Assembly: GCA_051294905.1 (NCBI GenBank)
Contig: CM119385.1
Location: forward strand, 8,494,001 to 8,558,000
Direction of reading: 5' to 3'
Source of the DNA: Botryllus schlosseri
Taxonomy: Eukaryota
DNA length: 64,000 nt
Shown here piece by piece: positions 1 to 64,000 of this stretch. The position numbers and the translations under genes were made by a program. The notes below the pieces were generated by a model, which did not search any database, was not told the DNA's origin, and worked only from the letters and a program-made list of their open reading frames with translations. Numbering within the stretch: the first letter of the stretch is position 1; each line of letters opens with the position of its first letter.

Positions 1-3000
1 TCTGGCTTCTTTGACACGCTTCATCGAATTTACCAATCCCGTCCCATTTAACGGTGAATCGGTAGTTAATCGTTAAAAGAACTGTTACGTTTGTAAAGCC
101 GTACAATATAGGAATGGGGTTTAAATGATGTACAATATCATGCTGCTGGTGGTGTACAATATCATGTTAAACCTCTCGATTTTTGTGATTTTTATCCAGT
201 TGAGCAAAATACCCTGTGCCTACAACTTCTAGAAGCTGAAAACCGCAGTTTCACCTTACCGTGTTGACCTGAATCATGGGTCTAACTTAAGAAAATGAGG
301 GAAACTCCACAAAATAAAGCAAAGGTTGAGCGCATCGGTTGTACGTAAACTCAGATCGCATTTTCTGGTGGAGTTCCGTCGTGTTCACATATCAGCTTGA
401 TAACAACGCTGTTGTAGGGGAAGAAGTCTATATAGAGCTAGCATGAATGTCTTTATTTTCCATATTTATAACTTTTTTTCATTTCTTTATAGCGTGGTTG
501 ACGCTGTGAAAGCTGAAAGATACAATGTAAATCTCGCGTGGCAAATTGATCTCGCGTGCCAGGGATTGCCGACTCCCGATCTAGTTGTCTATATAACCTT
601 CCGCAGGCTCGACACCGCGAACCTGGTGAATAACGAAACGTTTTGTATAAGTCATTGTCCAGAGATTAAATTAGCTTTGCGTTAAGAATGTGACGTCCCA
701 GGACCACACGCCTCTAATAGTCGACTCGTCGCACGTGCGTTACTGTGGTGGTCCAAGACCTGCAGCGTGCAGGCTTCGGACCCAATATAGAATTGTGTTT
801 GGAATATTCCAGTCCAACAGTGATAGCTGATTGCCATGTTAGAAAAACGGTGGTATGTTCTAAAAAAATAATATGTCACTCCTATACCTAGCGCCACGTG
901 ACCACGGCATCACTGTATCCAGTTGAATATCATGATCATATCGCCATAATTATGTCTGTGTTACAAAACTTACAATGTCGTGTATACTTTTGTGTATATA
1001 CTGGTCGAAGTTTCACAAACTTATTTTTCACACCACGCAGCGCCGTTACAGTATACGGTATGTACTCGATACATTTATGCATGACACACGGTTGTCAAAA
1101 TGTTCCTAAAAGCATGTACGATATGCTATAGGCTAATTGTGGTACAGCGTAACTCAGATGTCGCCGAATGAATCTTCGTAGGGATCTCTATCTGAGCAGC
1201 TTATAATCAGAGTTTCCTTATGATAGCGATAACCCTGTGCGAGCCGTGAGAAACTCGATGCGACAAAGGTAGATCATTGAGCGTTCCATGAAGTGAAATC
1301 TACCCCAGCCTAATGGGAATAGTTCGGATAGACTTCCCTCGCCAAAACTTCCTCACATGAAAGACAGCCGCTTGGTTTCTGTGCCATTTATATTGTCGCT
1401 GCTTTGTCATTGACCAAGGTAGAGCTTTGATGTCGCGATGTAGTCAAATGCACAATGGCACATTTAAATTTTCACGCTGCCAGACTCCGGTTCGTGTAGG
1501 AAATGGCCTAATGCACACCGAAGCCGTTTGACGACTGTCTCCGAGAGAAAGGGGGACGGCGTTTTAAAGCGAAAAGCATCAAGGTCGTAACACGCACTCC
1601 ATAAATATCTGTAAATTGATGCAAGGCGCATAGTAGGAATTTTTGCCGCAGTGCAGTAACGACCCGTTTGTTTGTACTTGGAGTTTAGCGGCAGTGCAAT
1701 ATGCAAGATGATTGGCCATAAACAACGATCTGCGTTATGTTAATTCATGTGAGTTGACACTGGAAGTTATTTGCGAATGACTGAGAATTCACAGTACTGT
1801 CAAAAGACACCGACTGATAAATCATGGGCAGAAGTCGGGCGAGTGTCTAACGTGCAAACAGCGCGCTGTTTCAACTGATGCTCTAGATGCGTAGAAACAA
1901 ATAGTGCTACAATCGGGGACTTTTTATTCGTTATTGGTGCAAATACTTCGTTAATGAGATATAAAGGTGGAATTGTATCGTGCCGCATGCCGTCATTACT
2001 TTTGTCATAACTGCAAACTAACCAACCCCGCCGCGGTGACGAAAGATTAGATATGAGGACATTAGAAGACATTTGACACCAAGATGAAAAAAGTATCCAT
2101 CCAGTACCCGCCTTGCTACCTCTTTTATCATAAGCATACAAATATTTGTCCTGACGAAGTGATTAGGGATGATTTAAAGAATTCAAACAGGTAAACGAAA
2201 ATACAGTAGTTGGTTGTGAAACGGTGACGCGCGGGAAGTTTGATCATCGAGACAGTAGTGGGAGAAGAATCAGGCTACCGCGTGACAGTTCCTGTTCAGC
2301 TATATCTGCGATTTCTGATAGAAAGGGCCCGCTGGAAAGAAAGAAAACGATTAGCTTCACTAAAACAAAACTCAGACCAGTGAGTTCGCAGTGATGTCAC
2401 AGACGACCACAGTAACTGCTATTGCTGGAGATGAAAGAATGCAAGAAGGGTACCCAGTAATTAGCATACACGCAAGACCTGGACGCGTAGGGGAAAGTTT
2501 GGCATAACAAATTACAACATTTATTACTTCAAAGAGAGTCAACAATGGTATAAACAATATCTGGGCATCGACGATTATCTGCAAATCGAAGATTGCATCT
2601 CGCAATGTGCGTTTGTAAGGGATGGTGAGTAGTTGCAAGGGATGGTTTAGATAGGGCGAAGCATAGCTTATATGCAGCTGAACTTAACGAAATAAATTAT
2701 GATGTTACAGATGTCATGGTCAGTACCAGGGGAACTTCCATATATCATGTATCGGCCTATAATTATAATTACGTCTGTTGTCGCTGGCTTTTGTATATCA
2801 TTCGCGGTACAAATGACATTCTGCGAACAATAATACTTTCTTTGGTGCAATATGATGGCCATCGCGCTTTCGAAACGTCGTTTATTTGGACTGCAGGCTA
2901 ATATCTTTGATGTGCCGACATGCCAAGTGAATTCTAGAAATGTGTTTGTATATCTGACATCTATAGATTGGCGCTGATTAGTGCGCAAACAGGCATATAT

Positions 3001-4216
3001 CTATCATGAATATTTATCATTATATATACCGGCTAGTTACTCAAATGTTCGTTACACTTTCCTAAATTTGCGAGCTTCGCAGGTAAACATTTGGTAACCC
3101 CGCCATTTGTGGGCTGGCTTACGAATCCAGTAATTCGATATCGCTATTTCTATGGTATAAAATATTATGTTTATCTCTAATTTCTATGGTTAAAGACATG
3201 TCATTAGGACCGAGGTGTAGATTTTATGTGAGTGATATATATGTCTTATTTAATAGCAATGATATACATCACGAAGATTTACGAATATTATTTTTGTTAC
3301 TGTCTTGTCTAATTTCGGAGACTACAATTTGAAAACGGCTGATCGTTTTTGCACGATTCGTGAAGAGCACATGCAGAAGCAAGATTCAAAAAAGGTTCAA
3401 GCCCTTTTTTGCCATAGGTACTACTAAGGAATATTATAGTTTTGATAAAAAATGGGCCTGATGAATCAGCGAATTTTATACGCGATTGGTTATTTTATTT
3501 GATTCATTCGTAAGTTTTTCGAATACGCGCGACTAGTTATTAGATTTACTAGTGACAGAACGCAATCACTTTCAATAACGCTATCGTGCAGCTGAACAGA
3601 TACCCCACAACCTATTCTGAAACGGGCAAGATATCCGTCTTCGTAGTATCTTATCTGTCGTATTCAGGCGGGCATATTCTCCTAATGATGTAGATCTAAT
3701 GAATCATTGTTACAGTAGTAACTATGTGTTTGCTTGACAACTTATCATGAAATGTCCGTCAGAATGAAGCAGGCTACACATTTAGTGGTATCGCTATAGT
3801 CCAAGTGTAACTATTTTCTCGTCGCATAGACCGAGCTCCGTTGCAGGCGCATCCGTTGGTATGCGCTAAAGCCCCGTACACGGTGTACGTACGTGTTGTA
3901 CACCTTTGGCATTTTCAATTTTTAATATGCTGTGGATCATCCGAACTGTAACTGCCAGTGCAATTGAGAGGCCATCTTTATAGTTTTTGATTGTGATGCG
4001 TTCCTGTGTCGTATCCGTCGACGCAGCCTAGAATACTGAAGCGCTCTCCCACCTCTTGGACATTTTGAGACTTTGAAATGATTGGGACTGTATTTTCATG
4101 TCTCAGCTAATCTGAGATATCGATTCATTTCTGTTTACTACACACTTCCGCCAAGCTGCTTCTAACTAACTATTCTTAAAATATTTTTGATCATAGATTC
4201 TGCACACATGCGAAGA

Positions 4217-7200
4217 ATGATTTGCTACTCTTATGACAAGTCGGATTCAGTGTCAAGCAGCATCGACAAGCACCCTCAGCACATTCCGGTCACTGCAAAC
4301 CTATCGGATCTCGACGAGCACAGCCCAGATTCCACTGCTTCGACGAGCTACTCAACAAATTACGAAATGGTGAACGGTCCGACATCGCAACGATTGAATT
4401 ATCACGTCACAGACGCGTCTACCTCGGTACCGAACGACCACGGTCGTCAGTTATATTTCCCTCAGTCCAATCAAGTTAGTCACGAAGTTACCAGAAATCA
4501 CAACAATGAATGGAAAGACAGTTCAATGTATACTTATCCTGGGGTTTACAATCGAATTCACAACGACGGGGCAATTATGCCAGGCAGAGGTCGGGGCTGG
4601 GATGTCCACGCGGAACTTTTTCAGTACGGCAACCCGAAACAGTTTTACTCTTCGTATCCACCCGAAATGTACGCCCCGTCGCGCCAACAGCATTACGAGA
4701 CCTCGCGGCGTAATCACGCAAGTGCAACCAATGCAAATGGACAATATTTACAAAGACATCCACTTGGACCTTCAGCGGATCGGAGTTATCCATTGGAATC
4801 GTCCACAACAAATTCTGTTACTTCGCAACGTTACCCGTACGACTGGATAAACAAAAACTCTTACGCACCTTGTCCACCACCTGGTAGGTGTTTTTTGACA
4901 TATCTCCAAATCTCCTTCGCCTGTCTTATTGAAATATAATAGAAAGTTAGTTCGGTTGTAATGATATCGTAATGACTTTTATGTGCTGGAATCAGCCACT
5001 CGTGGTCATACTCAAGAGAGGATTGCAAACGGTGGTTCTGTTTACAATGTAATAACACTGATAGCACCGCGAAAGCAATTCATTATGACGACTTGATTCT
5101 CGTCAATTCGCAATGAATAACATATCAGCGGTGACAGCTATGCCCTTCCTTTTTGTAATTCCCGATGAGGTTTCGGTTGGTAAAGTTATTGATTCACTTC
5201 ACAAATATACCAATAAATGTTTAATAAGAAAAACCTATTTGAAAATCATTATAATTTGGCACGATTCATTTGACTGCATAAAAGATGATAGGTACTCCAA
5301 TGACGCATTTGTAACGTCTCTCACGAACATCTGGCTGGTGCGGGTGGCTAAAAAGTTTGTACCAAAACGAAAATTGATTCGCAAATGAGTAAAAAGACTA
5401 AAATGTGCCTAAATTTTGTTGTCACGTACCTATGCGGGGTTGGGTACTAGTATAATTGATGTCTTTTGATTAGGGCGATTTTTTACTCAAAAGACGGAAT
5501 ATTTTGACCTAAAAATGAGAATTTTGACATGTTCTGACGTTCAAAAACTTGATTTTGCCCTCATGTATGTAACTTCGGCGTTTTCGCACGTAATGTTACA
5601 ATTGTACTATACTTATCTTCATTTCTGGTTGGAACTGTCTGTCCTTACGAAGTAGTTTGGCCTGAAAAAACTTATATACTTGAAAACTGACAAGTTTTTA
5701 CATGAAAAAACTTTATTTTAACGAAACGTGGACCTATGAAGAATTTTAGTAGTTGCATCACGCTTTATGGCAGAAATAGTTCGTTGTAGTACAATGAAAG
5801 ATAATTTCGTAGATTCTCGGGTAAAAAGAGTCTGTCCTAAGAATGGAGAAAGAACGTTCAATAGCAGCAGTTGTTCGCTGGAAACACTGAAGTTATGCGT
5901 GCGTTCCTGGTGACACACCGTGTTCCTTCATCCTGACAATGTTGTCTACATCACAATTTTTCATCATGTGCTTCTTGATATAAGAACTAATGTCTTGCTT
6001 CAGTTAGGATATTGCGGTACGTTGAACATACCACCATGTCAACCTTTTTGTTTAATTTGACCGTTTATGATTCACAATAAGACAATGGGCCGTCTTCAAC
6101 GGTGCGCCTATAAAGTAGGCTACAAGATGTAACATGTAAAATGATAAGTTCGCCGACAGAGCAAACATCTACGATACGAACGAAACACAGGTTGCAACAA
6201 AATTTTTATTTTGTAAACAATTTTGACAATTTTTTGAACAAACTACAGTTTTTACAACATTTCAACTTGTTTTGCAATGTCAAAAAAAATCGCTCTAGCT
6301 ATGATGCATAATAGCTCGTACAATGTGCATGTAGTTCAATTTCCCTTATCCCTAGAAAAAACTAATATACTTAATACACTGTTTATACGCCATTTTACTC
6401 AACGATGGCAGTGTTGGTACAACATCAAGTAGATGAGAACGTATCTAGTGGGAAAATCACAACCGGGCTGCGGTTATTAACCCTTGCTATATATATATCG
6501 TTATTGTTTCCATTGAAAGCCACAATTACAGTATTTTACTGAATTTGCTGAGAGCTAGAATGCCTAAAGGGTCATAGTCCTGGTATAAGTTGAGTATAAG
6601 TGAAATCTGAATTACATAAAACCAGCCAGTTCGGCATAACGCAGACCAGTTTTTAAGTGCGAGTCATACGACACGGGGTACATGGTACACGCGTGTTGTA
6701 GTGTTACTTACTATTACAATATTTCAACCGCAACATTTGTTTACATCAAAATTAAGATCATCCAATCCCTTCCTGTTCTATCGACATACAATGATTAAGC
6801 CGCTTGATACATCTGTGAATACTACTGCTATGATAGGAATATATTTCAGGCAGCATGTATAATTTGTTTCCTCAAAATGTAAACAATAATCATCGACACT
6901 AGCAATTTCGTTGGCCGTTGACAGTTGTTCTTAAATGAATTGTGTTGGGCATGATAATTTGATTATTGCGGTGAGATGGTTCTTTGACACGGTTCTTACT
7001 TTCGGACTATATCGAGCAAAATATAGAGACCGCAATCGAACGATTTCATAGTCGCGTTTTTGTGTGACGATTCCGACCCGGAATAGACCACGCCAGCTCG
7101 TGATTCAGCATAAATCAAATGAGTTTATAATTATTCGCTGAACTTACGATGAACGGCATCCGCCATTTTGATACACACGTCGAAATCGATGGGAATTCAT

Positions 7201-8149
7201 AAAGCTAATGGTCAAGGTTTTATGACAGCTCTGGCGACTCGCAACGCCTCGTAAAAGACCCGCATCTTGCGTGTGACGACCTAAAACTATTTTCGCACAC
7301 GTGACATTTATGGCCGTCGCCTATCACCAGTTAATGATGCGTGCGTTCGAATGTATTAGTTGTACCGAGCAATTATCGGGTTTATGACCTCATACTTTTA
7401 TGACCTCGGGTTTTGCGACACGAAATTGATTGTGTGAATTCAATCAAGTGAGCCGGCTCTCCGCTGTCAAACGGACAGCGGGGTGCGTCGATTGAGCTTC
7501 AAGAAATATCGCAACGCAATTACATATTCATTGTTGCAATTTTACGCTTGCAGCGGGAAAAACGCGCACGAAAGACAAATATCGAGTGGTCTACTCTGAT
7601 CACCAGCGGCTCGAATTGGAGAAAGAATTCCGTTACAGTAAATACATCACCATCCGCCGGAAATCGGAATTAGCCATGCAGCTGAGTTTGAGCGAGCGGC
7701 AAATCAAAATATGGTTTCAAAATCGGCGGGCGAAAGAGAGGAAGATCACGAAAAAAAGAGGGGACGGCACTAGCTCGGACGAGATCAGACTAAATTCCAC
7801 TCCGGAGCTGACAGAGTGCGTGAAGTCGCCCCTCGACTCAAACCACAGTCGTGTTAGCAAAGACACGAAAGATAATGCCATATCTCTCGCGAAATATGAG
7901 CATAATCACTATTCCATGGGTGCTGTGGAACGACATCCCACAGCCACAGAAGTTTTTTCGTCCCTTTCCCAAATCAGTGAACTATCCCTCGATAGAGATT
8001 TCAGTAAGACTACGGACGTCGAAATGTGTGGTGTTACATCGCGACCTGTGGCGGTGCCGGTATGCGCGTCCTTTACTGAACATTCTAATGACGGCGTGTC
8101 TTTTGAAAATGCGTCTTCGGAAGACCTTTCCTTATCGGGTGAATCATGA
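4217..8149 (+). CDS. Cdx: Cdx/caudal ParaHox homeobox transcription factor, 2 exons (4217-4883, 7554-8149), ~420 aa; alternative in-frame ATG at 4208
   Basis: Exon 1 starts [10 protein letters not shown] (cf. Cdx N-terminal MYVSYLLDK), has the hexapeptide YPYDWINK and ends CCT G|gtaggt (phase 1). Exon 2 starts ttgcag|CG GGA AAA and gives [64 protein letters not shown], a diagnostic Cdx homeodomain. Phases match. Confidence 0.96.
5471..6297 (+). mobile_element. Non-autonomous hAT element (TAGGGCG-terminus family) in the Cdx intron
   Basis: Ends TAGGGCGATTTTTT ... AAAAAAAATCGCTCTA. Co-linear with 35767-36787 (same strand) and 62573-63418 (reverse). Flanking 8-mers cttttgat/gctatgat match only 5/8, suggesting an old insertion. 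Subterminal TTTTGAC/GTCAAAA repeats. Confidence 0.85.
7108..7406. promoter_or_regulatory. Candidate intronic enhancer: cluster of Cdx/posterior-Hox type TTTAT(G/A) sites
   Basis: GCATAAA 7108, TCATAAA 7197, TTTTATGAC 7218, TCGTAAAA 7249, TTTATGGCC 7307, TTTATGAC 7381 and TTTTATGAC ~7396, all within 300 bp and ending ~150 bp upstream of the homeobox exon. Function is inferred. Confidence 0.5.
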
Positions 8150-10347
8150 TCTTTGTGACAATTTGGCGTTACCTAATGACGCAATAAGTCGGAGATATAC
8201 AGGTGTCAACCGCTAGCGAATTGGTCAAGTTTGGTGCGTGCTTGTCCCAGTGAAGAGACTGGCGGGCTGGTGGCGTTGTGAAGGCAGTATAACGTAGATG
8301 CCACGTACATTGTTTGTGAACGCAAGCTTGGTTAAAACCAATTTGCGATTCGATTATGATCGAAAAATGGCGAATCTCGCGCGACAAACGAATCCTAGCA
8401 ACCACCTGATTGACATCCCCATTCTCTACCTCTAGAAAAATAATGACAACCTCCAAGCCCTAATGCGATATATTTACATTTAATACATATTTGTGCAAAT
8501 AATATTCGGCACGTTATATAAATCCCACGCCTTCAATACACATTGGCTTTTTCGAATTTTGGTGGCGTGTAATGTAATCGAATCGGGCAAACAGAGCTTG
8601 TGCTTGTGCAGTAAGCTTACTCTTCAGCAGCATGATTACGATTTTTATTTGTTTTACCTAACTTCAAACTGTCTCGTGCGCTCGTCTAAGTATGTGTTTT
8701 TATATATTTATGTGTGTCGTTTTGTACATATATATATTATTTTGCAGAAACGGCCAAGTTGTTACTTTTATACGGTAATTCTCAAGTCGCAACGCTATAC
8801 AAAATAATGCTGTCGTAATCGAGCATTCCTCTATTAACCGCACATTCATCCTGGAGGGCTGGGAGTAAGTACCAGCGTCAAGGCACATAGTAAAGTCATG
8901 GCGTCCTGTATAGGACACTATGGTATAATGCACTCAATCTACCCCAAACTCCAAGTCCTTTCTACTAAGTACATCGTACCTGCGCAATGGGTATCGTGGT
9001 GTTGAAAAATTGTGACTCAAAAGTGTTATAACTGGTCCATCGACAATGTACTTGTACAATGTGCATTGTACAATTGTAAATGTTAACATGCTACGACGCT
9101 AGAGCATGTGGGCTAAAGTCACGGTTAGTTTTAGGATTACAGATTGCCTCGTGCTCACTGTCGTTTTTCATTGTCTCTCATGCTCTACTCTCTGGTAACC
9201 GTTGTTACTATTCCTTATGTAATAAAATATAGGTCTCGCATCATATCTATCGTAGCTCCCTGCAGCACAATTACCATCGCCAGAAGCATTCTGGATACAT
9301 CTGGAGGCTACAAACATACCTATTATACCCCCCTGTACTTTTAAATAGATTTGGTCAGCTGGTGCAGTGTCATGCTGTTCATATTAAAATATTTGGATCG
9401 TGTTCTATGATGTTTGTAATGATTACTATTTCACGGCTGAATATTTCGAATATTGCAGTATTCAGAAATCGACTGTCACTTGTCGACTCCATTCATTACG
9501 GTGATACTCGGATTCGAGAACTGGAATCGTCGTGGCCATGAGTAACTCCGCGCTGAGCATGCTGGCATCAACAGGGACAACGACGTAACAAATGTTGCAA
9601 CCGTTCATTATAAAAGTGTCACTAGTTATTAAATGTGTTACTGTGGTACAAATAAGAAACCCAGCTGCATTTCGAAAAGTGTGAATTCATTCGAGAAATT
9701 GCGTGTTACTGGTGTAGCAGAAGGCAATGAAAAGAATCATATTCCTACAAAGAAACTTACGATCTATATATATATATATGTCGACTACTTCGCACTGCAA
9801 TTACGATTCCGATCTTTATCACTGCCGACATGACGATATAGTTTGATACAAGGCTTTTCGCCGTGAACGCAAGTGCGATAAATCAACGACATACGGCTCT
9901 GCGAGATACGGGACTTGTGATTGCGAGGGTTCACAGTCATTACTGACCATAAACTTTGCCTCGCTTGATGCATTAGGTGCTTGAACTCCACGTTTGTACC
10001 GTCAGAGAGGATTAACTGCAGAATAAATGAGTGGCTGCTTTCAGCAACAGCGATTCATTTCGTCCTGATATTGTATGTATGGTTCTAACTGAACGACTTG
10101 ACCATCAATGTTGCTGAATAGCAACCCGACTATCACTGCATCTGCCTTGCCCTAGAATGTACCTCACATCGTGCAAAGCTATGTATTCAACGTGAGAAAG
10201 CTCCACAAAGGATAAATATAGAGAAATTATAACGTTTTGCATTTGTTTGAATGAGATAATTGCTAATGGTTCAACGTCGTAACGTAAGTGCATACTGTGC
10301 CAAATGAATAGAAATGAATCTAGCAAGTGAAAACGTGAACGCAAAAT

Positions 10348-13300
10348 TCACATAACGATGCACGTCTTCGAACTTTTCTGTGAGCCCGCGCTTCCCTTCG
10401 ACGGCGACGAAAGCGATTTGGATACCTGAAATACAGGAATTGAAATTACTGTTTGGTGTAATCGACTGCGTTACGTTGATTTACCCCGTTATTGGTAGCT
10501 GACGGCGCCGCGTGAGATGAAGTGAGTGCTCTTTGAGCCGCCTGTGGTTTGTGACAATGAAATGGATGGTTAATGAACATGAACAATGATATGACAATGC
10601 AATGGAAATTATCAGTAAGTATCATGAGTGAAGCAATTGGCATGGTATGTGTCTAAAGATTAGAATCACAAACATCGCTATCGAATTATCGAACTGAACT
10701 GGGCACATCCATGCGATATATTGGGGCTGTTTGTCGTGAACGGAATGCGTGCATTTCCTATTGCGTTCTGTGATAGATTGAGTGACTGAGTGTGTGGGTA
10801 GAGTTGAATATCATCGCTAACGTAGATGATAAGTACCCACCAATTCAATGTCGTTCAGCACAGACACACGGTGCAGGCATGTGAATCTACGTTAGCCACG
10901 CTTGTTAATCGCGATGTTGCGACCACAATCACGTCACAAACGTTATCAACAAAAAAATTGAAGACAAGCCCATTTTGTCAAATTAACAAAGGAATTAATC
11001 ACCAATAAAGACTTGCACAAGCCTTCACATCTCTACGATGGAGCTCTAGTTATCTATTGTGTTATTTTATTGTGACAGAATTATAACTATCGTTGTTCCG
11101 TGAAACTGGTCTCGTTTTAGGTTTGATACTAGGAAGGACTTAGTTGCTTTCGAGTTTGTAAATATAACAGTTCGTCCGCTGCTAACTGCAACACGCTCTA
11201 CCTTCTTGGATTGTTCATAGGGCGTTTCATCTTCTTCGCGTATCGTAGTTGTAATCCGCTTAGTCGGAGATCCCATTGAGCTCCTATGGTCGGGCTGAAC
11301 TTCGAAACTGTACACGCTAAAACCGTCTCCGTCTTCGGGCTGTGAGAGTATTCCGTTACATCCACTCTTGCCATATCAATTTAGCGATATAATTCAATTA
11401 ATCACCCAGGCACTAGCTGCTAACGCCTTACTACAGGAGCTTTTCAACAATTACGTCACCCAGCCGTCGATTGAAACCTATATTTCAAGGTTTCCTTGGC
11501 CGACTTCTAAAATCTAAACTACACAGGAATATAAACTATATGAAGTAATTTCGGAAATGCATTTTCACGCTTTCAAATGAGTATCCGCACGAGAAATTAC
11601 TTGCGGATTATGTTAAATAAAACGCGACGAATCATTGCAAAAGAGATGATGTGATTCCTTCATTCGTCAACTGGATGCATCAATTCTGCAACTAAACCTC
11701 GTCAATTTGATCGCAATACGTTTCATCAAGAAATGCGAATGGAATGTCAAAGGTTTATCAACTAAACTGATGTATTTCTATCTCATGCTAGTATCCTCCT
11801 TCGTCTTATATAAGGCTATAACGTGTTTTTGCCTTGACTAACTCCGTTCCATAAACCGATCAATGCTGCCTATATAAGGTGCGTACCGACCGGATATAGA
11901 ATTCCGTGCTATAATTCACGAAAGCCTTCATCCGGTTAGGTCAGGTTAGATTTTCCTTGTGGAAAGGGTCACGAAATCCATTATCGAGAGAAATTGAAAT
12001 TAGGTACGCGGAATTGTCTGCGAATGCAACGATACACAAATTTCATAATTTGGCCTAATTTATGCTATTCATTACTCTACAATATCCTCTAATCAAATTA
12101 CATTCGTGCAATTATGGACCACCGTAAGTTATGGGTGACTAAATTACACAGACGACGATTGTAAAAAGGGAAATTTGCTTTTGTCCCTACGCTATCTCAA
12201 CACTCCAGGTGTTAGTTCTTTGCTTTTTTTATGCTTAAAGACTAAGCACTAAGCAGTCGTTTGTTATTTCGGCGGAGCACAAAGATCAACACACTGAATT
12301 ATTTCCAAATAATCGCCGTAGCAAGCACACGAGCAACAAGGATCTATCTACAACATCCGCTATCAAGTCCATGCATCATCGACCCAAAAATTAAAGGAAA
12401 TCTAATCTCACGTTTCTCTCTCGAATGAATTTCTGAGCTTGGAGCATCTGTTCAATTTCAATCACCACAATTAGAAAAGCACTCTCGTGAAGTGTGCGCG
12501 GCACGCTTGTGCTCGTTCAACGCGTTGGGAAATCCAGAATAAACCGCGTTGAGCGACAAATTACAGTTCGCAAGCGCCGTTCAGCTTTGTACGGGGAAGA
12601 GGTACGCGATATGATCATTACAGTTCCGAAATCGACAGACAATGCGCGAACAATTGCGTCCCTGCTGCAGATCTGGACAACTAGATAATTCTAGTAATTT
12701 AATTAGACTATAATTAGAGCGAAATGCCGGTAATCTAATTATAATATAATTTGTGAAATAGATTCTGATTCGATATGAATGCATTTCTTTCTGATGTAAT
12801 GTGAATTTAGGAATTATACATCTATTCAAGTTTGGATGTATAAAGTGTGTAATTCTTACTCTAATCTAATTTTCGAAAGCCGAAAATTTTCTAGTTGTCC
12901 AAGTCTGCCCTACTGAAGCAACCAACATTCAATAATTTTATTGATGAACGCGCGATAATATTCAAATCTAAATAATCAACACCGCGATGCGTTTCACGCT
13001 CGTGTAAAATCGGACGGATGTTCGTATCCCAATCCAACGCCCGAACCTCGAGATACGCAGCAGCGCGACGCTGCCAATTCTCTTTGACGACGTCTGTCAG
13101 CTCCCGTCAAATAAAGGCGTAACAACCTACCTGGGTGACGAGTCTAACCTTACTCTTCAGCTTCGTACCGCTGCTGAACGCCACAGCGTGGACCGCGCGC
13201 ATGAAAGGTTCAAACTGCTGCTCGGAAGATGGCTTCTTGGCCCATTCGTCGCAGATCTCCTGTAGATTGAGAGCAATGAAATGATATTAACAGTTTTTAA

Positions 13301-16300
13301 ATGTATGTTCACCTGTATGAACTAAGATGGCCAGTAATCAAGTACTTCTACGATTCCGAAATACTAGAAATAGGTTTTTCCTTCTTTCACAATTTTTTCA
13401 AGTTCCTATGTTTTGCACTATTTCCACTTTTACTTTACATTTTTTTAGATAAAACTATATACTTTTCAGACTTCCTATTTTGTAGCAAGTATTGCATCCT
13501 TTTATCACTGAAATCGTCGTAACAACTTGGCAAAATAACCCTTTTATCTAGGGTTGCATCTAAAACTAATGGTGCTTTAAAATACTTTTAATAAATGCCT
13601 TTAATTTTTTTAATGCTGTATATTATGCCAAAACTGTGTAAATACTTTCGAAAAACATGTAGTATGAGCCTGCAGTCGATTTGCACCCGATATGGTCGAC
13701 ATATACTAAATTTCAACCCTCGAAATTGTCGCCTGTTCAACAGTAATAGCCTGTTGTATAATTGTAGATCATTGGTGTACGGAAAGGATGGTCTGATGAT
13801 GATGATGAGAGCCGGCGGTAAAAATGCTGCATAACGATGTAGACCTGGTCAATGATATTTTTGGGCCCGTTTAAGCATCAACTCTTTGACAAAAATGACC
13901 AGCCAGTGAATCAAGCCGTTTCACCTGTATCCTCTTTTCCTTCCGCTCCAGACGCAGAAACTTGGTCTGCAATGTATGCAGTTCCGCACGCTGCTGCGTA
14001 TCGGCGAGGGATATGATGGTCCCTCTCCGCCCTCCGGGCGGCATGCTGGTGGCGTGCATCTGCGTGTCCATCTCTTTGAGTTGCTGTGTACATTGACGTT
14101 ATGAAGGTATATTTGCGAATCCACGACTTTGAACTGTATGCAATACCTTCGTATTCAGTTTCTTAAGGCTGGGATCAGGTGCCACGTCGACTTGAACGCC
14201 GTACGCTTTGAACGTGATGCTTTGCGTCTCGAAGAAATCCAAGTATTCCTCGGTCATTTTCGGGATTGATATGATTCGACTGTGCTTGAACTCTGGCCTC
14301 AACGTCCCCTGGAAATAGTCATCAACAGAGGTGGTCACTGGTCAGTAACGAAGTACTTCTACTTTTACGGCGCATTCAAGAAGATTTCACCTATCATTTC
14401 ACTGTACTTACTCAGTGCGATTATGGTTAAAAACTGATTCCGATTATTCTTAAACGTTTTTAGTTTTATAGGAAAAACTAGGCATAAAATACGACCTTGA
14501 GCACCTCTGTTCATCAGTCACGAGACGGGCCGGCGATGAATTCTCTTGCCTATAGTTCACATTTTACAATATGCAGATTGATGATTTTAGAAATAACATG
14601 TCTTCGTTTATATGGCGTCACAATGTAAGGCTTAAATGCGTATTTTTGTCTGTGATCCTCTCAGGTTCTCGACTAACACGCATTTCTGCTACCACCTTTT
14701 TCATAAGTGATAGCAAATTCGTACGCAGGCCATACAGTTGTTGGAATGCATGTTGATAATTCCCATCTATATTGTGTAATTCTATTGTCACGCGGTTTCT
14801 TCGTTATGACTACGCATAGTTACCGGTACAGCCGACTTCATCTGTCATTGTTTTAAAAATCCCATTGTTACGTCATAAGTTGCCAAATTTGTTGTCACTT
14901 CAATCTCTGTATATACTTTATATACTTATTATTGTGCCGTTAACTCTTTGATAAAGGGCACGCGAAAAATGTTCGGGTTAAATAAACCATACTGCTGCAA
15001 GGAATGGAGTCTTGAAAGTAATATTCAACATCAATATTGCATTTCGCCAAATTACCTTTATGACTTCTGTCGTTGTGGGTTCCTGATCATTCAGGAACTT
15101 GTACTTCACGTATATTCCGTTTGTAAATCTGGAGTTGTCAATAGATGTGGAACGAACAGACACCTGCGTGCGGATAAAATGATCGGATCAGATATCTCAT
15201 CAATTGTATTGTCGAATCGCTATACAGACCTTGAAATAATACGGCGATCCAAGTAACTCATGGGGGTCTTCAACAAAGTTTTCCTCCTCGAGAAGGGGTT
15301 TTCCTTTGGGGTTGCATGGCGATATTACTATATTCATTTTCCCTTCCTCTTCACCCTAAATAGGAAATCAATGGAAATGAATATTAGAAAATGGAAGGTT
15401 AGAATGAGTTGTGTAATTTCGCTATATAGCTTAAGCGGCAATGGCGGCTTACTGGAAAGAGGTTCGGTTCGTGACTAATCTGCATTTGTAACGCATAGGT
15501 AAAGCTAAAACATGGCAGAGTCACGACAACATTTTTGTCTTATTTGTAACATACGGCGAAGCCTCGCATTTCTGAACTGGTCTCTAAAATGCAACAGCAG
15601 AAGTGATTTCCAATAAAAAAATATGTTCATTATGTTTTCGTTCTTTTATCCTTCTTTTGATACGCACTTCATATTGTGCACCAGTAATCTATAGTAATGC
15701 ATAAGGTGTGTAGAGAGATGTGTGATATGATGGATTTTAGTTTTTGTCACTCAAGCGAAAATTTGGGGTTACCCAAGAGCTTGGAGATTTTCGTAAGAGT
15801 ACCTCAGGTTGTTAAAGATGAAGAGCCACTTATATAGATTATATGATATGTTGGCACCCAGTGGTGGCTATTGGGGTGGGCGAGGTGGGCGGTCGCCCGG
15901 GGTCCCCCCTGGTCGAAGGGCCCCCCTCTTTGGTTCATGCGCTTTTTTCAGGGATTATAGCAAAAAAAAACATGGAAATCCGTGTACCAAGCAAGAATAT
16001 GATTCCGTACAGATGTGTCAATCATCATCAAATCTCTGCATTTGTTAGAAAAGTCCCGTATCCCTATAATCAGCACGTCTCTGCATGCGGTAGAATTACT
16101 TAGTTTTGATGTAGTCTATCCTTGCACACATGCAATAATAGATATATCCGAATCCAGCATCTGGGCAAACCTTGACGCGGTGAAAGATAGCTAATTATAA
16201 CATATGCGGGAGGGGGGTCTGGGGGGCGGAGACCCCCAGAAGTTACGGTTAGATACTTATAGCCCCCCCCCCCCCCCCGGTAAGTCTCGCCCGGGGCCCC

Positions 16301-19300
16301 CCCGTTTACAGGGCCACCACTGTTGGCACCCAACAGTATACCACTGGGAACATACATGGACGAAATGGTAACTGCTTACTTTGTAGTCAGTGATAGGCAA
16401 TCTATCATCAAAATCCAGCGCGTACGATAGTGATTGCAAGAATGTGTTTGACGACCCAATCAAGTAATCCTGAGGGGGATCAAAGAACGGGTCCTCTTCT
16501 TTCTTCATTGTTTTGTAAGAATCATCGCCGTCGACGAACTTTTGGTAAAGTTCCTAAATCATATTACGGTAGATGTCAGCATGCTATGCGATCGACGGTT
16601 AGCGACTACTAAATCTGTTGTACTTGTATCATGTATCTTCTGTTGATAAACTGTCCTCTTTCCCACATCCACACGTTCTTGTTGAGGAGATTAGTAACAC
16701 GGACCATCACCCTGAAACCAAACCACAAAGTGAACTCGAATGCAACATAGAATTCGCGTATAATAACAACAAATCTTTTATTGACAACAACATACCTCGT
16801 TTCCTTGTCGTCCGGGTCAGATATCAGTACCAACTCGAACTGCCGGTATTTGTTCAATTCTTCCGAAACCGCATTGACCTCTCCTATCATGGGAAGGAGT
16901 TCGAGGACTTGCTCCTGTGCTTTTTGTTGATCTGTAATAAATTCTCTCGAAATGTCATTCTGATTAATAGTCATCGGCCATCGCTCACCGATGAGCCATA
17001 GACGGAAAATTGTTTGTTTTGGACGCTCCGAATTATGTCTCGAATTGCACCGCCAATCAAAGTCATATCTAATAATTGTAACTTTGTTGTTGTTACGTGT
17101 TAAGGAATTATGCGGCGGTTGTATACCGCAATAAACTGTGGTGATTTAAACATCATGGAGTTGCGTAAGTAAGCTGTATAACGTCAAACATCAAACTGTA
17201 GTGAAAACGCTTCATACCTTTCGAAAGCCCACTCTGCAGAGTCGAAAAACCGCTGTTCTCGGCCAATTCCTTCTGGGCGAAGTCCCAGTCGATCGTTTCC
17301 GGGACACCCTCGGCCAATTTTTTGTTGAGCGGATTCACGAAAACGTAGAGGTGATTTGAGCCTACACAAGGAAAAAGTATTGGTTAATCATCACAGTATA
17401 TGTTTCATGGGTAAATGGTTGAAATTTGAAGTAAGAACTGGCTACAATCAGTATGCCTGACTTGAAATGACAAAATTGTTTGAAATCATCGACCAGAGCT
17501 ATCTATGCATGAGACATCCATAGGCCTATACAAAGGACCTAGTATTGATGAAGCTTTCACTGGAATGATTTGAGCTCCGAAGCTTCAATTCGTAACATGA
17601 CATTCGAAAAGAGGGTGCAAAGTATACTATCTAAAAATATTTCATTGATAGGAGAGGTTATTATGGTCTGTATCATCAAGGTGTCTTGAAAACAAAGACA
17701 TATATGGAGTTAGAACCATCATTTTTCATCATCGTGCAATCCCAGAGTATATACCCCACTCCACCTGATCGTAAACTTGAAGTAAGCCATGATGCCCTTA
17801 CCGAAAATAATTCTGTCGTTGTGATCCAATTTTCTTTCGCCGGTGAGAGGAGTGCCATTCACTTTCGTTTTTGCGCCTGGACTGCCAGGTTTGATCACAA
17901 GTCCATCGTCCTCGTATGACAACGTCGCGTGTTCTTTTTGGATGCTATGAACGAAGGATGGCTTGCATTTCATTTCAAGGCCGATAGATATAATTTCAGA
18001 TAACAATGTGTCCCCAGAGAATTGTCTTTATGATGCATGGCATCAAGCGGGGTTTCTTTCGCGTGCTGCTGTCCATCATTTCAATTTTTAGCACGACTTC
18101 CTGACAGTACCCTTTACGCATATTTCTCACGAAAAGTCATATTATCGGTGTCCACATGGCATACGCAATCACCAAATTAAACCGCTTTCTAAAATAAATA
18201 AGAACTTTAGAAACTGACATTATGTATGGTAAGGTATCTCCAAGTGAACATCATAATTCTTAAAATATAATCAATGTCGTATTGAGGAGTTGAGCGAATG
18301 CTTAGGCTACTTGATCCGTCCGAATTATGAATTATTAGTTACCTTAACCCTGTTAGAATAATATCGGGTTTGGGATCCGCGTCTTTACGTCCTACGAGAG
18401 TGGGCTTCTGTTGCGAGAGTCCGTGAATTATGACTCCCGAAAGCATCGGGTCCTCGTTCAAGTTAACGAGATGGGGAACCGCCCTTCGCTTCTCTTTTTG
18501 CTTTTGTTCTTGTATAGCTCCCTGTTCTTCTTGTCGCGCCTGTAAAATTAGCGGTTGTGGTGGGTCGGGATATAGTTGCGTGCGTACTATTCAATTCACT
18601 TGCTTTGCAAACGCGAAAATAAACATTTTCAATTTCCAATCCAGGTAGTATTACTTATTGTAAAACACATCTCATTTGCAACACGCCAGCTTTTTGTTTT
18701 AAAGGGGGAAGGGAAGTGTGCTACTTGTTCTAAGTATTTACTTGATGTCTATGTTTATCATGGTATGTTTACGAAGAAGCAGGAGATAGCAGGAGACATA
18801 GTATAATCTACGAAGTGACTCAGCTTATTTGAATACAAAGTCATTGCATTGTGCGAATATATGGAAATGAATGCATTAGCGAGCCATGGCATTTTAACTA
18901 ACCTCCGCCAGTTTTTGATCCCAGTTCATGCCTTCCAAATCAGCTTGGTTAGCTACGAGCTGAGCTCGGATTTCTTCTTCCATCTGTTTCTTCATCTTTT
19001 CAATCTCTAAATAACACAAATCAGATGCTGGGTAATTCATATTTAGGCAGCGATTTCTGGGCTAAGACAAGCGTGCTCTTAAAATAGCCCACGGGCCATC
19101 ATATCTAAATAAGTATGTAGCCGAGTCTGGCCATGGTGTGTCAGCCGCCCTAAAAATTCTGGAAAAGAACATAGCATACCGCAGAAGCTGCAACGAAAAT
19201 AACACCCGGAAATGCCAGTGTTCGTCATTGATGCCACCAGGCCAGTAACCAGCACTGGGGAATTCGTAATGTTTGTCTTACCTTCTGGGCTCATTCCTTT

Positions 19301-22300
19301 CTGACTGACCACTACCCCTGTCGTCAAGGACTTTTTCAATCTTTCATTCTCATCACGGAGTTCGCGAATCAACTTATCGATCGGGTTTTCGTTGATGACG
19401 GCCTTGTTCTTGATCTTTTTCGCGCGGTCCGCGTATCTGCATCATATAACTTCAGTAAGCTCAATAACGTGAACATATTTGATCCCACATCCAGGGGATT
19501 ATGTAATATCGCTAATATAACTTTTTCGCCCTGAAAATTTATCTTTCTACGCGTATTCATGCCTAGAAAACTTTTGAGTCAACTTGTGATTATTGACTTC
19601 ATTTAGGCCTACCATATTTGCACTACCAAGAAGAGGACATTTTTGTTGGCCAGAAAAAATAGAATTGTTACGTTCGTTTCGGTTTATTAGCAATTTTATC
19701 AGTTCAATATACCACAAAAATTGCGATACAATGAAAAGATAGGAAGGTGTCGCAACGACTTGTAGTAGTCTTTGAAATCAGACACCCACCTTGGCCTAAG
19801 CATTGTAAAGAGGAGGCATGCACACTGAATGAAAAGTAAAAGAAGATAATATAGAAAAGCAAGCGACAAAAATTAGGTGGCATGTCACAGAAGGCGAGAA
19901 CGATAGGTCAGGTCGTAGTACGTTTAAGATTGATGATGTTTTGTATTACCTTTGCATAGTTGCAGGCAACAGTTACAAAAACAGACACAAAAACAACATA
20001 TCAAACATATTTTTCAGATTGAGCTTTCCAATACTTTGCGGCTCAATGATCATTTTTAAAGAGTTCGTGAAATTGATTACACGAAATATCATCGAAATTA
20101 TGTATAGCCACCAGGATGCTCGAAACTGATCCAACTGATGGGTCTGTTAAGTTCGAACTTGTTGCATAACAATCGCGAAAGATCCTCGAATGTAAAAAAG
20201 GGCAGATGTTACAAAGGACGTCGAATAACGCTAGCAATAACTATCATCAAGAAGGTACGGTTAGTGGGGAAATTTGTTGGAAAACCTTCTTTAAACCAGC
20301 AATTCAGAAGGTTTCATGACTACAGTAAATTTTTGGAAATAAATAAAGCGTCTCGCCTAAAATTACTGTTGAAAGTATAAGGAATTAACTCGAAATGCGA
20401 AAGAAGCGAACATTTGAGCGTTCTCGGGACCATTCACTTTTCTTGCAAAAAGAGGACAAATCCTCCTAAAAGAGGACATAAGGTAGGCTTACTTCATTGC
20501 TCAGTGGGGTATTTCGCAACTATACTACTAGAGAGCTAGAAAGATTGACATAAATAATTACCTCAAAGTGCTCAATGTCTCGTCATAGTTGATGTCTGCC
20601 GGAGACAATGCCGCAATCATAATCGTCTTCGAGTTACCTCCCAGCGCGTTCATCAGCAATTTTGTCAGTACCGAATCTCGATACGGCACCAAAACCTTCT
20701 TTTTACCCATAGACTGGTCTGCTAAAGCCTGGATGAGATATCTTCTTGTGACGGGTGTACCGGATTACGCAGATTGCAGATGATCATACTTACCGATATG
20801 ACATTACCAAGCGCTGATAGAGACTTGTTAATATTTGCGCCTTCTTTCAGACGATCGCCGGTGGCTCCAGTACTGTCAGCTCTTTCGGAACCTGGAATGT
20901 TTGGTCAAGTTGGTTTGTCAAAAGACATGAAATATTTTTCCGATAAGATGTATGTATGTATGTATTAATGCGCACAACACAGTGGAGCTTATCGCCTTTT
21001 TAGGCCTTGTGCTCCACGACACGAGTTCTTTGGTTTTTGTAATCTTGGGAACGTCCTTCAATTTCTCTCGCAGTCATTCTTCATTCACTGTCGCTCCCAT
21101 GCGTCCCCATCGTGGTCATTGCTGCCGACTTGTAGCACGGCTCACTTTCCTTCTGAGCTTTTCAGTGCACTACCGTAGCAGTGAGGTCGGCGATGAGGAG
21201 CCCAGAGAAACCTCCGACACATAGAAGTTGGTCAGAACCGAGATTCGAACCAACGTCCATTGGTGTCGTGACCCTAGTGTTTAACCAACTGCGCCACTCG
21301 CAGTTCCGATAAGATATTACTTTCATCAACTCGATTCTGTTTTGTTATGAGTGCGTAGAAGTTGAAAGCCAAGTGCAGTATTACATCCGTTTTCCGGAGT
21401 AAACTTAAATGTGGATACACCATATTTTCAGTTAACTTTATAGTCACATTCACACGCAAACCGTTGGTGCAGTGTTAGATAGATGGTAAGTATGTCGTCA
21501 CCCACGACATCAGATCATGAATGCCACAATCATCCATGTGGAAATGACTTGAAAGTGAGACCCGGATCCGCATATTGAAGCCGCAACAGCATATGTCACC
21601 ACTTCACGCCAGGCTTGTCACTGGCCGTCACAGTCTCGACGGACTCACCTGCTAGATCGACCAGGTTGATGCTGGAGCTTTTCTTTGTTTCTTGACCCGA
21701 TTCATTCTTTGTGATTTGATCGAAAGTGATTGTGACTACAGTGTGAGCGCGCGAACTGGTCGCGTTCATGTTCGTGGAAGCCACAGTTCGGTTATTGGTA
21801 CCTGGATACAGTACAGGAGTTTAACATATAACTGTGGATGTCAATGCAGAATCAATAGAAGGCAGTAATAGTAACCAGTTGTCAGAGTTAAACAGAAGAA
21901 ATCCGTATACTTAGATATGCACCAGTAAACTCAGGTTAGTGGAAGTCTATACCCGGGGCGTGTAGAGGTCGATTCAAAGTAGAATTTTCACACACAACGA
22001 TATTGGAGATTTATATACGATTCCACATCTGGAATTCATTTCGTATCATGCCCGAATCCCAGTCGATAATCGACAATGACAGAAATCACGCCAAAGTTAT
22101 GAGAAAATTGTAAATTATTACAAAATCCAAGTTCAAGTCTTGATCCTGTTCCGACTGTAAGCCGACCAAAATCTTCAAATCGTTTTTTAAAATTCAAATC
22201 CATTTTCAGTTGCTCAAAACATCGGATGCCTCATGCCTCACGTCTCTGGTTGTTGTTAGTGACTTAAGTGGGACATCTAGTGATAGTCGAAGAGCTTCTT

Positions 22301-25300
22301 GGTTGGAGGTACAGAACGTCAATATACAATTGAATAGTATATTCATATTGAAATGAACCCGAATATTCTCGGTGACACACTTCAGGGGTAATCGTCAGCA
22401 ACTAGTAGAGAATAATATGGGAGAACATTGTCTATGAACAATCGTATCACAAAATAGGACGTCACCGGCATGAAATTTCGAATAATCGGGGCGGAGAGAG
22501 CGCTTGCTCAATGCAATGTTCTTAGATGGTACACAAACTCCTTCTGTAGGCACAGACTTGGTTGGCGTATTTTGATAAAAGTCGACTCCAAGGCACCCAA
22601 ATGAAAGTGTGAACGGCCTCTCAAACACGGAATGTGTCGTCCCGATGATTTTTCGCACAAACAGGATTATCCAAAAAGTGTTTGCCAATGGCAAAATTTA
22701 TTCCATTAGTGAGATTCGTGAATTGTGGGAATGGGAGAGTGACTTGCCTTCTTCCATTCTCCGTTCAATTTCCTTATAACTCCCGACAGCGACCTTCTTC
22801 TGTCCATCTGCGTAAAACAGGCCCAGTTTCGGATTCTGTCGGACCGGCAATCCGCCCTTCGGATTATCCTTGGTCAAAAGATCTCGGACTTGTTCGTTGT
22901 AGATTTCCAACATGGAAAAGGTCACTTCGTGTTTCTGAGAATTCGTAGCATAAACATCAGTGGTGCGTGTCTATCAAAATGGCACAACGGCACTCACGAC
23001 ATTGTCCGGCGCTCTGTCGATGGCTTTGAATAATTCATCGCACGTTATCGGGACAATACCTCTGGAAAACACGACGCATAGTAACAAATGTTTGTATGCT
23101 ACTGTTATGGTAACCCAGGGAATTCCCCGATTAGGTGTGTTGTGTACGGTACACGGCACATAAACTTTGACGTACGCATCGAAGGTCACTGACTAATGTC
23201 TTTGATGCCGATGGAGGATGTGTGGTTCGTGCGAATGGCGATGCAAATACGGCTTTCTCGTAAATTATTCGCGACACCCGGTGTTTTTCATTCTAGGTCA
23301 GTCGTGACTGCCAACTTTTATAATTTACGTAACAATTGAACATACACATCACAGGTAGTATCCTACATCTCGGTAATGGGATATTATCCCATAGCGTAGA
23401 TTTATTTGAAGGCATGGGTATTGGGCATTGGACATTGGACAATCAAGCGATCTTCATCTTGTCCCAGTGTACTTGACCTACGAGTTAAGGGAGTCACATA
23501 TATTTCTTGTATGGACTAGTCATTAAGGAATCTAATGCATTTTCTTGAAAATGTAATTGTATTTGCTTCAAAATGAGCATGAGCAACCATCGAAAATTTC
23601 TTTACCTGTTCTTGCCATATCCCACCATGGAATAAGATTTACCAGATCCCGTCTGCCCGTACGCAAACAAGGAGCAGTTATATCCTGGAATTATACGAAA
23701 AACAATGGTGTTTGTTGATGCAACAGAAAAGCGTCAAAATGCAAGCGATATTTACCTTCAAAGGCGTTGTCGAGGACTCCTTGTCCAAGATCGTCAAACA
23801 CACGTCTCTGCGTCGCATACTTGTCGTTGTCGGCCACTAAGACACCGTCATCATCGTGGAAGCCGTCGTGTGACCTGAATCAACAGAAAAATTAATATTA
23901 TCGATTTCAATAGTGTGAATCGTGTCAATCTAGTCGCGGACGAAATATGGGTGAAAAACCATGACATTCATTTGAACTGCGAAATGGTACGCCATATGTT
24001 TTTGATTATCCAATCGTAGACGCGACAGGAGACGCGATTGAAAGGGGGTTGTAATGTGAACTGTTATGCCTCTATTTCTTTTCATATAATTCATAGGTTC
24101 GCGTTCAACAATTAACAATACACTGTGGAGGATCTTGGGAAATATTATAATTCCGCACTATTTTCCGCCGGATTTAGCTCAAAATATCACGCAACTGTGG
24201 TTGTAAATAAGAAATTGGCTACGTCCTCAGCCCCGAAACGTGCGAGAGCGAGTTCATAAGCCTGTCTTCCTGCTTAATAGCAGAATGCGCTAGGCCTGAT
24301 ACAAACGCAAATGATATTTGGGTCCAGTGGTTCAAAAGCAGTGTAATATTTATAGACTTACAGTGATACATATTTTACCATTACGTAAGCATCCTAGATT
24401 TTGAGATATAACAAAGTGACATAAAGCAACTCACCAGTAGGAATAATCGAATGCAAACTGCAAAAAAAAAACAGTTTAAGATTTTATGTCCCGCAACTAT
24501 ACATCATTACTGCCATCTAACCAACGGCTCATCGGTATAATCGTTTAAAACTCTGGTTCTTTTATTGCACGATGTACACCAGGGGTGTCAAACCCAACTT
24601 GGGTCGCCGTTGGATTCAAACATTTTGATTGCTCGGGGTTCGGAGTCGGAGCAGTCATATGATTCCAAAATATTACTTCCAAATCCACACCTTAGTGTCT
24701 CACTGGAGCGCTGTATCATCGAAGCTATACATAATAGTCTTGTACATTATATTACCGATCACGCTAGCAACACCGTTATTCGCAATCGACGGGATTGGCA
24801 AAAAAAGAGATGATTGGCCAATTGAATACGTTTGTAAGCCAATAAAACATTGGCTCTAACGACGATATAAGTTGGCATATTGCTATGCTCTCTTTGTTTC
24901 CCTGCGTATTCGTTTTGAGGAATACAAGAGATTTAACTGTAAACACGAGTGTTGGAATTAAGTGCATTATTTTTAAATCTCTCAACACTCTTTTGTCATC
25001 ACATTGTCAATGTCACTGACGTATTCATAATTTGAGTCAAACCAAACACTGTCGTCCGATGGCTGTAATGAGGTCTATGACCATGACCATTGAACATTCT
25101 ACTTGATCGACATTTGCTGTCTTGTATGATTATTTGCGTCGGAGCATTTTTTGTTAGAAATGTGCTAGATAGTACAAGCATTTTCCTATTTACTCAGAAT
25201 TGCTTCGCGAACCGGACTAAATCGTCTGGCGGGCCGTATGTCTGACACCCCTAATGCACACACTTAACCCTAATTACAATATACATTAACTATAACTAAG

Positions 25301-26514
25301 CATAAAATACCGGGCCCTGTAATGCACACTGTCCATTGTCCTGTGGTCAAATCGTGGCGACGAAAAAAGATATCGAATATCGATGAAAATTCTAATGCTA
25401 TTGTGTTTGACTTGGGGGCGATTTCAAACAACTCTGTTCAGATTTCTCTTTCATTGATTAGACCGCGGAAGATATAGATATGTATCTCAGGTCGACCGCG
25501 TGGACAATGGACATTGTGTGAATTTATTTGTATACGTTATACAAGCAAACTATAGATTTCAGTTGAGTCATAGTTATTGGTGGTTTTCTACAGCATAAAA
25601 CAAGTACTCACTGTTTTAGGCTCTTCACCTAAAATATAATGCGTAAGTGTTGAGAACCCTTATGAAATGTGACATTACATTTGATCAGAAGCAACTAATT
25701 CCTGATCAGACATTGATACATTTGACAGCCGTTGATTGCGTCAGAAACAGCGAATTGTTGTCGAATTGGGATTGAAAGTGGTGATTGCGATTAATGCTTG
25801 GACGCCAATAATACATTCACAACTGATTGTCATGTTAGAATCACTGCACGATATAGTGCTAGAGATGACACAGGCTTTCGTTCGCTATTATGACTCACGG
25901 TCACTGACCCCGTATCAAATCTTTAGATCGTCTTATACCATACGTTATTCATAAATATGCGATTTCGGGTATCATGAATGTACTGGATTAGTACATATTC
26001 ATAGAACTTGTCGATTGCATGACGATAAAAATCGTTGAAACAGTTAAACATATAGTAATTACAAACGCCTCATAATTAACATTCGTCTCAACCGGGAGGA
26101 TATTGGCCTCTCTTTACGAGTACCGCATTTTTCGCCTACTTAGAATGGTATACGAAAAACAGAATCCACTCCACCACAGGGATGTATATCTGCATAGGAA
26201 TTGGTTCGTTTTGATTTTGTGAACATACCTTTCGGTGCTTCTGGATTAATGATAGACGTTTGACTGCCCTTCATTTGAATAATGGCCTTGGCATTTCGAT
26301 CCTTTTCTCTGAACAAAACGTAAGGCATTCAATCCAACTGCTATTATTATTATTATAACAGTATGCGTATTTATATATGACACAAACCTTTGGTTGAATG
26401 GGCGAACTCGCACCGCTACCTTAACTCTGGATATAAATAAAACAGGTTAACTCCGGATGGTATCATAGTCGGGTGACGTAAATGACAGACTCACCCCTCG
26501 CCGTCTGTCGACAT
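10348..26514 (-). CDS. KIF28: Kinesin-3 family motor, KIF28/KLP-6-like (motor domain, FHA, C2-like tail, CaaX), 27 exons, ~1028 aa
   Basis: Minus-strand exons: 26514-26495, 26426-26388, 26308-26229, 25628-25612, 24457-24435, 23874-23756, 23684-23606, 23061-22998, 22934-22748, 21801-21649, 20891-20794, 20728-20562, 19436-19282, 19006-18903, 18539-18343, 17944-17802, 17361-17218, 16931-16796, 16711-16624, 16553-16380, 15355-15230, 15163-15056, 14308-14147, 14083-13925, 13259-13131, 11339-11202, 10425-10348. Sum 3087 nt, phases consistent. Motifs: [20 protein letters not shown]-loop YGQTGSGKS, switch I NATSSRAH, switch [42 protein letters not shown] exon ending [12 protein letters not shown]. 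It ends SKTCIVM*. The last two or three tail exons are less certain and extra exons in 11340-13130 are possible. Confidence 0.92.
15859..16322 (+). mobile_element. hAT-type MITE (464 bp) in a kinesin intron
   Basis: 10-bp TIR CAGTGGTGGC...GCCACCACTG and perfect 8-bp TSD ttggcacc (15851-15858, 16323-16330). A second copy lies reversed at 48716-49146. Confidence 0.93.
19604..20490. mobile_element. hAT-type non-autonomous element (TAGG(G/C)(T/C)TACCATA / AAGAGGACA family) containing a LINE 3' fragment
   Basis: Left end TAGGCCTACCATATTTG..AAGAGGACA, right end AAGAGGACATAAGGTAGGCTT. TSD acttcatt at 19596-19603 and 20491-20498. Termini resemble 53257-53653. Confidence 0.75.
19681..19960 (-). mobile_element. 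3' end (UTR plus ORF tip) of an L2/CR1-group LINE; uninterrupted paralog of 56407-57880
   Basis: Aligns by eye with 56407-56527 joined to 57730-57880 (ggtttattagcaattttatcagttcaata...cacccaccttggcctaagc.ttgtaaagaggaggcatgcacactgaatgaa). Confidence 0.8.
20948..21301 (-). mobile_element. tRNA-derived SINE with (CATA)n tail
   Basis: Minus strand begins GCGAGTGGCGCAGTTGGTT (A box) ... GGTTCGAATCTC (B box). No pairing acceptor stem, so it is not a tRNA gene. It ends in tacatacatacatac at ~20948-20964. Confidence 0.7.
24580..25253. mobile_element. hAT (Charlie-like) MITE, 674 bp
   Basis: Termini CAGGGGTGTCAAAC ... GTCTGACACCCCTA; TSD atgtacac/atgcacac (7/8). Confidence 0.85.
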
Positions 26515-28542
26515 GTTTCTGGTGTAGTGATGTGACACTACTCGTATTGTTAGAAAAATATATGTATATTATAAAATATATTAGATATACTAAAAATGCA
26601 TCCCTGAAAAGGAACACTACTACATTACTTGGATACTTTTCTAGTTCTTGATATGCGTGTAAGTCGCAAGACTGATTTCAAAATACATGCAATAAGCACA
26701 CAAACATCGGAGCGATAGCGGATTGTCACTGTTTGAGCGCATCGTATTGTAGCCAGTTATAGAACAGCTGTAAAATTCATCAATTGTGAAGTCGTTGAGC
26801 CCATTATCGGCATCTCAAATGGTGATGTAATTCGGAAAATAGTATACTTGAGTATCGATGACAATAGGATTCCAGCTGAGATCATCTCTCGCGCGCACAA
26901 CTCGCCGACGTAATTCACAATGGCTCAACTGTCCTGCGTACCAGTTACTAAACCAAAACTCCATAAAGTCATGACAGCCACAAATCCTATGTCTATTCGC
27001 ATTGCGCGAGTTGATATATGCCTAAAATGCGAAGTCAAATATTCGGCAAGGACAGATTCCTCATTTTTCTCAGAAGAAATTCCCCGCATCGTATTTGTTG
27101 TTACAAACCAATTCATTATAAGCGGTTAATCTCATGTAGTTTTTCTTTCCGCCATGTATACAAAATCAAGGATATATTGATATCTATGCACGAAATATTT
27201 GCTCTTAAAGCTACAGTTTAGTATGGCCGTAACTGAGGGAACGTTATGGACAGTCGAGTCGGGCACTTCAACCATCCTGAAGCACACGTTTGGAATCCCT
27301 ACGTCGAATGACATGGTTATCAAGTTCTAAATATCACCCGTATACCAATCGAGAGTTCTAGGGTCACTCTTTGTTTATCATTATTTTCGAATTATAATAT
27401 TTGTACACACAGGCACACATTGTATCTGATATCGCCAGTAAGATCATCAGCGGGATATAATGAGCAGACTCGTCCATTCAGAGTAAAGTCTAACAACAAT
27501 CCGCAGTATAGCATTTTTTCAAGTCCTCTCTAGGTGGGATTTCAAGTAAGATAATTTGAAATTATGCCGGAAATCACTGGGAAAAAAGAAATATTGTGGT
27601 CGTAATCGTCATTTTTTTCATTTTCGATATACGTCTGCTTTCACTTTGGGGTTTATTTGTGCAATGGCGTTTCGTTGACGTTTGCACTGGGCATGGTATA
27701 CGTCATGGTCGAGTTCAAATAGGTTTGTACAGATTTTAACTGGTAATATACAATTCCTAACAAGCGTGAGAAGACTTAATCCACGGGTATGAGAGGTATA
27801 TAAAATACGACTGATGAACACTCAAACTCAGGCTCGTAAAGCAGGCATCGATGCACTGCAGCTGCTTCCAGCTGCTTCCAAGATAATTTTCCGTTATGAC
27901 TACCTGCATGTCTAACTGCTAGCGCCTGCTCCGATACAGCTTATCTAACGGGAACCTAGTCCTTGCTCAGCTTTTGTTCCATATAGTCCGAACTCCTTGT
28001 TCCTAATTTTAGATCATGCGATTCGGCGTGAATCAACCTTGCCTGTTTGCTCAGGCAGCGGGCATGACGCCGATTCGTTAACAAACGGTTAATTTGAAGA
28101 GGTTTATCGAAAATACGTTGTCCTACTTTGCCGCTTATTCAATTCCTATACCTATTCCACCTCGTATTCGAGAATCCGCGCCACGTGCTTGGGGTTGCGT
28201 TGCATACAAAAGTCGCAGTGGTCCTCACAGTCATGCGATTATTAATCAGAACGGAAACGATACCTCGAACTTACGCTGACCATTTTCGTAAAATCAGAAG
28301 GTTTACCGCCGTCTTACACGACGTGAAAGTTCGTAGACTTCGTAACTTTGGTTATAGAATGCTATCATACTTATACACAAAGTAAATTTGAAATACCTCG
28401 AAATTTAGGCGATAATTGATTGCTGAGCCCTACAGTAAATAAAGGCATGTCTACTTATGTACAATGTACATTATACATGGTGTTCATAACAACATTAAAC
28501 ACTTGGATTGTATCGTTGAATAAATTCTGATATCGCATAATA

Positions 28543-30131
28543 CAGGGGTGGGCAAACTGCGGCGCTTCAGCTTTTGATTGAGGCTCTTTAATGATTGCAC
28601 AATGCAAATGGGTTTCGCCATTTTGCTAGAGAGGTTTTACCTGATTATATATTGATGCATTTTGTGCGTATTGTTACTTGCCTTATAGTTTACGCAAGAC
28701 TTGTAAAATTTAGGGGACGGTGACACTACAAGGTTAGAAATTTGCAATTGAACTCTCGAATCGAGTTCGCATAAACGTTTCACCGGCAACAACGGATGCA
28801 TGGTCATTGGTCATCAATCGACGATAAATCATTGTGTTCAACAATGAACTTGATAATTAATTAAGCCAGCGCAAGTCTTCAACTCAGTCATATTCGGGCT
28901 AACAATGGTGAACATGAACGCTAGGGCTCTTCAAAAATGACTTTTTTTCTCAAATCGTACTGGCTACTTGATAAAATTGTTAGGTTACCTAATTTAAGCC
29001 TACACACAAAATTTGGTTCAATTCCAGCCAGTAACCGCTTTGCTACACAAGAAAGTTTCTATTTAATATATAAAAATAAATAATAAAAAATTTGAAAATT
29101 TTCTGTTCACCCCATGAAAGTGTTAGGCTGTCTAGAGAAACGATGCTCACCAAATTTGGTTCAATTCCAACCAGTGAAAGCGGAGTTATTGCCGTCGAAA
29201 AATTGGGATTTTAATAAAATAGTATTTACGGTGAGCACAACTATAATAAATAAACAAAGAATCGGTCACCGTAAATACTATTTTATTCAAATCAAAATTT
29301 TTCGACGGCAATAACTCCGCTTCCACTGGTTGGAATTGAACCAAATTTGGTGAGCATCGTTTCTATAGACAGCCTAACACTTTCATGGGGTGAACAGAAA
29401 ATTTTCAAATTTTTTGTTATTTATTTTTATATAATAAATAGAAACTTTATTCTCGTGTAGCAAAGCGGTTACTGGCTGGAATTGAATCCAATTTTTTGTG
29501 TAGGCTTAAATTAGGTAACCTAACAATTTTATCAAGTAGCCAGTACGATTTGAGAAAAAAAGTCATTTTTGAAGAGCCCTAATGAACACGTCTCTTCCAT
29601 TTGTATTGAGAAGGCTAGCAATAACTGCAGAGTGTGGCCAAGAAAATGTCGTCGATATTATACCGAGCTGCATGAAATTTTCCTTGAATTGTCATCAGCA
29701 CTTGAAGGAACTGCTCAGCACTGCTTAGACGTGATATCAGCCCGATTTCAGATCAATGTTCCCTCTAGTTTTGACGAGTCTGCGCACACTCACCAACTTA
29801 CTGCGCAGGCCCTTGGAAAACAGTGCGTTACGACTAAAAATAAGGCCATGATTTCGGATATTTTGAGCGCAACTTAGATTTTCTGTGCTCAGAGACCGTG
29901 TCAGCACTGCGCATTTGCGCACGTGCTCAGCTTGGAGGAAACATTGTTTAAGACGCCTTGCAGCCCAGGTGGAGACACATCGTATCACCACAAAACAACA
30001 AACTTCATTCGATAGCCTGCATTTCCTTGTGACATCGTAAATTCGTATTTTTGAATCTTTGAGTTGTGGCTCTGTCAAAGCTAAGATTTTTGATATGCGG
30101 CTCCCTCATGAACCAGGTCTGCCCACCCCTG
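28543..30131. mobile_element. hAT (Charlie-like) non-autonomous element carrying a nested foldback insert
   Basis: TIR CAGGGGTGGGCAAAC ... GTCTGCCCACCCCTG; perfect TSD gcataata (28535-28542, 30132-30139). Confidence 0.9.
28922..29581. mobile_element. Foldback (whole-length palindromic) hAT-type MITE, ~313/316-bp arms with a 31-nt loop
   Basis: 28922-29234 is the near-perfect reverse complement of 29266-29581. Ends TAGGGCTCTTC...GAAGAGCCCTA; TSD atgaacgc/atgaacac (7/8). Confidence 0.93.
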
Positions 30132-33100
30132 GCATAATACATCAAGAATTACACGGAGGTTTCCATACATATCTCAATACTCTCAAGCATGGATGAAACA
30201 TGTTGCAGTCCAATTTCTTTCTTCCTATTTCTAGCTTCTATGGACATGTAACTCCTGCATAATGGGTCATATTCCGAAGTTATGTCTAAATATGATTTCA
30301 TGAAATTTCATATGTTGACCGACAACATACGATGTGGCATTAGTTAGAATCTGTGCAAATACGAGGACAAAAGTAACGATGGTCAAAAGGTGTGGTGGAC
30401 AATTACGCGAATGTCATCTATTGCGTCGAGTGAGAATTGTGCGTCTTTGAATGTCCCGCAAAAATTCTATGAGGTCAGTTCATATGTTATGATCGAATAA
30501 GCGTAATAGCCAGTCCTGGCACTTTTCGTACATGGAATAAAGTAAAGACCAAGACTATACTTACTGACTGAAAACACTTCATAGGGTATGGCAATCAAAA
30601 CACAATCACGAAAGTTCATACAAAAGCAAATACTGCCTAGGAGGATAATACACAAGATTCAATCGATTCCTGACTTTGTATTCTCCCAATATCTTGTTAC
30701 GGTTAGGCTACATATCTTTCGATACGCCATGGCGCAATGAATATACAAACTGATGTAGTGAACTAAATCTTGGTTCATAAAAAGTCAGGCTTGGGTTCTT
30801 GCGTTTTTGAAGTCTACCATATCATATAAAAAGCTGCGCTCTATCGTTATCCTTGTGCAATACGACCCATAGCCCTATACAGGGCACAGTACACTGCAGT
30901 GTACATCTGTGCAAGTGTTATATTGTCCAAGTATCGATGAATGACCGTCACCCTTATACATTTATACAAAGAAAATATATATACAATGACAACAAAGAAA
31001 AGACGAACTTTATTGGATTTACAAGAATTAGCAGTTACGAAATTCAGAAAATGCAGTAAAATTTTAGTGGCGATTCGCACTCTCTTTAAATGCAAGCTTC
31101 AAAAGGAAAGATCTGGAACTGATCTAATTGAAAACAATATATCAACCGTCAAACATTTTTACTTTCTATTGTGGGAGGGGGTGCATATCAGAGGCTTTGA
31201 GAGTGGAATTGGTCCCGTTTGTCCATCTCACCCCGATACAGCATCCTTGCGATTGAACACGCAATCCATTGCTGATCTACAGCAAACCATAACTCATATA
31301 TGTAATTCAAGTAATAGTCAGTTCGGCGAGGTCTGTCTGGTACGCTGGTAACGTCGTCTGCCTGTCGCGCAATGAATCACTATACGCCTCTCGCTTCATT
31401 AACGTGCGGTTGTAATTCCCAACTATAGTTTGCTTTGCAATAACTTTTATCTTACTTCGAGAAGCATTATTACCTTCGACGCTCGTTATATTCCCTACCC
31501 CGGCTCTACGGATACCCATTCATTGCCCTCTGATACAACCGATATGAGTCCTCATGTACCACGTCTACATTACAACGTATACATGTTGGAATAATCTGGT
31601 GAGCAGGTAGCCTACCTTGTGAAAATCGTTCGGTACAGCTAACGCCATGCAGTTATTCCGTATATTGGTGGGTAAAACAAAATTTAGTGAGCATCAGATC
31701 GCTACCAGTGATGTAAATATACCTAAACTTTTAGATAATAACTCATGATCATAACTGACAAAGGCTATCATTTACAACTCCGCATTTTAACTGTCGGGCT
31801 ATTGTAATTCCAAGCGCGACTGTACGTTAGGACACAAGCTAAATTAATTGTTTGTACTATCGATTAAGAGATATTAACTGCACCTTCATCTGTTAACTGC
31901 AGGCTGTTGGCAATTGTCATAATACTAACACTAAACGCGAGCGAGACCTTTCATCGGGCATCGGATTGCCTTATTAAGGTAACCAATTCTATGTAAACAA
32001 TTGCTCGGCTTTCGCTTGTTGTAACAATGGGAAATGAGCAGACCGCAGTTCGGCGTTTAGAAGCGTCAGTGCTTTACTTCACCCTCAACTGATAGTTGAT
32101 ACCGTATAAGACTGAATATACTCACTATAGCATGGAAGGGTACATTCTTAAATCTATAATTTTATAACACAGCATCAACAAGTGCCTAAAGTTTTACAGT
32201 GCTGTTATCGTTTGTTTATTCTTGATACGCCCAGTCGCAAGTACAACTCTCCGTCCTTCTTGTCGATTCACGACTTCTGGAAACGTCTCCCACAATGATA
32301 TGGAATTTCATAATACGATGCGTTGTCAACTGACTATCCATATCTACCCGAAGTCCAATCCCCGGACCATGGAAATGTAGCACGTAGGTAGAGTCTAGCT
32401 AACATGTAGGTATAGTCTCAAAGGTTTCTAGCACGCAAAGGTACATTTTCCATCAGACTGGTCACTGGGGCAATTTCAGAAAATCTGCCTGCTGGTATGT
32501 CTTGTGAAACCGTAACAAAGGCGGTTACGGCAGAGATGTATTGTTTGTTCCGCCGTTGACGCAAAGGACAATAACTTATCCATTTAGGATAAGCGTCCTC
32601 GGAGGAGCCATCGGCATTAAGCAAACGCTATGCTATTTGTTGAACGTTTCTGTGCTACTTGGTTTACACGTGATAGATCGGCGCCATATTTGCACAATTC
32701 CGAAATCCAGCCGTTGCCTCGGACACCGTCAGCTAGCTCCTTTTATTTGTTGATCTGAATATTACGATTACGCCGACGCCGCCAACGACAACTATTTTTA
32801 TGGTTGTCTCACAAAGGCGGTGTGACGGCGTGATTGTCGATCTTTTGGCGTGTTTTGTCTTCGTAATACCAAACGGATATACGATCTATATTTGCATATA
32901 AACACATGGTTATGTTGTGTCTGAATAAGACAATGGTAATAAATCTGTTTACCTGTTATCCGAACTACTGACTAGACGGGTATATAATATCAGTCATGAA
33001 GGTATTTGGGCTGTGTGCAACCGTTGAAACCCTGGTTGCTTCCTTGATCTTACAGCCCAGAATATTGTTATAGTGCGCGTTGTGTAGGTGGAGCATAACT

Positions 33101-33664
33101 TGCTAAACGCTAACCACAAAAGGAGTATCCACTGGTGTGGGTCATGACTCCTGAATGAAATAAATTCCCCAGTCGTGTAATTTGGTCGTAGTAGTTGAAA
33201 TAGTCTATCCCGTGTCACGTATACTAAATAGGTTTGTTTGACTCAATTCCTACTTTCCATTTTCTGGCACCACGGTGACAGCTACACTACAGGGAATCCC
33301 TGTCAGGGACACCAAGTTTGAAACAGTAAAATCCCGGACAAATGAGTAATAATATTGAATAAATATCACAAGTTCCAGAGAATTATAATATACTTTAATT
33401 AGAGTTGGCTTCGGATTAAATGACATCAAAGTCACGTTAGTAATAAGCTTTTCACTTGAAGAGCTACCATATTTGAAAATACCATGCTGTACTCGCGATT
33501 GACGATTATTATTCACGCATCGTGGCGACTGGCCGTCATGAGTGAAGTAACGACGAAGTTGAAGCAGACAGTGAATGGGCTGATAATGTTAGTGATCTTC
33601 AAAAGGTTCAGGAAAAGTGGCAACCTATAAAAGGATCTGCCAAACTACTCCCTGGCGCAGGGAG

Positions 33665-34325
33665 GTAATTATTATTATTATTAATTGTGAAAATGAGCCA
33701 ATGTCGCGCTTATCACCTAATCGGTCTGGTGCGCCACGGCAAAAATTTCGTGACACAAGTCGCAACTCATTTACATATAAATGGCTTAAATCATTACATT
33801 GGGACGAAATCAACGAGAGGCGATAGAAATTCTGGCCGTACGAGAAGGTTATATGTGGTGAATTTCTACGTTCAAGTTAGAGCAAAAATCAAGTAAATAT
33901 GCTCGGTGCCAATCGTATTTCGAAAATGCGAGGGGGAAGTGATCCTCAGTCTCGGGTACAACGCACAAGTCGCACAAAGGCGTGCCGATGCAGCCTATTT
34001 TACATAAAAGCCTTTTTATGCAGCAATGGTGAAAGGTCGGAGCGGAGACGAAATATTATCGTTTCGTACAAGCGAGATCTGTGCACTGAAGGAAACGTCT
34101 GTTGTGGTTTCTCGTTTCTGTATCTCGGTACTCGGCCATCCACTGACACACAGTCCGAGCGTATTTGCGTACTTCGTTCTTGACATCAGTATAAATGTAA
34201 TACCGAGTGCTTCATGACTATCAAGAGCGAAAGCGGCGGTGAAACGTGCAAGTTCGTCTGCAATCTCATTGCCGGGAATTCCACTATGTCCTGGAACCCA
34301 GGTGAAGGCAACGTCCCTGACGCAG
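33665..34325 (-). mobile_element. Degenerate 3' fragment of an I-clade-like LINE (RNase H end plus CCHC-type tail)
   Basis: Minus-strand translation gives VAFTWVPGHSGIPGNEIADELAR (RNase H C-terminal motif), then with frameshifts IIFRLRS..RLLCKIGCIGTPLCDLCVVPETEDH. It ends in (TAA)n at ~33665-33685. Confidence 0.85.
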
Positions 34326-35766
34326 ATTATAACACCAAAATCTCTGAATTGTTCGGGTAAATCCTAAAGTATGGCAACCTAAGCTATAGTGAAACCTATA
34401 CTATAGTATAGCTGTCACGAAATATTTATGAAGCCTGGATCTAAATGTTCTTCCAATTCATGCACCCTAAACGACAATCGTGTATTTCACGGTATTTCGC
34501 AGATTTCCAGTTTCGACCATGGTGTCTGATGCAAATCAATCAAATATATAAGCCCACTTGCCGGTACCAAATTGTACTTTTACATGCACCCATTCCAATT
34601 GGTGAAAACTACACCAAATCGTATGGAAATATACCCGAGTGGCGGAGTCGGTTCTGTTTAATAAATCCAAGAAGGCCAAAATGATTGTAACCAGTACACG
34701 CTAAACATTCGTAGGATGTATTTCCATAATTAATGGTGTACTTGACTCGTTTTCATGCATTGGAACAAGTGTGAAAGCAAATTTTCGTACTAGCAAGTGC
34801 TGTTGGCACGATTTCCACCTTACACCATGGCGAAAATTTGGTTGTTTTATACGGGCTGTTCCCTGAACCTATAGTTAGAGCGTTGGGTGCGTCAAAACTT
34901 CAGTCTAAATTCGGCGAAGATTGTTCATATTGGTGTGATGACAACGCTCAGTAAATAACAGAGCATGCGTAATAAAGCGCTGAACAAATGAATTGCTATT
35001 ACGCCATAAATCTATGGAGGCCTAACCAAAGACCAAGAAGTTTACACAGCCAAGTTTACTGTTGTCTAACGATGTTTCCTACCGCAGTTACGTCAACAGC
35101 GAAGACTCTGCCGAAATCGTGTTTGCAAACATTTATGAATTATTTCCATTCCAATGGGTTACCACGGGGCCTACGATATTGAATATATGAATATCGTAGA
35201 CCCTGGTTACCATAATTTCAACTTGGCCATATTTACATTACCGAAACACCAAAACAAAAGCATCTGTAACAGGATTTCAGCATCTCAGATTTGCGTAGTT
35301 GATGCTAGTTTTATGACGTATCCTTAACGAGACTTCACCACTAAACCTAAGTACAATAAACTAAACAATACTCTCACTCAGTATTACTAACGCCTGGATG
35401 TCTGTAACGGGGTAAGCTCACACCGTTTGTCGGTTACTTGAATAGATATCAATGTAGGCTATATGCCAATGGTAAATTATCAGCAATGAATACGAAAACA
35501 ACACGAGAGGTACAGATAATTGAAAGAGTAAAGTCAAGCTTCCAAATCAATATTGAGATATTATTAGTATGGGCTAATTTCGCAGTATCATCAAAATGTA
35601 ATTATGAAACATCTCACCAAGGGAATGGAACCATTTCCTATTCGGAGTCAGGACAATGTACAGGACATAGGTCCCGTGATCGGTTGGGGTCATAAGGTCA
35701 TTTATTAAGGATGATACATTGTAGATTCGGATACAAAATTGAGTGAAAAGGAGGAATTGTTATGAC

Positions 35767-36787
35767 TAGGACGATTTTTTTACTTGAAAAACTAAATATT
35801 TTGACTAAAAATGAAAATTCGCACATTCGCCTTTGGATACTTATCTTCATTTCAGGTTGGAACTGTCTTTCCTTACGAAGTAGTTTTGTAGTTTTTAAAA
35901 CTTTCGTCTTAAAAACGGACAAAATTTGACACGAAAAAACTTTATTTTAACGAAATCTGGCCCTATGAAGAATTCCAGTAGTTACATCACGCATTATGGT
36001 AGAAATAATCAAAATTTGTTGTAGTACAACCAGGGCTTTGGAGCTGGCGTCAATTTTAAACAATTTGAATAGGCCTCGTTAAAAAAAGGTAGCGCCAACG
36101 AGGCAACTATGCTTAATTTTGTGAACGATTAACGTAAAATTTTGTGATTACAGCAAAAAGTATTAGCATAGCATTTTATAAAATACATCGGAGCCGGAGC
36201 TACTTTTCAAATAACTGGCTCCAGCTCTGGCTCCAGCTCCGGCTACGTTGAAAGTACACGGCTCCGGGCTCCGGCTTCAAAGCCCTGAGTACAAGGAAAT
36301 ATACTTTCCTACATCCTCAGATTGAAAGTGTCAGTCTCTAGTAAGTAGCTTATCAAGAATGGAGAAAGAACGCTTAACAGCAGCCGTTGTTGTCTGGCAA
36401 CACTGAGGTTGCGCGCACACCCATGGTGACACACTGTGTTGCTTCATTCTGGCAATGTTGTCTACATCACAATTTTTTATCATACGCTTCTTAATATAAG
36501 AATCAATGCCCACGCAGTTTTGCGTTAGTTAGGATATTGCGGTACGTAGAGCACCATGTCATCCTATTTCTTTCATTTGACCGTTTATGATTCACAATGA
36601 CCAGACAATGGACCTTCTACAACGGTAGGCCCATAACGTAGGCTACAAGACGTAAATGTCAAATGATATGTTCACTGACAGTACAAACATCTACGATACA
36701 AACGAAATGCAGGTTGCAAAATTTCTTTGACTTTGTAAACAATTTTGACAAGATTTTGACTTTTTGACATGTCAAAAAACCGCCCTA
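35767..36787 (+). mobile_element. Non-autonomous hAT (TAGGGCG family) with a residual transposase dimerization motif and a nested MITE
   Basis: Ends TAGGACGATTTTTT...AAAAAACCGCCCTA; TSD gttatgac/attatgac. Minus ORF 36331-36513 includes TTTAAVKRSFSILDKLL (cf. hAT S.A.VERSFS). Confidence 0.88.
36031..36287. mobile_element. Small hAT MITE with GGAGC(C/T)/GGCTCC subterminal repeats, nested in 35767-36787
   Basis: TIR CAGGGCTTTG...CAAAGCCCTG; TSD agtacaac/agtacaag (7/8). The segment is absent from the 5471-6297 paralog. Confidence 0.88.
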
Positions 36788-36882
36788 ATTATGACCGATG
36801 TACGCCGTGTTTCAAATATGACGTCACACGGTGGTTAACGTGGCACGTTAGTCGCGACAGTCCCAACTCATAACGCACACGG

Positions 36883-39350
36883 TCATACGTGAAGGAAATG
36901 CAGCCCAAAAAATGAGGCTCCCTCCCCGACGGTGTAAAATGCACCCTTTTGATAAAATATCGGTTTTACGGCGATTTTGTCGCCCGTGCTGAGATAGAAT
37001 ATGCCTGCTTGGTATCCGGAATCGGTAGACTGCGTGGCTTCTTCATGATCGTTACCAGCGGATGCACTGAAATGCGGCAAATGTTAGACGTTTTACCCGA
37101 AGAAGTAGTCGGCTTAACTCACAGCTGTTGAGTAGTTAACGACGTCATCAGGTTTCTTTCCTGTTCGTTGGATATTTTAATCGTTCGATGACCAGCGGGG
37201 AAGAGTCCGTTTCCGTTGTATCGAATCTGGAAATATATTACTGTCGTTAGGTGGTGTGCTGCGGGCAAACCTGATAAATGAATTTGCAGTTACAGATCGC
37301 AGTAAGCTATATGAAGTAAGTACCTGTGAATAGATGAAGTAAAATCCAGCCTTGTGTATGCGTGCGGTCGTTCCGAGTCTTTCCTGTCGGATATCGATAG
37401 TCGCAAATGAGTCCGGTCCACTAGATTCCCAGCGGAAATAATGACCTGCCGTGGCGACAGAAAACTGGTGATGGCGGATTGCTTATTTCGTACAGTACAA
37501 TGATTCCACAGAAATTGTTCAAAAAATTACTGCGCATAAGCAAACTGTTGTCTTCTTGGACAAATTGAAAACTCTGGTATTCACGAGCATTATATCTGCC
37601 ATGTTTGAGTGCCTATGTGTCTATTATAGACTATACGAGCTCACATCTACCGGCCGATTCGGAGAAAATGAAACTCCTTCAATTATATTCTAGCTAAAAT
37701 AATAGATATTCGTATTATTTCGGAATTAGAGAACAAAACAATACGCTTACCTAGAAGCGGCGCTTGAGAAGCTCCATATCTCACATTTCGTCCTCGCGCA
37801 GCAGTGAGATGGGCAGCGATGAATTCTAAGATGATAGAAAATCACTTGGTCACTGCAGAGTGTGGCTAATAAGCTGTACCCCACATATTTATAGAGAGAT
37901 GCAAAGTACGAATTATACGTATGCTGACCACTGGAAAATAGGGAAACAGGGGTCTACAACATTTTCGATAATCGATAACGCCACACTATATATATATATT
38001 GGAGCTAGGAGGAATTCAAGCCTATTTGCGCGCCTATTTTCCGAAAACTTTCAAGCAGTAGATTAGAAGCATCACCTTCTTCAGCCCAGTCAAGCATTGC
38101 TTCGTCTTCGCCAAGATTTGCTTGTCGCTGAAACAACAAAATTCGGTTTCAAATATTACATTCACGAATCAGATGGAGATAATTTATGCGATTCGTGGTC
38201 ACATGAACATGCAACACTTGAGCATGTGGGTTGAAGTTAATGTGAGGGGGATCAAATTGAGTTCGTATCGAAGCTGGGGTTAGGGTTAGTTTTGTGGTTA
38301 GAAATTCACATGGTTAAATGTCGCATGTATTGCTGATGTGTCCCACTGGCTACTAAACCGTCATATTTTATTGTGTCGCATGCTTAATTTTCAGTCCACC
38401 AGTTTATGCTTCCTGACAACGCCACTTGTCTGAAGCAACAATTTGTAATAACTCATCGTAGACTTGGATAGTTTCAGCTCATATGTAAATGCAAACATTC
38501 GGGACATTCCAAATATATACCGTACTTTTTGTCGCGTCCTTTCTGGTCGCTGAAGATCCATCGTAGAAATCTGTATACACGAATGATAGCTGAATGATGA
38601 TATGTGAGCTAAATCAATCTTACAAAAATGGATAGGCCATAACAGGTCTAATTCTGGAACGTGACAAAAATCATTGCGTCTCCACTAGACCTACACCAAC
38701 CGATAATCCCAATACCGCGGTGCACTTATCAATAGAAATAATAACATTATATATCTCAAAGCGCAAGAGCGAGACTGTGTAATCGTTGTGCGTCCGGCTT
38801 CTCGATCGGTAGGTCGTGGGTTCGATCCCCGGACGGGTCATACCAAAGACTCGAAAATTGGTATCCGCAGCTATCCTGCTAGGCGCTCAGCAATCACGGA
38901 TAGCATGGAGGAGAAAAAAACGAGGGCGCAGACTAGATGACCTCATGGCCGTATCGCAACTCTGTCGTAAAAGCATCTCGGTGGTGCAGGCGAAAAAGTA
39001 ATATCATCTCTCTCTCTCAAGAAATAAGTCATTTCCAGTCAATACTGAATGTTACTTATTGACACCAGCAGTAGTAAAAGATTATATATATATCTGATAT
39101 TGCGGTACTATAGTACCCTAGCGCACACAGACGCGTTCTAGTTCCGTACCTCATAGATCTTATAAGTAGACTTGCGAAAATTTCATATGCTCGATAATTC
39201 AGTATAGATAGTTAATCGAATTACCTCTCGCCTGATTTCTATCTTCGTGTAAACTACCATGAGACCAAATCCAATCACGATAATCGCAAAATTGCAAGCA
39301 ATCTGCCTTTCCTTCGAAAAATTCCATTTCTTCCTGCGGCCTGTATCCAT
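36883..39350 (-). CDS. TNF-superfamily ligand (type II membrane protein)
   Basis: Exon 39350-39225: MDTGRRKK...IACNFAIIVIGFGLMVVYTK (basic N-terminus plus TM). TNF homology domain exons: 37825-37751 (FIAAHLT), 37445-37324 (FRWES...KAGFYFIYSQ), 37226-37123, 37066-36883 (GYQAGIFYLSTGDKIAV...GASFFGLHFLHV*), with matching phases. Stalk exons 38570-38521 and 38127-38076 are likely, but their phase link to exon 1 was not resolved. Confidence 0.88.
38766..39018 (+). mobile_element. tRNA-derived SINE in TNF intron, possibly Meta-type central domain
   Basis: B box GGTTCGATCCC at ~38819, followed by GGGTCATACCAAAGACT..AAAATTGGTA...CCTGCTAGGCGCTCAGCA, and a (TC)n tail near 39006-39018. The Meta assignment is from memory of the motif and unverified. 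Confidence 0.75.
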
Positions 39351-40301
39351 TATTCGTCTTCTCTGTTCCACAAAGTTTACCGATTGAGGTGCAAATTGTC
39401 CGAAAAGCAATGCACTATTCCTCGTAGTATCGCACACTTGTAGCTGTCGCAGTGACGATTGGGCAGGTATTACATCAGGAGTAATTCCAATCGCCTTTGA
39501 TTAGTGCTATGACTTCCGATTACGTTTGGAAGTATCATCTATCCATGCTGGGCAATGGTTTCACGTTTTCCTGTCCTGACCTCAAAATGTTGTTTGCTGA
39601 CTTTCAAATAAGCTTTTTATTGTGATGAATGATCATTCTCTCTCTTTTCTGTAAATTGTTGCCGATATGGATTTGATTGAATAACTTAAACGAAGATTTG
39701 CTAAGACAACTTGAAATGCGGTTGTCCTATTGCTGATTTGCTGCAGCAAGGGCCACCTAAAATCATGTGCATGTTTTGCGCGCAAGAGCAAGTCTTGAAT
39801 GAAATAAAAGTAGGCTTGCAGTATATAGTTTATTATCGATGATGAATTGGCGCAGGACCCAGACTACTAAACAATAATATGCTCGCATAATGAATTGAAA
39901 TTATAGATCCAATGAACACTTGAAACTACGCAGCAATTAAATTAAATAAAAGACACGAAGTGATTGGTATACCGATAAATTGATATATTGAGACCATATA
40001 CTCCGGATTTGAGCTACATATGCAAGTCCAAGTTCAAATCCTGTATTACTTTTGTGCCGTAGCATGCCCGAATATAAGTCATCCAGATCTCCGGATACGA
40101 ATCCAGATATTCGTCCGCCTGCATTCCGAAGTGTAACTCCAATTTTACCGCGAACTCCATGTTTCCTGCAAAAATGGGAGAAAAAAGGTTGAATGTCTCA
40201 AACAATATTGCAAGTTTGCAAAATCGACTTTCTCGTGGTTCCTATTGGTATTGCACTACTGGTAAATGATAAATGCTCTTCGCGCATCTTTATTGTTTCA
40301 T

Positions 40302-40313
40302 TATGACGTCATA
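40302..40313. promoter_or_regulatory. Palindromic CRE/ATF site (TATGACGTCATA) ~80 bp upstream of the TM/coiled-coil gene ATG
   Basis: 12-bp palindrome containing TGACGTCA in the divergent TNF / cTAGE5-like intergenic region; function inferred. Confidence 0.4.
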
Positions 40314-40393
40314 GTGGACGTGCTAAATGTAAAAATTCATGAAATATCTACAATGCATCAACATATTCCAATACCGCGAACTCGAAAGCAAGT

Positions 40394-43300
40394 ATGCCTC
40401 GATACTGTCGAGTAAAATCTGAAGCGTTTTCTTCAAATGAAGGGCTACAAGGAACGTATCGAGGTGTATGCGAGTCTGTAATACCCCTTTTGGGAATCGA
40501 CCCCGGGAGCGACGAAAGTGAAGAATCATGGATAGCATGGATTTCGGATATGCTAGTGGCCTTTCTTGACCCCAACTCGTGCTTCTTCCAAATATTTGTT
40601 TTATTCTTAGTAGCAGGAGTCTCCTTCATGCTGGGGGTATACTTAAGGTAGGGAGTGGTTGGCAAATATTTTGCGATTATGAATGTAGCTTCTATTTTGA
40701 TCTGTGATGTGAAGGAAATCAGATAGGCTAATACTTCACTAATCCAGACTACTTCTCTTTCTGTGTAGGCTTACATATAAATTATAATGTGTGCGAATCT
40801 TCATTTCCCATAATAACAATAATGATGATAATTGCACTATATTAGCAGGGAGATATGTCACTCAGAATTTTTTCCTTTCGTGTTTGACGTGATCTGACAG
40901 GATGCCAAATTAACACGGCTACAAATTACAGGCGTCATACAATTCTGGGACTACTCCGTCAGAAAGAAGAATGGATAGATAAAGAGAAAATGCTCTTGAA
41001 CCAGCTTTGGGCAGCGCTCGAAGAGAAACTGGAGGCAAAATCGATGATGCAGGAATCAAGAACGTCTTTAGATAAGGTCAAAGGTCAGTGTTTCGTTCCA
41101 TGTCACTTCACTGACTCATCATCTGTATAAGGCTCTTCACACGAAAGTCAAGTAACTTTCTTGACACATAGGCTAAAATCGTGCACTGCTACTATTTTCC
41201 TCCGGATAAAGTATTTATTATACAAGCGACAACATTTCAATAAAAGGGATCTTGAATCATGAGCAGTTGAGCACAATCCTAATGAAACATAAGCCACCAT
41301 CGGCGCTATGTGCTATTGTTTCCATAGTAACTATTGTTCTTTGCCGTGCTTATACTAGAGTCGTTTTTTTCTGAGAATGAGCTCTGAGATTGTCAAAGGC
41401 ACGAGAAAAATATATGAGATGGATGAAAAATTCAATTTATTAGAGACTTATACTTCCAGGAACTGGAATAATTCAGATAATAATCTATATAGTCATCGAC
41501 AGTACTTGGTTTAGCAGAATATTGTTGACAAAATGATTAAAATCTGGCGCATTTCTTACCGTACCGTAGATTTCCAGATAAATTCGGGTCTTCCACGTTC
41601 ATAGCACTAAGATATACGGTAGAATAGCAATGTGAAATTCGATTTTACGTGGAAATTCAAGCGGAGGCTTCGAATCTGTGATTATCCGTACTGGTGACCA
41701 TGGAAGTGCTACTCGACTCTCCTCGATTCGGGGAAGGATGGCCCAAAGATTTTACCTTGGACGAATTCATAAGTACTACACCCGTTCAACGGAAACCGGT
41801 TCCGAACCACCTCACCGACACGAAGATTTTCAACAGCGCTATAAAGAAAAATGCACTTATCAAATGCGATCCCACGGTTATCCACTTTCCCGGGTTCAGT
41901 TTGGGCAAAACGCAGAAAAAAAAGTTCAAGATATGTAACTCATCGTCGGAAAGACAAAATATGCACATCATCAGTCCATCTACCAAGTATTTCACTATAA
42001 AGTATACAAAGCCAAGAAGATTCGTACCGGGATTTACAATGGATGTTACTGTTCTATTTACTCCCGACGAATGGAGATACTATTACGATTGCATCAGATT
42101 ACATTGCGAAGGAGAAGAAAACATTATGATACCGCTTCACGCTTATCCTATCATGGACCTATCCGGTTTTCCTGATAAAGTAATTTTTGATACTGCCAAC
42201 TCGAGACTCGGCAAAACGCGCAGAAAGGTTCTATCTTTAAAATCCCCGCATCCGGTTGATTTCGAGTTTAAAATCAACCTCATTCAACCCCATCCGTCAT
42301 TTACTGTGAGCCCGTTATCAGGGACTGTACCAGGCGAAGGTGAAACGATCGTATCAGTCGTGTACACCCCTACCGAGTATGTTACTTCACACATGACAAT
42401 GCAGCTGAAAGTATCTGAATTTAATTCAAAACCACTCACAACTTCAGTGATAGCCTGTTGTGTTCCGAATCCGCGTGTTAAGTCTGTTAAAGAGGGCGAT
42501 GAGATGTTCAAAAAAACAAAAATTTTAGACCCACACTCGCTATCATTAGTGCAAATGTCACGTCGTAGAAAAACAGCCACCCCTCAACCGCCTACCAGAG
42601 ACGGTATTGAACACGAAGGACTGTATTTCCCAACACAGATCCATTCGCAACACGCAGTCAACAGCGTGTTAATACAGAAAGCCGGTAAGTTACGCGCAAA
42701 AGACATGAGAGCGGCGTCGACCGCGAGACTTGCGAGCGTAGCAGGCCGCGAGTCCACGACTGGCGTCGGCCAAATGCAGTCTTCCAGACAAATGAAAGAA
42801 GCCGCTTTCAAGCAAGAGCTGACGAAAGACGAAATCGAAGAGCGTGCTAATCATTTGAGATGGCAAGTGCGTCGTGGAAGCCCCGCGATCACGCAGGAGC
42901 AGCAATTGGACGCGTTACGTGAACGCGAAAGAGCAGAGATGGACTACAAGTATCGGCGACGATGTGAGCCTGATGCTGACGCTGAAATTCGGCGCTACAT
43001 GACGTTCAAAGCAATGCGAAGGACTTTCCGTAAAACACACAGCATCCCAAACACCCCGCCCAGTTTTGACTTGTACAACGACAACCCGTGGTTAAGCAGG
43101 CATCGTGCTCTGGAGAGATTTCAGCAAGCGGCACGAACGGTGTTAATTCGAAAGAGGGCGGATAGGAAAGTGAAACTGTTACGTACCATGATCGAAAACT
43201 TCAGCAACGGAAAGCTAGAACAACAACTCTCTGCTGAAAGCTCGGCACAGCTACACCTTGACGTCCGTCCCACGTCCACACCTAGCGCGTCAAATCGCAA

Positions 43301-46244
43301 TGTCGGAGTGCGATTCTCGATATCAGCTGCTAAAGTGAAGCCGTTCACGTTTCCTGTTTATGTCGAGTCGGAGACAAAAGGTAACGTCACCGCTACTGAA
43401 ATCGCGGAAGTCGAGTCGATACCTTCCGCTATCGCATTACGACAAGATATTCCGTTCCACCACCTCAAAGTACCAAAACAGTACACTATGTTGGGATACG
43501 GAAATAGCGATGTGGATCAGGCAGCTCGCAGTTACGTAGGCACCGGTATCTCTTGTACTCTAAGAGGAGGCGCTGACGATGAAATAATAGAAGTTTCCGT
43601 TCCGATGCATCTTTTGCCTGTCCAGGAACAGAAGGCTCCCGGATTAAGGAATGAGCAAGACAGCAGACCCGAAAGTAAAGAGTCGATGGTAGCAGACTTT
43701 GAAAACGACACCCATCTGGCTACGTCCGGGGTTAACATGCCTCCAGAATTATTATCAAACCCACCACATCACCCGTTGCGAATCTTTAATCCATTCCCTG
43801 GCATGCAGACTGTATATTTGCCGTTTAATCAAAGCGAAGTCGACCCGGACTATCACCTGTGCCCCATACCAAGGTATACAGTGCTGCCGGACAGCGAACC
43901 GTATTATGACAAGGACGACGTCATCAAGGGATTGATGGCGTGGAAAAAATTCCCATCACAAGGTATCGTAGCGCTTTCTAAAAATAACGGTACCGTGTCG
44001 AGTAATTGTCTGCCGCGGTGGTCTGATTGCTTCGGAGAAAGCATGCTGCCGACTGTCACCCCTAGTTTGCTATCGCCACCCACAGTGCCTCATGAAGACC
44101 CACCAGATTTTGGCACTTCTGCCGATCCACTGGAGTTAACTCCGGAAATGGTGAGAGAAGAATTTAAGGTTGTGGAATATGAGATTGCGATAGCGGCCAG
44201 AGAGGAGGAGGATGAAAAGGAATACAAAATTCCAGAAGCGCCGAGGCAGACTGATAACCATGACAACGCGCTCCAATCCAAGATTGCAGAGACGCTGGAG
44301 AAGTTTGAAGATTTGGACAAGAATCAGCCCAAACTGTATTACTCTTAAGAATTATTCCATATTTGAATACATGTTTTATGTAGAGAACTATTCTATTTCG
44401 CATTTTCGCTGCAAGTAAATGTTTGAAATGCCTTCACAAAGCTTTACTCAAAACGTCGAAGTAACAACGGGAAAGCTGAGCCTTTATTATGATTATTGTC
44501 AGTTCGCGAGCTACATAATTGGAGATAATTTTAGATTGGTATTCATTGTAGTGGTGCGGAAGAATATAGAATGACTGCCACAGGCGTAGCGGCGCGCTGA
44601 GGTATTTTTCAATTTGATATCTAGATCGTTCGAAGTGTCGCATAAATACGTCGGTGTGTATGTTGAATACAGCGGGACCAAGGATATTTGTTATTAGTTT
44701 GTAGGGGTTCCGTCTAGTTTATGATTATGTAAAGTCGGTCACATTAATTTGGTGTGTTTCAATTCAAAGCATAATTCGTTTTACGAAAGGATACTCGCTG
44801 TACTTTAGATTATGAGTTGTGATGGGTCATTCCACGATAATTCTGAAGAAGTTATAAATCTCGGATGTGCATTGATGTCACATGGCAAAGTTGTTTATGA
44901 CAAAGTTGTTGGGTGAAAATTGATACGGGAACACAATTACGTCACATTGTTTAAAGCCAAAATCGTAGCAAGGATTCCCTCAATATCCCCGTCGGAATTA
45001 TGACTTTCTCGTTCTAAGTATAGAGTGTTTTCATTATTTTTTTTCAGATTCGTAAATATTACATTACATATTAACATTACATAACATTACATTATTAACA
45101 TTTGTGGTCAGAAGTTATTCCGGGAAGGAAGTGTCAGATTCATGAACAGCACTCACTAGACAGCCAGTACCGGTGCTAAAGCTACCTTTCTAAAAATGCG
45201 CAGATTGTTTACGCTACATCTTGCGACTCGACAAGTACACAAGGCGTTGCCTACGCCAGGACTGAGGAAACGGTTATCGTTACCTCCGACTCCGGACAGT
45301 TTCAACATACCGACTCAAACTCCGCAAACACCGCGACTCCCAATATTTTATTCACAGAACCCCAACATTCTAGTAAAAGTACTCAAAAGACGATAAGTTT
45401 TTCACATTTTCATTTTTTTATATTGACCAAGCGAAGCGACCTCCAGCATTCCGGTAAATTCGCTCATAAAATTATACGTTTACTACATTTTAGTCACTAG
45501 TATTACCATTAGAACCGACGAATTTTTTGGATTCAAAAATTGTGCTCGCCGAAAGAAATGAAAGTTGCGAAGGTCCCTTATTCATGCACAAAACTTTAAA
45601 ACTTCTGTAACTGCAACAGCACTTTATAGTAACATTTGAGAGCACTGGGTCCTAATTCGAAGTAGCTGGACTCGGAGTCAGAGAACTTCAACAAACAAAT
45701 GTGCTCCCCCGAATTCGACTTATTATTACAAAGTTCATGTGACTCCGACTCATCATGAAAAAATTTAAGGAAACTTCGACACCACGACTCTGAATCTAAA
45801 TCCCGAACTAAAATGAACTCTTATTAGCATCACTGGCAACTTCATCGATGTTTTGTTTACAGTTGAGTTGGATTCGGAGCGATCCGAGAAAGAATCGCTA
45901 CAGGCCCGCTTGTGGGGAATGGAGCGAAATGTCAAAATTATTCAATCGGAAAGGGACGTGATGGAAGAAAAATTGCGAGACTGCATCAGCTCGTTTGCGG
46001 ATCTGAGGAAAACTATTGGAAAGGTAGACTGTCTGCGCCCTACATGAAGGGGTAGACCTTATTTCGCCCATGACCACCTAATTTTGTTTATTTTTAGAAC
46101 ACCGCCGGTGGCGAAAACACAGACGTGTCCTCTTGTATGGAGAAAATAAAAGGCCTGCAAGTACTGCTCCAGAAACTCATCGAAGCACACAAACAAGAGC
46201 ATCTGAATTTTATATCTATGCTAGAAAAGCAACCGTCCGTATAG
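40394..46244 (+). CDS. Membrane-anchored coiled-coil protein, tentatively cTAGE5/MIA2(TANGO1)-like; exons 40394-40647, 40932-41083, 45863-46023, 46098-46244
   Basis: Exon 1 has two hydrophobic stretches (WIAWISDMLVAFLDP; FFQIFVLFLVAGVSFMLGVYL) and ends TTA AG|gtaggg. Exon 2 (cag|G CGT CAT) reads RHTILGLLRQKEEWIDKEKMLLNQLWAALEEKLEAK and ends phase 1. Exon 45863 starts phase 1 (ELDSERSEKESLQARL...) and the terminal exon ends KQPSV*. The KEKML..L.A.LEEK segment after the TM resembles cTAGE5. The 5' start and any extra exons are uncertain. Confidence 0.6.
41318..41331. promoter_or_regulatory. RFX X-box upstream of CFAP221
   Basis: GTTTCCATAGTAAC matches the X-box consensus GTHNYY-AT-RRNAAC and lies ~370 bp upstream of a ciliary gene ATG. 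Confidence 0.7.
41700..44348 (+). CDS. CFAP221: Cilia- and flagella-associated protein 221 (PCDP1), single-exon ORF, 882 aa
   Basis: Uninterrupted 2.65-kb ORF with PVPNHL..KIF, IHFPGF, FVPG...VLFTPDEWRYYYDCIRLHCEGEENIMIPLHAYP, PVDFEF...HPSFTVSPLSG, RHRALERFQQAARTVLIRKRA and KKFPSQG, matching my recollection of CFAP221 across most of its length. Confidence 0.93.
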   Translation: MEVLLDSPRFGEGWPKDFTLDEFISTTPVQRKPVPNHLTDTKIFNSAIKKNALIKCDPTVIHFPGFSLGKTQKKKFKICNSSSERQNMHIISPSTKYFTIKYTKPRRFVPGFTMDVTVLFTPDEWRYYYDCIRLHCEGEENIMIPLHAYPIMDLSGFPDKVIFDTANSRLGKTRRKVLSLKSPHPVDFEFKINLIQPHPSFTVSPLSGTVPGEGETIVSVVYTPTEYVTSHMTMQLKVSEFNSKPLTTSVIACCVPNPRVKSVKEGDEMFKKTKILDPHSLSLVQMSRRRKTATPQPPTRDGIEHEGLYFPTQIHSQHAVNSVLIQKAGKLRAKDMRAASTARLASVAGRESTTGVGQMQSSRQMKEAAFKQELTKDEIEERANHLRWQVRRGSPAITQEQQLDALRERERAEMDYKYRRRCEPDADAEIRRYMTFKAMRRTFRKTHSIPNTPPSFDLYNDNPWLSRHRALERFQQAARTVLIRKRADRKVKLLRTMIENFSNGKLEQQLSAESSAQLHLDVRPTSTPSASNRNVGVRFSISAAKVKPFTFPVYVESETKGNVTATEIAEVESIPSAIALRQDIPFHHLKVPKQYTMLGYGNSDVDQAARSYVGTGISCTLRGGADDEIIEVSVPMHLLPVQEQKAPGLRNEQDSRPESKESMVADFENDTHLATSGVNMPPELLSNPPHHPLRIFNPFPGMQTVYLPFNQSEVDPDYHLCPIPRYTVLPDSEPYYDKDDVIKGLMAWKKFPSQGIVALSKNNGTVSSNCLPRWSDCFGESMLPTVTPSLLSPPTVPHEDPPDFGTSADPLELTPEMVREEFKVVEYEIAIAAREEEDEKEYKIPEAPRQTDNHDNALQSKIAETLEKFEDLDKNQPKLYYS

Positions 46245-47079
46245 TAGCCTATCGTGAGCAATTAATATAGGAATAAATCCATCGCCATTGAAATTCCGAC
46301 ACAATATACTCGAATATAATTCCCGCAAAGTTGCAGCAAACGAGCAGTGATGTCTTATCGAGTGGATATCGATATAGCATAGTTGTTCCGTTCTGACGGA
46401 TCAACGTAGGAGCAATCGGACATATACAGGGGATAGTATGAGCCGTATACAGACATACGGCAGGCCTATATTTCACGTTGGACAATATCTGGCGGCTTCC
46501 GTTAAGCTCGTCAGAGACCAGAGAAACAAATCGAAAGTTTATGATCACTAAATGCAATCATTTAATTACTTTCCCGTGATCGCTTGCTTGCTACGAGTTA
46601 GAAACCTCCACCGAGAGAGAGCAAACTAAGTGATGTAGATCTGAACCCAGACTGTTGATCTCAGTCACGAAATATTAGCATATTCAAGTTGTGTGATCAC
46701 GATCAGCAAGGCAGCATATCCTTATAGGCTATTCGTTCCAACGATCCGTTAGGCCCGGGTTAGGGTAAGCAAACAAGCTCAAGTTGATGACCGTCTTCTT
46801 GTATTTAAAAGGACTGGGTATTATTGCATTGGTTATCAGTCACTTATCTGTGCTCGCTTGACGGGCAGGATCTGGTAACGATGAAATTGTGCAGCCGACA
46901 AAGGCCACGGGCGACATTCATTGGATTTCGGTACTGTTCTGTAGATGCGACGGGAATTGGAATAATGTATATATCACTTTTGCGTTCCTTTGATCACTTC
47001 ATCAGCACCGCTCGATTCCTTGATTGGTGGATAATCCGAGAATTATCAACGAAGAACTCAAATAACTCCGCTTTTACTA

Positions 47080-47322
47080 CTTGGAATTGAGTCAAATTTG
47101 TTTTGCGTCGTTTTTGAAAACAGCTCAACAATTTCATGGGGTTGACAGAAAAATTTGATTTTTTTAATTTTCCATAATAAATTAAAATTTTTAGTTGGAT
47201 CTGCGGAGCCTGATACTTGTTGGAATTGAACCAAATTTTATGTGCAGCGTTTTTTAGGGTAACCTGACAATTTAATCACTGAATGGCTGGAATCCAGGAA
47301 AAAAGCTATTTTTGAACAGCCC
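47080..47322. repeat. Degenerate fragment related to the 28922-29581 foldback family
   Basis: Contains ttggaattgaaccaaattt, ttcatggggttgacagaaaa and a terminal tttttgaacagcccta, resembling the foldback right arm. Confidence 0.6.
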
Positions 47323-48715
47323 TACCGTACAGTATACAAAGACAACCGAAAAATGTCATAATAGACGTGAAAACTGGTTTACGATGGAATTGAATGAAAT
47401 TTACATAGCAGTAGACAACGTTCGTCGGTAGGTTGGCTGGAAAAAGGCGAACTGCACCCAATTATACGTCGGGGAAAAAAAAGAAAAATTGACCCTCGTA
47501 TTCTCTTTAGTCAACCCAACCAAAATTGGACGTGGAAAAGAGTCTTTAGGTGTCGAATCGGAAATATTACCTATTCCTTCAAACCCAATAAAATTAGTCG
47601 TCAAAATTGCCGAACCACTCGTTTTCTCTCCCGCTATTGTAACTTTTATAACTTTTAATAAGTGTCCTCTTTTCGGATCTCAAAATATGGTAACCTTTCA
47701 ATTTCTTGGCAGTACCGGTAACACAGACGTGAAAACTGGCGACAGAAAACTAGATGATCCTTGATAATGTAAATCCGCGTATTCATTCCGACTGAACGAA
47801 TACGCGATGTACTAACAATATTTTAAATGGGGCAAGGCTGCAATGCGGTAAACCACAGAGCATTACCGTATTGTCGGAATGGGGGATGAATCACTCGATT
47901 TAAATGTCACGGCTGTGTATGGTGTATCACACTACAATAAATATTTGAGTGTTCGGCGTCGGGCACATATACAACAGCGAGCGCGTATTGCGTAGTCGCC
48001 TAACGCAGATTATTGTTATTTTTTGGTACTTAAGTATATTAGAATTATCACTGACATACGTCATAGTGTGACAGACACCGTGTATGCGTATTGCGTAAAA
48101 TACATAGCCTTGAAATCTTCAAACCTAATATCCGCTGCAAATATAGAAAATAGATGTAGTGTCTGCGCTGCAATTCAGATCCACTGTGGCAACTAGAAAG
48201 GCAAGAGTAGAAATGGGCGGTTGGGTAGTTCAACAGTAACACAAATAAAAAAGAGTTCAATGTATTTTCATTTGAGAGAAACGACGACACGTTGCTATTG
48301 CATCTAATTCACGTAATTACATGCTACATTCTAGCTGTAGTTATGAGTAACCAGTATTTCGATTGAGTGTAATCATAATCTGTAATCGATCACTGTCAGC
48401 GGTTCTATGTCTTATTTTCGTCCGCTAACGACAAAATAATGTAATTCGATGAACAAATTGATGGATGGTGAAACGACAAAGGGCGGTCTATATCTGACGT
48501 CAACCGCGGCCTGTTGGTTTTACTGGTATCAATGCCCGATGTAACAATGTAACGCTTAGAGTTGCATTTAAAAAAATCAACTTAAAACAAACAAGTTTAA
48601 AACATGGCTATTGTTTGAAACATGTTTTTTTTTTGTTTTCATTGTTTTGTTTTTAACCAATACATCACGAATAGTGAATTGACATGGACAATTGAAAATA
48701 TAGGGTAAATATGGC

Positions 48716-49146
48716 CAGTGATGGCCCTACCAACGGGGGGGGGGCTATAAGTATCTATCCGTAACTTCTGGGGGGCGGAGCCCCCCAGACCCCCTTCCGC
48801 ATCGGTTATTATTATCTATCTTTCGCCACCGCAGAAGGTTTGCCCAAGTCCTGGATTCGGCCATGTCTGTTTTGCATGTGTGCAAGGATAGACTACATCA
48901 AAGCTAAGTAATTCTACCTCATGCAGAGACGTGATGATTATCGGGATACGGGACTTTTCTAACAAATGCAGTGATTTGATGATGATTGACACATTTGTAC
49001 GGAATCATATTCTTGCTTGGTACACGGATTTCCATGTTTATTTGTCATTCTCCTTGAAAAAAGCGCAAAATCCAAATAGGGGGGGGGCTTCGACCAGGGG
49101 GGCCCCGGGCGACCGCCCACCTCGCCCACCCCAAAAGCCATCACTG
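48716..49146 (-). mobile_element. hAT-type MITE (431 bp), same family as 15859-16322, opposite orientation
   Basis: TIR CAGTGATGGC...GCCATCACTG; perfect TSD aatatggc (48708-48715, 49147-49154). The interior is the reverse complement of the 15859 copy. Confidence 0.93.
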
Positions 49147-52100
49147 AATATGGCGCTTTTGAGGAAAAAGGCTATCGACCCCTGTCATAAACGGACAAGA
49201 AATATAGTTAACGACGACTGCATCGTTATACAGCATTTTTATTGCCGTCGGTCATCATCATCATCAGAACATCCATTCCATTCCGTAACAATGATCTCTA
49301 TCTACGTGCTATAACTGTTGAGCCGGCGACGGTTTCGAGGGTTTCAAGCAGTCCATATCGTATACTTCGACTATATCGGATGACAATCGTCCACTGGGGC
49401 ACGCCATTTGTTTCAAATGCAACCTTTTAGTTATTCGTACTTCATCAATTCTTTATCTATAGACTTTTGGGAAAGACGCTGCCATAGGGGAGGAGTAGCC
49501 CGGAGAAACCCCGGACAAATCGAAATGTTATCCCGATGAGACTCAATAACGTCAGTCCTGGCAGCAAACCAATTGCATACAACTCCCCCACTGCGACAAA
49601 ATGACAACTAAAAAGTGATAGCACCAATATCTTTTCATCATCCTTGCAGCCCACGTATACGACAGGCCTAGCGATAACTACCACTAATGCTCACAGAATG
49701 AGCAACCCAACGCCAAGAGTCCATTGCCCGTTGACATCTTAAAGAGTCAAACCGAGCACGATCAACGTGTTTTCGGGTGTGCGCAAATCATTTACCCAAA
49801 ACTGGACCAAAATCGATGGTAAGATAATGGATATACTATATTTCACACATGATTCCTACTTTTGCGTGTCACTCCACTCGCTATTGTCGTCTGCCGTTAC
49901 GGCAAGCATACATAGTTCATAAACCCGTCGATAGAACTCGATTAGTCACTAACGAAGAAATTCCCAAACGTATGGCATGTGTCATGGAAGCACTAATATT
50001 TTTCTTCCGTCATCACGTACTTTGTATCAATTAGAATTACGACAGTCGTTGTACATCGTCAGTTAGCGTTGTCGATATCCTTGTTTTATCTCGCATTTGT
50101 GCTTGTGATAATATTAGTGATTCATATTCCATTACCCATACTCGAAGTGCCTTCTTGGGCATTTCGTGGGTATTGAGCTCTACTTGATCTTGAATGAGGT
50201 CAGCGGTCATCTCGTTTACCCGTTGGCGTAACTTATAATTACGCTTCACCGGTAAATATAAATGTAACGATTGTTGCCGTTTCAAATTGTTTCCCTAATT
50301 TTAATCGTTCATCCGTTTATTAATTTTAATGGTTCAGTATATCTTTAGATTGCGACATATGAATAAGTCGAAATGGATTTTCAGGCGTCTCTCATCAAGA
50401 GCTATCGGTACTCTAACGGGATTCGAACAGATTCAAAATTAAAACCAATATGGCAAAGTATGACGTAACTAACAGAATTACGGACTGGAAATTGCATCAA
50501 TGTAAGAATTAGCAACAATTTGTAACAATTTCAGCAAAAAAACCTTGAAGTATGTGCGGTATAATAGTATCGCAACAAACTGCATATTCATATTGCCAAG
50601 ATTTCCGACTGACTCTAATCATGAGCAAACGTCTGTATATGCGGAATTCAAAATAAGCAATCAATTGTGTGCCTGTGACGTCATAACTAATAATAACTGA
50701 CTTGCTAACGGCATAACAAAACACCGTGCGGTGGACTTGAATGAAACCAAAAATTCTGAGTAGCCCGACCGCAAAATTTGAGATGCTGATGATTAAAAAA
50801 AAGATCATCATTAATCTTGCCTATATCCTTTGTAACGGCATCAGTAGCTTTGGAAATGCAATTAATATTAGTGATCGTATAGTCCATGTGACTATTGCGG
50901 GAGCATATTGGTTCTTAACCAGAGGTTCATGGACGCCATTGGGGGTACAGAGCACCGAAATCGGGGGGTACGAGATGCATCATGAAATTATACCTATACA
51001 TTATCCAGAGTACAAAATTATTTTGCAAACCCCCAAAAGTGGAATCTTTCCGGGAAGATTTTTGTCGCACTGCGCGCGACTTCATGTCATTGGTCTCTTT
51101 GATCTTAGTATAGCTAGCTACCATCAGAAGCTGCGTGTTGAAAATGGAAAGCGGGCACGATAGATTTTATTGAGAGCTCAAGGGGTGCGAACACTGCAAA
51201 GGTTAAGAAACACTGTGAGAGAAAAAGACAAAATAAGGACAAACCACGTAAATAAGGACAATAACGTTTTTTAAGGCAATGCGCTACAAACAACAAACAA
51301 GGACAGTGTGAAAACCCTGGGTATAGCAGAGACAAATTTGGCAGTAAAAGTAACCGAATACTAACACAACACTACTGAAATATTCCCATCTCAAACGCAG
51401 TTGTTTATAAACGTCACGATTGAATACCAATAATATCAATTAGCACCACATGGGAGTAACAAACTGGCGCTTCGAACTTCTAGAAATATAATTCGTCGAA
51501 ATGATCTGGGTTATTCCATGGGTATATATCGGATATTTACGAGACTGTAGTTTACTGTACATGACTGTACTGGGCAGTGTGCAAGTTTCAATACATTACA
51601 ATATGATGGTACCGTCAAACGAGTAGATCATAGGTCTTAGTGATAGTGTCGGAATATAATCTTAATATAATAATCTTGATATTAGGGATTAGAAATTCGA
51701 TTCAAATCACTGGTCAATTTGCTTGGTTCCGTTTGCGACTGTTCTGATTGTAGATATAGGTATACAACAGTTTCTCAGTCCAGTGACTTATCCGCAACGT
51801 TGCCGCTTTGATATCGCTGGCAGTCATGAGGGTCTGAATTCCTGAGGAGTGCCGATGTCGATGATGACGTGATCGAGCTCGTGTGAGTAAAGTAGCCAGA
51901 TGTTGCGCGATTCTTCCTGCTCTGTTGTTGCCTCGCATCCATTAGACCCTTATCGCAGATCGGAAGATAAGGGAGGCATGTCGACTGTGTGGATCTATTC
52001 TAGCGTCAATTTAGGCTGGGATTTAAAATGCGGTTATCTGCGAGAAGCAAATGAAAATTTCCCAAATACCAGCTTTAAAAGGAAATGTAAAGATTTTTTG

Positions 52101-53256
52101 ATTATTTGAAGGACTCGTGTCGCATTGCTGTTGTATGTTATTGCGCATGCTAGCTACCATTAATTCTAACGATGGCAGCTAATGGCGTATTAGTCTTGGA
52201 CCAATTTTGACAAGAAATGGCATTCAACTGAAACGCGTATTCTATCTTCCGGGAGTTTTGTTTTTATATCGACATAGTATAGGCCTACGAATGTCGTCAG
52301 AAGTCTGGATTTAGCGACTGAGCTGACAATAAAACCACGTATTATTTCTAGCATACCCATTTAATACCGATCATTCCGTCGTCACCAGGACGGCCATCTT
52401 GAACTTATTGTTTGGAATTGATTCGCAAGAATAATAATAAAAAGAATACATTCCACCTGGCAAACAGAGACTTAGTGCTCTCTAGTATCAAATAAAGTAG
52501 GTCTAATGGTAAATTAGTTGGATGATTCATACGTCACTGCCATGAAGATTGCCCGCGGATTGTCGAAAGTTTGAAACGCAGGTCAGTTTGATGGTTGCAT
52601 GTGATTTTTCTGTAGTTCGATCGTATACAGTATACACATTATACATTGTCTTACAACTGTGGCGTACAGCGTTGATCCAACCTATACTCTGTACGGTGTA
52701 CTGTACAGTCAGTTTTAGTATCGTCGAATTTTAGAGAGTATGCTGCAGTTATCCGAGAAGTCACCCTAACCAAATTTTGGTTACCCGATTTGGATTGAAT
52801 CTACTTGCAGTTCTAGGTCAAATAATTTTGACGGAATACTTCCTTAGTAAGGCGCAAAATTAAGATTCATAACAGCATCGCGTAGTGATCCTCTTTTAAA
52901 AACCATTGGAGAAACTCCTTAGCATATAGTCGCAATTTTTGGTATTTTCAATTTCAAATACAGTTCGATCGATACGATAACGAATATCCATGTCTGGCTC
53001 TACCTTCCCGAGAAAGTACAAGCGGCAATATGGCTTGTATTATAGCTATCAACGCGTACAGTGGCAGGCACAATCGCCGACACGGTGTTTTAACAGGCGT
53101 CGCGGAAACAAATGGTGTACGGTGCCATAGCTATAAATTACGGAGCTCTGTTTCCGGCGATATCGAGATAGTGTTGTAATATCGTATAATCCTTTGTTGG
53201 CATGGAACGATGTTTGCGACACGGGTCAAATTCATCTGCACTTTGCTATCATCAGT

Positions 53257-53653
53257 TAGGGTTACCATATTTAGGAAATATGAAAAGAGGACACTTTTTC
53301 AAAATTTTCAGACTTACAATACTGGAGTAAAATTCGGAAAAATGGTTGATTGTTTCCGACTTTACGGTTGGTTGACTATAAAAAAAGGTAATTTTTCCGA
53401 CTCGGCTCTAGAAATTGACACTTTTCTTGAATTCTCCGTTGGTTGACTTAGAAAAGGTCAACTTTCCAGCCCAGCTCCTGAAATAGCCGCCGGAGCGTCA
53501 CTTCAGTGATGATTTACTGTATCTCAGTCGAATTTTACCCTATATTAAACCGCAATCATCAAAAAAAAGGACATTTGGGCGTCCTCCGAGGACACTTTCA
53601 AAAAATTAAAAAAAGGGACAAATCCTCTTAAAAGAGCACGTATGGTAATTCTA
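53257..53653. mobile_element. hAT-type MITE (397 bp)
   Basis: Ends TAGGGTTACCATAT...AAGAGGACA and AAGAGCACGTATGGTAATTCTA; perfect TSD tcatcagt (53249-53256, 53654-53661). A reversed degenerate end of the family sits at ~54048-54160. Confidence 0.88.
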
Positions 53654-54409
53654 TCATCAGTATAATGGATAATAAAATTGGATGACCCCAGTCCTTGGAT
53701 ATGCCTGCTGTCACGCCGTGGACATCGACAAAATGATAATGATAACTAAATGAACTTCTGCCCAATATTTTATTTTGTTTCTGACGCTGTGCCGCCAGTA
53801 CTTTTTATTATGTTTCGCCTACACCGCTGGATATATATTCAATACATTAAATTTAATATATATGCAATATATAGTATTTAGCATCGGCAATGTGTTGTCA
53901 TAGGATTGCTTTCGTGTTCACAACGGAACTTCTATAAATTTCGCAACACCTACAAATGTGTACCCCTGCTCTACTTATCACTTATTGTTTTTTCATTCTG
54001 TCCATAGAAGTAGAATGGTTCGAGGGTTCATCATATATGATAATGTGGGGCTACTACATGTCCTCTTTAAGAGGATTTTTCCTCTTTTTTTCAATAAATT
54101 GAAAGTGTCCTCGGAGGACGCCTTAATGTCCTCGTTTTGGGGAATTTTTCCCAAAGTATTAAAATGGGATCAAAAACTCGACTCCAACGCAGCGAACGCC
54201 AGAGTTGGCAAGACAAAAGACGGAAAATACGGCGCGACGGGTATTGCGGGTGTAGAGATGGGAATGATGACCTGTTTGTTTTAGTCAACACCATAGAAGC
54301 AACGTAAAAAGCGGTGATTCGTGAGTCGAGTAAAAGTGACGATTATTTTTTAGTCAACACGGTACTATTGGTCGAAAAACGTTCAAAATCCCAGGTTTTC
54401 CCACTAGAG

Positions 54410-55518
54410 CAGTGGTTCCCAACGTGGGCGATATCGCCCCCCAGGGGGCGATTTGGCGGTCTAGGGGGGCGAAAATAACGAAGGGGGCGATAGGGGGGCG
54501 ATGGTGCGTTAAAACGGCTATATTGGAGTTGGGACCGTAACTATCGCATCCCAAACCCCCTAATTGGGGGTGGGGGCCCGAAATCGAAGGAAGCCCAAAA
54601 TTATTTCGTGAATTAACATGAATGACAGAGTAATATTTTAGAATTTCATGCGACTTTGTCAAAAATTTTAATATTTTCATGTATCTTGATGTTGGCGTCC
54701 TCGTCACCCAACAAAAATACGCATGATTTATGGAAATGGGAGACTTCGGCGTCGGCCATTACTGCGCCACGACGCACCAAGACGTATGCAGTTAGAGGCC
54801 ATGAAACATGCGCATCCGAGAAGTGTGCCAGAACGATCAGCAGCGACAAGACCTTGGCCGAAAAGGAATGCTCTTGTGCTGACCGAAAACTTCGATATAT
54901 ATACATATATGTTTAATTGTCCATAGGCGCCTTGATGGCTGGCTTCGAATGTTCCTGTCCTGGCGACCTTAACCCTATATGACAAATGCCATCCCGTAAG
55001 GTAAAAATTATTTGCCAGTAAAGAAATACCAATATGAAATCATGTGCGTCTTTTAGTTTGGTACGTTTTGACGATTTCTATGTCTTCTGACATAGCAGAT
55101 ATAGGAGGTCACGAATAGCATCATGAAAAGAAGTCAATATAATAACGATTCCGCCCGAAGATGTTCAATTATTATTTAGGGGTCCTACCTTTTCCAACAT
55201 ACCACATCGACCACATTGACCGATTCAAACATGAATTATATGAATTAGTCGCGCTTCGCGCGTTTAGGCGAAATACGGTGACTCACCAAACAGTACATGA
55301 AATAAGGTATAGCTGATATGTAGCGACAAAAAGAACACTGGCTGAGGGGGTCTGGGGATTGGTTTATCACGCTATGGAGCCAAAGACCAACGTATTTTTT
55401 CAGGGGGGGGGGGGCTGACTGACGAAGTGCTGTTTTTCGGTTCCCAATATTTGGGGGGCGATGATCGGTGTGGAACTTCAAAAGGGGGCGATGCGTCGAA
55501 AAAGGTTGGGAACCACTG
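54410..55518. mobile_element. hAT Charlie-like non-autonomous element (1109 bp)
   Basis: TIR CAGTGGTTCCCAAC...GTTGGGAACCACTG; perfect TSD cactagag (54402-54409, 55519-55526); GGGGGCGA subterminal repeats. Confidence 0.93.
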
Positions 55519-56406
55519 CACTAGAGGATTCAAAATTTCTGAATTATCCTCTTCGTCGGGTCTCAAAATACGGTAACCCATGTATAGACCTATACTTTCC
55601 TGGTTGCCTTTGCTTAATTTACTCTAAGCAGAGTGCGTTTTCTGTTTGTAATTGTTGGACCCATTCTCATTATAAAAATTCGAATTGTATTTACTTTGGT
55701 CGAGACCACTACGGGCGTCCCATCGCTAACCGTGCCTATACATTCCACTAGATGATGCCTATGAGTCGGATATTTGTGGTCGTAACACGTTGCGCAATTG
55801 TGACGACATATTGAGGTCAGGTCAGTCAACTTGGATTTCGGAATTGATGACCGTTTCAAGTAATTACTTTTCGAACGCGGTATTGTATATACTTCGGGAA
55901 AGTTATTCTTAACCACGTCGAATAAATGACTCCGGGAGGCGTGACGTCATAAACCTTGTTTTGACGCGACAAAGCGCATTACTGTTCACATCACTGAGGC
56001 GCGGATTTTCTAAGCGTTGAGCTTATTTAGTTTAGGACAGTGGCACTTAACTCAGCTCATACACATATTCTTTGATGGCACGTCCATCATTGGTTGCGGG
56101 GCATTAAGGGGTGACCAGTAGTCGAAATATGACTGTTTTGGTGTTACGTCGTGTTTGGTGGCGTACGTAGGGGAGTTGAGGTTCGAAACCGAAAACCTGT
56201 CCTTCTGAAGAGCCAATGCTGTCTCCGATATGTAAAAGCTCACTAGCAAATAAGGTAAGCAATTAGTATCCCGCAATTGCGTTTCGACCAAACAATACGA
56301 TGACACTTTCCAGAGTGAAATCTCGCATTTCTGTACGGATATCTAGTTTTGTTCTTTTAACGCTCTGTTGATGCACGCTGCACAGTTATTCATCATGATC
56401 ATCATT

Positions 56407-58215
56407 GGTTTATTAGCAATTTTATCAGTTCAATACACCACAAAAAATGCGATACAATGAAAAGAAAGGAGGATGTCGAAGCGACTAGGAGTTGTCTATG
56501 GAATCGGACACCCACCTTGGCCTAGGCCAGGGGTTCTCAGCCCTTTCTTGGACGTGGCCCATTTTCCGGTTTGAAAATGTGCTGTGGCCCACCTCTTATC
56601 TTAGAGTTATAATCCCGTTCAATGCGTGGTAATCGACGGCGCCGATATGCCTACTTATCTAAAATATGCTCATTGTTCTCTTAATTTACTGATGATATTT
56701 AAATGTAGCTAGACCTCCTGCGACATGAAATCGCGCGAAGCGCGACGAAAATTTTCGAGTTGAATAAATGTCATCCAACAAACGACCAACGAAATAATCT
56801 TGCGCCCCTTCGAGCTCCCCCATTGGGGGTTTGGGTGTGGCAGTTACGACCCAGGTAGATCATTAGACTAAACTCCTGTGTATATTATGATCGTCCGCTG
56901 CTCCATTCGCGTTGCGAAACACAATGATCAAATCCCCGTATCCACTGTGTGATAGGGGTTTTATCGTTCCACTATTGTGGGGAATAATATAATCATTTTG
57001 GGCCAGCTTCAAACAATTCATTAATAAATGGAGTGCTAGTACTACAGAGAAGTGGAGGAAGAGTTTTTAATATGCAAGCTGTAGAATGTATGCCTTGTAC
57101 CAAACCAACTCTGAAGTTGCGATGTCAAAATATTCAATCCAATGATACAACCAGTTCATGTAACTCTTACATTCTGTTCAATGATTTTCATGCCGGACAT
57201 TTTAAACCGACTCCAAAGATTAGTGCGTCCCGCTATATCCTCAATCCATTATGATTCGTTGCAGTGGTGCAGTATACCGTCATCAGAAGTTGCTAATAAT
57301 TTTCAATTATGGCTATTTTTCTCTTACAATAATACGACCTGCCCTGCCGAAGTACAGTAAGTCCATACATCAATGACACTTCATTCCGAGTTTATTGCAC
57401 ATCCTTTCAACGGAATACGACATATGAACCTGCCGGAATACTTGGTTACTCCAGCATTACCTTCCAGTTATCATATACTCGAAATTACTTTTGTTGCTGT
57501 TAGCCGTAGGCTGTCATAGCCTGTGGGAAAAGCCGCCGTTTTTCCCTCCCGTTTTCGACTTGTACGTGCTGACTCCATACGAGTCGGATGAAAAGTTTAT
57601 CAATCTATTTCTAGCGTTTAACATAAAAAATATAACTAAACTTACGTTAATTCTAAAATTTTCTAAATAGCTCTGTGGCCCACCTCAAAATGCTCTGTGG
57701 CCCACCCTTTGAGAACCCCTGGCCTAGGCGATGTAAAGAGGAGGCATGCACACTGAATGAAAGTAAAGAAGATAGTATAGAAAAAGGAAGCGACAAGAAA
57801 TAGGGCGGCGTGTCAGGGGAAGCCCGATCGATAGGTCAGTCGTGGTCCGGTAATCTTGAGGATGGACTGTATTTATTTAGTAGTAATTGCTTGTATTTCG
57901 ACTTGAATGTGGACATGCTCGTCGACTGCCTGATGGCCGGCGGGATACTGTTCCACACATCAGGTCCGGCATATTTGATAGAGCGATGATCTTTTCGGTC
58001 GATCATATGATATTTGGACGACGTGGACGCGCGTGTGTTGTACTTGTGCGCTTTTGATTCAGAGGTAAAGAAGTCATTGAAGTATTCGGGGCAACGACCG
58101 CAGTGAAACTGATACACAAACTCCGCGATTTCTAGTTTCCGCATATCTTCTATGTTTAGGACGCCGAATCTCTTCAGCAGCGACTTATTGGATCTTGTAC
58201 ACCGACTATCTATAG
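56407..58215 (-). mobile_element. 5'-truncated L2/CR1-group LINE 3' end (ORF2 C-terminus 58215-57836 plus 3' UTR), interrupted by a hAT element
   Basis: The ORF reads VLNIEDMRKLEIAEFVY...HKYNTRAS...SIKYAGPDVWNSIPPAIRQSTSMSTFKSKYKQLLL, typical of the end of a LINE reverse transcriptase ORF. The 3' UTR ends with AATAAA and a (ATG)n-like tail near 56385-56415. Confidence 0.85.
56528..57721. mobile_element. hAT Charlie-like non-autonomous element inserted in the LINE 3' UTR
   Basis: TIR CAGGGGTTCTCA...TGAGAACCCCTG; perfect TSD gcctaggc (56520-56527, 57722-57729). The empty site, with a single gcctaagc, is visible in the paralog at ~19793-19800. Confidence 0.95.
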
Positions 58216-58300
58216 CTGTGATTCCCAACCGCGGCTCTCAGAGCCGCATGCAGCTGAAAGCTAGCCTTCTTGCAGCTCCGTTTGACCTCTAAACATGTCA
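58216..58300 (+). mobile_element. Left end of another Charlie-like hAT; partner end not found in window
   Basis: CTGTGATTCCCAACCGCGGCTCTCAGAGCCGCATGCAGCT resembles Charlie-type termini and truncates the LINE ORF. Confidence 0.5.
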
Positions 58301-59692
58301 CAAAAATATAATAGACAGTTGTTGTTTGTTTTATGAATAGTTATAGTCTATTTCTGTAAATGAATGCTAAAATAAGGTATATTAGTTTTGTTCAAAGCCG
58401 ACCAAGGTCGCTTCTGAAAACAGGGAAAGAGAATTCTTGCAGACTGTTTGCAGACTTGTTTGCGCTTGCGCATTTCATCTGTCGATCTTCATTTTAGTAA
58501 TTATTTGTAATCAAGCCTTTTCAGATAGGCTGTTCTTACCGCTATATAAAGCGTCTGCGAACCACCATTTGTTGGTTACTTACGTTGACGCAAAATTAAT
58601 TGTAAATCTTACATTAGTTACGTTTATCTTGATTCTGTTACGTTCGCTGGCTGTATGTTGCTGTTGCTGTTGCTGTGCTAAGTGTCAGCTATCATCATCA
58701 AGTTGGGCGTGCTATTGTGTTATTAAAGTCATGGATCACGTGTATGAATTACAACGATTAGCATCCGTAGATAACCCCATAGACAGGCTTCTGTGCCGAT
58801 AATCGGCAGCGCAAGATTCGGACTGCCGCGCAGAAACAATTTACAATTAATTTGCAATTTGCAATCAATTCGCCGGTGGAAGATTTCCGTCGAATATTCT
58901 CTACATTGAAGAGGGCGTTTCCTCTTGGACGAAGCGGACGATTGCGATGCTTCCACAGTCTATGTTCACCGTTTCGAGAATCAAGAGCTCCGTTTCATTC
59001 CGTCAGTTCAGTCCGTCCAACAACGCGTTAATCTTGTCTGCAGCATTCTCCGTTTGTCTGAAAGTCGCATCGATTGCATGGCTGCCACATTCAGGATCAC
59101 TGCAAAGATGGCAGCGCAACTGCATGGAGAGTATATTCTTCTCTCTCCAGATGATATCACCCGGGACCATATTCACTCAGGGGCTTGAGTCACAGTTGCC
59201 GACAGATGCCCAAACGTTGGATGCGGAAGATTGAAACGGCCTCTTGGAGATGATCGAGAACGGAACCTGACGATGAAGCGGGTTGGCATTCAAGGCATCA
59301 GAGGGTCGAGACGGTACAATTTCTCTGCACATACATTCATTCCTCTGCGCAGTCCCTTCAGTTTCGCCCCTGCTACCGTTCCCTCATTGTATTGACGCTC
59401 ATCATCTGTTAGATTTGTGTCGGGCACCTCGCATCGAAAGGAGAATTCGGCTAGAATTTCTACCGAGCAATGCCGGAAATATTGTTCTGATTCCGAAATT
59501 TTCATTGCGAGCTATTGCACGTTGCGGGGACGCCTCTAAAGATTATTTCGACTTCTCCGATGGTGACGAATTTTCCAGATTGTGATACGATTCGTCCGAC
59601 ATCGAGAGTCGTCATCACGCGCCTAAGTGAAACTGTCCAAGTTGGAGTTGCGTTCGATTTAGGGATGGTGTGAACCTCTGAAAGGTTCAGGT

Positions 59693-61082
59693 CAGACTTG
59701 TACAAACTACTGAATTTTCAAAAAGCGCAACTAGAACTAGAACTAAAACTACTCAATTTTTAAGACTCGCAACTATAACTATAACTAGAACTACCCAATT
59801 TTCAAATCCTGCAACTAGAACTAGAACTACTCAATTTTCAAAACTTGCAACTATAACTAGAACTAGAACTAACGAAATTTAAATAACTAAAACACAACTA
59901 ACTAAATTTAATTCTCAATCAACTCATTCAATTTTTTTATTCGAATTCGGCGTTCCAGCCTTCCACATGAGCGTCGGTACAGCGAAATTACTGAAAAATC
60001 AGACAGACAGAACTATTCTGTAATCAGTACAGGATAAACTAAACCATTTTCTGCAGCTGTTGCTGATTGCAGCGAATCAACATGAGTCGCGAAAATGTTT
60101 TTTCGTTGAGTTTTGCTATCTTTGGGGAATACAAAATCCCAGCATACGAGAAAGCCCTTTCACTGGGCGCAGATGTCGCAGTCATCCCAAGAAAATCTTT
60201 CACCAAGTTTCGTAATTCTGGCAAGTCGGTCATATTCCGCCAACAGTTTAGCACATTCTGACCCAGGGGTAGTCGCTGTTCCCTGGCATACTTTTTCACC
60301 TCAGACGGGCCTGATGTAACTTCAAGCGGACGACACTGACTTTGAGGTAGAAAGTTGAAGAATGAGAGTCTCGGTTTCTTGTGCGTTGGAGAGCCAGTAG
60401 GAGACGATCCACGCAATTTATGCAATTTCCTTTGTAAAGATCTTGGGCGAATCCAGATTGTCTTCTCGTCTGGGCAGGCGTGGTCGGCATCATCATCATC
60501 ATCATCACGAATCAAATCTCGTAAGTTTAACAGATGCGACAGCTTAGTTCCGAGATAATACCTTAGAACACTATGATAATATTCGCCAGCGCACAGCAGT
60601 AGATCGCTAGTTCACATTCCAATTAGTAAACAACCTCAGCGGGAGATCGCGTGTCGCTGCGGACTGTCGATTGTTGTAAATTTGCCGAGTTATCAGTGAA
60701 CTCGGCATAATCAACGTATTAACTATGATCCAACAATGAGCATTTGATCCTTTGTCATGATCACATCAGTAACCCGCAGTAACCTCACTTGTCACGCGAG
60801 GAGAGTTCTCATCACGCAGGACAAACGAGTGTTTTCTAGTTGTTCGGCAACTAATATTTTTTTGAAATGCGCAACTAAAACTAGAACTAGAACTACTGAA
60901 TTTTCAAAATCTGCAACTACAACTAGAACTAGAACTACGCAATTTTCAAAATCCGCAACTACAACTAGAACTAGAACTACGCAATTTTCAAAATCCGCAA
61001 CTACAACTAGAACTAGAACTACTCAAAAAACTGTTAGTTAGTTGACCGTCAACTAACTAAATGTTTAGTTTGTACAAGTCTG
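59693..61082 (-). mobile_element. Internally deleted hAT transposon with transposase C-terminal dimerization domain (ORF 60515-60039)
   Basis: 17-bp TIR CAGACTTGTACAAACTA...TAGTTTGTACAAGTCTG; perfect TSD gttcaggt. The ORF contains LNCWRNMTDLPELRNLVKDFLGMTATSAPSERAFSYAG...RLMLIRCN. Confidence 0.93.
60870..61026 (+). repeat. Subterminal 42-bp tandem repeat (TTTTCAAAATCCGCAACTACAACTAGAACTAGAACTACGCAA), ~3.5 copies; looser array at 59703-59875
   Basis: Units start at 60901, 60943 and 60985, directly visible. Confidence 0.9.
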
Positions 61083-61744
61083 GTTCAGGTTCTTGTGAAC
61101 GCGAACCTTTTTGAAAGGTTCTGTGTGAACACGAACGTGAACCTCGTGACGTCACGTGACGTCATATTGCTAATTCCAACCCTATCTTCCAATGAAGTGA
61201 TAGCCTATATTAATGTACACGATACCTAGCGAAGACTCGGTCCACATAATGCCACAATGCTGAAGTACATATTGGCGTTTTATGTATCAATGTATCAACC
61301 GCGGTAATCAAAGGATATAATAATTGCATAAAATCAATACATTCCGTCGCTTTGCCAACAATTTCGATAAGAACTTACCAAGGAATATAAGCTTACGCCT
61401 TCACGGTCTTAGCCAGACCGGACAATGTGTTCGGAGTCTGAGTATTGCTACATTTATATTGAGCAGAGTGTACAACGGGTCTCTATAATCGCTACCGATA
61501 CCAATAACAACAACAAGTTATGCAGCAGTAGCAAGGACCTTAATCGCACGGATTTGGTTTAAATGATAGGCTACAGTAAAAATATGAAGTCAAGATTGAC
61601 TCCGTACGCCCGTTCAATTTTTTACATCAGAAGACGATATCAATGTCATTGATTGGTTGAATAAGCATCATTCGCTGATTACGTATTCATCGCTCGTGAT
61701 GTTGTGTGATTGCGGGTCAAGCTCGCAGCAGAGAGTCACTAAAT

Positions 61745-63652
61745 CAGTGGTCACCAACCTTTTTGCAACCGAGGGCTACTTTTGCGTAATGATTGACGCG
61801 GCGGGCTACTATTTACTCCTGCCGTTTACCCGTGTCACACTGAATTTCCGCTTTGATATTCATGGCACTGGGCAGGACTGGACATCATGTTATATGTTTC
61901 TATAGCAGTCAGTGGGAAGCCTGGCATTGTATGATATCAACTAGTGCGCTGTACTTAGGTATTCAACTTGACACTGCAATTCTTAGTGAGTGTTCCAGAT
62001 GTGCATTAAATTAAGCGTGTTTTGTGTTTGTTTTTGATGAAGCTCATGTCCGAAAAGGCTGATTCACAACGATAAGTTGAAACATAGACGCTTGCAACCT
62101 TCATAGCTGCTGCGCATACACCACTGTACTTTTCCGTATCAACAATGCACCAAAGTTTGCTGCAGACTGAGGTGGGGTCATTTTGCAGTGTTACAATTTC
62201 AATCTCCAACTGTTCAGCATCCAGAAATGACAAGATTTCATTATACCGGACACCAGTAACGATTACAGAAAGTTAGAAACATGGTATATTAAACTGCGTC
62301 GAGTGTAACAGAAACAAGCTCTGTCAAAAGATGCAATACGTAATGGGTATACAAATATTGAAAATCTGCTAGTACTTCACGGCTATCTGACTCCGAATAG
62401 TAATATTTTTTACTACTTTGGCATTGTCCTGGTCGTCGAGCTATCGTAACGGAACCCCCCACCATTTCAAGAAGACCGTGAACGGCATTCCGTCAGGTCG
62501 CTTTTATAGGCAATGCGCCGTATTTTGAATTTCTGGTGATTCTATCACAAACATCTATATATTACTAATTGTTAGGGCGGTTTTTTTTTGACATGTCAAA
62601 ATTTGTCAAAATTTTCTCAAAATAGTAGCGTTAGGTCAAAATTTGTCAAAATTGTTCATAAAGTCAAAAAAATTTTGACGTCTTTATTTCGTTTGTATCG
62701 TAGATTTTGCACTGTCGGTGAACGTATCATTTGATATTTTACAGCTTGCAGCCTACTTTATAGGCCTACTGTTGTAAACGGCTAATTGTCTGCTCATACT
62801 GAATCATCAACGGTCAAATAAAACAAATAGGTGGACATGGTATTATGGTCAACGTACCGCAATATCCTAACTGGAACATCATTCTTATATTGAGTAGCGC
62901 ATGATGAAAAATTGTAATAGATAACATTGTCAGAATGAAGCAACATGGTGTTTCACCAGTAGTGTATGCACAACTTAGGTGTTGTCAGCCAACAGCTGCT
63001 GCTGTTGAACGTCCTTGGCAAGTAAGGACATGCACTTTTTACCCACGAATATAGGAAAGTATCTCTCGTTGTACTAAAAATTTTTGAAAAATTATTTCCA
63101 CCATAATACGTATTGCAACAACTGGAATTCTTCATAGGGCCAGATTTCGTTAAAATATTGTTTTTTATATGTACAAAGTTGCCTGTTTCTATGCCAAAAA
63201 CGTTTTTTCAGGCCAAACTACTATATTGGGACAGCCAGTTACAACCGGAAATGTAGATAACTGGTACAATTTTGACATTATATGGGAAAACGCCTAATTT
63301 GCATACGTTAAGTCAAAATTTGGTCAAAATTCAGTTTTTTTAGGTCAAAAAAAGTCAAAATTTTGATTTTTTAGGTCAAAATTTACTTTTTTTTAGGTCA
63401 AAAAAAAAAACCGCCCTACTAATTGTAATTGAAGATATTTTCAAGTGTTTATATATGTAAGTTACATGTTAGTGTGTTTTAAACAAGAATAGCTGAATCA
63501 ATCAATCTATATATTTAAAAGCTCACTGGTAATAATCTGACGAATATTGGTAAATGCTGCTATTCCACATATTTGTAGAATGGGCTCGCGGGCTACTCAT
63601 CTAGTCCTCGCGGGCTACCTGGTGCCCGCGGGCACCGGGTTGGTGACCCCTG
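61745..63652 (-). mobile_element. Charlie/GTF2IRD2-like hAT deletion derivative with transposase C-terminal remnant (62233-62006)
   Basis: TIR CAGTGGTCACCAAC...GTTGGTGACCCCTG; perfect TSD cactaaat. The ORF reads AAMKVASVYVSTYRCESAFSDMSFIKNKHKTRL (cf. FGSTYLCE..FS.M..IK.K.R.RL). Confidence 0.92.
62573..63418 (-). mobile_element. TAGGGCG-family non-autonomous hAT nested in 61745-63652
   Basis: TIR TAGGGCGGTTTTTTTT...AAAAAAAACCGCCCTA; perfect TSD ctaattgt (62565-62572, 63419-63426); reverse complement of the 5471 and 35767 copies. Confidence 0.93.
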
Positions 63653-64000
63653 CACTAAATATTCACAAACGGAAAGCTGGTTTTACCGAGAAAATTTTTG
63701 CAACAAAGCAAGTAAAACTTTTAAGGTTGTCGAGATGCATGCCGCATGCTCGTTTAGCGTTGATTTTTTTTTATGCTGCCAGCACCATGCATGGAGTGGC
63801 CCGCAGTTGAAATGCAATAAATTTGAGTCAAAGATCTTATAATGGAGTGAAAATTACAATTTACCAAAAGGTTCACAGTGCAGAACCTACCAAGGTTCTG
63901 TTGTGAACGCGAACCTCTAAATTTCCGAGGTTCACACACAGAACGCGAACGTGAACCTCGCGTCCACACCACCCCTAGTTCGATTGTCTGCGCTCATTCA

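What the first reader, a model, noticed from the sequence alone, without database searches (positions are those of the whole stretch)
41084..45862. Complete intronless CFAP221 nested, same strand, inside an intron of a TM/coiled-coil host gene
Seen: an 882-codon uninterrupted CFAP221 ORF lies between a phase-1 donor (41083) and a phase-1 acceptor (45863), whose flanking exons join into one continuous coiled-coil frame. Known: CFAP221 is a multi-exon central-pair (C1d) gene in vertebrates, and the neighbouring genes here are intron-rich (27 exons in the kinesin). Inferred: this is a retrocopy that landed in a host intron and stayed intact, possibly replacing the parental locus. Same-strand nesting means the host must splice across the nested gene's promoter and 3' end, which could couple or oppose ciliogenesis and host-gene expression.
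Basis: partly seen in the sequence, partly recalled or inferred. Interest (0 to 1): 0.78.

Follow-up and report, generated by a model that had tools for sequence, protein, structure and literature searches.

The report
Old intronless CFAP221 retrogene inside host intron
This sea squirt's only copy of the cilia gene CFAP221 is an intron-free retrocopy inside an intron of a small membrane/coiled-coil gene, an arrangement also found in two related sea squirts and therefore ancient, which makes it a tidy but not surprising case of a retrogene replacing its parent.

Summary
An 882-codon CFAP221 ORF (41700-44348, +) lies in a 4,779-nt phase-1 intron (41084-45862) of a four-exon, 237-aa TM/coiled-coil gene. 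Spliced transcript contigs from two studies skip exactly 4,779 nt. CFAP221 has its own transcript (about 41594 to 44440/44850) and its own 3' end.

Retroposition is supported, but it is old.
- Ciona and Clavelina CFAP221 have 21 and 20 coding introns. Nineteen positions are shared between them and 11-12 with amphioxus.
- In both, the gene sits between Nup35 and an ankyrin gene, with no host exons nearby.
- Styela clava and a third stolidobranch-like species (L005) have a single-exon CFAP221 in the same host intron as here.
- This genome has one CFAP221 copy and no remnant near Nup35.
- Synonymous sites are saturated (pS 0.78-0.86) against pN 0.13-0.33, so the gene is constrained.

In L005 the nested gene is antisense to the host. 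In Styela the intron is 38.5 kb. Same-strand geometry is therefore not required, which weakens the coupling idea.

An RFX X-box lies upstream of the ORF in all three species, suggesting an independent ciliary promoter.

This is an "orphan retrogene" nested in an intron: a new member of a known kind. The scan noted the X-box on this window before (s1-234329).

The parts
40394..40647 (+). Host gene coding exon 1. It holds the conserved start MPRYCRVK and the single transmembrane helix, and ends in phase 2.
   Evidence: Frame and donor CTTAAG|gtaggg. X1 spliced contig has a joint 40645->40930, GT..AG at cut +2. Colinear with the Styela and Ciona orthologues.
40932..41083 (+). Host coding exon 2 (start of the coiled coil). 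Ends in phase 1 at donor AAG|gtcagt.
   Evidence: 80-85% identical to the L005 exon.
41084..45862 (+). Host intron 2 (4,779 nt, GT..AG, phase 1), which contains the whole CFAP221 gene.
   Evidence: A joint skipping exactly 4,779 nt in contigs of X1 and X15. The orthologous intron holds CFAP221 in Styela clava and in L005.
41318..41331 (.). RFX X-box GTTTCCATAGTAAC, 382 nt upstream of the CFAP221 ATG and about 260 nt upstream of the first transcript coverage.
   Evidence: It is the only match to GTHNYYATRRNAAC in the 64-kb window. A match also lies upstream of CFAP221 in Styela clava (L002 9123-9136) and in L005 (2649-2662).
41594..44847 (+). CFAP221 transcript as covered by X1 contigs. The start region is about 41544-41594. 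The main 3' end is near 44440, and a longer form reaches about 44850.
   Evidence: X1 contigs cover 41594-44847, with nothing at 41146-41543. X23 raw reads fall only in 41544-44528. The X21 3'-tag read peak is at 44131-44528. No joints lie inside it.
41700..44348 (+). CFAP221 coding sequence: 882 codons plus stop in a single exon.
   Evidence: pN 0.13-0.33 against saturated pS 0.78-0.86.
44414..44419 (+). AGTAAA, a candidate poly(A) signal of the nested gene.
   Evidence: Read from the sequence. It lies just upstream of where the 3'-tag reads of X21 stop. This is an inference.
45863..46023 (+). Host coding exon 3 (coiled coil). Acceptor ttgtttacag|TT, ends in phase 0.
   Evidence: 87% identical to Styela and L005.
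46098..46244 (+). Host coding exon 4, with the stop TAG at 46242-46244.
   Evidence: Joint 46021->46096, GT..AG at cut +2, in X1 and X15..

Best explanation
A processed (cDNA) copy of CFAP221 inserted into intron 2 of a small, conserved, uncharacterised TM/coiled-coil gene in an ancestor of at least three stolidobranch-type ascidians. The copy stayed functional, the multi-exon parental gene was lost, and the retrocopy is now the only CFAP221. This makes it an orphan retrogene.

Today it appears to work as an independent single-exon gene inside the intron. An RFX X-box about 260 nt upstream of the transcript start region probably drives it in ciliated cells. It ends at its own poly(A) site about 1.4 kb before host exon 3. 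The host pre-mRNA is transcribed through it and spliced 41083|45863 to give the 237-aa protein.

Shown here: the nesting, host splicing across it, a separate CFAP221 transcript and 3' end, a single genomic copy, the intron-rich state at another locus in Ciona and Clavelina, conservation of the nest, and purifying selection.

Inferred: the cDNA route, the X-box as the working promoter element, and the loss of the parent after the insertion.
For: - There is one CFAP221 match in the 495-Mb genome.
- The Ciona gene has 21 coding introns and the Clavelina gene 20. Nineteen positions are shared between them, and 11-12 are shared in position and phase with amphioxus, so the introns are ancestral.
- Both genes lie beside Nup35 and an ankyrin-repeat gene. 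No host exon lies within 10 kb of either.
- Styela clava has single-exon CFAP221 inside the annotated 237-aa gene LOC120341411, in the same intron and on the same strand.
- L005 has single-exon CFAP221 inside the same intron of an intact 238-aa host, on the opposite strand.
- The tree places window+P0001 beside Styela, with L005 outside them. All lie in one clade, sister to Ciona/Clavelina/Phallusia.
- pS is 0.78-0.86 (saturated) and pN 0.13-0.33.
- Spliced host contigs and a separate CFAP221 transcript and 3' end were found.
- An X-box lies upstream in all three species. The pattern occurs once in the 64-kb window.
- Nup35 in this genome is on another chromosome-scale contig (C2), with no CFAP221 remnant in 50 kb around it.
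Against: - No retroposition scars remain. There is no poly(A) tract and there are no target-site duplications, as expected after this much time, so the cDNA route is inferred from total intron loss plus relocation.
- A retrocopy normally arrives without its promoter, so the X-box needs a separate origin. No strict X-box was found upstream of the Ciona or Clavelina genes for comparison.
- The Ciona host locus could not be fetched, so an empty orthologous intron was not shown directly.
- The X1 and X15 runs are not on record as RNA. Their RNA nature is inferred from contigs that lack three introns.
- One X15 contig runs unbroken from host exon 2 into the CFAP221 ORF (41056-43390). This may be pre-mRNA or DNA, but it leaves a host-driven transcript open.
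Confidence: 0.8

Rival explanations
1. Two-step DNA route. CFAP221 first lost all its introns at its original locus by recombination with a cDNA, keeping its own promoter. A DNA-level rearrangement later moved the gene plus promoter into the host intron.
For: The nested gene has an RFX X-box upstream in all three species, which a promoter-less retrocopy would have had to gain. Synteny is scrambled between this genome and Ciona/Clavelina: Nup35 is on C2, and the ankyrin-repeat query gave only a weak match on C10.
Against: It needs two rare events instead of one. No strict X-box lies upstream of the Ciona or Clavelina genes that could have been carried along. Simultaneous loss of about 20 introns together with a new location is the usual signature of retroposition (established knowledge; orphan retrogenes, PMC3548309).
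Confidence: 0.12
2. Recent, lineage-specific retrocopy in this species.
For: None beyond the intronless state.
Against: The same intronless gene lies in the same host intron in Styela clava (58% protein identity) and in L005 (51%). Synonymous sites are saturated even against the closest relative. There is no parental copy.
Confidence: 0.02
3. Coupled expression. CFAP221 is at least partly made from host-promoter transcripts, either by intron retention with intronic polyadenylation or as an operon-like unit. Under this reading the nest is kept because the two genes regulate each other.
For: One X15 contig is continuous from host exon 2 (41056) into the CFAP221 ORF (43390). The nest has been retained over a long time in three lineages. 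Tunicates are known to resolve polycistronic transcripts by SL trans-splicing (established knowledge).
Against: In X1 and in the X23 raw reads nothing covers 41146-41543, between host exon 2 and the CFAP221 start region. In L005 the gene is antisense to the host, so it cannot share a transcript there. Intron length and the gene's place within it vary from 3.4 to 38.5 kb. A gene inside an intron is hard to remove without damaging the host, so retention needs no function.
Confidence: 0.08

Closest known systems
Orphan retrogenes (retrocopies that replaced their parental gene; Ciomborowska et al. 2013, PMC3548309)
   Same: It is an intronless functional copy at a new location. The parental multi-exon gene is absent from the genome, while outgroups keep the intron-rich gene in conserved synteny. 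The copy is under purifying selection.
   Different: This one is in tunicates, concerns a structural axonemal gene, dates to an early stolidobranch ancestor, and is nested in a host intron. No scars of retroposition remain.
Nested intronic genes (a gene lying within an intron of another gene, common in animal genomes)
   Same: The whole gene, with its own start region and poly(A) end, lies inside one intron, and the host is spliced across it.
   Different: The nest is conserved between species whose synonymous sites are saturated, yet the orientation differs between lineages (sense here and in Styela, antisense in L005). The guest is an essential-type single-copy gene rather than a young duplicate.
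CFAP221 / PCDP1 / FAP221 (central-pair C1d projection protein of motile cilia; role taken from established knowledge, not tested here)
   Same: It has the same length class and N-terminal Ig/ASH-type domains. It is full-length colinear with CFAP221 of animals from cnidarians to vertebrates and groups with tunicate CFAP221 in the tree.
   Different: Gene structure only: 0 coding introns against 20-21 in Ciona, Clavelina and amphioxus.
RFX/X-box-controlled ciliary genes
   Same: A 14-nt match to the X-box consensus GTHNYYATRRNAAC lies upstream of the gene in all three species examined.
   Different: RFX binding and dependence were not tested. Distance to the ATG varies (160, 382 and 865 nt). The element must have arisen or been recruited inside a host intron.

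Membership tests
CFAP221 / PCDP1 orthologue | Full-length sequence similarity to named CFAP221 proteins, which are the best hits | tested here: met
   named hits are CFAP221/PCDP1 or unnamed products, with none named as another family. Examples are Styela clava (58%, 100% coverage), Ciona (46%) and amphioxus (40%), and hits extend to vertebrates with E down to 1e-113.
CFAP221 / PCDP1 orthologue | N-terminal Ig-like / ASH (Cep192-, CFAP65-, CFAP74-type) domains | tested here: met
   PF24507 (4.6e-13), PF15780 ASH (5.6e-11), PF22073 and PF24771 are above their cut-offs at residues 53-254.
CFAP221 / PCDP1 orthologue | Single orthologue that groups with the species' relatives in a gene tree | tested here: met
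   One genomic match. The tree places it within a tunicate clade, sister to Styela (100/100 and 98/95 support).
CFAP221 / PCDP1 orthologue | Location in the C1d projection of the central pair, and calmodulin binding | not testable with these tools
   Needs proteomics or cryo-ET of axonemes.
Retrogene (processed copy) | Lacks all the parental introns | tested here: met
   There are 0 coding introns here, in Styela and in L005, against 21, 20 and 20 in Ciona, Clavelina and amphioxus. Of those, 11-12 positions are shared across chordates. No joints lie inside the transcript.
Retrogene (processed copy) | Lies at a different genomic location from the parental gene | tested here: met
   Ciona and Clavelina have the order Nup35 - CFAP221 - ankyrin gene. 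Here the gene is in a host intron on C15, while Nup35 is on C2.
Retrogene (processed copy) | Poly(A) tract remnant and target-site duplications | tested here: not met
   No A-run follows the 3' UTR and there are no flanking direct repeats. Only short chance-level inverted repeats were found. Loss of these marks is expected given saturated synonymous divergence, so their absence does not exclude membership.
Orphan retrogene | Parental gene absent from the genome | tested here: met
   The six-frame search of the whole assembly finds only the window's copy. No remnant lies in 50 kb around Nup35. The search scores only the best candidates, so a badly decayed remnant cannot be excluded.
Nested intronic gene | Host exons on both sides are joined in mature RNA | tested here: met
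   a joint skipping 4,779 nt in X1 and X15. The X1 contig joins all four coding exons.
Nested intronic gene | The guest has its own transcript ends | tested here: inconclusive
   Coverage gaps on both sides in X1 and X23, and a 3'-tag peak in X21, support it. Depth is low, contigs cannot show ends, and one X15 contig links exon 2 to the ORF.
RFX/X-box target gene | X-box consensus close upstream of the gene | tested here: met
   one site upstream in each of the three species. Background is about 1 site per 50 kb in the loci scanned.
RFX/X-box target gene | RFX binding and RFX-dependent expression | not testable with these tools
   Needs ChIP or a reporter assay.

The most novel reading that the evidence does not exclude
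The nest is not merely frozen but functional. Part of CFAP221 expression would come from host-promoter transcripts that retain the intron and end at the nested poly(A) site. Alternatively, the nested poly(A) site and promoter would tune how much full-length host mRNA is made. Either way, ciliogenesis and the uncharacterised TM/coiled-coil protein would be reciprocally regulated in sense-nested lineages, and this link would be lost in the lineage where the guest is inverted.
Probability: 0.08. Interest if true: 0.6.

Novelty: new member of a known kind. Interest (0 to 1): 0.38.

Why it matters
This is a clean, datable example of an axonemal gene that appears single-copy in this genome being replaced outright by its retrocopy. 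The retrocopy then stayed inside the same host intron while synonymous sites saturated, the intron length changed tenfold, and one lineage inverted the guest.

It could be used in three ways.
- As a rare-genomic-change marker for stolidobranch phylogeny.
- As a natural experiment on how a promoter-less copy comes to have an X-box.
- As a sense-versus-antisense comparison for transcriptional interference in nested genes.

It does not change what is known about CFAP221 or about retroposition.

Tried and rejected
- **Host gene family.** Pfam finds no family for the single exons or for the full-length orthologues. Neither sequence search returned a source name more telling than 'uncharacterized LOC'. 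The protein atlas gave only sub-threshold leads to TANGO1/cTAGE5-like clusters (score 0.86). I do not file the host under any family.
- **Ciona host locus.** The exact-sequence look-up found no record, so the empty-intron test could not be done.
- **Parental remnant.** tblastn of five CFAP221 proteins against 50 kb around Nup35 gave only E of 0.25 or worse. Two queries coincided at L014:2598-2840, but the ORFs there show nothing CFAP221-like.
- **Ankyrin neighbour.** One exon of the Clavelina gene found nothing in this genome and another gave only a weak 31% match on C10. Synteny of that side is therefore unresolved.
- **Inverted repeats.** I looked for repeats that could explain the inversion in L005 or an assembly artefact. 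None flank the gene.
- **Rfam.** No RNA family matches in 40300-46400.
- **Loose-end consensus.** The loose letters at 40603 in X23 are not in the window. Since 98 of 100 X23 reads carry non-matching parts, they are probably library adaptor or linker sequence.
- **Contigs of P0005 and P0009.** One had no DNA available. The other is a 3.3-kb contig without host exons, probably a transcript. They are uninformative about nesting.
- **dN/dS.** No ratio could be given because dS is saturated in every pair.

Full report
**1. The observation**

The + strand carries one long ORF from 41694 (GTG) or 41700 (ATG) to 44348, 882 codons from the ATG. Its N-terminal 250 residues hit the Ig/ASH-type Pfam families found in CFAP221 (PF24507, PF15780, PF22073, PF24771). 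A search of 5.8 billion proteins returns CFAP221/PCDP1 from across animals. Full-length matches include Styela clava (58%), Ciona intestinalis (46%), Clavelina lepadiformis (44%) and amphioxus (40%).

**2. The host gene**

The flanks belong to a compact gene with four coding exons: 40394-40647, 40932-41083, 45863-46023 and 46098-46244. It encodes 237 aa with a conserved MPRYCRVK start, one TM helix and a C-terminal coiled coil.

The exon-3 peptide retrieved full-length relatives. These led to Ciona LOC100181668 and Styela clava LOC120341411, both 237 aa and both named "uncharacterized". The window's spliced product aligns to them without a gap, at 81% and 69% identity. The junction residues DKVK|VELDSE are identical in Styela.

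The family has no Pfam domain and no informative name. More distant relatives at 27-37% identity also exist, and their sources are unnamed. A language-model search gave only sub-threshold leads to TANGO1/cTAGE5-like clusters.

**3. RNA evidence**

All RNA evidence comes, with four runs of the same species laid on 40350-46300.

- In X1, one 663-nt contig joins 40423-40645, 40930-41077, 45857-46021 and continues past 46096. It is a spliced host mRNA.
- The aligner put that cut six bases left of the canonical site. The six letters on either side (TCAAAG and TTACAG) agree at four positions, and the piece carries two mismatches. This fits the canonical GT..AG junction, which also keeps the conserved lysine. 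I could not read the contig letters, so this last step is inference.
- CFAP221 is covered separately. X1 contigs span 41594-44847, with nothing at 41146-41543 and almost nothing at 44927-45722.
- Raw bulk RNA reads (X23) fall only within 41544-44528.
- 3'-tag single-cell reads (X21) pile up at 44131-44528, on the strand expected for a + strand mRNA. An AGTAAA lies at 44414-44419.
- No joint lies inside the ORF.

The guest therefore has its own start region and its own 3' end, and the host is spliced over both. One X15 contig runs from 41056 to 43390 without a break. This is either pre-mRNA or DNA, and it leaves a small opening for host-driven transcripts.

**4. Origin**

The genome (495 Mb) has a single CFAP221 match, the window's own.

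In Ciona the gene spans 12.4 kb and in Clavelina 8.3 kb. In both it lies next to Nup35 and a large ankyrin-repeat gene. Exact spliced mapping gives 21 coding introns in Ciona, 20 in Clavelina and 20 in amphioxus. Nineteen positions are shared between the two ascidians. Eleven to twelve are shared in alignment column and phase with amphioxus. The introns are therefore ancestral, and the intronless state is derived.

No host exon lies in or within 10 kb of the Ciona or Clavelina gene. In this genome Nup35 is on another chromosome-scale contig (C2). The 50 kb around it hold Nup35 exons but nothing CFAP221-like.

Loss of all introns at once, a new location and no parent are the signature of an orphan retrogene (PMC3548309, found). 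A search of the paper library for CFAP221 together with "retrogene" found only two unrelated papers.

**5. Age**

- In Styela clava the CFAP221 gene is a single 2,682-nt exon. It lies inside the annotated range of LOC120341411, in the same intron and on the same strand. That intron is 38.5 kb, and the guest sits 1.8 kb before exon 3.
- On a 14.4-kb genomic contig of a third species (L005, 51% protein identity) CFAP221 is again a single exon.
- In L005 the host exons flank it on the opposite strand. One and only one canonical splicing solution gives an intact 238-aa host protein, whose intron 2 (5814 down to 2417) holds CFAP221 antisense. No flanking inverted repeats suggest an artefact.
- In a maximum-likelihood tree the window and its closest relative (P0001, 77-78% by the measure used) are sister to Styela. 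L005 branches outside them. All form a well-supported clade, sister to Ciona, Clavelina and Phallusia.
- Synonymous differences are saturated in every pair (pS 0.78-0.86), while pN is 0.13-0.33.

The gene has therefore been under purifying selection for a long time. The insertion predates the split of these three lineages. Whether it reaches the base of Stolidobranchia is open, because the deepest member of the clade (P0005) gave no DNA.

**6. How it probably works**

The pattern GTHNYYATRRNAAC (RFX X-box) occurs once in the 64-kb window, at 41318-41331. That is 382 nt before the ATG and about 260 nt before the first transcript coverage. The same pattern occurs once upstream of CFAP221 in Styela (GTCACCATGGCAAC, 865 nt before the ATG) and once in L005 (GTAACTATGGAAAC, 160 nt before the ATG).

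Elsewhere in about 160 kb of loci the pattern occurs three times. Three hits in 2.6 kb of upstream sequence are therefore far beyond chance.

This supports an independent ciliary promoter inside the host intron. Binding and dependence are untested.

How a retrocopy came by an X-box is the main unexplained step. The motif may have arisen de novo. Alternatively the two-step DNA route may apply (in-situ intron loss, then relocation with the promoter). I give that route about 0.12.

**7. The coupling idea**

Four results weigh against it: the antisense arrangement in L005, the tenfold range of intron length, the independent transcript ends, and the abundant spliced host mRNA.

Long retention does not need a function. 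A gene inside an intron cannot easily be excised without harming the host, and the guest is the only CFAP221. I keep the idea as the novel case at about 0.08.

**8. Verdict**

The finding is a new member of a known kind: an orphan retrogene that is also a nested intronic gene. It has some value as a phylogenetic marker and as a natural sense/antisense comparison. Interest is 0.38.

Noticed in passing
L005:2038-6755 (Logan contig of SRR10746996): In this relative CFAP221 (2822-5476, +) is nested antisense in the orthologous host intron. Only about 340 nt and 405 nt separate it from host exons 2 and 3. The X-box lies about 230 nt from host exon 3.
   Followed up: yes
L009:3807-42300 (Styela clava OZ123525.1): The orthologous host intron is 38.5 kb in Styela clava, against 4.8 kb here. 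What else it contains was not examined.
   Followed up: no
window 40394-46244 (host gene) and proteins P0132, P0140-P0146: The host is a conserved, unnamed protein family of about 237-260 aa: MPR(Y/T/L)C start, one TM helix, a coiled coil and a conserved LWAALEEKL...WG(L/M)ERN(V/L)KI(I/L)QSERD core. It has no Pfam family. Relatives at 27-37% identity come from unnamed sources, probably other invertebrates. The atlas gave weak leads to TANGO1/cTAGE5-like clusters (score 0.86).
   Followed up: partly
window 45180-45800: The 3' part of the host intron carries several scattered copies of a CGACTCC / GACTCCGA-like motif on both strands, and a short low-depth contig in X1 (45318-45462). It may be a decayed repeat element.
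   Followed up: no
window 40603 (run X23): 98 of 100 laid X23 reads fit only in part. Four reads share about 97 loose letters before 40603, whose 30-nt consensus is absent from the window. This is probably linker or adaptor sequence of that library rather than an alternative exon.
   Followed up: partly
window 41056-43390 (run X15): One X15 contig runs unbroken from host exon 2 through the intron into the CFAP221 ORF, and X15 covers nearly the whole intron. This is either unspliced pre-mRNA or DNA in that run, and its kind is not on record.
   Followed up: no
G000:C2:11979936-11984354: Nup35, the neighbour of CFAP221 in Ciona and Clavelina, lies on another contig of this genome. The ankyrin-repeat gene that flanks the other side in those species was not detected in the 50 kb around it.
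   Followed up: partly
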